From an uncultured Gemmatimonadales bacterium (GTDB lineage Bacteria; Gemmatimonadota; Gemmatimonadetes; Gemmatimonadales; GWC2-71-9): 64,000 nt of DNA. The position numbers and the translations under genes were made by a program. Positions 1 to 64,000 of this stretch are shown here, one piece after another. The notes beneath the pieces were generated by a model that saw nothing but the letters and a program-made list of their open reading frames with translations, did no database searches and had not been told where the DNA came from. Within the stretch, counting starts at the first letter, position 1. Each line of letters opens with the position of its first letter. Location of the stretch: positions 704,001 through 768,000 of the forward strand of contig CAWHFW010000005.1 in the NCBI GenBank assembly GCA_963828735.1, read 5' to 3'.

Positions 1-397
1 TGGTCCGGCCGGCGGCCGGCACGCTGCCGGTGTCGGTAAGGACGATCGGGTTCAACACCGTGGACGAGTCGATGACGACGGCGGTGTATTCGTCGTCGGC
101 CACAACCGAGAGGTGCAGCTCTTTGGGGCTCGCGGCGTCACCCACGGGCCGGAACGCGATCTCGCGCTGCCCTGCCGGCACCGCCACCGGCGAGCTCACC
201 GCACCGACGGCCAGCCGGTGGATGACCACGTTGCCGTCCACCAGCACGTCGATCGTGGCGGTGCTTTCGGCGGCCTGGATCACCCGGAGCGTTCCCGCAG
301 GCCCGGTCGGACCGGTGTCGCCGCTGTCACCCGAGCAGCCGGCACCCGTCAGGAGGGCAATCCCCATCAGCAGACGGACGCAGGTCGCCTTTTGCAT
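1..397 (-). CDS. DUF4397-like lipoprotein (runs off the window edge)
   Basis: Manual translation MQKATCVRLLMGIALLTGAGCSGDSG...LRVIQAAESTATIDVLVDG; lipobox-like GAGC; GGAGGAG RBS upstream. Confidence 0.7.
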   Translation of the reverse strand, partial: MQKATCVRLLMGIALLTGAGCSGDSGDTGPTGPAGTLRVIQAAESTATIDVLVDGNVVIHRLAVGAVSSPVAVPAGQREIAFRPVGDAASPKELHLSVVADDEYTAVVIDSSTVLNPIVLTDTGSVPAAGRT

Positions 398-670
398 GGT
401 CTCCTCCCGCGGTGCGGTTCCACGCGATAACGGATGGGACGTTCAACGCAGTAAAGATCGAGCCACACACTCAGCCGGCGACTCCGGCTCGATCCTGCAC
501 CAGGCCGACGATCAGCTGCTCAGGCACGTACACCGCTCGTGTCCAAGCAGGATAGGCGGGACGCTGCGAGCGATGAATGAAGCCCGCGTGAAGAAGCTTT
601 CAGGTGGCCTTCGTCCTCCCTTCAGCCGACGTCTCCGAGTTTGTCTCATTGAACAGAATCGGAGGTATCC

Positions 671-1393
671 ATGCGCGCGCACCCTCGACATCTCACGACC
701 GGAGTCGCACTCCTGGCGCTTTCCTACCTCGGCTACGCCGCCACGACCTGGCGCCGCTACGGTCGCAACGGGGTGCGGCCTCACCCGGCCGACGATTCGC
801 CGCTCGACCGCTTCATGCCGGACTGCGAGGTCGCCGAGCGCCACGAGATCGTGGTCGCCGCACCGGCCGAGCTCACCATGGCCGCCGCCCGCGAGATGGA
901 CATCTTCCACTCGCCGCTGGTGCGCGCCGTGTTCGCCGTCCGCACCCTTCCCGGGCGGCTCCGCGGGGCCGTCGCACGCAAGCCGACGCCGCTCCTCTCC
1001 GAGGCCCTGGCGCTCGGCTGGCGCGTCCTCGCCGACGAGCCGGGCCGAGCGATCGTGGTGGGCGCGGTCGCCCAGCCGTGGCGCGCCAACGTGACATTCC
1101 GCGGGGTCGAGCCGGAGGCGTTCGCTGGCTTCGACGAGCCGGGCTACGCCAAGATCGCCTGGACGTTCGAAGCCATCCCGCTGGGCCCCACGGCCTCGCG
1201 CTTTCGCACGGAGACCCGCGTCGCCACGACCGACGCGCGTTCCCGGGCGCTCTTCCGCCGGTATTGGGCGCTGTTCTCGCCGGGCATCCTGCTCATCCGG
1301 CGCGCGTCCCTCGGCCTGGTGAAGGCCGACGCCGAGCGGCGGTTCCGGGCCGCGGGTCCGGTCGCGGGGCAACTCGTCGCGCAGCATTCCTGA
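671..1393 (+). CDS. Hypothetical protein, SRPBCC/DUF2867-like, N-terminal TM
   Basis: 240 aa ORF with GGAGG RBS; LDRFMP..ERHEIVVAAP and ETRV..TD..FRRYW motifs. Confidence 0.7.
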   Translation: MRAHPRHLTTGVALLALSYLGYAATTWRRYGRNGVRPHPADDSPLDRFMPDCEVAERHEIVVAAPAELTMAAAREMDIFHSPLVRAVFAVRTLPGRLRGAVARKPTPLLSEALALGWRVLADEPGRAIVVGAVAQPWRANVTFRGVEPEAFAGFDEPGYAKIAWTFEAIPLGPTASRFRTETRVATTDARSRALFRRYWALFSPGILLIRRASLGLVKADAERRFRAAGPVAGQLVAQHS

Positions 1394-1407
1394 GGGAGGA
1401 AACGACC

Positions 1408-1968
1408 GTGTCGAGCATCTTGATCGTCTACGGCAGCACCTACGGGCAGACCGAGCGCATCGCCTGCCGGATCGCCGAGCTCCTGCGCGAGGCGGACTAC
1501 ACGGTGGACATGCACCGCGGAGACCAGCCGCCGGACCCGTTGACGTTGGGAACCTACGCCAGCGTCGTCGTCGCGGCGTCGGTGCTGAAGGGCCATCACC
1601 AGGGCTACATTCGCGAGTTCGTGAGCCGCCACGCGCACCGTCTCAACCGGCTGCCCACGGCGTTCGTCTCGGTGTGCGGCGCCGCGCGGGGGGATCCGCT
1701 GACCGCCGAGGCCTACGTGGATGCGCTGCTCCGCGAGTCGGGCTGGCAGCCCACCATCGCCCGGTCATTCACGGGGGCGGTGGCGTACACGAAGTACCCG
1801 TGGTTGCTCCGCTGGGTCATGAAACGGATCAGCCGCCAGAAGGGGCTGCCAACGGATACCTCGCGGGACTGGGACCTCACGGAGTGGGACCAGGTGGACC
1901 GCTTTGGGCGAGCGCTCGCAGCCAGGTTCGCCGTGGGCCCCGCCGCGCCCGTGATGCGGGCCAGCTGA
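1408..1968 (+). CDS. Flavodoxin-domain protein, HemG-like protoporphyrinogen oxidase
   Basis: ILIVYGSTYGQTERIA FMN loop, AFVSV, GAVAYTKY, TEWDQV; GTG start after GGAGG. Confidence 0.8.
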   Translation: MSSILIVYGSTYGQTERIACRIAELLREADYTVDMHRGDQPPDPLTLGTYASVVVAASVLKGHHQGYIREFVSRHAHRLNRLPTAFVSVCGAARGDPLTAEAYVDALLRESGWQPTIARSFTGAVAYTKYPWLLRWVMKRISRQKGLPTDTSRDWDLTEWDQVDRFGRALAARFAVGPAAPVMRAS

Positions 1969-2107
1969 TCAGCCGTGACGCGGGCCAGCTGAAGGGGCGC
2001 ACGAGCAGGGGCGGGACGTCGAGGTGCCGGATCAAATGATCCGCCGCGCCCGCACCTCGTCACCGTCATCCGCCCCATGCAGTGGAGTTCGACCACCTCC
2101 AGCGACC

Positions 2108-2572
2108 TTAACCACCGGCGCGTGCATCGGAGGTGCGCCCGGACGCCAACACCTCCTCGAGCTGCCGGACGATGTCGGTCCACCCCTCCCGGTGCGATTT
2201 GAAGCTCGCCTGCGGCAGGCGTTGGTGCGTCAGGACCAGCTCGGTGCCGGAGCCTCGTGCCAGGAACTCGATGGTGACGATGGTGGGCAGGAGGTCGGTG
2301 GCCTGCGAGATCCAGGTGAACGAGAGCAGTGACGGCGGCTCGATGGCCAGGTACTCGCCCCGATGCTCGTAGTCCTTCTCCGAATGCATCACGATGCGGA
2401 ACTTGCCGCCGATCCGCGGATCGACGTCGACCGTCGCCCTGGACGTGCCGCCCGGACGCATCCACTGCGCCAGACTGGCTCCGTCGAGCCAGGCGGCGAA
2501 CACCTGCTCGCGCGGAAAGGGGATCTGGCGCCGCACCACCAGTACCTCTGCCGCATCGTCCGTCGTGGTCAT
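2108..2572 (-). CDS. SRPBCC (AHSA1-like) domain protein
   Basis: VFAAWLD..LAQWM, DPRIGGKFRI, HREGW; ATGA overlap with the ArsR stop. Confidence 0.85.
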   Translation of the reverse strand: MTTTDDAAEVLVVRRQIPFPREQVFAAWLDGASLAQWMRPGGTSRATVDVDPRIGGKFRIVMHSEKDYEHRGEYLAIEPPSLLSFTWISQATDLLPTIVTIEFLARGSGTELVLTHQRLPQASFKSHREGWTDIVRQLEEVLASGRTSDARAGG

Positions 2573-2955
2573 CTGCCACCCTTTCCAGTCTGTCGCCTCG
2601 GCTGTCCCCGCCCTGACGTGGTCGACCGCTGTTGTTTCGCGAGGAACGCCTCCAGCCCGTCCAGCCTCGTCTCCCAGAACGCGCGGTAATGCTCGAGCCA
2701 GCCCGCCGCAGCGCGCAGCGGTACAGGATTGAGCTTGAGGCGGTGCTCGCGCCCGTGGATCGCGCGATCGACGAGCCCCGCCCGCTCCAGGACCTTCACG
2801 TGCTTCGAGACGCCGTTGAACGAGATGGGGAAGCGATCGGCGAGGGCGCCGACGGTCGCTTCGCCACCGGCAAGGACGGCGAGGATGGCGCGACGGGTCG
2901 GGTCGGCGATCGCGCCGTAGACCTGATCCAACAGCGGCTCGGCGGGCTGGGCCAT
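2569..2955 (-). CDS. ArsR/SmtB family transcriptional regulator
   Basis: AIADPTRRAIL...VSKHVKVLERAGLV winged HTH; alternative start 2964. Confidence 0.9.
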   Translation of the reverse strand: MAQPAEPLLDQVYGAIADPTRRAILAVLAGGEATVGALADRFPISFNGVSKHVKVLERAGLVDRAIHGREHRLKLNPVPLRAAAGWLEHYRAFWETRLDGLEAFLAKQQRSTTSGRGQPRRQTGKGGR

Positions 2956-2963
2956 GGCTTGCA

Positions 2964-3010
2964 TTCAACCGTTTGGTAGAATAATATACCTTCAACCGAC
3001 TGGTAGAATA
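2964..3010. promoter_or_regulatory. Two tandem imperfect palindromes TTCAACC-N4-GGTAGAA, probable ArsR operators
   Basis: Copies at 2964-2981 and 2991-3008 in the AT-rich gap between divergent arsR and DUF899 genes. Confidence 0.7.
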
Positions 3011-3094
3011 TCGCCTCGTCGCGGAGATCGCGCCAGTCGGAGCATCCGACGTCGACCTGCACGGGCCGCCGCCGAGCGGCCGGAGGGAAGTCCC

Positions 3095-3826
3095 ATGGCA
3101 AGCGTCACCAGCAGCACCGTCAACGATCATCCGGTGGTACCGCACGAGGGGTGGCTCGCCGCGCGCAAGGCGCTCCTTCTCAAGGAGAAGGAGCTGACCC
3201 GCCTCCGGGACGAGCTGAGCCGGGAGCGCCGCGCGCTTCCCTGGGAGCGCGTCGAGAAGCCGTATCTCTTCGATGGGCCCAGCGGCCAGGAGACGCTGGC
3301 CGATCTCTTCGAGGGCCGAAGCCAGCTGGTGGTCTATCACTTCATGTTCGCCCCCGACTGGGAGGAGGGCTGCCCCGGCTGCTCCTTCTGGGCCGACAGC
3401 TTCGACGGTCTCGGGGTTCACCTGCGCCACCGCGATGTGACCTTCGCCGCGATTTCCCGCGCACCGCTCGCCAAGATCGACCCGTTCAAGCGGCGGATGG
3501 GGTGGAGCTTCAAGTGGGTCTCGTCGGGCGGAAACGACTTCAACTACGACTATCACGTGTCGTTCAGGCCGGAAACGCTCGACGGCGGAGGCGCGGTGTA
3601 CAACTACGCGAAGTCGGCCACGAAGGCGTCGGATCTCCCGGGGGTGAGCGTGTTCTACCGGGACGAGTCGGGCGACATCTACCACACGTACTCCGCGTAC
3701 GCCCGCGGGATCGACGCGGTGAACGCCGCCTACCAGTACCTCGACCTGGTCCCCAAGGGACGTGACGAGGACGCGCTGGCGTCCCCCAACGCCTGGTGGC
3801 GGCACCATGACCGCTACGACGGCTGA
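3095..3826 (+). CDS. DUF899 thioredoxin-like protein
   Basis: WLAARKALLLKEKELTR, LFEGRSQLVVYHFMF, GCPGCSF, KGRDE..WWRHHDRY. Confidence 0.9.
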   Translation: MASVTSSTVNDHPVVPHEGWLAARKALLLKEKELTRLRDELSRERRALPWERVEKPYLFDGPSGQETLADLFEGRSQLVVYHFMFAPDWEEGCPGCSFWADSFDGLGVHLRHRDVTFAAISRAPLAKIDPFKRRMGWSFKWVSSGGNDFNYDYHVSFRPETLDGGGAVYNYAKSATKASDLPGVSVFYRDESGDIYHTYSAYARGIDAVNAAYQYLDLVPKGRDEDALASPNAWWRHHDRYDG

Positions 3827-4589
3827 CTCGGCGCGAGGGCCCGGCGGCATTCGATCCGCCGGGCCCTCGGGATGGGCCGCCGATCGGGCGTTCATCGGAG
3901 GCAGCGCCCTGCTGTTTGCCGCATGCACTGTGGCGACGGTCCGCTCGTGCTGGTCGACCTCGCCGCGCATGCCGATGCCGGGTGATTCGCTCAGAGAGGC
4001 GGTCGCCTTCGTGGGCGCGTGGGCGGTCATGATGGTCGCGATGATGCTGCCGTCGTTCCTGCCGGCGCTCCTGGGCTACCGGCGCGAGCTTCGTGAGGCG
4101 GACGCGCGCTCGGTGGCCACGCAGACGGTGCTCGCCGGGGTCGGATACTTCCTGGTGTGGACCAGCGCCGGGGCGATCGTGTATCTCCTCAGCGTTGGGG
4201 TCATGACGGCGGAGATACGGTGGCCCGCCCTGGGATCGTCAGTGCCCTGGTCCGGTGGGGTGGTCTTCCTGGTCGCGGGTGCGGTTCAGCTCACGGCGTG
4301 GAAGGCGCGGCAACTGGAGCGCTGTCGGATGGGGCTGCGCTGCGGACGGGTGCTCTCGGGGAACAGGTGGAACGCCTGGCGGGATGGCGTGCGCTTCGGG
4401 GTGCACTGCTGTCTGTGCTGCGCGGGGTTCATGTTGGCGCTGCTGGTATCCGGAATGATGGACCTCGGCGGCGTCGCGGGAATCGCTGCCCTCATCACTC
4501 TCGAGCGTGTTGCGAGGAGGCCGGAACGTGCGGCGCGAGCCGCCGGCATCGTTCTCCTTGCCACGGCGGCACTACGGATTCACCAGTAG
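3807..4589 (+). CDS. DUF2182 metal-binding integral membrane protein
   Basis: WAVMMVAMMLPS, QLTAWK..L..C, G.HCCLCC; usual partner of DUF899. Confidence 0.8.
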   Translation: MTATTADSARGPGGIRSAGPSGWAADRAFIGGSALLFAACTVATVRSCWSTSPRMPMPGDSLREAVAFVGAWAVMMVAMMLPSFLPALLGYRRELREADARSVATQTVLAGVGYFLVWTSAGAIVYLLSVGVMTAEIRWPALGSSVPWSGGVVFLVAGAVQLTAWKARQLERCRMGLRCGRVLSGNRWNAWRDGVRFGVHCCLCCAGFMLALLVSGMMDLGGVAGIAALITLERVARRPERAARAAGIVLLATAALRIHQ

Positions 4590-4675
4590 GGAGGTTCACA
4601 GAGAATATTCCGCGCGGGCCCCTCGAGAGCCGACGCGCTGACGTCGCGGTAGGACCGTCAGTCAGAATGGAACCG

Positions 4676-5722
4676 CTAGTTGGTGGCCACCGGACTCCAG
4701 GTCGAGTCCGGATTGTACTTCTCCATGGCGCGGAAACTTTCGAGGGTTTCGGGACCGAGGTCCTGCTCGTATACGGTGCCCTCGTGACTCACGATGAAGG
4801 TCTTCACGCCGGTCACCCGGTACTCCGCCGGCGCGGCGGCCAAGGCGAAGCCGCCGATCATCAGCCCCTTCACCAGGAAGTTCATCTCCCCCAGCGGCGC
4901 CGCGGGCCCCTGCCCTTTCAGCACCTTGAAGTAGTAGCCATGGTAGGGGTTGGAGCGATCGGTGTAGCCCTCCGCGATCACCCGGGCGATCGCTTCTCCG
5001 ACCGGCCCTCCCCAGGTGCCGTCCGGGTTGCGCCACGCCAGGCCGTCCTGTTTGCCCGGTGTGCTGATGATGCGCTGGGCGTACTGATTGATGCTCGCGC
5101 CGTCGTGCCTCGTCAGGGCGTACGCACGCTCGGCCTCGACGAAGCCGCGGCACACGTCGATGGCATCGAGCTCGTTTTCGCCGACACGGCGGACCAGCAT
5201 CTCGCGCGCGCCGGCCTCGGCATCGAAGCGCCAGCGGCCGTTCTCCTTCACGAGCGGGATGGGGAGCGGCCAGCCGGTCGCCCCGACCGAGACGGTGGCG
5301 GTCTTCCCCGACGAATGGAGCTCGATCTTTTCCTTCTCCTTGGCCTGCGCTACAAAGTCGGCGGCGTGCTTGCGGTCCGCCACCGAATCCCGTGACAGCA
5401 CGAGCGGCTTGCCCTCGCTCCCGAGGATCTCCACGAGCGCCGGCCGGTCGAAGCGCTCGGCAGCCTCAACGAGTGCGGCCACGGCCTCCTTGGGGGAGCC
5501 GAACCGACGCTGCTCGACGGGTGCCGTGGTGTCTTCGCGCGCCGCCGTGGTGTCTTCGTGCGCTCCCGCCGTGTCTTCGCGCGCTGCCGAGGTGGCTCCG
5601 CGCGCTGCCTCGCGGCCGCAGGCACCCGTGAAGACGGACACCACGACCAGCCCCACCCATGCGGCGCGTCCCCGAGTGGACGACGGTGGCCGCTTGCGCG
5701 CGATTCGGGTCATTGCACTCAT
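4676..5722 (-). CDS. DUF2950 family protein
   Basis: WPLPIPLVK, RRVGENELDAI, PYHGYYFKVL, GVKTFIVSHEGTVYEQDLG; overlaps the DUF3300 stop. Confidence 0.9.
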   Translation of the reverse strand: MSAMTRIARKRPPSSTRGRAAWVGLVVVSVFTGACGREAARGATSAAREDTAGAHEDTTAAREDTTAPVEQRRFGSPKEAVAALVEAAERFDRPALVEILGSEGKPLVLSRDSVADRKHAADFVAQAKEKEKIELHSSGKTATVSVGATGWPLPIPLVKENGRWRFDAEAGAREMLVRRVGENELDAIDVCRGFVEAERAYALTRHDGASINQYAQRIISTPGKQDGLAWRNPDGTWGGPVGEAIARVIAEGYTDRSNPYHGYYFKVLKGQGPAAPLGEMNFLVKGLMIGGFALAAAPAEYRVTGVKTFIVSHEGTVYEQDLGPETLESFRAMEKYNPDSTWSPVATN

Positions 5723-7044
5723 CTCCGGCGTCCGCCTCCACCCCCGCCTCCGCCGCGCGAGTATCCCCCGCCGCCCATGCTCGACGAACCCCGCGAGCTG
5801 CTCGCGCGCGCGCTCCCTCCATCGTAGCCGCGGCTGCCACCACTGAACCCGCTGTTGCCCGCGGACCTGCCGGCATCGCGGGGGATTTCGCGGTTGCCGA
5901 TGGGGTCACTGCCGGCGGACCTGCCCGCGCCGGCACCCGCGGACCGGTCGCTGGCACCGGCGCTACGCTGCCCCTGCCCGGCGGCCGACCGATCGCTCAC
6001 GCCCGCGCCTGCACCCGCGCCCGCGCCGCGCTGTCCTTGGCCGCCAACGCCCGACTGGCCAGCACCGGCGGCGCGCTGCTGCCCCTGTCCGCCGCGGGTC
6101 GATCCACCGTATTTGTTGGCCGTCCGCGTGTCGGCATACGGCGCCCCGCCGCGATGCTGGGGGTTGTGCTGCCAGTTGCCGCCCCGGTTGCCGCTGTTGT
6201 AGTGATTCACCCGGTTGAAGTTGTTGTTGACGTTGATGTTGACGTTGCCATGCCCCCAGCCGGCATGACAGCACGACCCGCCCCACATCGCGGCGCCCCA
6301 CATCATGCCGACACCGAACGAAATGAACGCGGCCCCGGGGGGATAGTACGGATAGTAGATCGGCGGATACGGATAGATCGGTGCGCCGTAGACGACCGTC
6401 GGACTGTAGGACGGGACGTAGATGACTTCGGGGTTCTGAGACTCGATGACGACGACTTCCTTCTTCTCCACCACCTTGGTCTCGACCTTCTGTTGCTCGT
6501 TGGTTTCCAGCGTCCCCTTGTCCTTCGCCTTCTTGCGCATCCGCTGGACGGCGGTCATCACGTCGGCCTGCTGCGCGAGGAAGGCGTTGCCGAGGTCGGT
6601 GGTCCACTGGATGTCGTCCGCGAGCCGCTTGACGAGGTCGGGTATCGCGGCCATCGACTGGATGCTCGGGTCCCACGGCTGCTTGGCGACCGAGTCGGCC
6701 AAGGCCTGGTCCTTGAGCTTCGGATTCTTGGCGAGCCACTGCTGCAGCTGGACGATCTCGAGCGGATAGGTGGCGGCGACCAGGGTCTGGGCCAGGAGCT
6801 CATCGGGGTAGAGGGCGATCGGCGCCACCAGCGCGTCGAGCTGGTCGGGTGTGCGCTGAATGGTATCCGCGGTTGCTGCAGCCTTGGCTTTCTGGGCCGA
6901 ATCCGTCGCCGGGGCCGGGGCCTTCTTGGCCGTGTCCTGGGAGACGGCGGTCGGCGCGCCGGCCAGCAGGTACCACGCACCGGAGGCGCAAAGCAACGCC
7001 CACCGCACGTGCGTGAGCAGGCGGAGGTGCCGCGATGCCATCAT
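5719..7044 (-). CDS. DUF3300 family protein with Gly-rich tail
   Basis: LDALVAPIALYPDELLAQ, WDPSIQ, LGNAFLAQ, WQHNPQHR; signal peptide. Confidence 0.9.
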   Translation of the reverse strand: MMASRHLRLLTHVRWALLCASGAWYLLAGAPTAVSQDTAKKAPAPATDSAQKAKAAATADTIQRTPDQLDALVAPIALYPDELLAQTLVAATYPLEIVQLQQWLAKNPKLKDQALADSVAKQPWDPSIQSMAAIPDLVKRLADDIQWTTDLGNAFLAQQADVMTAVQRMRKKAKDKGTLETNEQQKVETKVVEKKEVVVIESQNPEVIYVPSYSPTVVYGAPIYPYPPIYYPYYPPGAAFISFGVGMMWGAAMWGGSCCHAGWGHGNVNINVNNNFNRVNHYNSGNRGGNWQHNPQHRGGAPYADTRTANKYGGSTRGGQGQQRAAGAGQSGVGGQGQRGAGAGAGAGVSDRSAAGQGQRSAGASDRSAGAGAGRSAGSDPIGNREIPRDAGRSAGNSGFSGGSRGYDGGSARASSSRGSSSMGGGGYSRGGGGGGGGRRR

Positions 7045-7389
7045 GGCCGGAAGCTCATCATACGCCCGAAAGGTGAGATCAAGGCTCCAATCTAGGGATC
7101 GAGGATGGCGGGGCCGCTGGACCTAAGTCTAGGAAGGCGGACGGTGCGGATGGAAACGGCTCGGCGACGGCAAGTCGTTCGTGTTCGTAGGGTTATTGGG
7201 CCAAACATCGGCCGCGCCTGATTGCCGTTTGAAAGGGGCGGGCGTCCGGATGCGCGCGCGAAGCCTTCGCTGAGGGAGAGCGCCGCCGTGCCTGGCCGTG
7301 AGGTGGCTGCTGTTTGGATTCGGGTTGGACTGTGTGCGCCGAGAGTGAGGAGGACTGCGCCAGGTACTGCTAGGCGCGCCCGATCAAGG

Positions 7390-8457
7390 CTAGAAGGCGA
7401 GGCTGGAGATCCCGATCCCGGCGCCCGTCCCGAGCACATATCCGACGGCGGTCACCAGCCACGCGTGACCTCCGGGAAGGGGCGCTCGCTCGCCGCCGGG
7501 GAACACGTAGCTGTGAAGGAGAGGTACGGACACACCGCTGGCCGTGCCGATGAGACTGCCCACCAGCATGTCCGAGGGGAAATGCTGGTCGGCCTGGTTG
7601 CGCAGATTGGACGTGAACCCGGCGAGCAGGCCCCCGATCGCGGCGATCGCCACATGCTCCTTGCTTCCGGCATCGGGACGGGACAGCAGGTTGTCCGTCG
7701 CCGCATACGAAGCGGCGGCGAAGGTGGTCGCGGCGTGGCCTGACGGCATGGAGAGGAAGGCGTCGTCCGCGGTGACGTCGTAGCCCGACTCCGTCGGGCG
7801 CTCCGACGCCGGCAGGTAGGTGAACGGCCTCGGCCGGTCGATGGCGTGCTTCAGGACCTGTGTGAACCCCTGCGCCAGCAGCACCGATTCCCCATAGAGC
7901 ACGAACGGCCGCCGGATGACATTTCCGAACCCGTGCACGCCCGGTTGTGTCAGGAGGGCGAGGAGGGGCGGACCGGCGAGCGTCGCGAAGACAGCCACAT
8001 CACTCGCCTTGTCTGCGCTCGTGCTCGGATTGCCGATCGCGTTTCGATCTATACCCCAGTTGATGTTCGAGGGGTCCAGCCCTTCCTCCGGCACGGCCTG
8101 CCGAGTGACCGGCAGGCTGAGGCCGATCGCATTTCCCGCCAGACCAACAGCGCCTAGGGCGCCATCGGACAGCCAGTGCAACTCGGGGAGAGCGACTGAG
8201 CTCGAGCCCTCGGCGGCGGCCGCTCCCACAACCGCGCTGCTTGGTACGGACACCCGTGTGATCACCGAGCCAGGGAGCTCTACGGCGTGTCCTCCCCCGA
8301 CATCGCGGGCATCCCACGACGGGAACACGGGCTCGGCGATCGCCGCCAGCGGTGCGAGGGAGCGAGGGGCCTGTGCATAGGCGCGCTCCGTCGAGTTCAG
8401 CAGCGTCGCTGCGACGGTGAGAGCCGCGGGGACCAGTCGCAGGAGAGGGTGGTGCAT
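7390..8457 (-). CDS. PAP2 family phosphatase
   Basis: K....RPRP, SMPSGHA, R....HFPSD motifs; start may be 8472. Confidence 0.8.
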   Translation of the reverse strand: MHHPLLRLVPAALTVAATLLNSTERAYAQAPRSLAPLAAIAEPVFPSWDARDVGGGHAVELPGSVITRVSVPSSAVVGAAAAEGSSSVALPELHWLSDGALGAVGLAGNAIGLSLPVTRQAVPEEGLDPSNINWGIDRNAIGNPSTSADKASDVAVFATLAGPPLLALLTQPGVHGFGNVIRRPFVLYGESVLLAQGFTQVLKHAIDRPRPFTYLPASERPTESGYDVTADDAFLSMPSGHAATTFAAASYAATDNLLSRPDAGSKEHVAIAAIGGLLAGFTSNLRNQADQHFPSDMLVGSLIGTASGVSVPLLHSYVFPGGERAPLPGGHAWLVTAVGYVLGTGAGIGISSLAF

Positions 8458-8482
8458 CGAGGAGTCAGTCATCGAGAAGAAC

Positions 8483-8510
8483 AGCTTACCAGCCTGGCGG
8501 GCGGCGTCAA
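8483..8510 (-). promoter_or_regulatory. Possible sigma70 promoter for the PAP2 gene
   Basis: TTGACG-16bp-TAAGCT on the minus strand just upstream of ATG 8472. Confidence 0.4.
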
Positions 8511-8621
8511 GCTGCCCAACACGCGTCCGTCTCGCCGAACAACGGGGGCCAAAGGGGTACGTGACAAGTCGGTGGCGCGTCGTTAGGCCGGGATGGTGCA
8601 ACCAGTCGGGCCTGTGCGTTG

Positions 8622-8720
8622 CTACGGGGTGTAGACCTGAACCTTCCTAACCATCCCCAGCATCTCCAGATCTTTTACGCCGCCAATCACGAATAGCTTG
8701 TGGTTCGCAACCGCGCTCCC
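8622..8720 (-). pseudogene. C-terminal remnant of a Kelch-repeat gene
   Basis: Translates GSAVANHKLFVIGGVKDLEMLGMVRKVQVYTP*; no start or preceding repeats. Confidence 0.55.
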
Positions 8721-8773
8721 TCAACGCATCTGCCCGATGAGCATCTGTGATTGTGTTTCGGTGAAAGGCGCTT

Positions 8774-9865
8774 TCATGGCACTCGGGGTGGCAACAGGTA
8801 GAGCGTCATGGCGAAGATCGCATAGACCATCAGCAGCAGGACACCCACGAACCACGATGAGCGCCCGCTGTTGGTCACCATCGAGGCGGACACCGAGGCG
8901 ATGAACATCATCACCACGGCCCCCGGCCAAAACTGAAGGTTCATCGGCGTCGGCCCGATGACATAGCTCACGAGCACCAGCACAGGCGCGACAAACAACG
9001 CGATTTGGGTCGCGCTTCCGAGCGCGATGCCCACGCTCATGTCCAACCGGTTCTTGCGCGCGCCGGAAAACGCCGTGGGCATCGCCGATGCGCCGCCGAC
9101 CAGCGCCACGATGATGAAACCCACGAACGCCGGGGTCATCCCGAACGCCTCGGCCGCCTGCTGCACCGACTCGACGAAGATTTCGCTCACAAGGGCAACC
9201 AGGACGGTGACGCCTGCCAGCGTGGCGAGGGCCAGGCCCATCGGCCACGGCGATTGCCCGGCCTCGGAATGTGCCACGCTGCCAAACCACTCGCGGTGCG
9301 TCTTGAGCGAGTGCAGCATGCTCAGTCCGTAGGTGACGATGAGCAGCACCGCGAGACCGACGCTTAACTTGTGGCTGAACGCCACTGCCGCGGCGTCGGC
9401 GTGCGACGTTGCCGAAGGAACCAGCAACGCGACCGTGGCCAGGAAGAGCAGTGCGGCCTGCACGCGGGCGCTGACCTGGTTGTACTCCTGCACGTGGTGC
9501 TTGAGCCCGCCCAGCAGAAACGACATGCCCAGGATGAACAACATGTTGGTGACAATCGTGCCGGCTATGGACGCCTTCACCAGCGTGTACTGCCCGGCGC
9601 GCAAGGCGGCCAGCGCGATCACCAGTTCTGCCAGGTTACCGAGCGTGGCGTTCAGCAGGCCACCGACCGCATCGCCGGTTTTGGCGGCCACGGACTCGGT
9701 GGCATAGCTCAGCAGCACGGTCAACGGCATAATGGCCAGGACGGATAGTACGAAGAGCAGCGTGTGAGCGTTGGGCGCGAGTGGTTGGGCCACGAGCACC
9801 ACGGGCGCGAAGGCCAGCAGCCAGAGCAGTTTGTTGTGCCGGATTACTGTGAGCAGTTCGTTCAT
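8774..9865 (-). CDS. Ca2+/H+ exchanger (CAX/ChaA family)
   Basis: GGLLNATLGNLAEL alpha-1 repeat, GIALGSATQIALF, about 11 TM segments. Confidence 0.9.
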   Translation of the reverse strand: MNELLTVIRHNKLLWLLAFAPVVLVAQPLAPNAHTLLFVLSVLAIMPLTVLLSYATESVAAKTGDAVGGLLNATLGNLAELVIALAALRAGQYTLVKASIAGTIVTNMLFILGMSFLLGGLKHHVQEYNQVSARVQAALLFLATVALLVPSATSHADAAAVAFSHKLSVGLAVLLIVTYGLSMLHSLKTHREWFGSVAHSEAGQSPWPMGLALATLAGVTVLVALVSEIFVESVQQAAEAFGMTPAFVGFIIVALVGGASAMPTAFSGARKNRLDMSVGIALGSATQIALFVAPVLVLVSYVIGPTPMNLQFWPGAVVMMFIASVSASMVTNSGRSSWFVGVLLLMVYAIFAMTLYLLPPRVP

Positions 9866-9868
9866 GGT

Positions 9869-10294
9869 TCACCTTTCTTCGGCTGCGGACCTGAGAAGAA
9901 ACAACCTGCTCACCACCGCGAAGAAGAATGCCGTGGACAACCCGCACATCAGGATGCCGGTCAATCCCTCCACCGAGCCGATCAGTCGCCACTCCTTCGG
10001 CAGCACCACATCCCCGTAGCCCAACGTGGTGTAGGTGACACCTGAGAAATAGAACGATGACTCGGCATCAGGCAGACACTTCTGCCACCAGTAGAACAGT
10101 GCCCATACCGCAATCTCGGCGAGATGCAGGAGGACCAGCCACCACGCGACCTTAATGAGCAATCGGGTCACCGGCCAGAACCGCAAGTCCGGCGGAACGG
10201 ACGCCCTGCGGGGCACCAGCGCCGACATCCCCGCGGCATGAATCGTCACCGTAAGGGCCAACAGACACCAGGCGGTCAGGAGCTTCGAGATCAT
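9869..10294 (-). CDS. Small potassium-channel family protein (Ion_trans_2)
   Basis: YFSGVTYTTLGYGD pore signature. Confidence 0.85.
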   Translation of the reverse strand: MISKLLTAWCLLALTVTIHAAGMSALVPRRASVPPDLRFWPVTRLLIKVAWWLVLLHLAEIAVWALFYWWQKCLPDAESSFYFSGVTYTTLGYGDVVLPKEWRLIGSVEGLTGILMCGLSTAFFFAVVSRLFLLRSAAEER

Positions 10295-10545
10295 CGCTAC
10301 CAGGGATTGGCGATCACGCAATCTCCTCCATAATTTCGCCCCTGTCGAGGCCGCGGCTCTGGGAGCTTCACGCTTCGGCTGCGTGACTTCGGGAGCGCCA
10401 CCGATTACCTCGACGGTCTGGCACGACGCGACGTGCTGGCCGTCCACTGAGCGTGTCGCGTACTGCCAAGGGATTGTCGGCGTGAGGCACGCCGAATCGG
10501 CGACCGGATGTACACGATTGGGGAACCGGCACCAGAGCCCTTCTA

Positions 10546-10589
10546 TTTCACGTCGTGGCGCTACCCCTTTCACGTCGTGGCGCTACCCC
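10546..10589. repeat. Perfect 22 bp tandem duplication
   Basis: TTTCACGTCGTGGCGCTACCCC x2. Confidence 0.9.
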
Positions 10590-10862
10590 GCCGCGGCCCG
10601 GCCACGATCTTCCTCCGGTGGAGGTGTCGTGCCTCGGGGTCGTCGGATCCCTGGCCATCTCGGAATTGCGGAACAGGGTTCAAAATCCAGGTTCCTCGCA
10701 GGAATGACGCGCGCGCTACGGTACTGGGCGAACGATTCGCGCTAGCTGCGTGACTTCGGGGTGAGGCATGCTTTGGAACTGCCGCGCTGCCTCGGTGTGA
10801 TAAAAGAGGGGTGCACAGCGCATTCCGGGAGATCGATATTCCCGCCAGGTCCGCGTGAACGC

Positions 10863-13451
10863 TTAGAAGCCAAAGGCGGCGCCCGCCTGCACCAGCGTTC
10901 CCTCGGTCGAGGACTCCACGCCGACGGACAGTGTGTTCCGGCGGTCGAGAAAGCCGAGCCACACGCCGCCGCCGCCCCCGCTGTGCCAGCCCCCAGGCGA
11001 TTCCCCGTCCACGTAGACGCGTCCGGCACCGAGGTCCCCGTAGACGCCCCACACGGCCGGGAGCGCCAGAAACACGGTTCCCACGGTCAGTCGGAGCTGG
11101 GCCCCACCATACAGGCTCGCATCTCCGGCGAACCGCTTCGAATGGTACCCTGGCAGCGTCGACGAGCCGCCCACGAAGGCCGACTCGAAAAACGGGAACG
11201 AGCCCCAGACCTTGCGGCCGCCTGCCCGGAGCGCCAGGGTGGGGAGGCCCGGCAGTGGAGCCGTTACGAAAGCGTCGGCCCGCACCTCGCCTGCACCGTA
11301 CGTGCTCGGGACGTCCCACACGCCCGGATCCACCTCGGCATCGGCCGAGACGTGAACACCGCTCAGCGGATTCACGGGCCGGTCCCGGCTGTCGAAGTCG
11401 AGCCCCACTCGGCCTCCCACCTGTCCGAAGCCACGCCCCCCGAGCAGCGTGTCCTGGAGCGGCGCGATGAAGCGCCCGGTATTGTCGCCCGTGTGCGTGT
11501 ACCACCCGAAGACGCCGACGCTCACGTCCAGGTGTGGGGCGACCGGGACCACGAAGGCCGGCTCGGCGATGTACCGCTGCTGGCTCACGCGGTAGAAGCT
11601 GCTGTTCCCCAGGTTCGGCGTATCGTTGCCGAGTCCGTAGTAGTGGAGCGTCTCGATGCCGGAGGCCCGGAGGCGGACTCGCCAGAAATGTGAGGTGTTC
11701 TCCGGGTGGAACTCGCCGTCCAGGTCCGCCCGAAACGCTTGTGCGCCGGTGGAGTAGCCCAGCCGGCCCTGGATCTCGGAGGCGAACGGTTCACGGCGGA
11801 AGCCGTACTCGGTGCGCAGGAAGCCGAAGCCGGCAAACAGGCCGAGATCGCTGCTCGCACGTAACCAGGGCACGGGCCGCCACCAGGTGCCCCACTCCCG
11901 GGGAGGATAGCGGTTGGTGTCGCTGCCCACCCACTCCTGGTGAGGCTTCGTGTTGACGCTGACGCGGCGGCTCCCTTCGGTGGTCGTGTGCCCCGAGTCG
12001 TCGTAGAAGCGGACGTCGCCGCTCCGGGTCGAGTCCGTGAACACCTCGTCGCCGGGCCCGCCCACGACGCGCAGCCGGATGTTCGGCGTATCGGCGCCGC
12101 GCACGACCACACTGTCGTCGCCTCCCCACACCATCAGGCGGATCTCGCGGGTCTCCCGATCGTCGAACCGGCGCGCGAAGTACGGCTCGGCCTTGTCGCG
12201 GACCCGGATCGCGACATCGAGATGATGTGGGTCCATGCAGGTGATCTCCGCGACCTCGGCTGCGTCGGTGGCGCGAATCTCGACCTCGCGGGAGAGAAAC
12301 TCGTAATAGCTGAGCGCCTCGTGCTCGAGGCCGTCTCGCCGGCTCCGCAGCACCTTCGCGAGCCGCTCGCCGCCGACGGGATACATCTCCGGGGGCATCC
12401 CGCGCACGGCCGCCTCGATCGTCGAGTCGGTCAGCATGGCCTGCAGCGCGGTGGCTGTCGAGTCCCACGTGGCGCGGTCCAGCTCGACGAGGAATCGCCG
12501 GTCCACTTCACGGGCGTGCCAGTTGAGGCGGTCGTGCCTCGGGTAACTGGGTTCGAACGTGATGAGCGGCTGGTAATAGAGGCGCGCCAGGTCAAGGCCG
12601 ATCCCGTCGAGCTGCACGAAGGCCTCGTCATGGTCGCGCGAGATCGGCTGCCAGAGGGTCGGGTGGCCCTTCTCGAACGACGCCCAGCGGAACTGGTCTC
12701 GGTGCCGGTCGCGGTCGCCCATGAAGATGTCCATGAGCCGAGCGCGGAGGAACGCCCGCGCGTCCACGCGGCTGTCCGGGCTGGCGTCGATCCGCTGAAA
12801 GAGCTTGGTCGGCGAGATCACCTTCCGTGGGCCACCCGTCGTGTCCTCCGCGTTCGCGTCGGGCCGCTCCTCGATCAGACCGAGCACGCCCTTGAAATCC
12901 GATCGGAACTCGCCGAGGGCGGGATCGTCGGGGAGGACGGCGAGGGTCTGCGGATCGACCAGCACACCGACGGCCTCCAGCAGCCCGGTGGCCACGAGCG
13001 GCGCCGCGGGAAACGACGCGCTGACGCCGTCCTGCAGTGACTTGGCGTACGCGGAGCCGCGGAGCTCCGGGACGAGCGCCGCCGTCGGGTCCTTGTCCAC
13101 CGCGCGGAACTGGTATTGGTGCCCGTTCGCCCCGGTGAATCGGAGCGATTTCGTCTGGCTGCCCGTGTGGGCCGACACCGGGGTCAGCCCACCGGCGAAC
13201 TGACGGAGATCCAGGACGCGGACCCGGATCGGCGTGGTCCAGAGATCCCGGTAGTGCCGCCCGGCGAATGCCACGCCCAGTCCACCCTTGGCGTACCGGG
13301 CTCCCGGGGTCATGACGACGAAACTGTCCGCCCAGCGCGGCGGCTCCGGTGTGAGAGGGCTCGACTCTTGGGCCGCGATGCCGGTTGCATGAAGGGAGAC
13401 TAGTACCGGACCAACGATCATGGTCCACGTGCGGCGGGGTTTCCAGTTCAT
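10863..13451 (-). CDS. BamA/TamA (Omp85) family outer-membrane protein with large N-terminal domain
   Basis: Signal peptide; DFDSRDRPVNP, LPGYHSKRFAGD barrel motifs; terminal GF. Confidence 0.85.
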   Translation of the reverse strand: MNWKPRRTWTMIVGPVLVSLHATGIAAQESSPLTPEPPRWADSFVVMTPGARYAKGGLGVAFAGRHYRDLWTTPIRVRVLDLRQFAGGLTPVSAHTGSQTKSLRFTGANGHQYQFRAVDKDPTAALVPELRGSAYAKSLQDGVSASFPAAPLVATGLLEAVGVLVDPQTLAVLPDDPALGEFRSDFKGVLGLIEERPDANAEDTTGGPRKVISPTKLFQRIDASPDSRVDARAFLRARLMDIFMGDRDRHRDQFRWASFEKGHPTLWQPISRDHDEAFVQLDGIGLDLARLYYQPLITFEPSYPRHDRLNWHAREVDRRFLVELDRATWDSTATALQAMLTDSTIEAAVRGMPPEMYPVGGERLAKVLRSRRDGLEHEALSYYEFLSREVEIRATDAAEVAEITCMDPHHLDVAIRVRDKAEPYFARRFDDRETREIRLMVWGGDDSVVVRGADTPNIRLRVVGGPGDEVFTDSTRSGDVRFYDDSGHTTTEGSRRVSVNTKPHQEWVGSDTNRYPPREWGTWWRPVPWLRASSDLGLFAGFGFLRTEYGFRREPFASEIQGRLGYSTGAQAFRADLDGEFHPENTSHFWRVRLRASGIETLHYYGLGNDTPNLGNSSFYRVSQQRYIAEPAFVVPVAPHLDVSVGVFGWYTHTGDNTGRFIAPLQDTLLGGRGFGQVGGRVGLDFDSRDRPVNPLSGVHVSADAEVDPGVWDVPSTYGAGEVRADAFVTAPLPGLPTLALRAGGRKVWGSFPFFESAFVGGSSTLPGYHSKRFAGDASLYGGAQLRLTVGTVFLALPAVWGVYGDLGAGRVYVDGESPGGWHSGGGGGVWLGFLDRRNTLSVGVESSTEGTLVQAGAAFGF

Positions 13452-14145
13452 CGCGATGCCCCTTCTGTCACATGCTCGCGCGACGCCCGTCCTCTATTGT
13501 GCTGCGCGCGCATCGTGGCCTTCAGCGACATGCCAATCGATATTGCGCCACCTGCCCGGCCTCAACATGGCAAGAAATTACGGTGGTGGTACCATCCTAC
13601 TGCCTGGCGCCGGGAGGTCAACTGACAAAAGAGCCGCCGCCGGTCGAACATCGCCCCTCGACGTTGCACGTCCTGATGATCCATTCTGTTTCTCCTTCAC
13701 TGCCGGCTGCCGGATCCCGCCACGCTGTTGCCGCTGAGGCATGCCGCCAGCCGCTCCGGAGCCCGCGCGTACCGCACACGCTGGTAGCCTTCCATCAGCC
13801 GCGCGACCTGCACGATCTCGTCAGCGACCTGATTCAGATCGGCGCTCGCACCGACGTGCTGCTGCCGCGCTTCGAGGCCTGCAGAAGCTGCGCCTGCGAT
13901 CGCGCGAATCGATGCGAGCGATAGGGCGGCCTTTAGAGATTTCAGGAGAAGACGCGGAAGCGGCACCACCTCGACGGTTGGGGCCGCTGAAGAAGGGCTC
14001 TGGTCCCTGCACACTTCCGAATGGTGCTTTGTGGGGGTATGGCTGTGTCCGGTCTGTGGGCGCCCAGGTGACTCCAGGCAAGGGACCACCGTCCCTCATG
14101 TAGCTCGATGCCTCGATCCCCTCACCTGGTAGGGCTTCGCCCTAG

Positions 14146-14619
14146 TCACGGCCCCGCGGCAGATGGGGCCCCAGAACGGGCGAGAAGCCGGTCATCACCA
14201 CCGCCGTGATAGCTCCAGCCGATGACACCGCCGTAGAGCAGGTGGCCGAGCAGGCTGCCGGTGATCAGCTCGAGGTCGCCTCGTGAGAAAAGCCCCCCGC
14301 CGACCAGCGGCATGAATACGACTTGGGCCACGACGAAGACCATCGCCCCGTACACCGCTCCGCGCACCACGGGCGGCCCGGGAAGGCGTGCGTCGAAGGC
14401 CGCGGCGTAGATCACCGCCAGCACCACGCCGATGCCGAAGTGGAGGCACCAGCCGAGCGCCGGGCCTACTGCCAGGTGCGCAGTCGTGAGGCCGAGCGAG
14501 GTGCTCAGAACCTGACCCATCGCGATCTTCGGCAGGCCGATCGACGGCTCCACCAGGAGCAGCGCCGTCATGGCCGCAGTGCCGACCAGGCCGGCGACCG
14601 CCGCGCGCCCGACGTTCAT
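14146..14619 (-). CDS. Four-TM membrane protein (DUF6789/DUF2938-like)
   Basis: GLVGTAAMT, GWCLHFGIG, GHLLYGG with two TM His; GAGGAAAGGGGG RBS. Confidence 0.7.
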   Translation of the reverse strand: MNVGRAAVAGLVGTAAMTALLLVEPSIGLPKIAMGQVLSTSLGLTTAHLAVGPALGWCLHFGIGVVLAVIYAAAFDARLPGPPVVRGAVYGAMVFVVAQVVFMPLVGGGLFSRGDLELITGSLLGHLLYGGVIGWSYHGGGDDRLLARSGAPSAAGP

Positions 14620-14641
14620 CGTCCCCCCTTTCCTCGCTGCG

Positions 14642-15037
14642 TCAAGGCTTGGCCATCCCGTGGCTCACGGCGTACACGTAGGACGCGACCAGGAAGACCT
14701 GCGACTCCTCGATGCCCCCTGGGTGCGGCACCATGAGCGTGCCCGCCAGTCCGTTGTCCACCCGCTCGATGATCGCCGAATAGGTGCCGTCGATGTGCCG
14801 CCACGACTTACCGGTCAGTGCCGGCGCGACCGGACCGCCCTGCAGCTTGTCGCCGTGACAGCCGAAGCAGGTGCCCTTGCCGTGAAAGATCTTCCGACCC
14901 GCGTCGATCATCGGCGTGGTGAGCATCGTGCTGTCCGGCACGGGGCCACGCGCGCTGTCGGCGGTCTGCGCCCGCGCATGCCGCGCCCCAAGGGACAGCG
15001 CCCCGGTCACCAGCAGGAGCCGCAGTGCTCGGCTCAT
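14642..15037 (-). CDS. Periplasmic monoheme cytochrome c
   Basis: Signal peptide, CFGCH heme motif, candidate distal Met in LMVP. Confidence 0.85.
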   Translation of the reverse strand: MSRALRLLLVTGALSLGARHARAQTADSARGPVPDSTMLTTPMIDAGRKIFHGKGTCFGCHGDKLQGGPVAPALTGKSWRHIDGTYSAIIERVDNGLAGTLMVPHPGGIEESQVFLVASYVYAVSHGMAKP

Positions 15038-15212
15038 CGGGCCCACCTCGGAAATGGAATCGGGAGCTTCGCTCACATACTTGCGCCCGCCCGCACTGGA
15101 GACAAGGGTCCCGGTGCGGACAGATTGTCCCCGACCAAAGATTCAAAAGTCCTTCATCCTGTCTTCATCGACGTGGCCCAACCGTAGAGCACCTCATCCC
15201 TCGGCGGTTCCC

Positions 15213-16589
15213 ATGCCTGCGAAGCACCGGCTGGTCCCCGTGCTCCTCTGCGTCCTCGCTTCCCCGCTGTCCGCGACGGACGATCTCGGTGATCTCGCCC
15301 GCGCCTATGTGGCCGCGCACACCACCGCTCACCTCCGCCTTCCCAGCTACGCCCGCCAGACCGGGCTCGCGTGCAGCGCCTGTCACTATCAGTTCCTTAT
15401 GCTCACGCCGTTCGGCCGCAAGTTCAAGCTGAACGGGTACACGCTCACCAACCTGATGACGATCAACGAGAAGGATTCCACCAACGGTGGCCGGCTGAGC
15501 CTTTCACCGGTCTCCCTGCTTTCCGGGATGGTGACCGCCGGCTACACCCGCATCAAGGACGACCTGCCGGATACGCAGAACGGTGCCGCTGCGCTGCCCC
15601 AGGAGCTGAGCGGCTTTCTCGCGGGACGCATCAGCTCGAACATGGGGATGTTCTCGCAGTTCACCTACTCGGGCGCCGACGGCGCATTCGGGATCGACAA
15701 CGTGGATATCCGGTTCGCCGACAAAACGTCGATCGGCAGCACCGAGCTGACCTACGGGGCGACGCTCAACAACAGCCCCTCGGTGCAGGATCTGTGGAAC
15801 ACGACCCCGGTGTGGGGCTACCCGTTCATCGGCTCGGATGCCGCGCCGGGCGGCGCCGCCGGCACGCTGATCGACGAGGGGCTGGCGCAGAACGTTCTCG
15901 GGCTTGGCGGGTATGCGATGCTGGCGAACCACGTGTACGGTGAGGTGTCGTTCTACCGGTCTGCCCTGCAGGGCTCGGCAGCGCCGACCTCGGAAACCGG
16001 GGCGATCCACGGCGTGGCCCCGTACTGGCGCCTCGCGCTCCAGCAGGAGTGGGAGCACCGCTACCTGATGATCGGCACCTTCGGGCTGCACGGGAGCCTG
16101 TTCCCCGACGTGCTGAGCGGTCCGCGGGACACCTACAGCGATGTGGGCGCCGACGCACAGTTCGAGACAGCCGCCGGCAGCGGGAACGTCGTGTTGCGAG
16201 GCTCGTACGTCCACGAAGACCAGACGCTGGACGCGACCGCGGCAGCCGGCGGGGCGGACAACGTGAAGAACTCGCTCGAGGTCCTACGGTTCAATGCGAG
16301 CTGGTATCCGAACCAGTGGCTCGGCCTGAGCGGCGGGTACTTCGATACGCAGGGCACCACCGACGCCGGGCTGTACGCGCCCGGCCCCGTGGACGGCAGC
16401 GCCAGCGGGAGCCCCAAGACCGACGGGTTCGTCGGGGAAGTCGACCTGAACCCGTGGGAGAACACGCGGGTGGGACTCCAGTACATCGCCTATTCCAACT
16501 TCAACGGCGGGAAGACGGACTACGACGGGTCCGACCGGAGCGCGTCGGGGAACAACACGTTGTTCGCGTTCGCATGGCTGGCCTTCTGA
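15213..16589 (+). CDS. Cyc2-like outer-membrane cytochrome c-porin fusion
   Basis: LPSYARQTGLACSACH..LTPFGRKFKLNGY N-terminus followed by a beta-strand-rich region ending FAWLAF. Confidence 0.8.
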   Translation: MPAKHRLVPVLLCVLASPLSATDDLGDLARAYVAAHTTAHLRLPSYARQTGLACSACHYQFLMLTPFGRKFKLNGYTLTNLMTINEKDSTNGGRLSLSPVSLLSGMVTAGYTRIKDDLPDTQNGAAALPQELSGFLAGRISSNMGMFSQFTYSGADGAFGIDNVDIRFADKTSIGSTELTYGATLNNSPSVQDLWNTTPVWGYPFIGSDAAPGGAAGTLIDEGLAQNVLGLGGYAMLANHVYGEVSFYRSALQGSAAPTSETGAIHGVAPYWRLALQQEWEHRYLMIGTFGLHGSLFPDVLSGPRDTYSDVGADAQFETAAGSGNVVLRGSYVHEDQTLDATAAAGGADNVKNSLEVLRFNASWYPNQWLGLSGGYFDTQGTTDAGLYAPGPVDGSASGSPKTDGFVGEVDLNPWENTRVGLQYIAYSNFNGGKTDYDGSDRSASGNNTLFAFAWLAF

Positions 16590-16873
16590 TATCCGGCCGG
16601 CGTTCTGATCGGTGGTTTGCTCAGGGACCTGCCACGCGCAGGTCCCGCGGCATATGCGGCCCGGAGAGCAGCGACGCGCACGCTCGCCAGCGCCCTGCCT
16701 CCGAGTCGCCTCCGGTCCTCGCCACCCAAGCGGCGACGAGGTCCTTTGCTTGCTGTCCAGAGCCATCGAAGGGTTCAAAATGAGGAACACTAAACGAGGC
16801 TCAGCGGGGCTTCTACGCGTTGCCAGCGCCACCGTAAGGAGCTCGCGGTAGCCTGATCATCTTCCGCGAACCA

Positions 16874-16900
16874 AAGGCGCCCGGCCTGGGCGCCTTCTTC
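16874..16900. terminator. Hairpin, possible intrinsic terminator
   Basis: AAGGCGCCC-GGCCT-GGGCGCCTT followed by CTTCT. Confidence 0.45.
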
Positions 16901-16964
16901 TGATTCGGGCGTTGACAGAGGGCTAAACTGGACCATCAAACTAGGCCACAAAAAGCTAAGTCTA

Positions 16965-17008
16965 TGAGGGCGGTGGGGCTCGAACCCACGACCTAGGGAT
17001 TAAAAGTC
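16965..17008 (-). repeat. tRNA-Lys 3' fragment (att site)
   Basis: 16962-17008 identical to 50113-50159 (47 bp); similarity continues about 30 bp past the tRNA 3' end. Confidence 0.92.
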
Positions 17009-17427
17009 ACGGGCTAGTCGGTGAGCCCTGTTCACCTTCGTTTGCTTGAATGTTGCTGTGACACAACTTAGTCGCAAGCGCTGTAGCCCTGAGAATGGCC
17101 CTGAGCGCCCCAGGTCCGCTGACTCTGCACACAAGTGTGCACACAAGATCGACTCGGCAAGCGTGACAGCTTGGGGTTCGCCCACCGTGCGAGCAGCCCG
17201 GGTTAGGCTGCTCAGATGAGCCCCCTCGCGAGCTGAAAGCCTGAGTGAGTGTTGCGAGCCTCTCGATTCGCTTGCTGACTCACTCCCGCCACTCACACCG
17301 CCTAAGACGCGAAGTCCGGTACGACGGAGGCCTTGCCGGGCTCGAAAGCCAGCAACTCCAGCATGGGGTGACGCGAATTCGGCGTAAAGGTCAGCAAGTT
17401 GCTGAGTTTGGGCGGTTACAACGGCCC

Positions 17428-17469
17428 CTCTGGATCAGGAGAGTGCCGGGTCCGAGCGAAGGAGGAGCA
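17428..17469 (+). pseudogene. Degenerate tRNA-Gln(CUG) 3' half
   Basis: CTCTGGATCAGGAGAGT then a decayed T arm; inverted relative to 18585-18626. Confidence 0.65.
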
Positions 17470-17633
17470 TTGGCCGGCGCTGTTGCGCCGGCAATTCGTC
17501 TCAGCCTGCGGGCCGAGCCGACGAGGGTCAAATCGAGCCGGACTTTGCCGTACTTTCCTCACTCAAATGTTCGACTTTGCACGTCTCACCGACGTAACAG
17601 TACCAGGCCCGAGGACCCGATAAGAGGACCACC

Positions 17634-18491
17634 ATGAGCAAGGTCTGGTTTATCACTGGAGCCGGCAGCGGCATCGGTGCCGGCGTTGCCAGGGCCGCTC
17701 TCAAGGCGGGGCACCGGGTCGTGGCGACGGGCCGGAACATGGAGAAGCTGAGCGGCGCCTTCGCCAACCTCGCCAGCGACGACCTGCTGCTCGAGCGGCT
17801 AGACGTCACCAGCGAGACGGAGGCGAAGCGGGCCGCTGATGTTGCCGTCGCCCGGTTCGGTCGCATCGACGTCTTGGTGAACAACGCCGGCTACAGCCTG
17901 CTCGGCAACTTCGAGGAGTGCACCACCGAGCAGATCGAGCGGCAGTTCGAGCCGAACTTCTGGGGCGTCGTGCACATGATGCGCGCCGTACTCCCGATCA
18001 TGCGCCGCCAACGCTCGGGCCACATCATCAACATCTCCTCCGTGGCCGGCGTCGTGGGTCAAGGAGCCGTGGCGGCCTACGGAGCGAGCAAGTTCGCAGT
18101 CGAGGGGCTCTCGCTCGCGGTTGCGCAGGAGATCGAGCGGTTCGGCATCAAGGTCACTGTGGTCGAGCCGGGCTTCTTCCGGACTGGCCTCCTCGACCCA
18201 TCATCAGTCGAGTGGAGCAGCGAGCACATCGACGACTACGGGCCCGCGGGCAACATCGCGGCCGCGTGGTCGGTCTACGACGGTCAGCAACCCAATGACC
18301 CGGCGGCCCTTGGCGAGGCGCTGGTCCAGATCGCCGACATGGAGCACCCGCCCAAGGTCTTCGCCGCAGGGGGCGACGCCCTCGACGCAATCACGCCGGT
18401 GGTGGAGGCTCGACTCGCGGAGCTCCGGGGCCACGCCGATCTCTCCAAGGCGGCGGGCGGCACGTTCACTCCCGCAGGCTCGGCGTCCTGA
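17634..18491 (+). CDS. SDR family oxidoreductase
   Basis: TGAGSGIG, NNAG, YGASK; GAGGA RBS. Confidence 0.92.
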   Translation: MSKVWFITGAGSGIGAGVARAALKAGHRVVATGRNMEKLSGAFANLASDDLLLERLDVTSETEAKRAADVAVARFGRIDVLVNNAGYSLLGNFEECTTEQIERQFEPNFWGVVHMMRAVLPIMRRQRSGHIINISSVAGVVGQGAVAAYGASKFAVEGLSLAVAQEIERFGIKVTVVEPGFFRTGLLDPSSVEWSSEHIDDYGPAGNIAAAWSVYDGQQPNDPAALGEALVQIADMEHPPKVFAAGGDALDAITPVVEARLAELRGHADLSKAAGGTFTPAGSAS

Positions 18492-18544
18492 GCAGCGGGA
18501 ACAACATTGTCGGCAAGGTCCTTGTCATGACGGCCTCAAAATAG

Positions 18545-18582
18545 GAAAGCGCCGCCACCGGGAAATCCGATGCGGCGCTTTC
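18545..18582 (-). terminator. 11 bp stem hairpin after the tRNA-Gln fragment
   Basis: GAAAGCGCCGC...GCGGCGCTTTC. Confidence 0.6.
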
Positions 18583-18584
18583 AG

Positions 18585-18626
18585 TTGCCCCTCCTGGGCT
18601 CGAACCAGGACTCTCCTGATCCAGAG
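18585..18626 (-). pseudogene. tRNA-Gln(CUG) 3' half (att-like)
   Basis: CTCTGGA TCAGG AGAGT CCTGG TTCGAGC CCAGG AGGGGCA A: anticodon loop to discriminator, no D arm upstream. Confidence 0.8.
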
Positions 18627-18969
18627 GGGCGATCGAAACCGCAGGTTTTTGAGCAACTTGCACCTTCACTGCGAGATCGTGTCACCCTTTGCTCAGCTCT
18701 GCCTTTCACTCGAATACATGTTGCAAAGATTCCGGCTTAGAGCTGCTTGCGTCTGGAGCGATCTTCTTAAGCCTGATGAGTTGCTGGACGGTACCTGCTG
18801 ACGTCATAAGCCTAAAGCCGAAGCAGCATCTGCGGCGCTCTGGATCTGGCTCCGGCCTGCCCGGACAGGGCTTCCTCTTGGCAGGGGGCTGCCTCCACCA
18901 ACGGAATTCCGCACGAGAGGTAGGGGTAATGGCAATCCTACCAGCGTTCATGCGCTTTTGCCCTTCCTT

Positions 18970-19647
18970 CTAAAAAGATCGGGGCTCAATGCCCGCGCGA
19001 CGCAAACGCCCTTCGCGGTCATTCCGGTTCATTTCTTCCGTCGCAAACGGGTAGCGGGAATTCGGACTGGCGAGTGGGCCACCAAGGGCGATGCGCTGCA
19101 TGATCACACCGGCGAAGAAGCCGAGATAGAGGATCCCAAAGACCAAGTCCCACCATCGGACCGCGCCCCGGCTGAAGACTTCCATGAAGTACAAAATGGC
19201 CAGCGGCACATGACCGAATATGACCGCCACGAGGCCCGGGTTGTACCAGGTCTTTAACTTGGAATTGATGATGACTCCATGGACGATCACCTGACCTACG
19301 AGTCCGAACAGCATCTGTCCGAAACCCAGCCAGAGCACGCGCGGGAGCAGCACCGGTACAAGGTAGAACACCCAACCAAGCACGTTGATGAATGCCGCAT
19401 TGTTCTGGTTGAGAGGATAGCGATCAGGCGGACCGCCCGGTTTCGGCGTCAATACTTCGTTGCAGATCCAGGGAAAGCCGCCGGGCCAGGCATACTCCTC
19501 GAACTGATGGAGAATCAGAACGATAAAATTCAACGCAAGGAGTTTCTGCACCCAAACGATGTCATTCCATTGCCACGCCAGCCACACGGCCATCACGGCC
19601 GCAGGAATCAAGCCCAGGCTATACCAGTGTCTTCGAAATACGTTCAT
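18970..19647 (-). CDS. HXXEE domain membrane protein
   Basis: LHQFEEY..PGGF, WYNPGL. Confidence 0.88.
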   Translation of the reverse strand: MNVFRRHWYSLGLIPAAVMAVWLAWQWNDIVWVQKLLALNFIVLILHQFEEYAWPGGFPWICNEVLTPKPGGPPDRYPLNQNNAAFINVLGWVFYLVPVLLPRVLWLGFGQMLFGLVGQVIVHGVIINSKLKTWYNPGLVAVIFGHVPLAILYFMEVFSRGAVRWWDLVFGILYLGFFAGVIMQRIALGGPLASPNSRYPFATEEMNRNDREGRLRRAGIEPRSF

Positions 19648-19675
19648 GTGCTTTTGATTCGCTTTCGCAGGACGG

Positions 19676-20417
19676 CTAGTTCCCCTGCGGCGTCAAAACT
19701 GGCCGCAACGACTCAGGCTTGAAGAACCGGCTCGCAATGGCCGCCAAGATAATCGGCGCGAAACCGATCACGGCGGCAAAGACCAGCAGGCCCGCATTGC
19801 CGATCACCCCGTTCTTGTACAACCCGTAGCCCATGAAAAGCAGGACATGAGTGACGGCTCCGGCGCCGAACGCCACGACCACGACCTTGCCGCTGTACGG
19901 TCCGCGAATCGTGCACGCGTATATGACCCAGAGGGACAACGGAACAAACAAGATGACGCTGCTCCATAGGCCGGTGTTGTAAGCGCCCGCCACGACGCCC
20001 GCCCGCGGTGTGCAGAAGTCCGTTGGCCAAGAGCAGTCCCCAGAAGCTGAGGCCGATGAGGACGTTGCGCCTGCAGAGGTACGCCGCCAGTGGCGCCCCG
20101 AACCACATCAGAGCGATGTTCACCACCGGGTAGAAGGCCAGCGGAATCGGGCAGTCCGGATACGGCGGAAAGCCGAGGTTCTTGCAGATCATTTCCTGGA
20201 TTGAGTAGTCGAAGCCCAGCACCGGCAGGCTGTATTCCTCGAACTGATGTATCCAGTAGAGCGGCACGGCGAGCCATGCCAGCCACACAGGATCACGCCA
20301 GCGCGATACCGTGGTGTTGCCACGGAATGTGTCGGTCAGCAGCAGGATGGCGACCATCACGATCGCCCCGCCCACCCCTATGAACGGCCAAACGGTGTAG
20401 AACCAGTGTGTTTGCAT
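19676..20417 (-). CDS. HXXEE domain membrane protein, +1 frameshift near 19999
   Basis: IHQFEEY in one frame and GAYNTGL in the next; removing one G joins them. Confidence 0.75.
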
Positions 20418-20651
20418 GGGGCGTCCCCTTTGCGCTGGCGCCTAACGAATGGCAAATCAGCCGCGGCGGAGCTGGGTTGCTCCTCAGTGGTGGGCGGGCG
20501 GCCCGGAGGTACCAGTCACCCCCGCCCGTGAATGGCCCGAAGGCATGCGCCAGTCTATGAGCCGGCCAGTCGACCGGGTATTGGACTTTGGACCATGTCG
20601 GCGGGGCCGCTTTGAAATCGAGCCGCGTTGGCGCCTGCTGACGACACGAGG

Positions 20652-20693
20652 AAGCCCGACATGACCTAGGTCATTGTCGGGCTTCATTGCCCC
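20652..20693. repeat. 42 bp direct repeat (palindromic hairpin + tRNA-Gln 3' tip), copy 1
   Basis: 41/42 identical to 49624-49665. Confidence 0.9.
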
Positions 20694-20760
20694 CGTGGCG
20701 ACGCTGGTCGACGTGACCGGGCTGGTGATCTATTTCTCAGTGGGGTTGGTCATCCTGGGA
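20689..20760 (+). pseudogene. MgtE-like C-terminal fragment
   Basis: APVATLVDVTGLVIYF resembles the last TM of MgtE; begins at the repeat junction. Confidence 0.55.
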
Positions 20761-21182
20761 GTGGAAGGACACCCTCACCACGCTGCACCTGTGGACCCAG
20801 ATCGTGGGAGAAATCCGGCTGGCACGTCCTCCTGGACAGGATGCGCGTCCGGTCAGCGTGAACACCCGGCGTGAGACACAGCCAGTCTCGGTGCACCTTT
20901 TCGTACTAGCCGCCTCCTAGTTCAAGGGGCTTCTGCCGCGCTGCTCCTTGTCCCACCGGCTGACAAGGTTCATCAGGCGGTCCCAGAACCCTACGGGACC
21001 GGCACGCGACCCGCTTCCATTATCGTCGTAGCACTCGGGGAATCCCGGCAGCCCGCCAGGGCGGAGGAGCGACACGAGAGAGTTCACGCCGTAGGCGATG
21101 GATTTTTCTAATCCGACGGGAGGTCGGCAGGCCCACTGGGCGGAAGGCCGGCGGGGGACTGTTCCACCGGCCCGAGTGATTC

Positions 21183-21413
21183 TCAGCCCTTTTCTGGGGG
21201 GCCTTGGCTGGCCAACGCGAGCTCGCCGTTGATCTCGAACGTCGGCAGCACCCCCGGAATGCTGAGTGTCGCATGCACCGGCAGGATCTCGTTTCCAGTG
21301 AGCTTGCCTTCGCGCAGAGCCGTCTCCACCGCCCGCTCTATTTCGCGCTGCGCCGTTACTCCGAAGCCCTTGAGGAACTTCCGGACCTCGAGATTGAAGA
21401 CGTCCTCATTCAC
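21183..21413 (-). CDS. DUF6494-like small protein
   Basis: MNEDVFNLEVRKFLKGFGVTAQREIE; GGAGG RBS before GTG. Confidence 0.8.
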   Translation of the reverse strand: MNEDVFNLEVRKFLKGFGVTAQREIERAVETALREGKLTGNEILPVHATLSIPGVLPTFEINGELALASQGPPEKG

Positions 21414-21668
21414 GGTTACCTCCGGACTGATCATCTCCCCATCGGGTCCGCAACTTCGGATCCTGCTGCTCCCCGCCCCGACATGCGAAGTACAGATCTT
21501 CTAGCATGCGAAGCCCCACCTCCCACCGCGGACCCAAGCTGGCTCCAGTTCCCGCAACTGCGGGGCAACTGTGCGTGCAACGGTACGCGCTGGTATCCAG
21601 GTGGCCACCGCGATAGTTGGATTACCACGGGGCAGGCTCAGGGGGTTCCAAGCGCCTGTGCCCCCTAT

Positions 21669-21975
21669 CTAGGTACCCCGGGGTGGGACCACGCCACCAC
21701 CTTCGGTCGCCTTGTCGATCTGGTCGCTGAGCGCCTCCGGCTCCGTCGCCTCCGCCAGCACCCGCACCTCAGCGCCCTCGTCGAATTGGCAGCCAACCGT
21801 CCGCCCGATCTCCTCCAGCATCAGCAGCATCTTCGTGTTCTCCTGCTCGGCCAAGAGGTTCAGCTGCAGGTCCAGATGACCGCGCTTGTCGCTGATCTTG
21901 GCCGCGCGGTTCTGGCTCATCAGGATGAAGATCGCGAGAAAGATCGCTTCCACCGAGAGCACGAGCGCCATCACC
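21669..21975 (-). pseudogene. DUF1003 membrane protein, C-terminal part only
   Basis: SVEAIFLAIFILMSQNR..DLQLNLLAEQE; N-terminal half absent. Confidence 0.65.
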
Positions 21976-22391
21976 CGCTCGACGTTGTGGCGCGTCAGGT
22001 CCGCCGCGGAGTGCGGCTGTAAGGGGCGGTCTGCCGCTGAGGGGCCTGAGCCTCCTGGGTCACTCGCTATCCGACGATCTCGCTGTAAGCGGCCCCAGTC
22101 AGGTACCACGCGGCCCCCCTGATTTCGCAACCAAAGCTGTCTTCCTCCCGTATCGAGTCCCGAACTCGCTGCCCCGAGTCTAGGGGGAAGGACGGCGGGG
22201 CACGGTGAGGGTCCTCACGCAGCGGGTGGCTGTACGGTAGCGTACCGGAGTCGCGCTCAAGCGCCTGCGAGGTCGGCAACGAAGGGACGCACATCACGGC
22301 GCAGCGCAGGTCCGTGGGCGAGACTGCATGCCCCGCCGACCCAGCGATGTGGGGCCGGACCGTCATGAGACGCATCACCGCGGAGCAAGCC

Positions 22392-22922
22392 ATGCCGCTC
22401 GATAGCTTGGAGAAGTTGTTTGTCGAAGAGTTGAAGGACGTCTACCATGCCGAGAAGCAGCTCGTCGCGGCGTTGCCCAAGTTGGCCGACGCTGCCAGCG
22501 ATCCCGCCTTGGCCGAGGCCTTCGCCAAGCACCTCAAGGAAACCGAAGGACACGTGGCCCGGATCGAGAAGGTGTTCCAGATCCTCGGTCTTCCCAATCG
22601 GGGGAAGACGTGCAGAGGGATGCAAGGCCTGGTGGAGGAAGGGAAAGAGATTCTCGAGGAGAAGGGCGAGGACAGCGTGATCGACGCCGCCCTGATCTCA
22701 GCCGCGCAGCGGGTGGAACACTATGAAATGGCCGCCTACGGCTGCCTGCGGAGCTACGCCCAGTTGTTGGGCCACACCGACGTCGCCCAGCTCCTCGAGC
22801 ACACGCTTCAGGAAGAGGAAGCGGCGGACGAGAAGTTGACGGAGCTGGCCGAGGGTGGCATCAACGAGGCGGCGCTAGCCGGGCCACCGTTCAAAGGTTC
22901 TGAAGCCAAGCAAGCGATGTAA
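22392..22922 (+). CDS. Ferritin-like DUF892 (YciE/YciF) protein
   Basis: ELKDVYHAEKQ, AAQRVEHYEMAAYG. Confidence 0.9.
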   Translation: MPLDSLEKLFVEELKDVYHAEKQLVAALPKLADAASDPALAEAFAKHLKETEGHVARIEKVFQILGLPNRGKTCRGMQGLVEEGKEILEEKGEDSVIDAALISAAQRVEHYEMAAYGCLRSYAQLLGHTDVAQLLEHTLQEEEAADEKLTELAEGGINEAALAGPPFKGSEAKQAM

Positions 22923-23086
22923 GCCGGGGTGGGCGCGTGATGACTGCACCGCCGCCCTGTCGGGCGGCGGTACTTTCCACAGTCACGGGCGCCTCTCCTT
23001 CCTCACCCTCGCCATCAGTACCCATCCCCTCGTCGTTGCCTGTTTCACCGGACTTCGCTCTGAGCGGTACGCGAGCCTGCGCGTTG

Positions 23087-24751
23087 CTAGGCCCTGACGC
23101 CGGCGGCCTCCATCGGGCGGCCCCGCAGCTCGGCGAGATACTGGTGCACCACGGCGATCGCCATGCTCCCCTCGCCGACACCGGACGCGACGCGCTTGAT
23201 TGACCCGTGCCGCACGTCGCCCGCCGCGAGGATGCCCGGGACGCTGGTCTCGAGCAGATACGGATCCCGCGCCAGTGGCCAGGTGGCTGGCCGCCGCTCC
23301 GCGAGCTGGTCCACCACGTCGCGCCCCGTGCAGACGTAGCCCCAGCGATCTCGGATCACGTCTTCGGGCAACCAGGAAGTCTCGGCGCGCGCTCCGATGA
23401 ACACGAAAACCCCGTCGCTTGGAATCCGTTCCGGCTGTCTCGCGGCCTTCCTGAGCACGTGGATGGCCTGCAGCGAATCCTCGCCCTCGACCTCCACGAC
23501 CTCGACCTCGGTCTCGATCGTCACATTTCCCTTGGTGGCCAGCTGGTCTACCAGGTATTGGGACATGCTGTCGGCGACCGATGGGCCGCGCACAAGCATC
23601 GTCACCGATTCCGCGTAGTTGGCGAACATCATCGCGGCCTGACCGGCCGAATTGCCGCCGCCGATCAGGTGCACCGACTGGCCGCGGAGCCGGAGCCCCT
23701 CTGCCCGCGCGGCTCCGTAGTACACCCCGTGACCCACCAGGCGATCCATGCCCGGCACGTCGAGGCGCCTCCATTCGACGCCGGTGGCCACGATCACCGA
23801 CCGCGCGAAGATGTCGGACCCGTCCTCGAGCTCAAGTGCGTGCGGCGCCCCCGGCTCCGCTGACTTCAGCGCCCTCGCAGACCGAGTCACCAACAGCTCG
23901 GCGCCCAGCCGGAGGGCCTGCTGCGTCGCCTTCTCGCTCAGCTCCTCGCCGGAGAGCCCGCCGGGAAAGCCGAGATAGTTCTCGATACGGGACGACGTGC
24001 CGGCCTGGCCGCCCCAGGCCGTCCGCTCGACGAGCAGGGTTCGGAGCCCTTCCGAGGCGCCGTACACCGCGGCTGCGAGGCCGGCCGGGCCGCCGCCCAC
24101 TATGGCGACGTCATACCGGTCCTCCCTGGGCTCGGTCTGGAAGCCGAGCGCCTCGGCGAGCAGGCGATACGAGGGGACCTCCAGCCGTCTTCCGTCTGGC
24201 AGCAGCACCGCGGGTGGTCTCTCCTCCTCGCGCCAGACGAATGGAACGCGGTTTCGGGACAGGAACTCGCGCAGGTCGTAGCAGACCGGATCGTGCCGCT
24301 GTCCGACGACCGTCGCCATCACAGTGGGCGCGTCCGCGGTCGCCTGCTGCAGGCGGCCCACACGGCTGACCATCGTCCGCGAGATCTCGCTGCTCAACAC
24401 CCGGCACTGGGTGACCATCTCCAGGAAGTCGGGGCGGTCGAGCCGCAGGAGGCGGGTCGGCTCGGTAGCCTGGAGGGTGGCGAGCGCGGGCGCGCCGAGA
24501 AGCAGTGGCACCTCGCCGAAATAGTCGCCAGGACCGTATGTAGCGATCCGCTGATCGCGGCCGCCGATCGCCTTGAATACATCGATCCTGCCCTCGAGCA
24601 GGCCGAAGAATGCCGGGGCCTGCCCCTCGAACAGCAGGTACTCGCCGATCCTGAGGCGCACATCGGCCGAGCGCGCCGCGAGCGACGCGCGCTCGGCGTC
24701 GGGGATGGCGGCGAAGAGCGAAATCTCCCTGAGGAGGTCGGCGGTGATCAC
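23087..24751 (-). CDS. cNMP-binding domain + thioredoxin reductase-like FAD oxidoreductase
   Basis: GDYFGE cNMP domain; GGGPAG, IENYLGFP, GGGNSAGQAA, AAGDVR. Confidence 0.88.
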   Translation of the reverse strand: MITADLLREISLFAAIPDAERASLAARSADVRLRIGEYLLFEGQAPAFFGLLEGRIDVFKAIGGRDQRIATYGPGDYFGEVPLLLGAPALATLQATEPTRLLRLDRPDFLEMVTQCRVLSSEISRTMVSRVGRLQQATADAPTVMATVVGQRHDPVCYDLREFLSRNRVPFVWREEERPPAVLLPDGRRLEVPSYRLLAEALGFQTEPREDRYDVAIVGGGPAGLAAAVYGASEGLRTLLVERTAWGGQAGTSSRIENYLGFPGGLSGEELSEKATQQALRLGAELLVTRSARALKSAEPGAPHALELEDGSDIFARSVIVATGVEWRRLDVPGMDRLVGHGVYYGAARAEGLRLRGQSVHLIGGGNSAGQAAMMFANYAESVTMLVRGPSVADSMSQYLVDQLATKGNVTIETEVEVVEVEGEDSLQAIHVLRKAARQPERIPSDGVFVFIGARAETSWLPEDVIRDRWGYVCTGRDVVDQLAERRPATWPLARDPYLLETSVPGILAAGDVRHGSIKRVASGVGEGSMAIAVVHQYLAELRGRPMEAAGVRA

Positions 24752-24800
24752 GCGGCCTCCTGCGGGACCCCGACGAGGTCGCTACTGGGAGGCCTTGCGC

Positions 24801-25127
24801 TCACTGGTACACTGGGGGGTGATGCCTCACCGCCGCCGTAGCCTCGTCAAGGCGACCGAGGTATTCGGTGACGGTCTCGCCCGCGCGCCGCCGAGGCAGC
24901 ACGAAATGCACGTCGTCGGGCTCGCGGGTGACGCCGTGAGGCCCTTCGTCCACCATGAGATCTCCGCCGCGCGACTCGACCGCGAGCTCGAAGCGCTCAA
25001 CCGACTCGAGGAGCGTCGCCAGCTCGTCGCTCGTCTCCCGCCCGGTGAGCGCGACAGCGCGCTGCCGCAGGCGGGCGCTCGTCTCAGCCACGGCGCAGCG
25101 AAGCTCTTCCTGTTGCTCGGGATACAT
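24801..25127 (-). CDS. Hypothetical protein
   Basis: FELAVESRGGDLMVD..PDDVHFVLP; high-GC3 codon pattern. Confidence 0.6.
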   Translation of the reverse strand: MYPEQQEELRCAVAETSARLRQRAVALTGRETSDELATLLESVERFELAVESRGGDLMVDEGPHGVTREPDDVHFVLPRRRAGETVTEYLGRLDEATAAVRHHPPVYQ

Positions 25128-25448
25128 GATTGTACCTTGGGCTCCTCTCTTGGTGTCCCAGAGACCGTCGCTTTCAACTCTCACCATGCGCCGACTTGCC
25201 GCAAGCCCTCGCGGGTGTGGGCTCACGGACGGCAGTTCTGTCGAAGTTTGCCGGGGCTCGAACTCTGGAATCCCGCTTCTGCGGTGCCGTATAGTTGAGC
25301 CCTAGGGCGATCCTGACCAAATCGGCAAGAAAGCCCGCCCTATTTCGCGTCACCTGCCGATGTGCTTTCACGTGATCTCACCGGTCCCCGTGCGCACCCT
25401 ATTCGTCAGTTCGGATACAAGAGGCAATCAGCAGGAGGCGTTCTAGCG

Positions 25449-26159
25449 TCATGGGGCCGGGCCACGAAGAGAGACCGCGGCCGTCGGTGACGTCCGCTTT
25501 CCCGCTCCAACGGTTGGTTGCGTACCGTAGAAGTGGACAAACCCCCGGATCACGTTCGCAATCGCAACGCTGAAATCGCCGAGCGCTTTGCTCAACGATG
25601 CAACCGACTGCTCGGTCGGGGTACCCGCTCCCGAGGCGGTCAGCCGTGTCTCCTTCTCAGCAATCGTTCGCCGGCTTGCGACATCGCGCAGGAACCATCG
25701 TGCTACGAGGTGCGCCGTCCCGGCGGTGTCCGTCTCGAAGCTCAGCACGTCGATCTCGAGCTGATAGGTTGGCCGCTCTTGAGCCGGCCAGGGCTGCACT
25801 CTTACCCGATCGCGGAGCAGGACCGATAAGTTGTGAGCCAGCACCTGCCCAATGTTGTCTTCCAGGGGCTCTGCCCAACGATCATCGCCGGAGAGAGTAA
25901 CACGATTCTGGGAGATCCGGGTAACTATCTGGTCCTGATCCAGATATCCCGGCAGTTGGATGGGCCCCAGGCCTATCGCAGGCCGCGCCAGCCCTGGCGA
26001 ATTCGTGGTCGCGGCCTGCTCGGCTCCGGGTTCTGGAAGCGGGCTGAGGGTAAAGAGTCCCCATGGCTGTTGCTGCTGTTGGCCGACGTGCACGCAGCCG
26101 GTGAAGCAGATGCAGGCCAACGCCAGGAACACGGGTCGAGCACGCGGACCCCGCATCAC
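25449..26159 (-). CDS. PqiC-like ABC transport auxiliary lipoprotein
   Basis: Lipobox FTGC; GPIQLPGYLD, RWAEPL. Confidence 0.85.
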   Translation of the reverse strand: MMRGPRARPVFLALACICFTGCVHVGQQQQQPWGLFTLSPLPEPGAEQAATTNSPGLARPAIGLGPIQLPGYLDQDQIVTRISQNRVTLSGDDRWAEPLEDNIGQVLAHNLSVLLRDRVRVQPWPAQERPTYQLEIDVLSFETDTAGTAHLVARWFLRDVASRRTIAEKETRLTASGAGTPTEQSVASLSKALGDFSVAIANVIRGFVHFYGTQPTVGAGKRTSPTAAVSLRGPAP

Positions 26160-27124
26160 TGCTTCCCGGCCACAGGTTTGCCGAAGATGACCGCGCTCGG
26201 GTTGCGCTCCAGATATCCGCTCAAGAGGCGGACGGAGCGCGCAGCCGCAGAAACCTCCTGCAACGTCCGGGTGAGCTCGTACATCACGGAGGGATCGTTG
26301 ACGGTTGCGTCGGTGTGCTGCAGGACCTGGTCGGCCTGATCCATCATCGCCCCCGCCTTCACGCTGGTCTGGTGGAAATCCGCCGTCAGCTTGGAGACGT
26401 TGCTGTCGAGCCCGGTGGCCAGCTGTGACACATTGCCGGCCGCGTCGCCCAGCCGGCCTGCGACATTGCCAAGGGATCGGATCGTCAGCTTCAGGTCCGG
26501 CGAGCCGACCAGTTGGTGCAGGTCCGAGATAGCTTGCCGGGCAGAATCGACGAGGCCCTCGAGGTCGCTTGCTGCCAGCTTGGTGAGTACTTCCGTTACC
26601 GCCGTCCGCGCCTTCTCGCTCGAGGACGGCTCGGTCGGAATCTCGCGGTACCGGAACTTGCGGGTGCCCGGCTGTTGGACCAAGACGGTGGGGCTGCCGG
26701 GGAAATATTCCAACGCCACAAATAGGACCCCGGTGACGAAACTCTCGGTCTGAAGCTGCCCGCGAAGCCCGGCATCGATCGCGCTCCGATACTCCGCCGG
26801 GCTATTGAGAATGGTCTCGCTGCCACCGAGACTGGTAATCTTATCGGGGTCGATCCCGATGATGACCGGTATGCGGAACACGCTCTGGTCCCGCTTCAAC
26901 TGGAGCCGGATGTCTTGAACGGAGCCGATCTCGACCCCGCGGAACTTGACAGGCGCTCCAACGCGGAGGCCGTTCACTGAACCAGCGAAATAGAGCACGA
27001 ATGTGTAGGTCCGGTGAAAGTAGCGACCGGAGCCGATCAGAACGACTGCCGTCACAGCCAGCAGCACTGCACCAACCACGAAGGCGCCGATCAGAGTTGG
27101 GCTGACACGCTGGTTCATCGTCAT
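26156..27124 (-). CDS. MlaD/MCE family protein
   Basis: GSVNGLRVGAPVKFRGVEIGSV; LERNPSAVIFG. Confidence 0.9.
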   Translation of the reverse strand: MTMNQRVSPTLIGAFVVGAVLLAVTAVVLIGSGRYFHRTYTFVLYFAGSVNGLRVGAPVKFRGVEIGSVQDIRLQLKRDQSVFRIPVIIGIDPDKITSLGGSETILNSPAEYRSAIDAGLRGQLQTESFVTGVLFVALEYFPGSPTVLVQQPGTRKFRYREIPTEPSSSEKARTAVTEVLTKLAASDLEGLVDSARQAISDLHQLVGSPDLKLTIRSLGNVAGRLGDAAGNVSQLATGLDSNVSKLTADFHQTSVKAGAMMDQADQVLQHTDATVNDPSVMYELTRTLQEVSAAARSVRLLSGYLERNPSAVIFGKPVAGKQ

Positions 27125-27900
27125 GGATTTCCTCCCCGCGTCAGGAAGCTCCGAAGGGTGGGGTCCTGCGTCCGGGCCAATAGCTCCTTCGGGGGACCGC
27201 TGGCCGTGATCGCCCGGCTCGGCATGTCGAGGTAGATGCTGTGGGTGCCGATGGCGAAGATGCTGGCCAGGTCGTGGCTGACCACCACCAGGGTGATTCC
27301 GAGGCTGTCGCGCAGGTTGAGAATCAGCTCGTCCAGCCGGCGCGCGCTGATCGGGTCGAGCCCGGCCGATGGCTCGTCGAAGAACAGGATGTCGGGATCC
27401 AGCGCCATGGCCCGAGCCAATCCGGCTCGCTTCTGCATCCCGCCGCTGATCTCCGACGGGTAGTAGTCCTCGAAGCCTTTGAGGCCCACGAGCGCGAGCT
27501 TGAGTGCGGCGACCTGGCGGATCTCGGCGGACTTGAGATCGGTGTACTCCTCCAGCAGCAGCCCGATATTTTCACTCAGGGTCATCGCGCTCCACAGGGC
27601 GCCGCCCTGAAACAGAACCCCAACATCTTTGAGAATCCGTTCCCGCTGGCTCGGGTCCGCCGTCGTGAAGTTTTCCCCCTCGTAATAGATGCTGCCGTGC
27701 GCCGGCTGGTTGAGGCCGATCAGGTGTCGCAGCAGGGTGCTCTTGCCGCTCCCGCTGCCGCCCATGATGATGAAGACATCGCCCCGGTTGACGGTGAACG
27801 TCATGTCGCGCATCAGCACGAAGCTGCCGTATGCCATGGTGAGATCGCGCACGGTGATGCAGGGCGTCGCTCCCTTTCCGGCGACGGACTCGTCGGCCAT
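27121..27900 (-). CDS. ABC ATPase (MlaF-like)
   Basis: GGSGSGKS, ISGGMQKR, FFDEPSAGLDP. Confidence 0.92.
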   Translation of the reverse strand: MADESVAGKGATPCITVRDLTMAYGSFVLMRDMTFTVNRGDVFIIMGGSGSGKSTLLRHLIGLNQPAHGSIYYEGENFTTADPSQRERILKDVGVLFQGGALWSAMTLSENIGLLLEEYTDLKSAEIRQVAALKLALVGLKGFEDYYPSEISGGMQKRAGLARAMALDPDILFFDEPSAGLDPISARRLDELILNLRDSLGITLVVVSHDLASIFAIGTHSIYLDMPSRAITASGPPKELLARTQDPTLRSFLTRGGNP

Positions 27901-29030
27901 CAGACCCCCAGGACGTAGAACAGGAAGGCGAACACGCCACAGGCCACGATGATGGCAACCAGGCTGGTCACGACGGCGGAGGTGGCTGCCCTCCCGACGG
28001 CCGATGCGCTGCTCCCGGCCTGCAGGCCGCGCACGCAGCCGGCACCCGCGATCAAGCCGCCGTACACGGCGCTCTTGAACACGCCACCGACGGTGTCGCC
28101 CAGGCGGACGGCGTGGGTGGTCTGCCCGATGTACATCGTCCATGAGAGATCCAGCATCCCGACGCCGATCGTCGCCCCGCCGATGATGCCGACGAAGTCC
28201 GCGTACAGGCAGAGCAGCGGCATCATCAGGACCAGTGCCAGGACCCGGGGGAGAACGAGAAATTCAGGGATCGAAAAGCCCGCGGTCGTGAAGGCGTCGA
28301 GCTCCTGCGTGACCTTCATGGTGCCAAGCTCGGCCGCAAACGCGGCGCCGGTGCGGCCCGCCATGAGGATGGCGCTCATCAGCGCAGCCATCTCCCGGGT
28401 CATCGCCACACCGACCAGGTTGGCGACATAGATCTGTGCGCCAAACTGTTTGAGCTGGATGGCGCTGACGAATGCGAGAATGACCCCCACCAGGAAACTG
28501 ATCAGCGTCACGATCGGGAGCGCCTCGATCCCGCACTGCTGGATCAGCAACCAGAGGTCGGATGGCCGATAGCGCGCGGTCCTTCGGACCAGCCGAATGG
28601 ACGCCAGGGTCAGGTTGCCGAGGAACGAAAGGGTTTCGCCTCCTTCGGCGACGAGAGCGAGCGCGGGCGCGCCCAGGCGCTCGAGGAACGGGGGCGCGCT
28701 GAGGTCCTTGCGGGCGCCCGCTCGTTCGGGCACCGCCACGGCGAGGTCCAGAAGGTTGTGCAGTCCGGCCGGCAGCGCCGTGGCGTCGAGCGCTACGCCT
28801 CGTTCGCGGCAGGTGTCGCTGACCCGGGCGAGGAAGACCAGCATGCTGCTGTCCCAGAGACCCAGCTCCTGGGTGTCGAACGCGACCCTCGTCGGGAGCG
28901 GCTCCCGCCGTAATTCGGTTTCGACGGCGGCGGCGGAGGCCAGCCCGTTCTCCAAGTTCCATCGTCCAGCAAGCCGAATCTGGAGGACATCGTTCTCGAG
29001 CCGGTCAATCGCGACGTGGTTCATCGCCAA
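27900..29030 (-). CDS. MlaE family permease with N-terminal STAS-like domain
   Basis: AGRTGAAFAAELGTMK, VGRAATSAVV. Confidence 0.9.
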   Translation of the reverse strand: MAMNHVAIDRLENDVLQIRLAGRWNLENGLASAAAVETELRREPLPTRVAFDTQELGLWDSSMLVFLARVSDTCRERGVALDATALPAGLHNLLDLAVAVPERAGARKDLSAPPFLERLGAPALALVAEGGETLSFLGNLTLASIRLVRRTARYRPSDLWLLIQQCGIEALPIVTLISFLVGVILAFVSAIQLKQFGAQIYVANLVGVAMTREMAALMSAILMAGRTGAAFAAELGTMKVTQELDAFTTAGFSIPEFLVLPRVLALVLMMPLLCLYADFVGIIGGATIGVGMLDLSWTMYIGQTTHAVRLGDTVGGVFKSAVYGGLIAGAGCVRGLQAGSSASAVGRAATSAVVTSLVAIIVACGVFAFLFYVLGV

Positions 29031-29386
29031 GGTGCACCACCAACCAGTGGGGCCCGGCGCTGATCCCTGCTTGGGCTCCTGCCCGCCTGCCGCCGACGCG
29101 AGGAGACGGACGCGAGCAGACTCACGGCCCCAAGGTATGGTCGCACTCGCTTGACGCCGCGCCGCTCTGCTCTCATGGCGTACAAGCTAGGCTCCCTGGT
29201 CGGCGCGCTCGCGAACGCCGTTGAGGAACGAAATTGCGCTGCTCAGGAATCGACTAGCGGCGGTGCCGCCACCCCGCCTACGTGGCGGCCTTGCGGCCTG
29301 CAACAATGGCCTCGCCGCTTGCATCAACCGCGCCCAGGGTCACATTTGGCCGGACTACGTGTCCTCTTTCTAGGAGCGTCCGACCT

Positions 29387-29908
29387 ATGTCGAGTGGTCT
29401 GCTGATGCTGCTTCGCCTCGTTCACATCGTCGTGGGCGTCTTTTGGGTGGGCGCCGTCGCGTTCATTGCCTTCTTTCTCCTTCCGACCATTCAGAGCGTG
29501 GGAGCGGCCGGCGAGGCCGTCATGCGGCAGCTCAACCAGATCCGACGGATGCAGCGCTGGCTCACCGCGGCCGCCGTGTTGACCATCCTCGCCGGCCTCC
29601 TGCTCTACTGGCATGATTCCGCTGGGTTCGGGTCGGTGCAGTGGATGCGCTCCGGGCCCGGGGTCACGTTCGGCCTCGGTGCCGTGCTCGCCATTGCCGC
29701 TACGGGTTTCCACTCCGCGGTGATCGCCCCGGCCGCCCGGGAGCTGGCCGCCATCATGGCCCTCGCCGACGCGGCAGGCGGGCCTCCCTCGTCCGATCTC
29801 GCGACGGTACAGCGCCTGCAGGCGCGCCTGGCGTGGGGTGCCCGCACTTGGGCGGTGCTGCTGCTGCTCGCGGCGGCGGCCATGTCCGTCGCGCGATACG
29901 TCGGCTAG
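29387..29908 (+). CDS. Four-TM membrane protein
   Basis: LRLVHIVVGVFWVG start, AGGAG RBS. Confidence 0.7.
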   Translation: MSSGLLMLLRLVHIVVGVFWVGAVAFIAFFLLPTIQSVGAAGEAVMRQLNQIRRMQRWLTAAAVLTILAGLLLYWHDSAGFGSVQWMRSGPGVTFGLGAVLAIAATGFHSAVIAPAARELAAIMALADAAGGPPSSDLATVQRLQARLAWGARTWAVLLLLAAAAMSVARYVG

Positions 29909-30120
29909 CGCCAGCAGAGATCGTCGTGGCGGCGCGGACCCTGCAACTACCCGGCGCAGCCTCGTTCAACAGTTTCGAGCAGGACACGCGGAGAGGCCCG
30001 GTGTGAGTACTCCGAGCCCGACGTACAGCGTCCGGCCGCACAGCCGTCGGCGGAAGGGCATCAGTTTGGCATGCGAGTGGATTGACTTCCAGCAGCCGTC
30101 CCACCCGACCCCTGCTCCTC

Positions 30121-30744
30121 TCAACGATCGGGTAAGCGGGTTCCGCTCGTGACCGCGGCGCGCGCGTGCAGGTGCCGGAACCCGCCCTGGGCTCCGTAGC
30201 CAAGGACGTAGCCCAGTTGGATGTTGAGCACCCCGAGCGGCTCGAGCAGACGCGCGTTCTTGAGCGACCCCGCGTTCACCGCATCGAACCCGATGTCGCG
30301 GGCCAGCTCCGTCACCGTGGAGCGCGCCGCGTCGTCATCGCCCGCCACGAACGCGGTCAAGGGCTGCCCTTCCACCTGCCCCGTCTCCATGAGTCCGGCA
30401 AACACGGTGTTGAACGCCTTCACCACGTGGGCCCCCGGGAGCTTCTCTTGCAGCTCCTCGCCCCCACTGGTGGTGAAGCCGATCGCCAGACTGGCATGGT
30501 CGTTCAGCGCGTTGGTCACGTCCACGATCGGCTTCCCCGCCGTGACCGGCTCGATGATCTGGGCCACGTCGCCGACGGCCGCGAACGGCACCGCCAGGAT
30601 CACGACGTCGGCCCACTCGGCGACGTCCCGGATTGCTCGCTCGTCCTTTTCCACCGCGTTCACCTCGTGCCCGGCCCGCGAGAGTCCCCGGCTCAGGGCA
30701 CGAGCGACATGGCCCCGTCCCACGATTGCGATCTTCTTGGCCAT
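30121..30744 (-). CDS. NADPH-dependent F420 reductase-like oxidoreductase
   Basis: IVGRGHV, ILAVPF, VDVTN, VVKAFNT. Confidence 0.88.
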   Translation of the reverse strand: MAKKIAIVGRGHVARALSRGLSRAGHEVNAVEKDERAIRDVAEWADVVILAVPFAAVGDVAQIIEPVTAGKPIVDVTNALNDHASLAIGFTTSGGEELQEKLPGAHVVKAFNTVFAGLMETGQVEGQPLTAFVAGDDDAARSTVTELARDIGFDAVNAGSLKNARLLEPLGVLNIQLGYVLGYGAQGGFRHLHARAAVTSGTRLPDR

Positions 30745-30797
30745 ACCCTTCCTGTCTCCTTTCATTTATTTGACCGCGGGGACGACGGGTACCGGCG

Positions 30798-31331
30798 TCA
30801 CCTGACAGCCTGGGTGGACCCTGGGTAGTGCTTGAACATCTTCTCGACGGCCTTGTTGAGGTTCCTCTCCCACCGTTCCGGACTCTGGCCCAGGTCCAGA
30901 TCCTTGGTCGCGGCGGCGCGCCAGACCAGCGAGTGGCTCTTCGCTTCGATCATGCCGACAACAAGCGTACCGACCGGCACCGGCTTGGCGCGGGCCCAAC
31001 TCGGGCCGCCGTCGGGAACGACCCCGCGGTTGGTGGAGCCGTTGAACTCCAGATCCTGCCTGAGGCCTACCTGGTAGAAGACCTGCACGTCCGGGTTCGC
31101 CGTGCTGTCCTCCTGGGCCAGCCCCTTCATCGCGAGCTGGCTATCCACGGCGGCGACGATGCGGGCGTGGTTGAGATCGTCGGCGGCCAGGGTCGTGCCG
31201 CCGACCCAGGCGTAGGTGCGGTAGGCGGCGAAGCTGGCGTGCCGGTCATAGTCGTAGTTCACGTCCTGTGCTGCTGCGCCTCGGGCCAGCAGCACCAATC
31301 CTGCAGCCCAGAGCAGGGTGATCGTTCGCAA
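30798..31331 (-). CDS. DUF4136 domain protein
   Basis: Signal peptide; DYD...F..YRTYAW, GTLVV..LVWR; start inferred (TTG after AGAGG). Confidence 0.75.
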   Translation of the reverse strand: MRTITLLWAAGLVLLARGAAAQDVNYDYDRHASFAAYRTYAWVGGTTLAADDLNHARIVAAVDSQLAMKGLAQEDSTANPDVQVFYQVGLRQDLEFNGSTNRGVVPDGGPSWARAKPVPVGTLVVGMIEAKSHSLVWRAAATKDLDLGQSPERWERNLNKAVEKMFKHYPGSTQAVR

Positions 31332-31386
31332 GTGACCTCTTCTCTTAGATGATGGAAAGCCACGTGGCCTGCCTCGAGCGAACAAC

Positions 31387-31971
31387 CTAGCCTTGGGACA
31401 CGGTCAGATCGTGGATGTCGCTGCTGAACGAAATTGCGGCCGCGGGTTGCCTCACGGCTTCGAGAACGATCTCGATATCGATACGTTCACCGATCATGAT
31501 GCCGTAGTTGTCCCAGGCAACGTTCCCACTCGCGCTAAAGTCCCGCCGTCTAATGGCTGTCTTGGCGGAGAATCGGGCACGCTCGGATCCCGACCGATCG
31601 AGAGCGACGCCGCTGCTCTCGGTCTCGAGTATCACCTCGCCCACCCGACCCTTCATCGTGAGCTCGCCGACGAGCTGGAACGCGTCCGCCTGCCGTGCGG
31701 TGACGTAGAGCGTCTGGAACGTGATGACGGGGTAGCGTTCGACGTCCAGGAAGTGTGCGGTCCGGAGGTCCGTGTCCCGCTTAGGTATGCCGGTGTCGAT
31801 GCTCGATGCGTCGATCACGACGTCCACGGTGGCGCGACTCCAGTCGCCGTCCGGAACCTGCACCGTCCCGCTCCAGCGGCTGAACCGGCCGCGCACCTTC
31901 GAGATCAAAAGGTGGCGCACAGTGAAATGGATTTCCGAGCTACTTGCGATCTCCCAGCGTTCGATGCTCAT
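31387..31971 (-). CDS. YceI family protein
   Basis: FTVRHL.ISKVRGRF, SIDTG..RD..LR..FLDV. Confidence 0.88.
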   Translation of the reverse strand: MSIERWEIASSSEIHFTVRHLLISKVRGRFSRWSGTVQVPDGDWSRATVDVVIDASSIDTGIPKRDTDLRTAHFLDVERYPVITFQTLYVTARQADAFQLVGELTMKGRVGEVILETESSGVALDRSGSERARFSAKTAIRRRDFSASGNVAWDNYGIMIGERIDIEIVLEAVRQPAAAISFSSDIHDLTVSQG

Positions 31972-32041
31972 CTTGGTCTCCTGTTTTGGTGGAGGCTCTG
32001 GTGGAGCCCTGTTGTTGTCGTGACGGTCAGGCCGGCGCCGG

Positions 32042-32974
32042 TCAGTTGCCGCCGCCCAGAATCGGCCGGTGGATCAGGGCCGGAATCACCGGGATCACCT
32101 CGAGCACCAACCTTCCCCTGTCTCCATATGTGTCCTGGCTGACAACCGAGTACTCGGCACCGAGCGAGAGCTTGACCGGCATCTTGCCGAACAGGGCGGT
32201 TTTTGCGACGCTGAGGCCGACGGGCACGTTCCACTTGTTGCCGTCTGTGGCCCTGTGGTCGTAGGTGATGGTCGGGTCGAAGGCGATCTGCCAGGCGTTC
32301 GGCAGGTTATACGCGAAGAAGTAGAGCAGGTTCATGAAGCTGGCGTCCTTGACGCCGGGCTCGCGGTCGCCCTGCGATCCGATGCCGAAGTAGTACTGGG
32401 CAAACGCGCCGAAGGTCGCTGCTGGTGTCCGGTAGCCCACAACCGCGGACGGACCGATGCCCCATTGGTCGCGACCGAAGGCATCGTGGCTCGCGGTGGG
32501 AAACAGGAAGGCAGGTCCGGCGCCGAGGATCCAGTTCCCGGTCGGGGGCGCGATCACGGTCGGCAGCTGGATGTCACCCAGCCCGCCGGTGTGGCCGAAG
32601 CTGTTGAGACCGGTCGGAACCGGCTGACTGAACAGCACTGGAATGGTGGGCCGCGCGATGAGGTTCCACCGGTTCGCCCCGGTGCCGTGGAGTGGCACCG
32701 GGAGAATCGGCTGAAAGAGCATGCTGCTCCCGACCTTCGCGTCGCCCTGATTCAGGTCGCCGTCTGCAAGGCTGGCGTCGAATCGAGTGAACAAGGCCCA
32801 CACATCCGAGAGCGGGTTCGAGAGTTTTTTGCCGGTCTCCGCGACGTCGTTGGCCGAGCCCGCCGCTGACTGGGGCTCCTGTGCGCCGGCCACTGGTACG
32901 AACCAGATAGACGCGAGCACACTCGCCGCAGCCAGACATGATCGCATGCGCTGGATTGGGTTAGCGCATCGCAT
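32042..32974 (-). CDS. Putative outer-membrane beta-barrel (transporter-like)
   Basis: KKLSNP, FQPILP, GLGDI, GPAFLFPTA, WNVPVG. Confidence 0.7.
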   Translation of the reverse strand: MRCANPIQRMRSCLAAASVLASIWFVPVAGAQEPQSAAGSANDVAETGKKLSNPLSDVWALFTRFDASLADGDLNQGDAKVGSSMLFQPILPVPLHGTGANRWNLIARPTIPVLFSQPVPTGLNSFGHTGGLGDIQLPTVIAPPTGNWILGAGPAFLFPTASHDAFGRDQWGIGPSAVVGYRTPAATFGAFAQYYFGIGSQGDREPGVKDASFMNLLYFFAYNLPNAWQIAFDPTITYDHRATDGNKWNVPVGLSVAKTALFGKMPVKLSLGAEYSVVSQDTYGDRGRLVLEVIPVIPALIHRPILGGGN

Positions 32975-32991
32975 GCGCGTGACCTCCTGCG

Positions 32992-35228
32992 CTATGGCCG
33001 TGCATACACGACCATCATCACCGAGTCCATAACGGCCTTCCTGGCGGCGACCTCGCTGGCGGTCAGGGTCTCTGACTTGGGCGCCTGCTCATAGCTGTCA
33101 TATTCGTAGCCCATCTGCGCCGGTACGATCGGTCTCGCTGACCGGCAAATACACGGCCTTACCGCTTCTGTCGCCGTAGGCGAACTTGCGGTCGAGGTAC
33201 TTGGGATCGGTGGGATTCTTGTTGCCGAGCCGGTTCCAGCTCTCCCACAGCCGGTCGATGTTGGCGTGGTGGAGATAAAAGATCGGATCCGCTCCCACCG
33301 TGGAGAATTCCGCCATGTCGCCGCCGAGTGCGAAATGAGTGAAGAAGTGCGGGTTCTGGTCCAAGTGGGGCTCAAACCCGAGGCCACCGTTCGCCGAGTC
33401 GATGTAAAACTTCTCGTTGAGGGCATCCAGGCTGATCCAGTTCCGGTACAGGAGGTCGATCCGTTCGCCGGCATTGACCCAGGGCCAGCGAGTGGGGTTG
33501 AACAGCGCGCTGCCCGGATCCCGGAACTGCGGCCGGAACGATGAGATCGTCGGGGTTTCCGGTGACCGGGTTCCAGTAGGGCAGGGTGAAGCTGTCGTCG
33601 TGCAGCACCTCGCGGATGACTCCCTCGAACTGGTGCAGCATGAGTCGGTGCCAGGGCAGGAAGAACCACTGCTGAAAATGTTCCGGGTCGGAGGGATCGT
33701 GGGCGTGTGCCTGGCAGCCGTTCCACACGGCCCAGGCCGCTGCCCGGTACTGCGGCGGCAGTGAGTCGATCGCTTCCTTCTTGCGCTTCTGGGACAAGTC
33801 CCACAGGAACGCCGGGTAACCCTTGATCCAATGGGTATTCCACCACCAGGTCCAGGAGCGGGTATCGTATGCCGGCAACGTCTTCATGATCTCGACCGCC
33901 CGGGCGTATTTCTGGAGCATGACCTGGCCTTCCGGGCTGTTGACGTTGTAGCGGATGGAGGGCTTCGTCGAATCCCGGGAGGCCGCCCGCGCGTTGCTGG
34001 AGAGCGCCCCTCCAGCACTGAAAGGGGCGTCCCAGATGCGGAAAGGCAGGCTTTTCGGACCACCGGGGGAGTTCCCCCCGGTGTTGATGGAAACCTTCTT
34101 TGGCGCTTCGCTCTTCGTCGCCGCTGTCGGCTTCGGCTTGAAGAAGTCCAGCATCAGCACGTCATGCGACCCGGTGTGGGTCTCGAGATGCGGGTCGAAG
34201 AACACCAGAGCGCCGGCCGACTGGATCATCCCGCTCACCAGGTGGAATTCATTGCCGATCACCGCACCCGCGACGCCGTGGCGCGGCATCATCATGGGGG
34301 GCAGTGTGATCCACGTGTTGATCGCCGGGTCGTACGCCTGGACGCCGTTGTACGCGCCGACCAGACCGTTGGTCGTGATCTCGCCGCCCGCCACGTAGAT
34401 CAGCTTGCCGTCGGAACCCCAGGCCCCGCCGCTTCGGGCATACGGCATCCGCTCTCTCGGAGCACCCCACGAGTCGTTCAGCGGATTGTACACTTCCACC
34501 GCGTCGGTATTGGTGGCGCTCAGGATGAAGGCGTGGCCGGTGCGGCCGCCGATCACGTAGATCTTGCCATCGACGACGCCGCCGTACGCGTGATTGCGCG
34601 CCACCGTCATCGGGGTGCGGGTCTCCCACTTATTCGTTGCGGGATCGTACACCTCGTTGGTGGTGAGCTACCTTGGCCGGCCCGTACGCGGTGAAGAACG
34701 AGTCCTTGGATGCGTCCACCGTGGTGGCGCCACCCATGATGTAGATCTTGCCGCCCGACTTCGGAGGCCAGAGCGGAGCCGCGCCTGGTGGGCATCGGGG
34801 CCAGCGACTTCCAGGTATCGGCGGCCGGGTCGTACTCCCAGGTGTCGTTAATGGGTTGCCACGCGGCGCCCAGCGGCACGGTCGTGTTGGCGGGGGGGAT
34901 GAAACCACCGAAGACGTAAATCTTCCCGTTCAGAGTGGCCATGGCCGCGTGGTGGGCCGGCCGCGGCATGGACTTTTTCTCGGTCCATCTGTCGGTGGCG
35001 GGGTCGTACTACGTAGTTGAAGCCTCCAGCCTTACCGTCGGCCCACCCGCCCATCACGTACATCTTGCCGTTGGCGGCGGCGCCGTAGAGCTCCTCGTCC
35101 GGCTTCGGGAATGGCGCCGCCTTCTTCCACGGAGATGTCGGTGGCATCTGCGCCAGCGCGGCCGTGGCAAGACCCAGGCTGACGAGTGCGGTGAGTACCG
35201 CGGTTCTTCGTTGCAGCAGATTCGACAT
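32992..35228 (-). CDS. Secreted Kelch-repeat + tyrosinase fusion, about 5 frameshifts
   Basis: Kelch units [38 protein letters not shown]; frame breaks near 35010, 34755, 34668, 33533, 33120. Confidence 0.75.
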
Positions 35229-35260
35229 GAAGCACTCCCTTCGAGAAAGTTGATGGTCGT

Positions 35261-35983
35261 TCACTTCGTGTTGACGATCAGGCCAAACATCAGGTAGTCG
35301 ACATCCTTGAGTCCGTCGCTCTTTTCCCAGAGGTAGGACGGCTGAAACGACACCTGCTTCGTGAGCGGCAGCGTGACGCCGGCCCACACGCGATCTTTGC
35401 TCCAGCCAGCACCGCCGCCGTCATAGGTGGCCTCGTATGCGGCAAAGGGCTGCCAGATGTGGTGTTGAACCGCGAGCGGATGCGAGATCATGACTCGACC
35501 GCGATAGCGGTTGATATCCTCTCTTGGAGCTGGCAGAAACCTTCTGACATACATGTTGCGGACGGCGATCTGGAACTTCCGGAGGGCGAACCCCACGGTG
35601 CCGTCGATGCGGAACTGGTGCTCCCCATAGCTGTCGGTGAATCCTGCCGGCTCCGGCGCGAGCTTATTGAGCCCGCTGGCAGGAACCGAGTAGTACATGT
35701 AGCTGGGCGTAATCGTCAGAAACTTTGTCGCCCGAATAGGGACGTCCACCTGCCCGACCGGTGCTTTCAGGTCGCCGATGTAAAATCCGTAGAATCTCAG
35801 AGCGACCTGTTTTTGCAGCGGGGCGTTGAGCTCCAGGTAGCCGGAAGGCGCGAACACCGAGCCCGATCCACTGCCTGAAGGCGCGTCCACTTCCTGGGCT
35901 ACGCACGGCTGGCCAAACGATGCCAGACCAATCACCAGAAGACCTGGCACCAGATGCGCCGCGAAACGTGGGAATTCTTTCAT
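35261..35983 (-). CDS. DUF2490-like outer-membrane beta-barrel protein
   Basis: Signal peptide; EHQFR, NRYRGR, DRVWAGV; GGGAGGG RBS. Confidence 0.7.
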   Translation of the reverse strand: MKEFPRFAAHLVPGLLVIGLASFGQPCVAQEVDAPSGSGSGSVFAPSGYLELNAPLQKQVALRFYGFYIGDLKAPVGQVDVPIRATKFLTITPSYMYYSVPASGLNKLAPEPAGFTDSYGEHQFRIDGTVGFALRKFQIAVRNMYVRRFLPAPREDINRYRGRVMISHPLAVQHHIWQPFAAYEATYDGGGAGWSKDRVWAGVTLPLTKQVSFQPSYLWEKSDGLKDVDYLMFGLIVNTK

Positions 35984-36119
35984 ACCCTCCCCTCTTATCC
36001 GGTTGGTTGTGAGCACCGCCTGCGACGGCGAACTCCGTCGCACGGCCATCATTCTACGGCCGAGCCGTTGCGGGCTCTTGAACGCGGCAGAGGAATGAAA
36101 TTGCTATCTTCAGCGACGC

Positions 36120-36224
36120 TCACAGCACACCCACCAGGGTGTAGAAGACGAGCATCGCCGCACCCATTGTGGCCGCAATGATCCCCTGCTGGCGGAACGT
36201 GAGCGGCCTGCGGTCCTGGTTCAT
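36120..36224 (-). CDS. 34 aa hydrophobic peptide, copy 1
   Basis: MNQDRRPLTFRQQGIIAATMGAAMLVFYTLVGVL*; GGAGGA RBS; paralogue at 42194-42298. Confidence 0.7.
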   Translation of the reverse strand: MNQDRRPLTFRQQGIIAATMGAAMLVFYTLVGVL

Positions 36225-36233
36225 ATCATCCTC

Positions 36234-36401
36234 CTAGGCAGCAACGCGCGTGACCGAATCGATCACAGAATCGATCAGCAGCTGAACGGCCGCGGCTGAC
36301 TGCTTGCGCCGTTCCAGGTCTTTCACGATCTGACGCTGCGCCCGGACGATCGACTCTTGTATGTTTCTGGCCGCCGGTAGACCCTCGTAGTCCTTCTTCA
36401 T
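36234..36401 (-). CDS. 55 aa small protein
   Basis: MKKDYEGLPAARNIQESIVRAQ...; GAGGAG RBS; related N-termini at 42422 and 44275. Confidence 0.6.
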   Translation of the reverse strand: MKKDYEGLPAARNIQESIVRAQRQIVKDLERRKQSAAAVQLLIDSVIDSVTRVAA

Positions 36402-36444
36402 TGTCATTCTCCTCGTGCTAGCAAACCTTCTGAAGAACTTGTCC

Positions 36445-36590
36445 GTCGTGACGGCGCACATAATGCGACGGCGCGCGAGGCGCCACCATTCAGCAAACGG
36501 TTAGAAGTCAGTACGACTTTTCTTCACTGTGGCTACGACTTTCGACGGCGAGACGATCGGCGTACGGGGTATAGCGCAAAGGTCGTAGTT
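36445..36590. promoter_or_regulatory. Repeated regulatory module, copy 1 (TACGACTTT boxes)
   Basis: Boxes at 36512 and 36534 plus inverted AAAGGTCGTA at 36578; homologous to 43721-43926 and 44370-44483. Confidence 0.65.
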
Positions 36591-36652
36591 CCACCCCCTC
36601 CTTTCGGACGCATCAAGGCCTCTCGGCTCTGGGTGGGGTCCGCGCCGGCGAC

Positions 36653-36833
36653 GGATGCCGTCGCGCGGCGCGGATACTATGCGGGGAAGGTCGTGCGGAG
36701 GTGAACGCTACAGAGGAACGAAATTGCGGCGGCTGCCGATCCGCACCGACGCGGGATGCCGTCGCACGGGGCTGATACTACGCGGGAAAGGTCGAGAGGG
36801 CGTGAACGCTACAGAGGAACGAAATTGCGGCGG
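36653..36833. repeat. Imperfect ~80 bp direct repeat, 101 bp period
   Basis: GGATGCCGTCGC...GTGAACGCTACAGAGGAACGAAATTGCGGCGG x2. Confidence 0.85.
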
Positions 36834-39800
36834 ACGAGCCGGCTCCACAGCACGGACCATCGGGAACGCTCAGGCAGGACGAGGACCACCTCAGTGCCGG
36901 CACCCGGTGCGCTCGTGATGGTGAGCCTGGCGCCGATCGCCGACGCCCGCTCCCGCATGCCGACCAGGCCCCAGTGTCCCTTCGGGCTCCCCTGCTTGGG
37001 GTCGAACCCACCTCCGTCGTCGCGCACAGCCATGCTGAGCGCTCGGGAATCGTAGGCGCAGGCCACCCACACGGTGCGGCAGCCGGCGTGGCGCCGCGCA
37101 TTCGTCATGGCCTCACCGGCGATGCTGACCAGCTCCGCCTCGAGCGCCGGCGGGTAGGGACGTGCGGTGCCTGTCTGCGTGAGGTGGATCACGATCTCCG
37201 TCTCGGCAAAGGTCCGCTGCGCCGCGCCGGCCAGTTGGTCGTGAAGCAAGCCGGCGTTGGAGCGGGTGCGCATGGCGAGCACGAACCGTCTAGTCTCGGC
37301 CAGCGTTTGCCGGGCCTGGACGCCCAGACTTGAGAGGAGGTTGGCGGCGGTCGCGGAGTTGCTGTCGCCCGCAGCCAGGCGTCCGGCGCCGGCCTCCAGT
37401 TGCAGTGCGACCCCTGCCAGGCCGTTCGAGCAGCGTGTCGTGCAGCTCGCGGGCGACGCGGGTGCGCTCCGCGAGGATCGCCTCGAAACGCGCCTGAGTG
37501 CGCGCCGCGGCCAGACGCCCGCGACGGCGCTGCCACGCGACCGCGGCGATGGCCGGCGTCGTCAGGAGGGTGAAGGCGACGAGTCCCAAGAACCACCAGG
37601 TCTGGTTCCACGCCGGAGCGATGGCAAAGGCCAGTGACGCACCGGTGGTGTTCCAGACGCCGTCGTCATTCGCGGCGATGACGCGGAACCGGTAGCGGCC
37701 AGGCGCCAGGTTGGTGAAGAACGCCTCGCGGCGGCTGCCGGCATCCTGCCATGTGTCCTGGAGACCTTCAAGCCGGTACTTGAACCGCACCCGGTCGGGA
37801 ATGGCCAGGCTGTAGGCCGTGTACGCCACGCTGAGCGCGGTGGTGCGTGCCGGCAGCCGTACCGTGTCGACGGCCGACTGCCCGAGGAAGTAGCGCTGCC
37901 GTCCGGCCGTGAGCGCGCGCACCTGCACCGGCGGCGGCACCGGGTTGCGCCGCACCCGATGCGGGTCGACCCAGGCGACGCCCCCCGCGGAGGCGAACCA
38001 GATGCGGCCGTCCGGGCCGGCCGCGGCCGAGGGCAACGGACGGACTTGCTGCGCCGGGGGCTCGATGCCGTCGCGGTAATCGAGGCGCTCGTACCGGACC
38101 TGGTACCCGGGCTCGGCGTGTGCTCGACGAACCTCCGCCGCCGGAATCCGGGTGACGCCGTCGGCGCCGTTGAGCCAGAGCTCCCCATCTGCCGTCTCGA
38201 CCACGCCCGACACGCCGCGCAGCGGCTCCCCGGCCGTGAGCATCGGGACAAACAGGTGGCCCCGCCTGTCGGCCTCACGTGGGTCGAATGCGGCCACGCC
38301 GGACTGGCCTCCGATCCACACGCGGTCGCCGTACACGGAGATGGCGAGGACGCGTCCCACGTCGAGTCCCTGTTCCGCCCCGAACAGGCGGACCGAGTCG
38401 CCCACCACCAGCACCAGCTCGCCACTCTGGTATCCCAGCCACGTCCGGCCGCTGGTGTCGGTGGTAATCACGTTGGCGGGACTGCGCTCGAGCCCTGGCC
38501 GCGGCACGAACTGCTTCCAGCCGCGCCCGGGCCGGCGGCGGAAGACGCCGGCATTGAACGCGATCGCCACCCACAGCCCGCCGTCCCGCTCACGCGCCAC
38601 CGCCTGGATCTCGCGCTCGAAGGCCGCTCCTCCCGACTGCACCGGCGGCAGGGGCACGGGAGCGAACGCGTCACCTTTCCGCTCCCAGAGTCCGATCCCG
38701 CCAATCCAGAGGCCGCCGCGGAGATCGCGGTAGATGCACGTCAGCATCGGGGGGGCGTCGAGCCGCGGGACGATGCGGTCACCGACCCTGAGCAGAGCCG
38801 CCGGCGGACCGCGTCTCGTGGCGACCCACGCCGTTCCGCTGGTGTCCGGCGCGACGGCCGCCAATTCCAGGTACCCCGGCGGTGCGATCGGGGTGAGCTT
38901 GGTCTCGCGAAACCGGTCGATGCCGGTCGGGGTCCCGACCCAGAGGCTCCCCTCCCGATCGTACAGCGCGGCCACGATGAGATTCCCACTCATGCCCGCA
39001 GTGCGGGAGAAAGGGATGGTGAGCGCCCTTGGCGAAACGGTCTCCGGCGTCCCGGCCTCGCCGCCCCCGAGGGTGGAAAGCCACAGACGGACGAGGCGGC
39101 CCGAGGTTCCAATGGCCACCACGGGATTGTCCCGGGACCAGCTCAGGGAGTAGATGCCGGTATCGGGGTATGCGAGCGTGCGGGATGGCGGCGGGCCCCC
39201 GCGGCCGTCCGCCAGAGGGAACACGCCGTACGATCGGTGGACGGCCCAGACCGAGCCGTCCGGCGCCGCCACCAAGTCCAGCTCGCCATCGCGGCGGCCG
39301 GCCCGGGTCGGCTCGCGCTTCTCGAAGCGCGCCGCCCCTCTCGGTAGGATGTAGATCCCGTCTCCCGCCACGGCCCAGACCGACCCGCTCCCGTCCACGA
39401 GGACCGGCTCGGTGTAGCCTCCCGGATATCCGGCGGCGGTGTCGATCGTCTCCCACCGCCCGCCGACGAGCCGGGCGAGTCCACGCGACGTCGCGGCCCA
39501 CATCGTGCCGCCCGAGTCCCGCGCGATCGCGGTCACGGCGCCGCCCGGCAGGCCGTCCTGGGTGCCGTAGGTGAGGATCCTGCCCCGACGGAAGACGCTC
39601 ACGCCGGCAGTCAAGTGGCCAATCCACAGGGAAGTGTCCGGCAGAGCGAGCAGGACGTTGGGCGCGTGCGGCAGGAGAGTCTGGCCCGGCGGGGGCTCGA
39701 ATCGCTCGAACCGAACGCCGTCGAACTGGAAGAGGCCGCGCGCCGAGGCGATCCAGAGCACGCCGTCCGCCCCTTGCGCCAGATAGCTGATCCCCCCCGG

Positions 39801-39974
39801 CGCCCCGTCCCGCACCCCCCACGCGGTATGCGCGTACTGGGCGAGGTCGAGCGACTGTGCCGAGAGGGAGGCGCACGGGCAGCAAGCCACGATGCAGGCG
39901 ATCCGCGCGATCGCCTGCGTTGCTGAGGCCGCTCGCGGCGCGTGACCGCGATGCGCACACGCACGCCGGCTCAT
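36809..39974 (-). CDS. Beta-propeller/Y_Y_Y sensor histidine kinase (HisKA_3), frameshift near 37428
   Basis: DG.LW propeller repeats, FTNLAPGRYRFRVIAAN, ERTRVARELHDTL, EAMTNA..H, DDGGGF, GLVGMRERA. Confidence 0.85.
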
Positions 39975-40046
39975 GGCTCGAAGCACATTCTTCAGGCTAC
40001 AGCAAAGAACGGGGGAGTGCCAGAGCGGCAGCGACACTCCCGGACC

Positions 40047-40182
40047 TCACTGGGACCAGCTGGCCACGACGTCCGTTCCGGCGCCTGGCTCAGTGACGAA
40101 CATGAGGGCGACGGCGGCGCGGGCCGCGCGATGCATACTGGTCAGCCCAGCGTCGTCGGCACAAATGTTCTCGAGGTCGAAC
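40047..40182 (-). pseudogene. HATPase C-terminal fragment, inverted copy of 49428-49565
   Basis: FDLEN...GLTSM..FVTEPGAGTDVVASWSQ*. Confidence 0.8.
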
Positions 40183-41697
40183 TCACCCCATGCGGATGAG
40201 ACCGCGCTCCACCGCCTTGGCGACCGCATCGGTCCGGCTGCTCGCACCGAGCTTCTCCAACAGGTGGCTGAGATGGATCTTGACAGTGGCCTCGCTGATG
40301 AAGAGGGTCTCCCCGATCTCCCGGTTGGACTTCCCCTCGGCCACCTGGCGGAGCACGCGCATCTCCTGCGGTGTGATCTGCGCCCGGGTAATCCGCGCCA
40401 CCAGCTTAGACGCGACGGTAGGTGAGACCCACGTGCCGCCGGCGTGCACCGTACGCACGCAGGCTACTAGGTCGCCTCGGGCCACGTCCTTTAACAGGTA
40501 GCCCTTGGCTCCCGCGAGCAGCGTGCGATCGATGTCGTCGTCCGTGTCGAAGGTGGTCAGGACCACCAGCACCGCCTCGGGGAACTCCCGCCGCAGGCGC
40601 TCGACGACCTGGAACCCGTCCAATTTCGGCATCTGGAGATCCAGGAGCGCCACGTCCGGCCGCTCCTGGCGATACAGCACGATGGCGGATTCACCATCCT
40701 CCGCCTCCGCGACAACCCGGATGTCCGCCTGCTCGTTGAGGATCTGGGCAACGCCGTTCCGGACAATCGCGTGATCGTCGGCCAGGAGGACTCGGATGGG
40801 CACGCTCGCCAGAATGGCGGCGCGCACCGCGCCGACGGGCGGCGTCGCGACTGTCACCCTCGTCGCGCCGTCCGTCCCCAGCGCACGCCCGAATGCCTCG
40901 GCCGACTCGAACCGGTCGGCGGCGACAGGCGCGAGGGCGCGGGCCACCGCCTCGTCCACCGCGGCGGGCACGCTGGGTCGCGCGTGGCGTACCCTCGGCA
41001 CTTCGCCGCTGAAGCGCTTGGCGATGATGGCCTGCGCGCTGGGCCCGGTGAACGGCGGCTCGCCAGCCAGCATCTCGTAGAGCACGGCGCCGAGCGAGAA
41101 GATGTCGGTCCGGGCGTCGAGCGCGCGGTCGCCCGCGGCCTGCTCGGGGCTCATGTAGGCCGGGGTCCCGATCGCGAGTCCGATCTCGGTCAGCCGCTCA
41201 CCGTCGGGGGTGAGCGCGCGGGCGATGCCGAAGTCGGCGACCAGGGTCGAGCCGTCCACGGTGAGCAGAATGTTCTCGGGCTTGATGTCGCGGTGAACGA
41301 CGCCGTGCTTGTGGGCGTACTCGAGCGCGCGCGCCGCCTCGGTGGCGATCCGGAGCGCTGCGTCCACCGGCAGCTGTCGCTCGCGGGTCAGCCGATCGCG
41401 GAGCGACTCCCCTTCCACAAAGGGCATGGTGAACCAGAGCCGCCCATCCGCCTCGCCGGAGTCCAGCACAGTGAGAATGTGCGGGTGCTGGAGCCGGGCC
41501 GCGAGCCGGATCTCGAGCTTGAATCGCTCGGGGCCGAGCGTCTGGGCCAGGTCGGGGTCGAGGACCTTGAGCGCGACCAGGCGGTCGTGCCGGAGGTCGT
41601 GGGCGAGGTACACCGCAGCCATGCCACCGTGGCCCAACTCGCGGTCGAGCACGTACCGGTCGCGAAGCGCGTCGGCCAGGGCTGTGGGGACGGTCAC
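40183..41697 (-). CDS. Ser/Thr kinase - REC - LuxR HTH fusion protein
   Basis: Single ORF: GHGGM, VALK, HRDIKPEN, DFG, GTPAYMSPE, then ADDH, LLDLQMP, LTTFD, YLLK, SNREIG..ISEATVK. Confidence 0.88.
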   Translation of the reverse strand: MTVPTALADALRDRYVLDRELGHGGMAAVYLAHDLRHDRLVALKVLDPDLAQTLGPERFKLEIRLAARLQHPHILTVLDSGEADGRLWFTMPFVEGESLRDRLTRERQLPVDAALRIATEAARALEYAHKHGVVHRDIKPENILLTVDGSTLVADFGIARALTPDGERLTEIGLAIGTPAYMSPEQAAGDRALDARTDIFSLGAVLYEMLAGEPPFTGPSAQAIIAKRFSGEVPRVRHARPSVPAAVDEAVARALAPVAADRFESAEAFGRALGTDGATRVTVATPPVGAVRAAILASVPIRVLLADDHAIVRNGVAQILNEQADIRVVAEAEDGESAIVLYRQERPDVALLDLQMPKLDGFQVVERLRREFPEAVLVVLTTFDTDDDIDRTLLAGAKGYLLKDVARGDLVACVRTVHAGGTWVSPTVASKLVARITRAQITPQEMRVLRQVAEGKSNREIGETLFISEATVKIHLSHLLEKLGASSRTDAVAKAVERGLIRMG

Positions 41698-41768
41698 GGT
41701 GATGCCGGGTGGGGGTCGGGGACAAACCTGTGCGCCGCGGTGCCGGAATGCCAGCACGCGCGCGGGTA

Positions 41769-41840
41769 GATCTGGGCCACGCGGTTCTGGACGATCGCGT
41801 GGTCATCGGCCAGGAGGACTCGTAGGGGCACGCTCGCCAT
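41769..41840 (-). pseudogene. N-terminal stub of the NarL-type response regulator
   Basis: MASVPLRVLLADDHAIVQNRVAQI preceded by CCTGAGGTGAGATC, as at 44575-44588. Confidence 0.7.
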
Positions 41841-42193
41841 GATCTCACCTCAGGATGCCTCGTCGGCCGAACGGGACTGGGCGAGGCCTGGGATCCAAGG
41901 TATCGCCGCCCAGCACCCCCCGTCCATTCGATAGGCAACGGAGCCGGCGCGGGGAGAGCCACGCCGATCACCTTGAGGCTACAGCGGAGGTCGGCGGGCT
42001 GCCAGAGCAGGAGGGAGGCTCCCGAACGCGCCCCGAGCGGGAATTACGTGACCTGCGGCTGGTTATCGGTCAGGGTGATGCCGGTATCGAGCATAGGCGC
42101 GCTCGATCTCACCGAGAATGGCGAAGGTGGGCACCAGCTCGGCGCCATCAGTCGGGCTCACGTGGGCGAGGTGAAAGCTTCACCCCGCGGGAC

Positions 42194-42298
42194 TCACAGA
42201 ACACCCACCAGCGTATAAAAGACGATCATCGCCGCACCCATTGCGGCCGCAAGGATCCCCTGCTGGCGGAACGTGAGCGGCGGGGGATCCTGTTTCAT
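42194..42298 (-). CDS. 34 aa hydrophobic peptide, copy 2
   Basis: MKQDPPPLTFRQQGILAAAMGAAMIVFYTLVGVL*; GGAGGA RBS. Confidence 0.7.
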   Translation of the reverse strand: MKQDPPPLTFRQQGILAAAMGAAMIVFYTLVGVL

Positions 42299-42369
42299 AA
42301 ATCCTCCAAAGCTAATGTGATGGCTGTGGCGGCTGATCGTGCCGCCACGCGAAAAGGATCCTCGATCCG

Positions 42370-42422
42370 TTAGGCAGCAAGGCGCGTCACCGAGTCGATA
42401 GACCCTCGTAGTGCTTCTTCAT
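42370..42422 (-). pseudogene. Internally deleted copy of the 55 aa small ORF
   Basis: MKKHYEGL joined directly to the 3' end of the 36234-36401 sequence. Confidence 0.6.
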
Positions 42423-42502
42423 CGTCGTTCTCCTGGTTGGCCTGTTTCCTTTATGTTTCTCTGACTTCCCTCACCATCTGGACTCCGGGCGCTTACCCAT
42501 CA

Positions 42503-43483
42503 TCAGCAAACCTTCTGCAGAACCTGTGGCTGGTGGTCAATGTCGGCCGGAAGCAGCTCCAGGACGCCCTCAGGCACGGGCTGTCTCTCGTCGCTTTCCC
42601 CGCGACCGAGGCCGACTGCGGTTCTCCACGCGCCCGGGGTCAGGCCGTACACCCCCTTGAACTTGCGGCTCAGATGGCTTTGGTCGGCGAAGCCACACTC
42701 GTTCGCCACCGTTGCTACCGATAGACCACAGGAGAGCAGCTCGACTGCACGGGCGAGCCGCAGCCGCAGGTGATACGCGTGCGGTGGCAAGCCGAATTCG
42801 AGGTGAAACGCTCGAATAAAATGCGACTCCGTGAGGCCGATCATCTCGGCCAAAGCCGCCGTCGGGATCAGCTCGGCAAGGTGGGCATGGAGGTGCCGGC
42901 GCACGGGAGCGAGCGACCTGCCGCAGGAACGGGCATGTCCCAGCGGCGCGCTGCGTGCGAACAGGCCTTCGAGTAGCGATCGAGGGATGGCTTCGTGGCC
43001 GACCAAGCCCACCGGACGCTGCAACTGGCCAATGAGCGCCGCCAGCTGTGCAACACACTCCTGGTCAGTGACGAGTGCCGGCCGGTCAGGAACAGCAAGT
43101 CCCTCCAGGTCAGCCGCTTCGAGAAGCAAGGTCACCGGCCCCCGGTCGGGGTCGCCCTGGGCCCGCAACGCGCAGAGCTGTAATCGAGGTAGGAGCAGGA
43201 TTTGGTTCCGGTCCGCGGCGAAGCCCCTGCTCGATTCCACCGTGACGAAGGCGGGTGAGCGAAGGAGCTCGATTGCGAATCGGCTGTGGATCCGCGGTGC
43301 GACATCCCCCGGGGCGTCCTCCAGGCAAAGGAGATGGGCGACCTGCTCGGGGAACGGGCGCCACACCCGAGACCGCTCAGCCACCCGTAGCGCATCCGGT
43401 GCGAGGCTCGAGCACGCGTGGTCTATCCGCATGGTGGTCTGCATCGTGATCTGCTCGGACACTCGCGCCATCACATCCTCCAA
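42503..43483 (-). CDS. AraC family transcriptional regulator
   Basis: HFIRAF..GLPPHAY, VANECGFADQSHLSRKFK..GLTPG; start may be 43471. Confidence 0.88.
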   Translation of the reverse strand: MEDVMARVSEQITMQTTMRIDHACSSLAPDALRVAERSRVWRPFPEQVAHLLCLEDAPGDVAPRIHSRFAIELLRSPAFVTVESSRGFAADRNQILLLPRLQLCALRAQGDPDRGPVTLLLEAADLEGLAVPDRPALVTDQECVAQLAALIGQLQRPVGLVGHEAIPRSLLEGLFARSAPLGHARSCGRSLAPVRRHLHAHLAELIPTAALAEMIGLTESHFIRAFHLEFGLPPHAYHLRLRLARAVELLSCGLSVATVANECGFADQSHLSRKFKGVYGLTPGAWRTAVGLGRGESDERQPVPEGVLELLPADIDHQPQVLQKVC

Positions 43484-43516
43484 TGGGCTTGATGAGCAAC
43501 AGCAGCGGGCGAGGTC

Positions 43517-43702
43517 TCAGGCTGCCGGCCTGACGTCCCCGTAGCCGAACTCGCTCACGTACTTCCGGAGCTGGAGAGCGGATTTCTTGAATCCCGCCAG
43601 CTCGGCGAAAGCTTCCCGCTCGAACTCCTGCCGGGTGTATTCGTCGATCGCCTCGCGCTCCGCTTCGGGAGCATCGTTCCATCCGTTGTAATCGGCCGTC
43701 AT
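43517..43702 (-). CDS. Small hypothetical protein
   Basis: 61 aa with GAGGGA RBS, directly behind regulatory module copy 2. Confidence 0.5.
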   Translation of the reverse strand: MTADYNGWNDAPEAEREAIDEYTRQEFEREAFAELAGFKKSALQLRKYVSEFGYGDVRPAA

Positions 43703-43720
43703 GGGGACTTCCCTCACGCT

Positions 43721-43926
43721 GTCGTGACGGCGCATAGAATGCGACAGCGCGCGAGACGCCACAATGCGGCAAACGGCTAGAAGTCGGTACGACTTTTTTT
43801 GGCAGTGGCTACGACTTTTGGCGGCGAGACAACCGGCAAAACGTCATGGAGTGCTTGATGGGGGCAAGGCAGCGGCCGTTATCGTGAGGAGGCGCCCACA
43901 GATCGGGGTATAGAACGAAAGTTGTA
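43721..43926. promoter_or_regulatory. Repeated regulatory module, copy 2
   Basis: TACGACTTT at 43788 and 43810, inverted AAAGTTGTA at 43918. Confidence 0.65.
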
Positions 43927-43931
43927 GGCTC

Positions 43932-44040
43932 ATGCCGAAGGTGGAGGGAACCAAGGTCGCCGAGCGGATCCGGCGGAACTTTCCCGAGGCGGTGCTGGTG
44001 GTCTTGACCACGTTCGACACCGACGACGACATCGATCGCG
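43932..44040 (+). pseudogene. Internal fragment of the NarL-type response regulator
   Basis: MPKVEGT...LTTFDTDDDIDR, near-identical to 44769-44877. Confidence 0.8.
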
Positions 44041-44092
44041 GGAGCGCGGGGCGGTCAGATCGTGACACTGACCGCGCCCCAGAGGCGCCCCG

Positions 44093-44275
44093 TCACTCCT
44101 CCGCCGGGCTCCAGCTCGCGATCACCTCGGTGCTTGCCTCAGGCCCGGTGAGGAAGGTACGCGCGACGCCGGCGCGAGTTGCTCGCTCCAGGCGTCTCAG
44201 GATTTGGAGCTGCGCCAGGATAATAGACTGTTCCAGGTTTGCGGCCGCCGGTAGACCCTCGTAATGCTTTTCCAT
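44093..44275 (-). pseudogene. Chimera: small-ORF N-terminus fused to HATPase tail
   Basis: MEKHYEGLPAAANLEQSI...RAGVARTFLTGPEASTEVIASWSP. Confidence 0.55.
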
Positions 44276-44369
44276 CTTGACCCTCCTGGCCGGCATGGCC
44301 GGCCTTCATTGTTTATATCCCGAGTTCCCGTCACCGTCTGGAGTCAGCTGCCGTTACTCGAGTACAAGG

Positions 44370-44483
44370 TGCGACGGACCGCGAGGCGAGACAATTCAGC
44401 AAACGGCTACAAGTGGCTATGACTTTCGTCGGCGCATCCCTCGGCAAAAGGTCAACCCGGAGGTGCATAGTGCGAAAGTCGTA
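44370..44483. promoter_or_regulatory. Repeated regulatory module, copy 3
   Basis: CAGCAAACGGCTA, TATGACTTT at 44418, inverted AAAGTCGTA at 44475. Confidence 0.55.
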
Positions 44484-44588
44484 GGCGCGACCTGTCCTTC
44501 GGCTGATGGACTGGGCTCCCAGACGGCGATAGGTTGGCTCTAGGCCCCGCGTGTCTTGCGGCCGGCGAGAAAGTCCTGAGGTGAGATC

Positions 44589-45218
44589 TTGGCGAGCGTA
44601 CCCATTCGAGTCCTCCTGGCCGACGACCACGCCATCATCCGAAACGGCGTAGCCCTGATCCTGGACGAGCAGCCCGACATTGAGGTCGTCGCCCAGGCAG
44701 AGGACGGTGAATCGGCCATCGTGCTGTATCGGCAGGAACGCCCTAACGTGGCACTGCTGGATCTCCGGATGCCGAAGGTGGAGGGGACCCAGGTCGTCGA
44801 GCGGATCCGGCGGGAGTTTCCCGAGGCGGTGCTGGTAGTCCTGACCACGTTCGACACCGACGACGACATCGATCGCGCGCTGCTCGCGGGAGCTAAGGGT
44901 TACTTGCTGAAGGATGTGACCCCGGGAGATCTAGTAGCCTGCGTGCGTACGGTGCACGGCGGCGGCACCTGGGTCTCACCCACTGTCGCGTCGAAGCTGG
45001 TGGCGCGGATGACCCGGGTGCAGATCACGCCGCAGGAAATGCGCGTGCTTCGCCAGGTGGCCGAAGGAATGTCCAACCGGGAGGTCGGCGAGACCCTGTT
45101 CATCAGCGAGGCCACCGTCAAGATCCATCTCAGCCATCTCTTTGAGAAGCTCGGTGCGAGCAGTCGGACCGATGCGGTCGCCAAGGCGGTGGAGCGGGGC
45201 CTGATCCGCATGGGGTGA
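44589..45218 (+). CDS. NarL/FixJ family response regulator
   Basis: REC + LuxR HTH; TTG start after GAGGTG. Confidence 0.92.
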   Translation: MASVPIRVLLADDHAIIRNGVALILDEQPDIEVVAQAEDGESAIVLYRQERPNVALLDLRMPKVEGTQVVERIRREFPEAVLVVLTTFDTDDDIDRALLAGAKGYLLKDVTPGDLVACVRTVHGGGTWVSPTVASKLVARMTRVQITPQEMRVLRQVAEGMSNREVGETLFISEATVKIHLSHLFEKLGASSRTDAVAKAVERGLIRMG

Positions 45219-45267
45219 CATCGGTCGCTGACCGCTCGACACGCCCGCGTCCGGGGAGCATTAAGGA

Positions 45268-46524
45268 GTGCCAGTCCATACTGATCCAGCAGCGCCTCCG
45301 GTGAAGAGCATCAAAGGGGTTGCGCCGTGGTTCACGTTCGGCGGCGGCCAGCAGCGTGCGCGGACGGAGCGCGACGGGGCCGCCCACAGGGTGTGGTACC
45401 GCGCCGTCCGCTACCTCCTCTCCGCCCTGTGCGTCGCCGCGGCGCTCGCCGTCAGGTTGATCCTTCAGCGCCTCGGTGTCGTCGGTGCCAGCGAGATGAG
45501 GATGACGCTTTTCCTCTATGCGATCGCGGTGAGCGGCTGGTATTTGGGCACCGGGCCCGGAATCGTTGCAGCCATACTCTCCGCTCTTGCGTACGACTAC
45601 TTCTTGGGCGATTCCCATCATTCCTTGCGCATCACGTCGGCCCAGGCCCCGTTCTACGTCGCGTTCGTGCTCTTCGCCGTCATCATCACACGGTTTACCG
45701 CCGTCCGGCGCCGCGTCGAGACAGAGCTCCTCCAATCGCGCGACGGGCTCCAGAAGGAGGTAATCGAGCGGCGGATGCGCGAGGACCAGATCCGTGAGCT
45801 CAACGGTCAGCTCGAGAAGAGAAGCGCCGAGCTGGAGGCGAGCAACAAGGAGCTGGAGGCCTTCGCCTACTCGATCTCGCACGACCTGCGGGCGCCGCTG
45901 CGCCACATGGTGGGTTTCTCAGAGCTGCTGCAGCAGCAGAAAATCACGGCTCTGGACGAGAAGAGCCGGTGGTACACGACGACCATCCTCGATGCCGCTA
46001 AGCGGATGGGCGCGCTCATCGACGACCTTCTCGCCTTCTCTCGGATCAGCCGTGCGGAGACGCGCGCGTCGACCATCAGCCTCCGGGACGTGGTGAACCA
46101 GGTGGTGGAGGAGATGCGCCCCGACATGGCCGGACGGACCGTCTCATGGCGCATCGGTGACCTGCCGGACCTGTACTGCGACCGCTCGATGCTGAGGATG
46201 GTGTTCGTGAACCTGCTCGCCAACGCGATCAAGTTCACCCGTCCGCGCGAGCTGGCCGAGGTCGAGATCGGGTCGCTCGAGGATGCTCGCGGTGTGGTGG
46301 TGTTCGTGCGGGACAACGGGGTGGGCTTTGATATGAAGTACTCGAACAAGCTGTTCCACGTCTTCCAGCGTCTTCACCGGAGCGAGGAGTTCGAGGGCAC
46401 CGGCATCGGCCTCGCGACGGTGCAGCGGATCATCCAGCGTCACGGCGGATCCGTCTGGGCGGAGGGCTCGGTGACCGGCGGCGCTACGTTCTTTCTCGCT
46501 TTTCCCCCGGCGCTGAGGCGCTGA
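45268..46524 (+). CDS. Membrane sensor histidine kinase (DUF4118-like + HisKA + HATPase)
   Basis: ELEAFAYSISHDLRAPLR, NLLANAIKF, FQRLH..EFEGTGIGL; start uncertain. Confidence 0.88.
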   Translation: MPVHTDPAAPPVKSIKGVAPWFTFGGGQQRARTERDGAAHRVWYRAVRYLLSALCVAAALAVRLILQRLGVVGASEMRMTLFLYAIAVSGWYLGTGPGIVAAILSALAYDYFLGDSHHSLRITSAQAPFYVAFVLFAVIITRFTAVRRRVETELLQSRDGLQKEVIERRMREDQIRELNGQLEKRSAELEASNKELEAFAYSISHDLRAPLRHMVGFSELLQQQKITALDEKSRWYTTTILDAAKRMGALIDDLLAFSRISRAETRASTISLRDVVNQVVEEMRPDMAGRTVSWRIGDLPDLYCDRSMLRMVFVNLLANAIKFTRPRELAEVEIGSLEDARGVVVFVRDNGVGFDMKYSNKLFHVFQRLHRSEEFEGTGIGLATVQRIIQRHGGSVWAEGSVTGGATFFLAFPPALRR

Positions 46525-46556
46525 TCCCGCAGCGCACGAGAACAGGAGAAGTCTGA

Positions 46557-47009
46557 ATGGACGGACTGCGGCGGATTCTGATGGTTGAGGACGATCCGAG
46601 AGACGTGGAGTTGACCTTGACGGCGCTGGAGCAGTACAACCTGGCGAACGAGGTCGTGGTCGCGGGTGACGGGGAAGAGGCGCTCGACTACCTCTATCAG
46701 CGCGGCAAGTTCAAGGCGCGCGCGAATGGGAACCCCGCCGTCCTGCTGCTGGACCTCAAGCTGCCCAAGGTCGACGGGCTCGAGGTCCTGCAGCAGATCA
46801 AGACGGATGAGCGATTGAAAATGATCCCCGTAGTGGTGCTCACCTCCTCGCGCGAGGAGCGCGACATGGTAACGAGCTACAAGCTCGGCGTGAATGCGTA
46901 CGTGGTCAAACCCGTTGATTTCCACGAGTTCGTGAACGCGGTCAAGGAGCTGGGGATCTTCTGGGCCCTCATCAACGAGCCGCCGCCGGGCAGCATCAAT
47001 CGGGCGTGA
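46557..47009 (+). CDS. Single-domain response regulator (Rcp1-like)
   Basis: [29 protein letters not shown]. Confidence 0.92.
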
Positions 47010-47011
47010 TC

Positions 47012-49565
47012 ATGGATTGTCCTCTGCGCATCCTTCATCTCGAAGACAGTATCACCGACTCCGCCCTCACCGTCGAGATGCTGGAGGCAGGTGGCTTCAG
47101 CTGCCGAGTGACCCGGGTCGACACTCAGTCGGGATTCGCCGCCTTGCTCGAGGAGGGGAGCTGGGACCTCATCCTGGCCGACTACACCCTGCCCTCGTTC
47201 GATGGCCTGTCGGCTCTGCAGCTCGCGAGGGCGCGGCACCCCGAGGTGCCGTTCATCTTCGTCTCCGGGACGCTGGACGAGGAAGTTGCGATCGAGTCGC
47301 TGAAGGTCGGCGCGACCGACTACATCTTCAAAACGAAGATGTCGCGAATCGCCCCCTCCGTGCGTCGGGCACTTCGGGAGGCTGAAGACCGGGCGCGTCG
47401 CGCCGAGGCGGAGAAAGCCCTGAGGCGGAGCGAGTCGTACCTCGTCGAGGCGCAGAGGCTCAGCCATACCGGGAGCTTTGGCTGGAACCCGGTCAGCGGA
47501 ACGATCTACTGGTCGGAGGAGACGCATCGCATCTTCGGCATCGAACCCGGAACGCCACCGACACTTGAGCTGGTAGTCCAGCGCACACATCACGATGACA
47601 GGGAGGCCGTTCAGGCGACGATCGAGCGCGCGCAGAGAGACGGGCTGGACTTCGAACACAAGTACCGCCTGCTCATGCCCAACGGCTCCGTGAAGCATCT
47701 CCATGTCGTCGCCCACGCCGTCTCGGATGACGGAGGCCGCCGCGAGTTCGTCGGAGCGGTCATGGACGTCACGGAGCGCCAGCGCGCCGAAGAAGAGCTC
47801 CGCGAGAGCGAGACCCGTTTCCGCACCTTCGTGGACCACGCGACGGACGCGTTCTTTCTGCATGACGACCAGCTGCTCGTGATCGACGTGAACCGCCAGG
47901 CCTGCGTCGGCCTCGGCTATTCCCGCGACGAGTTGATCGGCATGTATCCCCTGGATTTCGACGTTGGTCTGGACGAGGCGATGGTCGGGCAGCTGGCGGA
48001 TCGATTCGCCTCTGGCGAAAACGTCACCTTCGAGAGTCTCCACCGCCGGAAAGATGGGACTGTGTTTCCGGTCGAGGTCCGCATCGGCCGGTTCCAGCGG
48101 GGGGGTCGGCTCTACGGCCTCTCGCTGGTGCGCGACATCACCGAGCGCAAGCGGACAGAGGCCGAGTTGTCGGAGATGAGAGAGCGGTACCGCGTTCTTA
48201 CTGAATCCTCACTTACTGGTATCTATCTCACCGAAGGGACCCGCTTCGTCTACGTGAACCCCGCGATGGCGAAGATGTTCGGCTATACCGTGGAGGAGCT
48301 GCTGGGCGGAGGGAGTGGCTCGCTCGATCTGACGTGCCCCGAAGACCGCCACCTGGTGGCGGAAAACATGCGACGTCGGCTCGATGCCGAGGTGGACGAG
48401 CTTCGCTACGAGTTTCGAGGACTGCGGAAGGACGGCTCCGTGTTCCCGGTCGAAGTGCATGGTCGGCGGGTCGAGCTGGGCGGCAAGGTCGGCGTACTGG
48501 GAACCCTGATCGACAACACCGAGCGCAAACGAGCTGAGGAGGAGCTCCGCGAAGCCGACATCCGCTTCCGTGCCTTCATCGACCACGTCAGCGACGCCTT
48601 CACCGTGCACGACGAATCCGGCACTATCGTCGACGCCAACCGGCAGGCCGGCGAGAATCTGGGCTACACCCGCGAGGAGCTGATCGGCATGCATCCCCGC
48701 GGTTTCGATCCCAGCTTCGCCGCGGACGAGGCGCTGATCCGGGACATCAACCAGCGGCTGGCAGCCGGGGAAACCTTCGCGTTCGAGACCATACACCGGC
48801 GCAAGGATGGAACGCTCTTCCCCGCCGAGGTTCGCATGCGCCCCTTCCGGCATGGCGGCCGGGCATTCGGTCTGGTGCTGACCCGAGATATCACGGAACG
48901 TAAGCTAGCAGAGGAGGAGCGCGAGCGGGCGCGCCGGCTGGAACTCGAGCAGCAATCCGCCATCACGGCCGAGCGGACTCGGCTAGCGGGAGAGATCCAC
49001 GACACTCTGGCGCAGGGACTGGCCATGATCGTGATGCAGCTCGCCGATGCGGAAGCCAAGCTGGGACCCGCGTGGGCTCGCGCGGAGAGGCCGCTGGCCT
49101 TGGTCCGGGAGCTGGCAGTGGAGAGCCTGGCCTACGCCCGACGCTCGGTCACCATGTTGCAGCCCAGCGCGCCGGCGGCCGGACTGGCCCGGGCGATCCG
49201 CGACGTGGTCGACAGCGGGCGACGGCACTTCGACGGTACGCCTGAACCTTGCCGTCTCCGGCAATGCGGTGCTGCTTCCCGCGTCAGTGGAATCGGCACT
49301 GGCCGGCATCGCCCAGGAGGCGCTGACCAACGCGACCCGCCACAGCGCGGCGCCGCAGGTCGAGGTGGAGCTCGCCTTTCAAGATGGAGGAGCAGTCCGG
49401 CTCGCGGTGGCGGATAACGGGGTCGGCTTCGACCTCGAGAACGTCCGTTCCGATGGCTATGGGCTGACCAGTATGCAAGACCGCGCGGCCCGGGCCGGCG
49501 TCGCCCTCACCTTCGTGACCGAGCCAGGCGCCGGAACGGAGGTGGTGGCCAGCTGGTCCCCGTGA
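47012..49565 (+). CDS. REC-PASx4-HisKA_3 histidine kinase, frameshift near 49241
   Basis: N-terminal REC, four PAS/PAC units, ERTRLAGEIHDTLAQG; HATPase in the next frame. Confidence 0.85.
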
Positions 49566-49623
49566 CGGCGGCGGCGCCGACCAGAGCGCCACAAACATTA
49601 CTCACACAGCCCGCAGATAGGAA

Positions 49624-49698
49624 AAGCCCAACATGACCTAGGTCATTGTCGGGCTTCATTGCCCCTCCTGGGGTCGAATTAGGGCTCTCCTGATCCAG
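49624..49698 (-). repeat. Degenerate tRNA-Gln 3' half + palindromic hairpin (42 bp repeat copy 2)
   Basis: CTGGATCAGGAGAG...CCAGGAGGGGCAA at 49659-49698; 49624-49665 matches 20652-20693. Confidence 0.8.
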
Positions 49699-50115
49699 CA
49701 TCAGGAGATTTGCCGGGGGGTGCCTATGTTGCCGTTGAGAATGTCCAAGCCGGCGTCAGTCGGCACTGCCCAAGAGGTCGAACGAAGTACGACTCTCGTA
49801 GACGGCGCGTCTAGCCGAGTAACGCTTCCCGCCTAAATGGCTCAGGAAAATCAGCCGGTCCAGGGATTTTGTGCCGCGAATTTCTCGAGGGGTAACACGG
49901 CTAGGCGATAGGGGCGCTTGGGGGGTCAGGCAGGGTCTCTCACTGGGCTCCCCCTCGGGCTTCTGGCACCTTTGGCACCCCCGGGGTGCCGCTCAGAAAA
50001 CCGCCAGCCAGCGAGAAGACGCCGCGGTGCTCCCAGGTGGAGTCCAATTACAGTCTCGGAGTGCTGGCGGCACCAGAATTAGACCATCAAACTAGACCAC
50101 GAAAAGCTAAGGCTA

Positions 50116-50188
50116 TGAGGGCGGTGGGGCTCGAACCCACGACCTAGGGATTAAAAGTCCCTTGCTCTACCAGCTGAGCTACGCCCCC
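50116..50188 (-). tRNA. tRNA-Lys(UUU)
   Basis: Full cloverleaf GGGGGCG TA GCTC AGCTGGTA GAGC A AGGGA CTTTTAA TCCCT AGGTC GTGGG TTCGAGC CCCAC CGCCCTC A; CCA not encoded. Confidence 0.97.
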
Positions 50189-50625
50189 GTGATCGAGGAA
50201 ACCTCTTCGGACTGGAGCGCTTGCACAAGCCAGCCCACTCCCTCGCGCTCCCGCATCCCCGCCACTGGTGGCAAAAATGAGGGCACTTCTGTTCGGGGCT
50301 TATGCGGACAGCGCCGCCCGCCGCCGTTGCCCACCGCCCTGATAGACTTAAGCTCATCTGACGCTTCGCAATTGTACCCAAAATGTAGCGTTCTAAATGG
50401 GAGCGCCCATGGATCTGACGACCCTGGCCTACCGCGCGCCCCGGGTATCGTGTGCAGCTCAGCCAGTGCTGTTGCCGGGCCCCTAAACACATTTTCATCT
50501 GCCGTTCACGCTCGCTTCGGGGCCCGGACGTACTGTTCACGGGTGCACACTGTCCCCGTCGCCTCTGCTGTGAAAGGCGGCGCCATGTTGCGACTTCACG
50601 CTGCCGCCGTCTCTCACCGGAGCGC

Positions 50626-51126
50626 ATGATGCGACACCTCATCGCTGGCACTGTCCTTCTCCTCCTCGGTTGTGACGCGGGATCCGTCGCGGCCCCCGAG
50701 CCCCCGGCCTTTAAGACCGACCGGGTCAGCTCCCTCCAGTACACCATTCCGCTCAACACGGCCGTGTTTGTGCCCTGCGCGAACGACAATCAGGGCGAGA
50801 TGGTGGTGATCGAGGGAACCCAGACCTGGAATTTCTTCGTGAACGCAGGGCCGGACGACACGCTGCAACGGGTGCGCATACGGATGGACGGCGTCGGGAC
50901 CGGCGAAGTGACCGGCGCCACCTGGGACCTGCGCCATATCGAAAAGGACATCTGGCACCGAACCGCCGAGGGCCGTTATAGCGACCACTGGACCGCCCTC
51001 GCATTCCTGCGGGGCGAGGGTAGCGCGCCGGACTTCCATACGCAGTTCATGCAATTCTATCGCGTGGACCAGGCCGGGAACCTGCTCCCGGGGGGGATCC
51101 AGCGCAACGTGGCCACCTGCCGGTGA
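50626..51126 (+). CDS. Hypothetical lipoprotein
   Basis: MMRHLIAGTVLLLLGC lipobox; GGAG RBS. Confidence 0.65.
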   Translation: MMRHLIAGTVLLLLGCDAGSVAAPEPPAFKTDRVSSLQYTIPLNTAVFVPCANDNQGEMVVIEGTQTWNFFVNAGPDDTLQRVRIRMDGVGTGEVTGATWDLRHIEKDIWHRTAEGRYSDHWTALAFLRGEGSAPDFHTQFMQFYRVDQAGNLLPGGIQRNVATCR

Positions 51127-51322
51127 CGACGGTGGCGGCGGGCAGGCGGAGCGTCTCAGCTCATTGCGCCACCGGTTGCACTACAGACCCCACCGCATGC
51201 CGGTAGATCGCGGGCTATCCCGCGAGTACGCCCCTCGGAGAGCCCGCCAGGTCCGAGGGGCAACGTCTGCAGGAACAGACGTGGTCTCTCCGCAGCCGCA
51301 TTCACAGTAGCTCATTGTTCCC

Positions 51323-51630
51323 TCATGCTGGTTTGAGGCCCCGCCGGGCTGCCTCCACTCTCGCCGCCGTCTCCCGGTCCCCCTGCCCCACCATGTGCGC
51401 CGCGATCGCCGCGGCATCTTCGTCCGGATAGGCCTCCGGGACGTGCTTCATGTAACGGAGGGTCATCGTGGCAGTCGCGTGGCCTAGCAGCTTCTGAAGG
51501 CGCACAATCGGGACGCCTGCCATTGCAGCGTGAACGGCGAACGTGTGTCTCGCGTCATGGGGCGTGGCGCCAGCGATCCCGGCGGCCTTGCACGCGCCAT
51601 CCCAAGCGCGCGTGTCGCCCGTGCCAGGGA
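51323..51630 (-). pseudogene. Tyrosine recombinase C-terminal remnant
   Basis: TPHDARHTFA...LQKLLGH....MTLRY (HxxR, H, Y); N-terminal part missing. Confidence 0.85.
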
Positions 51631-52468
51631 CTCCGCTACTACTCTGAGCGGGAGAGCACGCCGGACCGGCTCGCACGGAAGGCGAAAGAGCTATACCGGC
51701 GGGCGGGGAGCGAGGACGGCAGCGAGCCGTGGATAAAGGCTCCGTGGATGCGATGGAACACCTTTAGTCGGCTCGTGCTAGCCGGCCGTGAGGCGAGCAA
51801 TACCGCGGATGCGATTATGAACTATCGGCTCGGCCAGGCGCTGGAGGCGATCATAGGCGGCCGCGAGCGACGGGCGCGGCGACGTGCGGCGTGACGGTAC
51901 TGGCGATCGCCGGCGGCCGGGACTGGCCAGGAAAGCCGGTGAGTCGCGCGATCACCCTCGCCGCCGGCCTGGGACCTGGCTCAGATCATGAGATTGAGCA
52001 CTCTTGTCTCAGACCTGGCGAGTGCTTCCTTCGTGCTGCTTCCACTGCTGTCACGTGCCTGTGCCACGCCTGTTTAGGGTCGGGGGATAGGACAGCGCAC
52101 CTATCCTCGAATGCAACGGCTCCAAACTTCCCTATCTCAGGCGGTAGGCCAAGGGCCTCTTGCAGCTGGAGGAATCTGAGGCTTTCCTCTGCCAGCCACT
52201 TCAGCTTCCAGTACTGGTCTCGTTTCTCCGACTGTGCCCGTGCCTCTTCTCGGGACAAAGCAGGCCTTGGATGGTAGCCTCTCCCTCAACGGTAACCGAC
52301 ATGGCGTGGGCTGTTCCGCAGCCCAGCAGGACCGAGGTGGATGGCGCTGGCAACGCTCTCACTCGTAGCTCGGCACTCGATTATGGTCGTCGAGCTCGCT
52401 GCAACCGCCGGCCGACGTAGGGCCAACGCCTTTTAGCCGGCCACCGCGGGCGTCACGGTGTGTGCGCA

Positions 52469-55029
52469 TTAGCGAGACGTACCAATCAAGCCGTTGAATC
52501 GCGGATCCTCCGCAAGGCGTCGGAACCACCAGCCTTCGTCATCGCGCAGACTAGCTCGGTACCCCGGATTCACGGTGAGATAGGCTCTGAGTTGAGTCAG
52601 TGCCTCGGTGTTATCTCCCACCAGAGTCCACGCAAACGCGGATATCAGAGTGAGATCTGCCGTAGGATCGATTTCAGGATTGGCCTTCGTATGGTGGAGG
52701 AGGCTCCTCGCGCTGTCCTTCTGTTCGGCGCGAGCCAACACGGCCGAGACGAGCACCCGTGCGTACAACTGTTGGTAGCGCCTGTCTCCGGGGTCCTTAG
52801 TGAGCAGAACCATCGAATCCGCCAATGCCCAAGCTCGCACGACGTCTGGTGGTTTGAAATCGGTGGTGAGCATCAACAGGTCACATTCCACGAAGTTCGG
52901 GTCCTCTGGGAACCGTTGCCGCCCCTCCTGGCACCGTTGGTTCGCGCTAGCGAACTGCCCCCGTCGTAGTCGGCCAGTATAAGGCGCCGGAAGATCACGG
53001 CCGCGTTGTCAAGGTAGGCATCCGTTTCCAATGCTTTGTTTGCGGCATAGGCTACATCGACCTTAGTCTTTCCCGGGGCATTGTTGTAGAGGTGCGATAG
53101 TGAGGCATAAGCGCTGGCCTGGGCGGGGTTGAAACGTGTTGCTTCCTCCAGATCGGTTTGGGCGCTCGCTAGCAGTTTGTCTCGCTTGGCCGAATCCGCT
53201 TCGAGCCCCATCAGCCAACCCCAGTATTTGAGCGTGCCTCGTAGCTCGATCGCATCGGCGCTCTTCGCGTTCAACTTGAGCGCCCGCTCCGCGTGGCCTA
53301 GGCCCGAGTCAATCATGCGGCTGGCCAGGGCTAAATCCTGCGGTGCTTGGCGTGTCCTCCGAAGGTTGAGAGCGGCGCGGAGTATGCTGGGATCGGGCCA
53401 CTGGGGATCTAGCAGCTCGGCAATCGCTGCAACAGAATCACCCACGAGGTAGAGACGGCTCGACCCAGCTATGTTGCCAGCCTTGTGCAGCGAGTCCCCC
53501 TTATTACGCGCTAGGAGTGCCCGCTGGTATTTCTCCCAGGCATCGGTGTTCCTAGCCTCAGTCCTTGTCCGGCCCAACTCAACAGCCCTGCCGAGGCGCT
53601 TCCGAACCAGCAGGGCCACCTCGTCTGAGAGGCTATCAGATAGTGCTATGAGGTCCCTAGCCTGTTTCTTGACCGTCGCGCGGTCCAACTCGACCCCAGC
53701 ATCATCGAACAGGCGGACCGTCACCCAGATGCTATCGTGCTCGGGCTCGACGCTGCCCCCCACGAGCGTCCCGACCTTGAGGGCACGCGCAATGCTGTCA
53801 CGCGCCACAGTGGTTTCGCGGTACTGGGCTACGCCACCCTGCGAAACAACCGACAAGCCTTTGACGCTGGCCAGGGTCCGGATCAGGCTTTCGGTAAGGC
53901 CACTTGTCAGGTAGGCCAATTCGTGCTTGGGGCTGTCATCCGTGAAGTAGAGGACGGCGATGCGCTTCCTCTCGAGGCCGCCTTCCACCACTGAGTCTGT
54001 CGAGCGCGCTGTTCGCCCAATGCTCACCCACCAAACCACGAGAGTCCCGATTGCCAGGGCGGTCAGGGCGATGGTCCATTTGTGTGGTTGCCGCCATCTG
54101 GCCGCGGCCGACTTGTCGGCATCAGGAACCCCTACCGGCACCGTCAGACGGTTGTCTCCCTTCGAGTATGCACGTGTGGTTCCTGCGCTATTCGTCTCGG
54201 GCGTAGCGAGCGCCCTAGCAAATGCTTCAGCAGTAGGGAAACGGTCGGCCGGCGTCTTGGCGAGCACACGCTCAAGGACCTGGTCTACCTTGACCGGCAC
54301 GGTCTCGCGAACAGTTCGGACATGCGGGATCGGTTCACGCAGCCGCTTCGCCAAGATGGCTTGGGCCGAGGTGCCGGTGTACGGTGCCTCACCCGCGAGC
54401 ATCTCGTATAGGACGCACCCCAGGCTGTACAGGTCCGACCGCCCGTCCAGAGCTGGGTCCGCCAAACTCTGCTCTGGGCTCATGTACGCGGGAGTTCCCA
54501 CTGACACACCGGTCTCGGTCAGCTGCTCGCGGCCGGCTGCTTGCAACGCACGAGCAACCCCGAAGTCGGCCACGACGGCGTGCCCACGAGAGAGGAGGAT
54601 GTTTTCCGGCTTTATGTCGCGGTGTACGATACCCTGCCCGTGCGCATATCCCAGCGCGTCGGACACTTCACCAGCGATCTGGAGCGCGTCCTCGACCGAC
54701 AGCTGGCGCTCGTGCCGGAGGCGGTCACGCAGTGACTCGCCCTCGACGAATGGCATTGTATACCAGAGCTGCCCGGCCGCTTCGCCAGAATCGAGCACCG
54801 GCAGTATGTGGGGATGTTGGAGGCGTGCAGTCGTCCGTATCTCGCGTTGGAAGCGCTCCGGGCCGAGCGTTGCCGCGAGCTCCGGGTGAAGCACCTTCAG
54901 AGCTACCATTCGGTCGTGCTTCAGCTCGTGCGCCAGGAACACCGTGGCCATGCCACCACGGCCCAGCTCGCGCTGGAGCTGATAGCGGCCGGCCAGAGCC
55001 TCTTCGAGCGATTCTCGCAGGTCTGCCAC
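52469..55029 (-). CDS. Ser/Thr protein kinase with TM, TolB-N-like and TPR-like regions, frameshift near 52960
   Basis: GRGGM, HRDIKPEN, DFG, GTPAYMSPE; RIAVLYF; one G short in a G run. Confidence 0.85.
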
Positions 55030-55323
55030 GTGGGGTTAGCAGGGACGGAGGATATGCAAAGATTACAGGGTGTCGTCGGAAGGGCTATGAGCCCGATCGG
55101 AACACCTTGTGTATCAAGCGCCTACCAAACCCGCTCCTCGGGGAGCACGACGTGGTGAAAGCCTATACTGAGGTCCACGACGTACTGGTGGCACTTTTGG
55201 GGGCAGACAGCGGGGGGTTGGGCGGACTGGACGGACTGAGCCAGACAGCGAACCGCGCGACTGCCAGAGGGAAACGGACCGGGGCGGACAGCGGCGGACG
55301 CAGCCGGAATGATCCGCAGGCCC

Positions 55324-55361
55324 TTAAAAGTCCCTTGCTCTACCAGCTGAGCTACGCCCCC
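55324..55361 (-). repeat. tRNA-Lys 5' fragment (att site)
   Basis: Identical to 50151-50188; identity ends exactly after the 7 nt anticodon loop. Confidence 0.92.
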
Positions 55362-55412
55362 GAGAGCGGAAACATCAGCCGCCAGCGCGGCCCGACCTGC
55401 GCCCGGCGCCCA

Positions 55413-55685
55413 CTACGTCGAGTCGATCCGCCGGCGCCGCTCGTCCTGCCGCGCCTGCCGTTCCGCGTCGGCCTGGCCGGCGGACGGAACGCCGCGAAAC
55501 TCGAAGTGCCGGTCATCGAGCGCCCGATCGCGGGTGAGTGGCACCCGCTCGCGCGCCCGCAGTCGGAGCGCCAGCACCTGGTCCGTCAGCACCGCGGCCG
55601 GCTGCCACTCGTTCGCCGCGATGCCCGGGTAGAGGTGCGCGAATTCGGGCTTGAGCATTGCCTGGCGAATCCCGGGCCTCGACAT
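55413..55685 (-). CDS. Hypothetical protein
   Basis: LKPEFAHLYPGI..W..A, HFEFRG; tandem with the next ORF. Confidence 0.6.
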   Translation of the reverse strand: MSRPGIRQAMLKPEFAHLYPGIAANEWQPAAVLTDQVLALRLRARERVPLTRDRALDDRHFEFRGVPSAGQADAERQARQDERRRRIDST

Positions 55686-55692
55686 CCCGGCG

Positions 55693-55983
55693 TCACCGTC
55701 TCCGGCGCGCCAGCAGAAAGCCCAGCGCGATCGCCGCGACTCCGATCAGCGCGGCCGATCCGATGGCGCGCTTCACGTTCTTCGACAGGCCCTTGTGCCT
55801 CTCGGCGATCTCGCGCGACGTGTCGGCCAGCGCCGAATTGACCCGCTCGCGCTGCTCGAGCCACTCATGGATGAGGCCCGGCTCTTCCACCTCGGTGGGC
55901 TTGGCGGCCAGGCGGCGGCGGACCTCGTCCTCGCCGATCGAATCCAGCTCCCTCCAGACCTGCTCACGCGTCTTGCGGACCAT
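55693..55983 (-). CDS. Hypothetical protein with C-terminal TM
   Basis: MVRKTREQVW...; GGGAG RBS. Confidence 0.55.
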   Translation of the reverse strand: MVRKTREQVWRELDSIGEDEVRRRLAAKPTEVEEPGLIHEWLEQRERVNSALADTSREIAERHKGLSKNVKRAIGSAALIGVAAIALGFLLARRRR

Positions 55984-56100
55984 TGGATCTCCCGAGCCAA
56001 GGCCGGTGTCCGGCCGTTGAGGGAATGTACCTACTCGAGGCGCGCGGGGCATATATTCCACTCCCCGGTGCGCCTCCGCCCTCGCACGAGGTCATCCTCC

Positions 56101-56472
56101 ATGCTTCGATCGATCGGTGCCACGCTCGTGGCCCTCCTGGCGCTCGCGCAGCCGCTGGTCGCCCAGGACGACCGCTGGCAGATCACCCTGGACAACGACC
56201 AGTACGTCTGGGACATCCGCCTCGTGCGCCTCGACGGCGACTCCCTCGTCGTGCGGCAGTCGGACAGCCTGGTGCCGGTGCCGGTGGCACGCATCAAGGA
56301 GCTCCGGCTGATCCGGAAGACCGAGGTCGAGCTCGGCGGCAACGACGCCGCCGGCGCGATGAACGCACTGGTCGGCGGGGACGACGAGGTGTACGATCTC
56401 ACGACCCTCGAGTTCGCGGACCGAATCAAGACGGTCCAGAAGATTCTGCTGATGCACCCGGCCGGCCCCTAG
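56101..56472 (+). CDS. Secreted hypothetical protein
   Basis: Signal peptide; GAGG RBS. Confidence 0.65.
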   Translation: MLRSIGATLVALLALAQPLVAQDDRWQITLDNDQYVWDIRLVRLDGDSLVVRQSDSLVPVPVARIKELRLIRKTEVELGGNDAAGAMNALVGGDDEVYDLTTLEFADRIKTVQKILLMHPAGP

Positions 56473-56599
56473 CGGCCGAATCCCGAGCAACGCCTCATTT
56501 CGAGCCGATACGCGCGGCCAGGAGTACGGGGCCGATTGCCGCATGCGCGATGATCGCGGACGCCGGGTTCCACGCCGCGGAGCTGGTCGAGACATGGAC

Positions 56600-57871
56600 A
56601 TGACGTCGAACGGAACGCGACCGCCGGCGCTGCCGGTGGCGCATCGGGCCCGCCCACCCGTGTCGCTCCTATTCTGGCGCGACTGCTCGTCGCGGGCGCG
56701 CTCACGCTGGTGCCGGCCGGTGCCGCGCGCGCGCAGAAGGCCCCGGCCTCCGCCGACACCCTGCCGCTCGACTCGACGTTCTCGCACGCGGGCCCCGTGC
56801 TCCGCTGGAACGTCGCGTCGCGGGCTCTGATCGAGCGAACCATCGCCGCACGCGGCGATCGTCCCGCCACCCCGACCTTCTACGACGGCAACAACAACAG
56901 CCGGCTCTATGCGCTCGTGGCCGGCGCGCAGTACGACGCGCTCCGCGTCACGAACGATCCGGTCGAGGCCGAAGCGGCGGCGATCACGGCCGCCGCCTCG
57001 GTGCTTCGTACCGTGTTTCCGAGGGATACCGCCTGGATCGCTCGGCGGAGGTCGGCCGAATTCAAGCACCTCCGCGAGGCGGGCCTGTCGGCGGAGGGCC
57101 TGCGAGCCGGCCGAGCGGACCGGGTGGAAGGCCGCCGCACGCTGGGTGCAGGATGCGACCGCGGAGCTGCACGTCCCGCCCTGGCATGGCCACGTTCCCA
57201 CGGGCCCCGGTCGCTGGCACGGCGAAGGCACCGCCCCCGCCCTCGCCATCTCACTTGGGCTCCGCCCGTGGTTTCTCGCGAAGCGGGACCAGTTCCGCCC
57301 TCCACCGCCGCCGAGCCCCGATACGCCGGGATTTCGCGCCGCCATCGTGACGGTTCGCAGCGCGACCGCCTACAGGACCCGCGAGCAGACGCGCGCGACG
57401 TGGGCCTGGGCGCGGAACGCCGCCACGCTCTGGAGCGAGATCGCCGGCGGGATCATCCTCCGGCGTCGGCTTTCGGAGACGGACGCCGCCCGCGCGCTCA
57501 TGTACCTCAACATGACGCTCTCCGACGCGACGATCGCGTGCTGGGACGCGAAGCTCACCTACTGGTATCCCCGGCCGTCCCAGGTGGACCCGTCCATCGA
57601 CTTGTCGGTCCCCCTGCCCGACTTCCCGTCGTATCCCTCGGCGCATGCGACGTTGTTCGCCGCCGGCGCGGCCGTCCTCGGGCGCCTTGTCCCCGACGAG
57701 CGGGAAATGCTCGACAGCCTGGCGGAGGAGGCGACGGCCTCGCGCGTATGGGCGGGCGTACACTTTCCCTTCGACAATGCCGCCGGGATCCGGCTCGGGC
57801 AGGAGGTCGCCGGCGCCGCGAACGCGGTGCTCGACGCCGAGGGAGTGGACGTCGGGGCGAAGGCCCGGTGA
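56600..57871 (+). CDS. Vanadium haloperoxidase/PAP2 family protein, frameshift near 57120, start uncertain
   Basis: WDAK..YWYPRPSQ, PSYPSAH, SRVWAGVHF. Confidence 0.75.
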
Positions 57872-57994
57872 GCGATGTCCGAAGCCGGCTCGCTCGCGGG
57901 ACTGGCCGCGGTCGGCGAGATTCGACGGTATGAAATGGCCGCCGGCCGCGAGCTGGTAGCCGATTAGCGGCACGCCGATCCCGGAGGCCTGCGC

Positions 57995-58668
57995 ATGATC
58001 TCGCTGCTCATCACCGGCACGGACACGGGCGTCGGAAAGACCTGGGTCGCACGCGCGCTGTCGCACGCGCTCGTTGCGGCGGGCCGCCGAGTCGTCGCCG
58101 TGAAGCCGGTGGAGACGGGATGCGGTGGCGAGCGGTCCCATCTCGAGGATGGCGCGCTGCTCGCCACGGCCACGGGCCAGGCGGAGCCGCGCGGCGCGCT
58201 CCTCAGGTTCGCCGCGCCGGTGGCGCCCGCGCTCGCGGCGGAGCGGGAAGGCGAGACCATCGACCTCGACGCCTGGTGCTCCGGATCGAGGAGTCGAGCG
58301 CCGGCGCCGAGGTGTTGCTGATGGAGGGTGCCGGTGGGCTCTTGTCGCCCATCACGTGGGAATGGACCGTGGTGGACCTGGCGCGCCCGTTCGGGGCGTC
58401 AGTGCTTCTGGTGGCGGCCGATCGGCTCGGGACCATCAATCACGTGCAGCTCACCTTGAGTGCGCTGGAGCTCGCTGGATTGGATGTGGCGGGGGTGGTC
58501 CTGACTCCGCCGGAACGACCGGACGAATCGACGGGAACCAACGCCGCCTCCATCGCTCGGGTGAGCGGCCTCGAGCGGGTGCTCGGTTTGCCGCGGGCCG
58601 ACGATCCCTCCGGCGCGCGGGACGCGATCGCCCCCGTGCTCGGATGGCTCGACAGCCCCGCCCGCTGA
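57995..58668 (+). CDS. bioD: Dethiobiotin synthase, frameshift near 58272
   Basis: ITGTDTGVGKT, KPVETG, EGAGGL, LGTINH. Confidence 0.88.
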
Positions 58669-58680
58669 ACGCACTCGCCG

Positions 58681-59274
58681 TCATCGCCGAGCCGCCGTCA
58701 GCTCCCGGTCCGCCTCCGCAGCCGCGCGCTCCCGCGCTATCCACCGGACGAATCGCTCGAGCAGATCGGCCAGCACCTTCCTGGTGCCCGGGTGTGTGAG
58801 CCGGAGTTCCTGGTCGAATCGCGCGTGCGCCGCGGCGACGAGCAGCTCCGGCGGAGGCAGGAGGCGGGAGTGCGCGTGCGTCAGCAATTGACGAAGGTGG
58901 AGCTGTGCGCGCGCGGTGCCGACCTGGCTGGGGGAGCAGCCCATGAGCGCGACCGGCTTCCGCGCCAGCGGCGACAGGCCTGGCAAGCGTGAGCCCCAAT
59001 CGATCGCGGTCGTAAGCACGCCGGGGATGCCGTTGTTGTACTCCGGGGTCGCGATGAGGATGCCGTCGGCGCCGTGGAGCGTCGCCTTGAAGGCGGCGAC
59101 CGCCGGTGGGTCGCCGGCGGATTCCACGTCCGCGTTGTAGAACGGCAGGTCGCCGATCTCGATCGTCTCTACCACCACGCCAGCGGGGGCGAGCTCCGTG
59201 GCGGCCCGCACCAGGGCGCGGTTGTACGACCCGCGCCGCAGGCTGCCGGCAAATGCCACGATGCGGTCAGCCAT
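58681..59274 (-). CDS. NADPH-dependent FMN reductase
   Basis: GSLRRGSYN, TPEYN, GTARAQLHLRQ. Confidence 0.9.
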   Translation of the reverse strand: MADRIVAFAGSLRRGSYNRALVRAATELAPAGVVVETIEIGDLPFYNADVESAGDPPAVAAFKATLHGADGILIATPEYNNGIPGVLTTAIDWGSRLPGLSPLARKPVALMGCSPSQVGTARAQLHLRQLLTHAHSRLLPPPELLVAAAHARFDQELRLTHPGTRKVLADLLERFVRWIARERAAAEADRELTAARR

Positions 59275-59476
59275 GGCGAGCGGTCCCCGGGGGCAGGGAC
59301 AGCACCAGCCGGTGCGCGCAGCCGTGGCACGCCTCCACATGCTCGGCCACGGCCAGCGCCTCGATCCGGGGAAGGGTGCCCAGGAGATAGAGCTCGAGTC
59401 GCACGAGGATCAGCTCACAGGGCCAGCCTAGGGGATACTCCACGACGACCTCGTCACGGTGGTGGGGAGTATCCAC
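59267..59476 (-). CDS. Small zf-HC2-like protein
   Basis: LELYLLGTL...EHVEACHGC; overlaps the reductase start. Confidence 0.5.
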   Translation of the reverse strand: MDTPHHRDEVVVEYPLGWPCELILVRLELYLLGTLPRIEALAVAEHVEACHGCAHRLVLSLPPGTARHG

Positions 59477-60046
59477 AGTTGCCGTGACGAGACAGCCCGT
59501 CAATACACCCTTTCAATAGGCCCTAGGCCCATGAGGAGGCCCGGCTACCCGGCCTCCACCTCGTCGGGCCTCATGCCTTCGGCCCGCGACCTCGACAACC
59601 GGGGCGGAGACCATCTGCCGGGGCCGCCGATACTACCGGTTTCCGCGGCATCTCCCGCGCGTCTCCTTCCTCTATATAGGCCGGCGCACGATCCCGGCTC
59701 CTCTCCAGCGCACCGAACCCCTGAATACGACAGCAGCTATCTGCCTCACCCCGTCGGTGGCGGGGTTCTTGCCATCCGAACCACGAACGGGATCGGCCCG
59801 GATGTGCCACGAGTTGCACCGCGCCAATTCCTGCGGCCTCATGTGCGGCACTTTGAACACTGACTCAAACTTGAGAATTGCGGGCCGACCTCCGCCGTTC
59901 ACAGGTTCGATGCAAGACCACTGAAGACGCCGTCTTCGCGGTCGGCAGCCGGCCGGTCGCCTTCTCCAGCTCAGAGCAACCCGTCGGCGACGGCGGCGCG
60001 CAGAGCCAGGGGTCTCTCCGAGACAGCCCAGCCGCCTGGAGGGTAC

Positions 60047-61783
60047 ATGTGGATGGATCGCAGGGAGCCGACGTCGAGCCGCTCGGGCTTCGCCCTCGAG
60101 GCGACCATGATGCTGCTCATTCTCCTGACCGTGCTCATCAGCGCGGGCCTCGCGGCCACGATGATGGTGCAGCGGAGCTCAGGCGTTGACTATCGCGGCG
60201 CCAGCGCCACCTACGCGGCGGAGTCCGGGGCCGACCACGTCATGTCGCAGCTCGAGGGCGACATCCAGGACGGCTCGATCTCGGACGCGGAGCTGGCGGC
60301 CCTCACCCCTCCCGTCATCGGCGGGTTCAATATTACCGTCAGCGGTGCCCGCGTCGGCGCGCCGGTCCCCAAGACCATCGCGAGCGGGCCGTATACCGGC
60401 CTCTTCGGACTCAACCAGCAGCTCGACATCACGGTGCACGCTCTGGACCCGAGAGCGAATCGCGCCGACGCCGTCGTCTCGGTCAACGCGCAGTCGATCC
60501 CGCTGTTCCAGTTCGGCGTGTTCTACGAGGGAGACCTCGAGATCCACAACGGCCCGCCGATGACGTTCGCGGGCTGGGTACATACCAACAGCAACCTGTA
60601 TCTGTCGTCCGCCAACACCTTCTTCCAGGACCTGATCACGACGCCTGGGAGCGTCTACTGGGATCGGAAGGCCTACTCCGACCGCTTGAACGGCGTGTGG
60701 ATCAACAACGCCGGCGCCGTGCCGGTCAACCTGACGTTCGACAGCCGGAGCAAGCCGGTACCGAATGACTTCCGCGCCGCCAGCCAGGCCAGCTTCGACG
60801 GCCGGGTGATGACGTCCGCGCACGGGGTCACGCCGCTCCGTCTTCCGCTCCCTCAGGGCATGGCGGCCGTCGAGCTGGTGCGCCCCCGGTCCGCCGGCGA
60901 TGACCCCGATGCGCGCAAGGTCAAGGAGGCGTGGCTGGCGGATCTCTACGTCACGGTGGATCTCAATCAGCTCGCGGCGCCCTGCGTCGGGCCGGGAGCG
61001 TTGCAATACCTCGCGCGCCCGAACGGTCGCCAGACGCCCGACGCGCTCGCGTGTCCGCTGATCTTCAACGGCAAGCCCGACGCGTTCCTGGAGGGCCGCG
61101 AGAACCTCGGCGTGGACATGCTCGACATCGACGTCGGCGCGCTGGAGAACTGGATCGCGGTCAACCAGCCTGGCCGGCGCGTGGACATCATGTACGTCAC
61201 GTTCGCCAACGCCAACGCGGGCGTGGCCACCGCGGACTACCCGGCCGTGCGCCTGATCAACGGGAGCGCGTTGCAGTACCCGCTGACCATCGCCACCGAT
61301 CGGCCACTCTACGTGCAGGGAGACTACAACAGCGTTGGCTGGAAGCCCGCCGCGCTGATGAGCGACGCCGTGACGTTCCTCTCCGCCGGATGGAGCGACG
61401 CCGCGCATGCCGCCTTCCCGGCCGGCCCGACGACGTCGAGCGGCGAGATGTGGGTGTTCGCGGCCATCGCGGCGGGGCATTCGGCCACGCCGTGCGACTA
61501 TCAGGTCGCGGGCTGCCTGGGCGGGCACTATGGCGGCGGCCTGGAAAACTTCCCGCGCTTCCTCGAGCGCTGGAGCGGCATTCAGATGCACTACCGCGGC
61601 TCGTTGGTCTCGCTGTTCGAGAGCCAGAACGCCAACCTCCACGAGTGGAGCTGGCGTTACTACTACGATCCGCCGACGCGTGACTGGCAGTTCGACACGC
61701 GCTTCCGCGATCCGACGAACCTGCCGCCCGGCACGCCGGTGACGGCGACGGTGAGCCAGATCGCCTACCGGCCGGTGTACTGA
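60047..61783 (+). CDS. Large PilX-like minor pilin
   Basis: GFAL + hydrophobic helix, A.YAAESG, IPLFQF, GGLENFPRFLE.W, PPGTP. Confidence 0.75.
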   Translation: MWMDRREPTSSRSGFALEATMMLLILLTVLISAGLAATMMVQRSSGVDYRGASATYAAESGADHVMSQLEGDIQDGSISDAELAALTPPVIGGFNITVSGARVGAPVPKTIASGPYTGLFGLNQQLDITVHALDPRANRADAVVSVNAQSIPLFQFGVFYEGDLEIHNGPPMTFAGWVHTNSNLYLSSANTFFQDLITTPGSVYWDRKAYSDRLNGVWINNAGAVPVNLTFDSRSKPVPNDFRAASQASFDGRVMTSAHGVTPLRLPLPQGMAAVELVRPRSAGDDPDARKVKEAWLADLYVTVDLNQLAAPCVGPGALQYLARPNGRQTPDALACPLIFNGKPDAFLEGRENLGVDMLDIDVGALENWIAVNQPGRRVDIMYVTFANANAGVATADYPAVRLINGSALQYPLTIATDRPLYVQGDYNSVGWKPAALMSDAVTFLSAGWSDAAHAAFPAGPTTSSGEMWVFAAIAAGHSATPCDYQVAGCLGGHYGGGLENFPRFLERWSGIQMHYRGSLVSLFESQNANLHEWSWRYYYDPPTRDWQFDTRFRDPTNLPPGTPVTATVSQIAYRPVY

Positions 61784-62355
61784 TGCGCTCCAGGATGCCG
61801 CATCCGCGGCGCGGGTTCAGCTTGATCGAGATCATGGTCGTCGTGGTCCTGATCGGGCTCATGATGGCCATCGTGGTGCCGAGGTTCCGCGTCTCCCAGT
61901 ACACCAGGACGCGGGAAGCGGCGGACCTGCTCGTGCGCGACCTGGAGGCGGTGCGCTCGCGCGCCCTCGCGACCCGGAGCATCGCGCGCATCGTCGTGAG
62001 CCCGGGGGCGGGCACCTACACGGGGTACCTCGATGCCGACCGCGACGGGGCCCTGGCGCAGACGGCGGCGGAGACCGACGCGCTCGAGATCTTCCGAACC
62101 AGGGCGCTCGACCAGGGCGTGCAGTTCGGCCGCGGCGGTGCCCCCGACGTTCCCGGCTTTGCGGGTGGCGGGAGCATCACGCTGCCAAACAGCCGCGTGG
62201 ACTTCGACTCGCGCGGGTTGACGACCCCGCTGGGCACACGCGGCGTGGTGTACCTCAGGTCCGTCGCCGACACGACGGCGGTGACGGCCGTCTCGATCAG
62301 CCCGGCGGCAGGCATCCAGGCATGGACATATCTGGGGGGAGGCAGGTGGCAATGA
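61783..62355 (+). CDS. Prepilin (FimT/FimU/GspH-like)
   Basis: RRGFSLIEIM class III signal; FDSRG. Confidence 0.85.
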   Translation: MRSRMPHPRRGFSLIEIMVVVVLIGLMMAIVVPRFRVSQYTRTREAADLLVRDLEAVRSRALATRSIARIVVSPGAGTYTGYLDADRDGALAQTAAETDALEIFRTRALDQGVQFGRGGAPDVPGFAGGGSITLPNSRVDFDSRGLTTPLGTRGVVYLRSVADTTAVTAVSISPAAGIQAWTYLGGGRWQ

Positions 62356-62738
62356 GCCGGGCGCGCGACGAGCGGGGTTTCACCCTCATCTCGGTCCTGC
62401 TGGCCGTGATGATGCTGACCATCGGGCTGGTCGCGCTCGCGCGCACGCAGGGGTTGCTCACCGCCGCGGAGAGCGGCGTCTCGAACCGCTCGGTGGCGCT
62501 CGCCGTCGCGAGCGGATACCTCGAGCAGCTTCGCGGTTCCGACCCGTCTACGCTGGTCTCGGAAGCGCCGGTCGCGGTGGACGCGGACGGCCAGCCAGCC
62601 GCAAACGGCCCGTACCAGCGATCGACCGTGGTTACCCTCGACCAGCCCAACCTGGTGCGCCTTCAGGTCATCGTGGACTACCCTCGCTCGTCGATGCCCG
62701 TCCAGCTGGTCGCCCTGCTCTACCGGCGGACACCATGA
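62352..62738 (+). CDS. Prepilin (PilV-like)
   Basis: RGFTLISVLLA..IGLVALA. Confidence 0.8.
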   Translation: MSRARDERGFTLISVLLAVMMLTIGLVALARTQGLLTAAESGVSNRSVALAVASGYLEQLRGSDPSTLVSEAPVAVDADGQPAANGPYQRSTVVTLDQPNLVRLQVIVDYPRSSMPVQLVALLYRRTP

Positions 62739-63649
62739 GCACGCCCCGGCTCCGCGCGCGCGCGGGCTTCACCCTGCTGGAGCTCATCCTGGCCCTCACC
62801 ATCGGGCTGGTGGTGCTCGCGACGTCGACGGCGCTGACCGCCGCCACGTGGCAAAGCGTGCGCGGCGCCACGCTTCGCGACGGCGTCACCCGGAACGCGC
62901 GCTACATCGCCGTGACGCTCCAGCGCGACGTGCAGGAGACCGGCGTCGACCTGTCGTCCTCCGTGGACTTCGGAGCGCTCGCCGTGTGGGCGGACACCAT
63001 CGCGATCCTGCGGGTGCCCTATGCGCCGACGGCTCCCGGCCAGTACCCGCTCAGCCAGAGCAACATTCCGAACGGCCAATGCGGTCCGGCCTGCCTCGAG
63101 ATCCAGACGGCGGGCGCCGTGCCCGAGCTGTCGGTCGGCGATCTGGCCCGCGTGCAGGTGAGCAACACACGTCGGCTCATCTACGTGACGGCGGTGGATC
63201 CGGTGCAGAACGGGTATCGGGTCCAGTTCGCCGACGTGCCGACGCTGCTGCAGCACGCCTCGGGCATTCAGGGCTTGGCGATCGCGCCGGCCAGCACGTT
63301 CATCCAGCGGCTCGGGGTGGTCATCTACTATCGGGATGCCACGGGACAACTGCTGCGGGCCACCCGGCTCAACCCGGACCTCACGCCCCAGGGCGAGGTC
63401 CTCGCCACGGGCGTCCAGGCGTTCACCGCCAGGCTCGTCTTCGTCGACGGCACCGAGGCCGCGCAAGCCGACAACGGCGCCGACGGGAACGCCGCCAACG
63501 ACTACGACGACATCGCCGCGTTGCGGGTGCAGGCTACGCTTCAGGGTGACCACACGGACCCGCGGGTGAACGGCGGCAATCCGATCCGACGCCAGCTGCA
63601 GTGGTGGTTCGCGCCGCGCAACCTGATCTACGAGCGGAATCGGGCGTAG
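62735..63649 (+). CDS. Prepilin (PilW-like)
   Basis: AGFTLLELILAL; C-terminal PRN. Confidence 0.82.
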   Translation: MSTPRLRARAGFTLLELILALTIGLVVLATSTALTAATWQSVRGATLRDGVTRNARYIAVTLQRDVQETGVDLSSSVDFGALAVWADTIAILRVPYAPTAPGQYPLSQSNIPNGQCGPACLEIQTAGAVPELSVGDLARVQVSNTRRLIYVTAVDPVQNGYRVQFADVPTLLQHASGIQGLAIAPASTFIQRLGVVIYYRDATGQLLRATRLNPDLTPQGEVLATGVQAFTARLVFVDGTEAAQADNGADGNAANDYDDIAALRVQATLQGDHTDPRVNGGNPIRRQLQWWFAPRNLIYERNRA

Positions 63650-63725
63650 GTCGATCGAGGGCCTTGGAATGATGCCAGCAGCCCCGGACGCGGGTTCCGC
63701 GTCCGGGGCTGTCGCGTTGTGGGAC

Positions 63726-64000
63726 TCAGCTCGGCGGCCGCGAGAGGCGGTCGATCGCCTCCTGCACCGCGGATCTCGCCTCCGGCGACCGAAGCGACGG
63801 CGCCGCCTCCTGCAGGAGGGCCAGCGCCGTATCGGCCTCGAGTTGGCTCTGGACCGCGTCGAGCGAATACTCCCGCACCCACGGGCGGTCGTCATCCAGC
63901 CCGGCCCGCAGTGCCTGGCGAGCGGTCGTGTCCCCTCGGTCGACGAGGGCCGCGAGCGCGAGCGACGGGAGGGGCTGGGACCCCGTGTGCGCCGCGAGCG
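63726..64000 (-). CDS. 3' end of a HEAT-repeat-like protein
   Basis: Manual translation ...LRAGLDDDRPWVREYSLDAV...RPPS*. Confidence 0.5.
   Translation of the reverse strand, partial: LAAHTGSQPLPSLALAALVDRGDTTARQALRAGLDDDRPWVREYSLDAVQSQLEADTALALLQEAAPSLRSPEARSAVQEAIDRLSRPPS

Follow-up and report, generated by a model that had tools for sequence, protein, structure and literature searches.

The window, a 64,000-nt stretch of DNA from a Gemmatimonadota genome, contains a tRNA-Lys(TTT) gene and a second copy of its 5' half alone, raising the question of how half of a tRNA gene came to lie upstream of a whole one. The half copy, first reported in a preliminary description, is genuine: the two copies are identical over 39 nt (tRNA positions 1-38 and one upstream base; BLAST E value of 2e-13 in a search against the whole genome), the identity ends at the last base of the anticodon loop CTTTTAA (position 38), and the distance between them, given earlier as about 5.17 kb, was measured as 5,173 bp. 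The half copy is co-oriented with the intact gene on the same replicon, and a Lys(TTT) gene was called once in the whole genome (4.78 Mb, 7 contigs). Folding of the half tRNA plus 34 nt revealed no substitute structure (z of -0.8). The intervening DNA has a GC content of 63%, versus 70% in the flank, and includes, as also claimed before, a tyrosine-integrase remnant: ORF 51323-51676(-) matches PF00589 (E value of 2e-11; 44.2 bits against a cut-off of 27.1; model positions 112-168 of 172) and retains the HxxR and H/Y motifs, while the N-terminal three quarters of the protein are missing.

Table 1. Features of the tRNA-Lys(TTT) locus (positions in the window)
Feature	Position	Strand	Remarks
3' fragment of tRNA-Lys, exact, 44 nt (positions 30-73)	17008->16965	minus	terminus of another island (33 kb, conventional, downstream)
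Intact tRNA-Lys(TTT)	50188->50116	minus	ARAGORN; sole copy, at attR junction (element arm and 5' half, then 3' half)
att identity block, intact-gene copy	50151..50189	minus	tRNA positions -1 to 38
Promoter-like TTGTGC-17 nt-GAGGTT	50200..50228	minus	11 nt before tRNA
12-bp-period TGCC tandem repeat, putative integrase arm-type sites	50266..50285	minus	function by analogy
Extra DNA, about 1.0 kb, between integrase end and att arm	50297..51322	plus	absent in G020
Lipoprotein-like ORF inside the extra DNA	about 50626-51126		without Pfam match
Tyrosine-integrase remnant	51323..51610	minus	profile positions 322-416 of 416 (C-terminal 95)
Truncated ORF adjoining integrase break	51523..51894	plus	part recurs beside tRNA arm in G237
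Cargo Ser/Thr protein kinase gene	52469..55029	minus	split near 52957 into 718-aa and 140-aa frames
attL arm	55184-55323		74% identical to G020
Second 12-bp-period TGCC tandem repeat	55186..55205	minus	in attL arm
Displaced tRNA-Lys 5' half	55324..55362	minus	attL junction with host flank
Residual -10-like GATGTT of native promoter	55371..55376	minus	without TTG -35 box at canonical spacing
Host ORF, 90 aa	55413..55685	minus	native upstream neighbor of tRNA-Lys in relatives

If an element had been inserted here, relatives lacking it should have the sequence from 55362 onward directly before an intact tRNA-Lys, as had been predicted. Of 35 relative loci, 8 have this arrangement (G007, G010, G019, G222, G234, G235, G253, and G260), the genes found beyond 55362 being followed immediately by the intact gene. 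Upstream of the intact gene in the window, positions 50189-50296 match the sequence that follows the integrase genes of the clade described below, which upholds the earlier claim that the functional tRNA now sits behind element-derived DNA. An exact 5' half continued by non-tRNA sequence was detected in 4 of 103 genus genomes, in each case followed, on that contig and strand, by an intact gene. One relative, G020, carries an independent copy with the same layout, both arms being 74-79% identical and its integrase ending 111 nt before the tRNA; G258 and G265 have the same layout in independently made assemblies. No clade integrase was detected in the inserts of G258, G265, or G025, and no degenerate 5' half scored above shuffled sequence in G237 or G257.

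It should be considered that an empty chromosome and a circular element, or two strains, could have been joined at the tRNA repeat during assembly. The contamination estimate of the genome is 5.2%, and the 38-nt repeat is spanned whole by no short-read contig of four runs, the best reaching 30 letters on the repeat side. However, contigs of run X1 (0-2 differences) join the half both to the element arm (55034-55353) and to the host flank (55333-55721), and the tRNA to 50160-50923. The junction at 55323/55324, singled out earlier as a possible misassembly, is backed where the half meets the arm but not across the full repeat. Moreover, the layout recurs in the independent assemblies of G020, G258, and G265, and a circle whose integrase is broken, and in which no replication gene was seen, would be unlikely to persist. 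An assembly artefact is accordingly regarded as very improbable.

The integrase itself points to a family of such elements. In a quick tree (a short search with many partial rows), 53 clade rows formed one group (SH-aLRT of 100) with the window remnant inside, and the phylogenetic placement proposed as a check in the preliminary description thus assigns the remnant to a clade of Gemmatimonadota integrases, the genes of which terminate ahead of an intact tRNA. An intact same-strand tRNA lies downstream of the integrase in 56 of 76 clade loci (some loci having been entered twice), in 46 of these at 97-132 nt from the integrase end. Among distant integrases, the same layout was found in 2 of 131 scored, or 2 of the 18 having any tRNA near. 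The clade targets comprise seven tRNA types (Lys-TTT, Lys-CTT, CAT, Phe, Cys, Ser-TGA, and Ser-GCT) with YYNNNAA-type anticodon loops, and a 5' half is present upstream in eleven other clade elements at six tRNA types. At attP-type junctions (L091, L092, L097, and G223), only a 5' half follows the integrase, bearing out the earlier proposal that the attP carried this half. A 5' half was not found for G109 (one contig) or for G128, G173, G137, and G043 (fragmented). One member on a long branch, L219 (42% identity), faces its tRNA in the conventional layout, and two distant alphaproteobacterial loci with the clade layout (L235 and L281) fall outside the clade in the quick tree and have no 5' half within 10 kb. 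No close clade member was present among the viral-contig matches listed (80 contigs; best segments 21-36%) or in GenBank phages or plasmids, and PDB matches for the integrase were generic recombinases only. No description of the clade was found in the literature searched; TIGER/Islander tables may already list these elements.

The spacer between integrase and tRNA in the clade measures about 105 bp and contains 12-bp-period repeats, which may, by analogy, act as integrase sites. Since the remnant in the window lies 1,135 nt from the tRNA instead of about 105 nt, and is only a remnant, one could suppose that part of the tRNA was duplicated independently of any integrase and that unrelated DNA was inserted between the copies. 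Yet the breakpoint coincides exactly with the end of the loop, the layout is clade-wide, and the arms are conserved both in G020 and at another tRNA type; arm conservation refutes this explanation, leaving it practically no probability. Fossil arms behind other tRNAs of the source genome (Ser, Cys, and CAT) were considered and rejected, the arm repeat being present at Lys(TTT) only.

The promoter-like motif before the intact tRNA is a putative sigma70-type promoter that the element may have supplied. Of 42 distinct upstream stretches, 36 contain a TTG-17-nANNNT motif, which was defined after some of the scored sequences had been seen; its frequency is 4% in shuffled and 0.8% in random sequences. 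Among leading host tRNAs, 12 of 35 are likewise preceded by it. A strict sigma70 consensus scan returned no promoter at either element end. The clade layout, the repeats of the roughly 105-bp spacer, and the conserved motif together suggest that the attP supplies both promoter and 5' half. At the displaced half, the preliminary description had the original promoter reading into half a tRNA. This could not be upheld, as only the -10-like GATGTT is left and the TTG -35 box is absent. That the box decayed through orphaning is likewise unsupported: it is present in 5 of 8 empty-site relatives and absent in 3 of 8. A scan of 55000-56100 identified no terminator.

A second exact tRNA-Lys fragment, this one of the 3' half, begins at 17008 and was missed in the preliminary description; the tRNA-Lys(TTT) gene consequently has islands on both sides. 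With both halves flanking the intact gene and overlapping in the anticodon loop, a single 38-kb element might have split the host tRNA and left it unrepaired (5' half at 55361, 3' half at 17008) while carrying a complete tRNA-Lys (50188-50116), and tRNA complementation at tRNA-Lys(TTT) is known from mycobacteriophages (PMC10865867). Against this, the 3' fragment continues with the arm-like sequence that also follows the intact gene, indicating a tandem 3'-type junction; in G020 the 5' element is present, but about 24 kb of downstream sequence contain no Lys 3' fragment; and the clade attP-type junctions contain only the 5' half. The split-gene explanation is thus largely refuted and must be considered very unlikely.

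The locus is very probably the product of an element that integrated at the anticodon loop of tRNA-Lys(TTT), rebuilt the gene with its own 5' half and putative promoter, and then decayed, and the interpretation given in the preliminary description is supported. The attP would have carried, in order, the integrase stop, arm-type repeats, a sigma70-type promoter, tRNA positions 1-38, and a second arm. Recombination by the tyrosine integrase within the 7-bp loop CTTTTAA, the presumed crossover position, would have fused the host 5' half to element DNA at 55324-55362 and, at the opposite end of the element, restored a complete gene downstream of the putative element promoter. Later, most of the integrase would have been deleted and about 1 kb gained beside the arm. 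The element now carries a kinase and a lipoprotein-like gene. Only the remnant integrase was found in cis or trans, with no other clade member in the source genome (G000, 97.5% complete) and no excised or circular joint at the att sites among the run contigs; the element is probably unable to excise without a helper integrase.

Integration at the 5' half of a tRNA gene is the rarer mirror image of normal tRNA-site integration and has already been catalogued. Zhao and Williams (J Bacteriol, 2002) reportedly described a genomic island with a 5' tDNA fragment, which the present element matches by layout. Islands with a 5' tDNA fragment account for 159 of 3,919 Islander islands (PMC4383910) and 9 of 88 in Sinorhizobium meliloti (PMC11476347). 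The window element shares with this Islander class the co-oriented upstream fragment, the anticodon-centered site, a length within the 2-200 kb range, an intervening PF00589 ORF, and an empty site in relatives, but its integrase is a remnant and its host belongs to the Gemmatimonadota. An archaeal pTN3-like clade likewise uses the tRNA 5' half as attB and expresses the rebuilt gene from an element promoter (PMC8371274); in those suicidal elements the att lies within the integrase gene, whose promoter is used. Here, the integrase gene stays unsplit, the att being about 105 nt past its end (97-132 nt between integrase end and tRNA in intact relatives), and arm-like repeats and a separate promoter-like motif are present. 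Lambda/HP1-type islands resemble these elements in the 7-bp loop overlap and the PF00589 / phrog_1 integrase of about 410 aa but duplicate the 3' half and keep the host promoter, as in the island ending at 17008. In tRNA-dependent lysogeny, too, element DNA supplies expression of an essential tRNA-Lys(TTT), but there the core is about 10 bp long and complementation comes from a distinct, divergent tRNA of the phage (PMC10865867), in contrast to the 39-nt core and identical gene rebuilt at the junction seen here.

What may be new is, at most, a bacterial clade in which targets change but the 5' polarity is retained. A broader reading, which we hold with evenly divided confidence, is that a clade of bacterial integrases not described before, and almost restricted to Gemmatimonadota within the material searched, has fixed the 5' polarity and moved between at least seven tRNA genes as targets while one arm-plus-promoter module was kept. 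Because the displaced half would later be lost (G237 and G257), the outcome would be a permanent promoter swap at single-copy genes for essential tRNAs. In this genome, the only tRNA-Lys(UUU) gene may be mobile DNA throughout, with a 5' part contributed by one element and a 3' part by another that used this loop in the opposite polarity.

Taken singly, the locus is a fossil belonging to a minority class already known. Its value lies in marking a family whose intact members (G252, L217, and L076) are compact integrase/attP pairs of use in a phylum with few genetic tools. The occurrence of both polarities on one attB allows a direct test of whether polarity is decided solely by the attP arm on which the tRNA copy lies. 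If promoters are indeed swapped, the expression of essential tRNAs in these soil bacteria would be governed by mobile elements.

The tRNA-Lys(TTT) gene of the window is the sole Lys(TTT) called in the genome, and its positions -1 to 38 recur 5,173 bp upstream as an exact second copy (the 5' half) that stops at the final base of the anticodon loop. The exact repeat confirms what the preliminary description had reported, as does the PF00589 match for the tyrosine-integrase remnant that it placed between the two copies. The interval also holds a gene for a Ser/Thr kinase and one lipoprotein-like ORF, for which a Pfam search gave no match, and the GC content of this insert is 63% vs 70% in the upstream flank. 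No intact integrase of the clade (the tyrosine-integrase group including the remnant) was found in the genome. The kinase reading frame is broken in a C run where contigs from sequencing runs X5 and X6 are one base longer; thus, this cargo is probably a single gene of ~853 aa, the break being an assembly error or strain variant.

Features of the window, with loci of the same genome (contig C5) and of relatives
Feature	Position	Strand or direction	Remark
tRNA-Lys(TTT)	50188->50116	minus	tRNA call
5' half of tRNA-Lys	55362->55324		exact copy
Integrase remnant	51323-51610		PF00589, between tRNA and 5' half
TGCC repeats	50266-50285; 55186-55205		one in each arm
C run in kinase gene	52957		frame break
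90-aa ORF	55413-55685		native flank
3' fragment of tRNA-Lys	17008->16965		exact, positions 30-73, 33 kb downstream
Conventional island	16965-50115		33 kb
tRNA-Gln(CTG) fragments	49659-49714; 18585-18626; 17428-17469		distant from Gln gene
Inverted pair	40178-40811; 44590-45223	inverted	634 nt, 87% alike; response-regulator duplication
Kinase-domain frame	40186-41757		shared with one copy of the pair
bioD-like gene (AAA_26)	57995-58668		apparently broken over two frames
tRNA-Gln(CTG) array	C5:2457709-2520606		~17 partial 3' copies over 63 kb
tRNA-Phe	C5:1638442		five partial 3' copies
Clade locus L219	801-2164		at tRNA-Cys
Clade locus L311	1378-2806		CAT-tRNA element
Lys insert of G025 (L040)	7811-13817		5'-type

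A lambda-type exchange over the 7-nt loop yields B-O-P' and P-O-B', and the tRNA is kept if P' carries the 3' half or if P carries promoter plus 5' half. The window element would have taken the latter route and then decayed, a reading that we hold to be very probable. In 8 of 35 relative loci an intact tRNA-Lys stands no more than ~250 nt from the 90-aa ORF and the genes beside it, the empty site that the preliminary description had proposed to look for; DNA synteny was seen for three genomes (G007, G010, G019), and the remaining 27 loci have different upstream DNA or a contig end. The flank at 50189-50296, described beforehand as element-derived, matches relatives G020, G009, and G237, and in G020 such sequence directly follows a clade integrase stop, which bears that claim out. 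Among 103 genus genomes, 74 have the intact tRNA-Lys gene pattern, and in 4 (the window's genome, G020, G258, and G265) an exact 5' half runs on into other sequence, each time upstream of the intact gene on the same contig and strand. In G025, of another family, a 5' fragment is separated by 5.9 kb from the Lys gene of that genome, which lies downstream; genes of the insert include a BsuBI/PstI-type restriction-modification fusion and a pair of HigB/HTH type, and no clade integrase was found in it. Misassembly of the locus is unlikely: contigs of run X1 join the 5' half to the element arm (the sequence beside att) and to host flank, but none covers the entire att repeat.

An exact 3' fragment also lies downstream, and therefore a conventional island occupies the other side of tRNA-Lys; no integrase was found within it. 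Because sequence past this fragment resembles that past the intact tRNA, the island may, as its sequence suggests, comprise tandem 3'-type units. Gln-type cassettes are nested inside it, and elsewhere in the genome tRNA-Gln(CTG) is followed by a long cassette-like array. A single 38-kb element with its own tRNA fails as an explanation, being contradicted by identity, by G020, and by the attP-type junctions.

Searches with the remnant and with alignment A1 of full-length relatives gave 76 clade loci, some fetched twice; three come from unpublished genomes (G003, G054, G197), on which no claim rests. An intact same-strand tRNA starts <1.5 kb past the integrase stop in 56 of the 76, at 97-132 nt in 46 of these; 11 loci have <300 nt of downstream sequence. 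The other nine comprise five junctions with the order integrase, putative promoter, 5' half, arm (L091, L092, L097, and G223 twice), two inverted integrases adjoining a 5' half (L090, G251), one locus without a tRNA (L052), and L219, whose integrase points at the tRNA as in conventional elements, possibly through a polarity reversal within the clade. L311 and L090 are CAT-tRNA elements with an inverted integrase beside the displaced 5' half rather than the intact gene. The tRNA types used as targets are Lys-TTT, Lys-CTT, Ser-TGA, Ser-GCT, Cys, Phe, and a CAT tRNA. As a control, 131 of 154 distant integrase loci were scored: 2 had the clade-type layout and 16 conventional layouts, and 113 had no nearby tRNA or too short a sequence. 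A 5' half lies 1.3-13.7 kb upstream in eleven other clade elements (two in G020; G117, G252, G251, G235, G194, L217, L073, G165, G026); some of them come after a further arm, which probably makes them junctions inside tandem arrays. In G109, G128, G173, G137, and G043 the search gave no 5' half upstream. A phylum sample matched the clade in 9 of 301 genomes, and three later loci from it, used as a small fresh test, all had the layout (promoter motif in two). Titles of named records with clade members gave Gemmatimonadota in five of six and Bryobacteraceae in one.

Of 42 distinct clade loci, 27 have a TGCC repeat of 12-bp period past the integrase stop, vs 0.4% of random windows; these repeats are read as putative arm-type sites, with those of lambda integrase as the model. 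A promoter-like motif, TTGnnn-16/18-nAnnnT, stands ahead of the tRNA in 36 of 42 distinct upstream sequences (three of the 42 are not true arms). Its frequency is 4% in shuffled sequence and 0.8% at random positions, and 12 of the 35 leading tRNAs of the window's genome also have it. The motif was picked after part of the data had been seen, and a strict consensus promoter scan gave no match. Since the native tRNA-Lys promoter is of the same type in five of the eight empty-site relatives, attP seems to combine a captured promoter with the 5' half. Most element arms have AA after the -35-like hexamer; native Lys promoters do not. At the orphan 5' half only a -10-like box is left and a terminator scan found none, and read-through into the displaced half, from that box or the 90-aa ORF, is possible. 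G237 and G257, with the host ORF 3-3.5 kb upstream, a putative element-type promoter ahead of the tRNA, and no remaining 5' half, are read as insertions of greater age that have become fixed.

A quick tree placed 53 rows of the clade in one group (SH-aLRT 100) with the remnant among Lys-TTT, Lys-CTT, and CAT users; the search was short, 23 rows were partial, and long-branch warnings were raised. The phylogenetic check proposed at the outset thus places the remnant in the clade, whose attP-type junctions hold a putative promoter plus the 5' half. Full-length clade integrases have 404-420 aa, PF00589 with a weak SAM-like domain, and phrog_1. Cargo is mixed (146 ORFs) with occasional mobility genes (MobA/VirD2 relaxase, AAA_25 helicase, terminase pieces, HTH_17 proteins), and the elements are inferred from gene content to be small and mobilisable or satellite-like.

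Islander accepts the configuration, with a 5' fragment in 159 of 3,919 islands (PMC4383910), and 9 of 88 S. meliloti islands are of this type (PMC11476347). Use of the 5' half is a clade trait of archaeal pTN3-like integrases, termed seldom met in bacteria (PMC8371274), and tRNA-dependent lysogeny is a known system for comparison (PMC10865867); the available text of PMC12884075 holds nothing on polarity. A literature search confined to article text gave no account of this clade. The original observation is real and its reading, that attP supplied the 5' half, is supported by the empty site and the clade layout; the window element is a decayed addition to a known minority class. The part deserving follow-up is the polarity kept clade-wide despite target switching.
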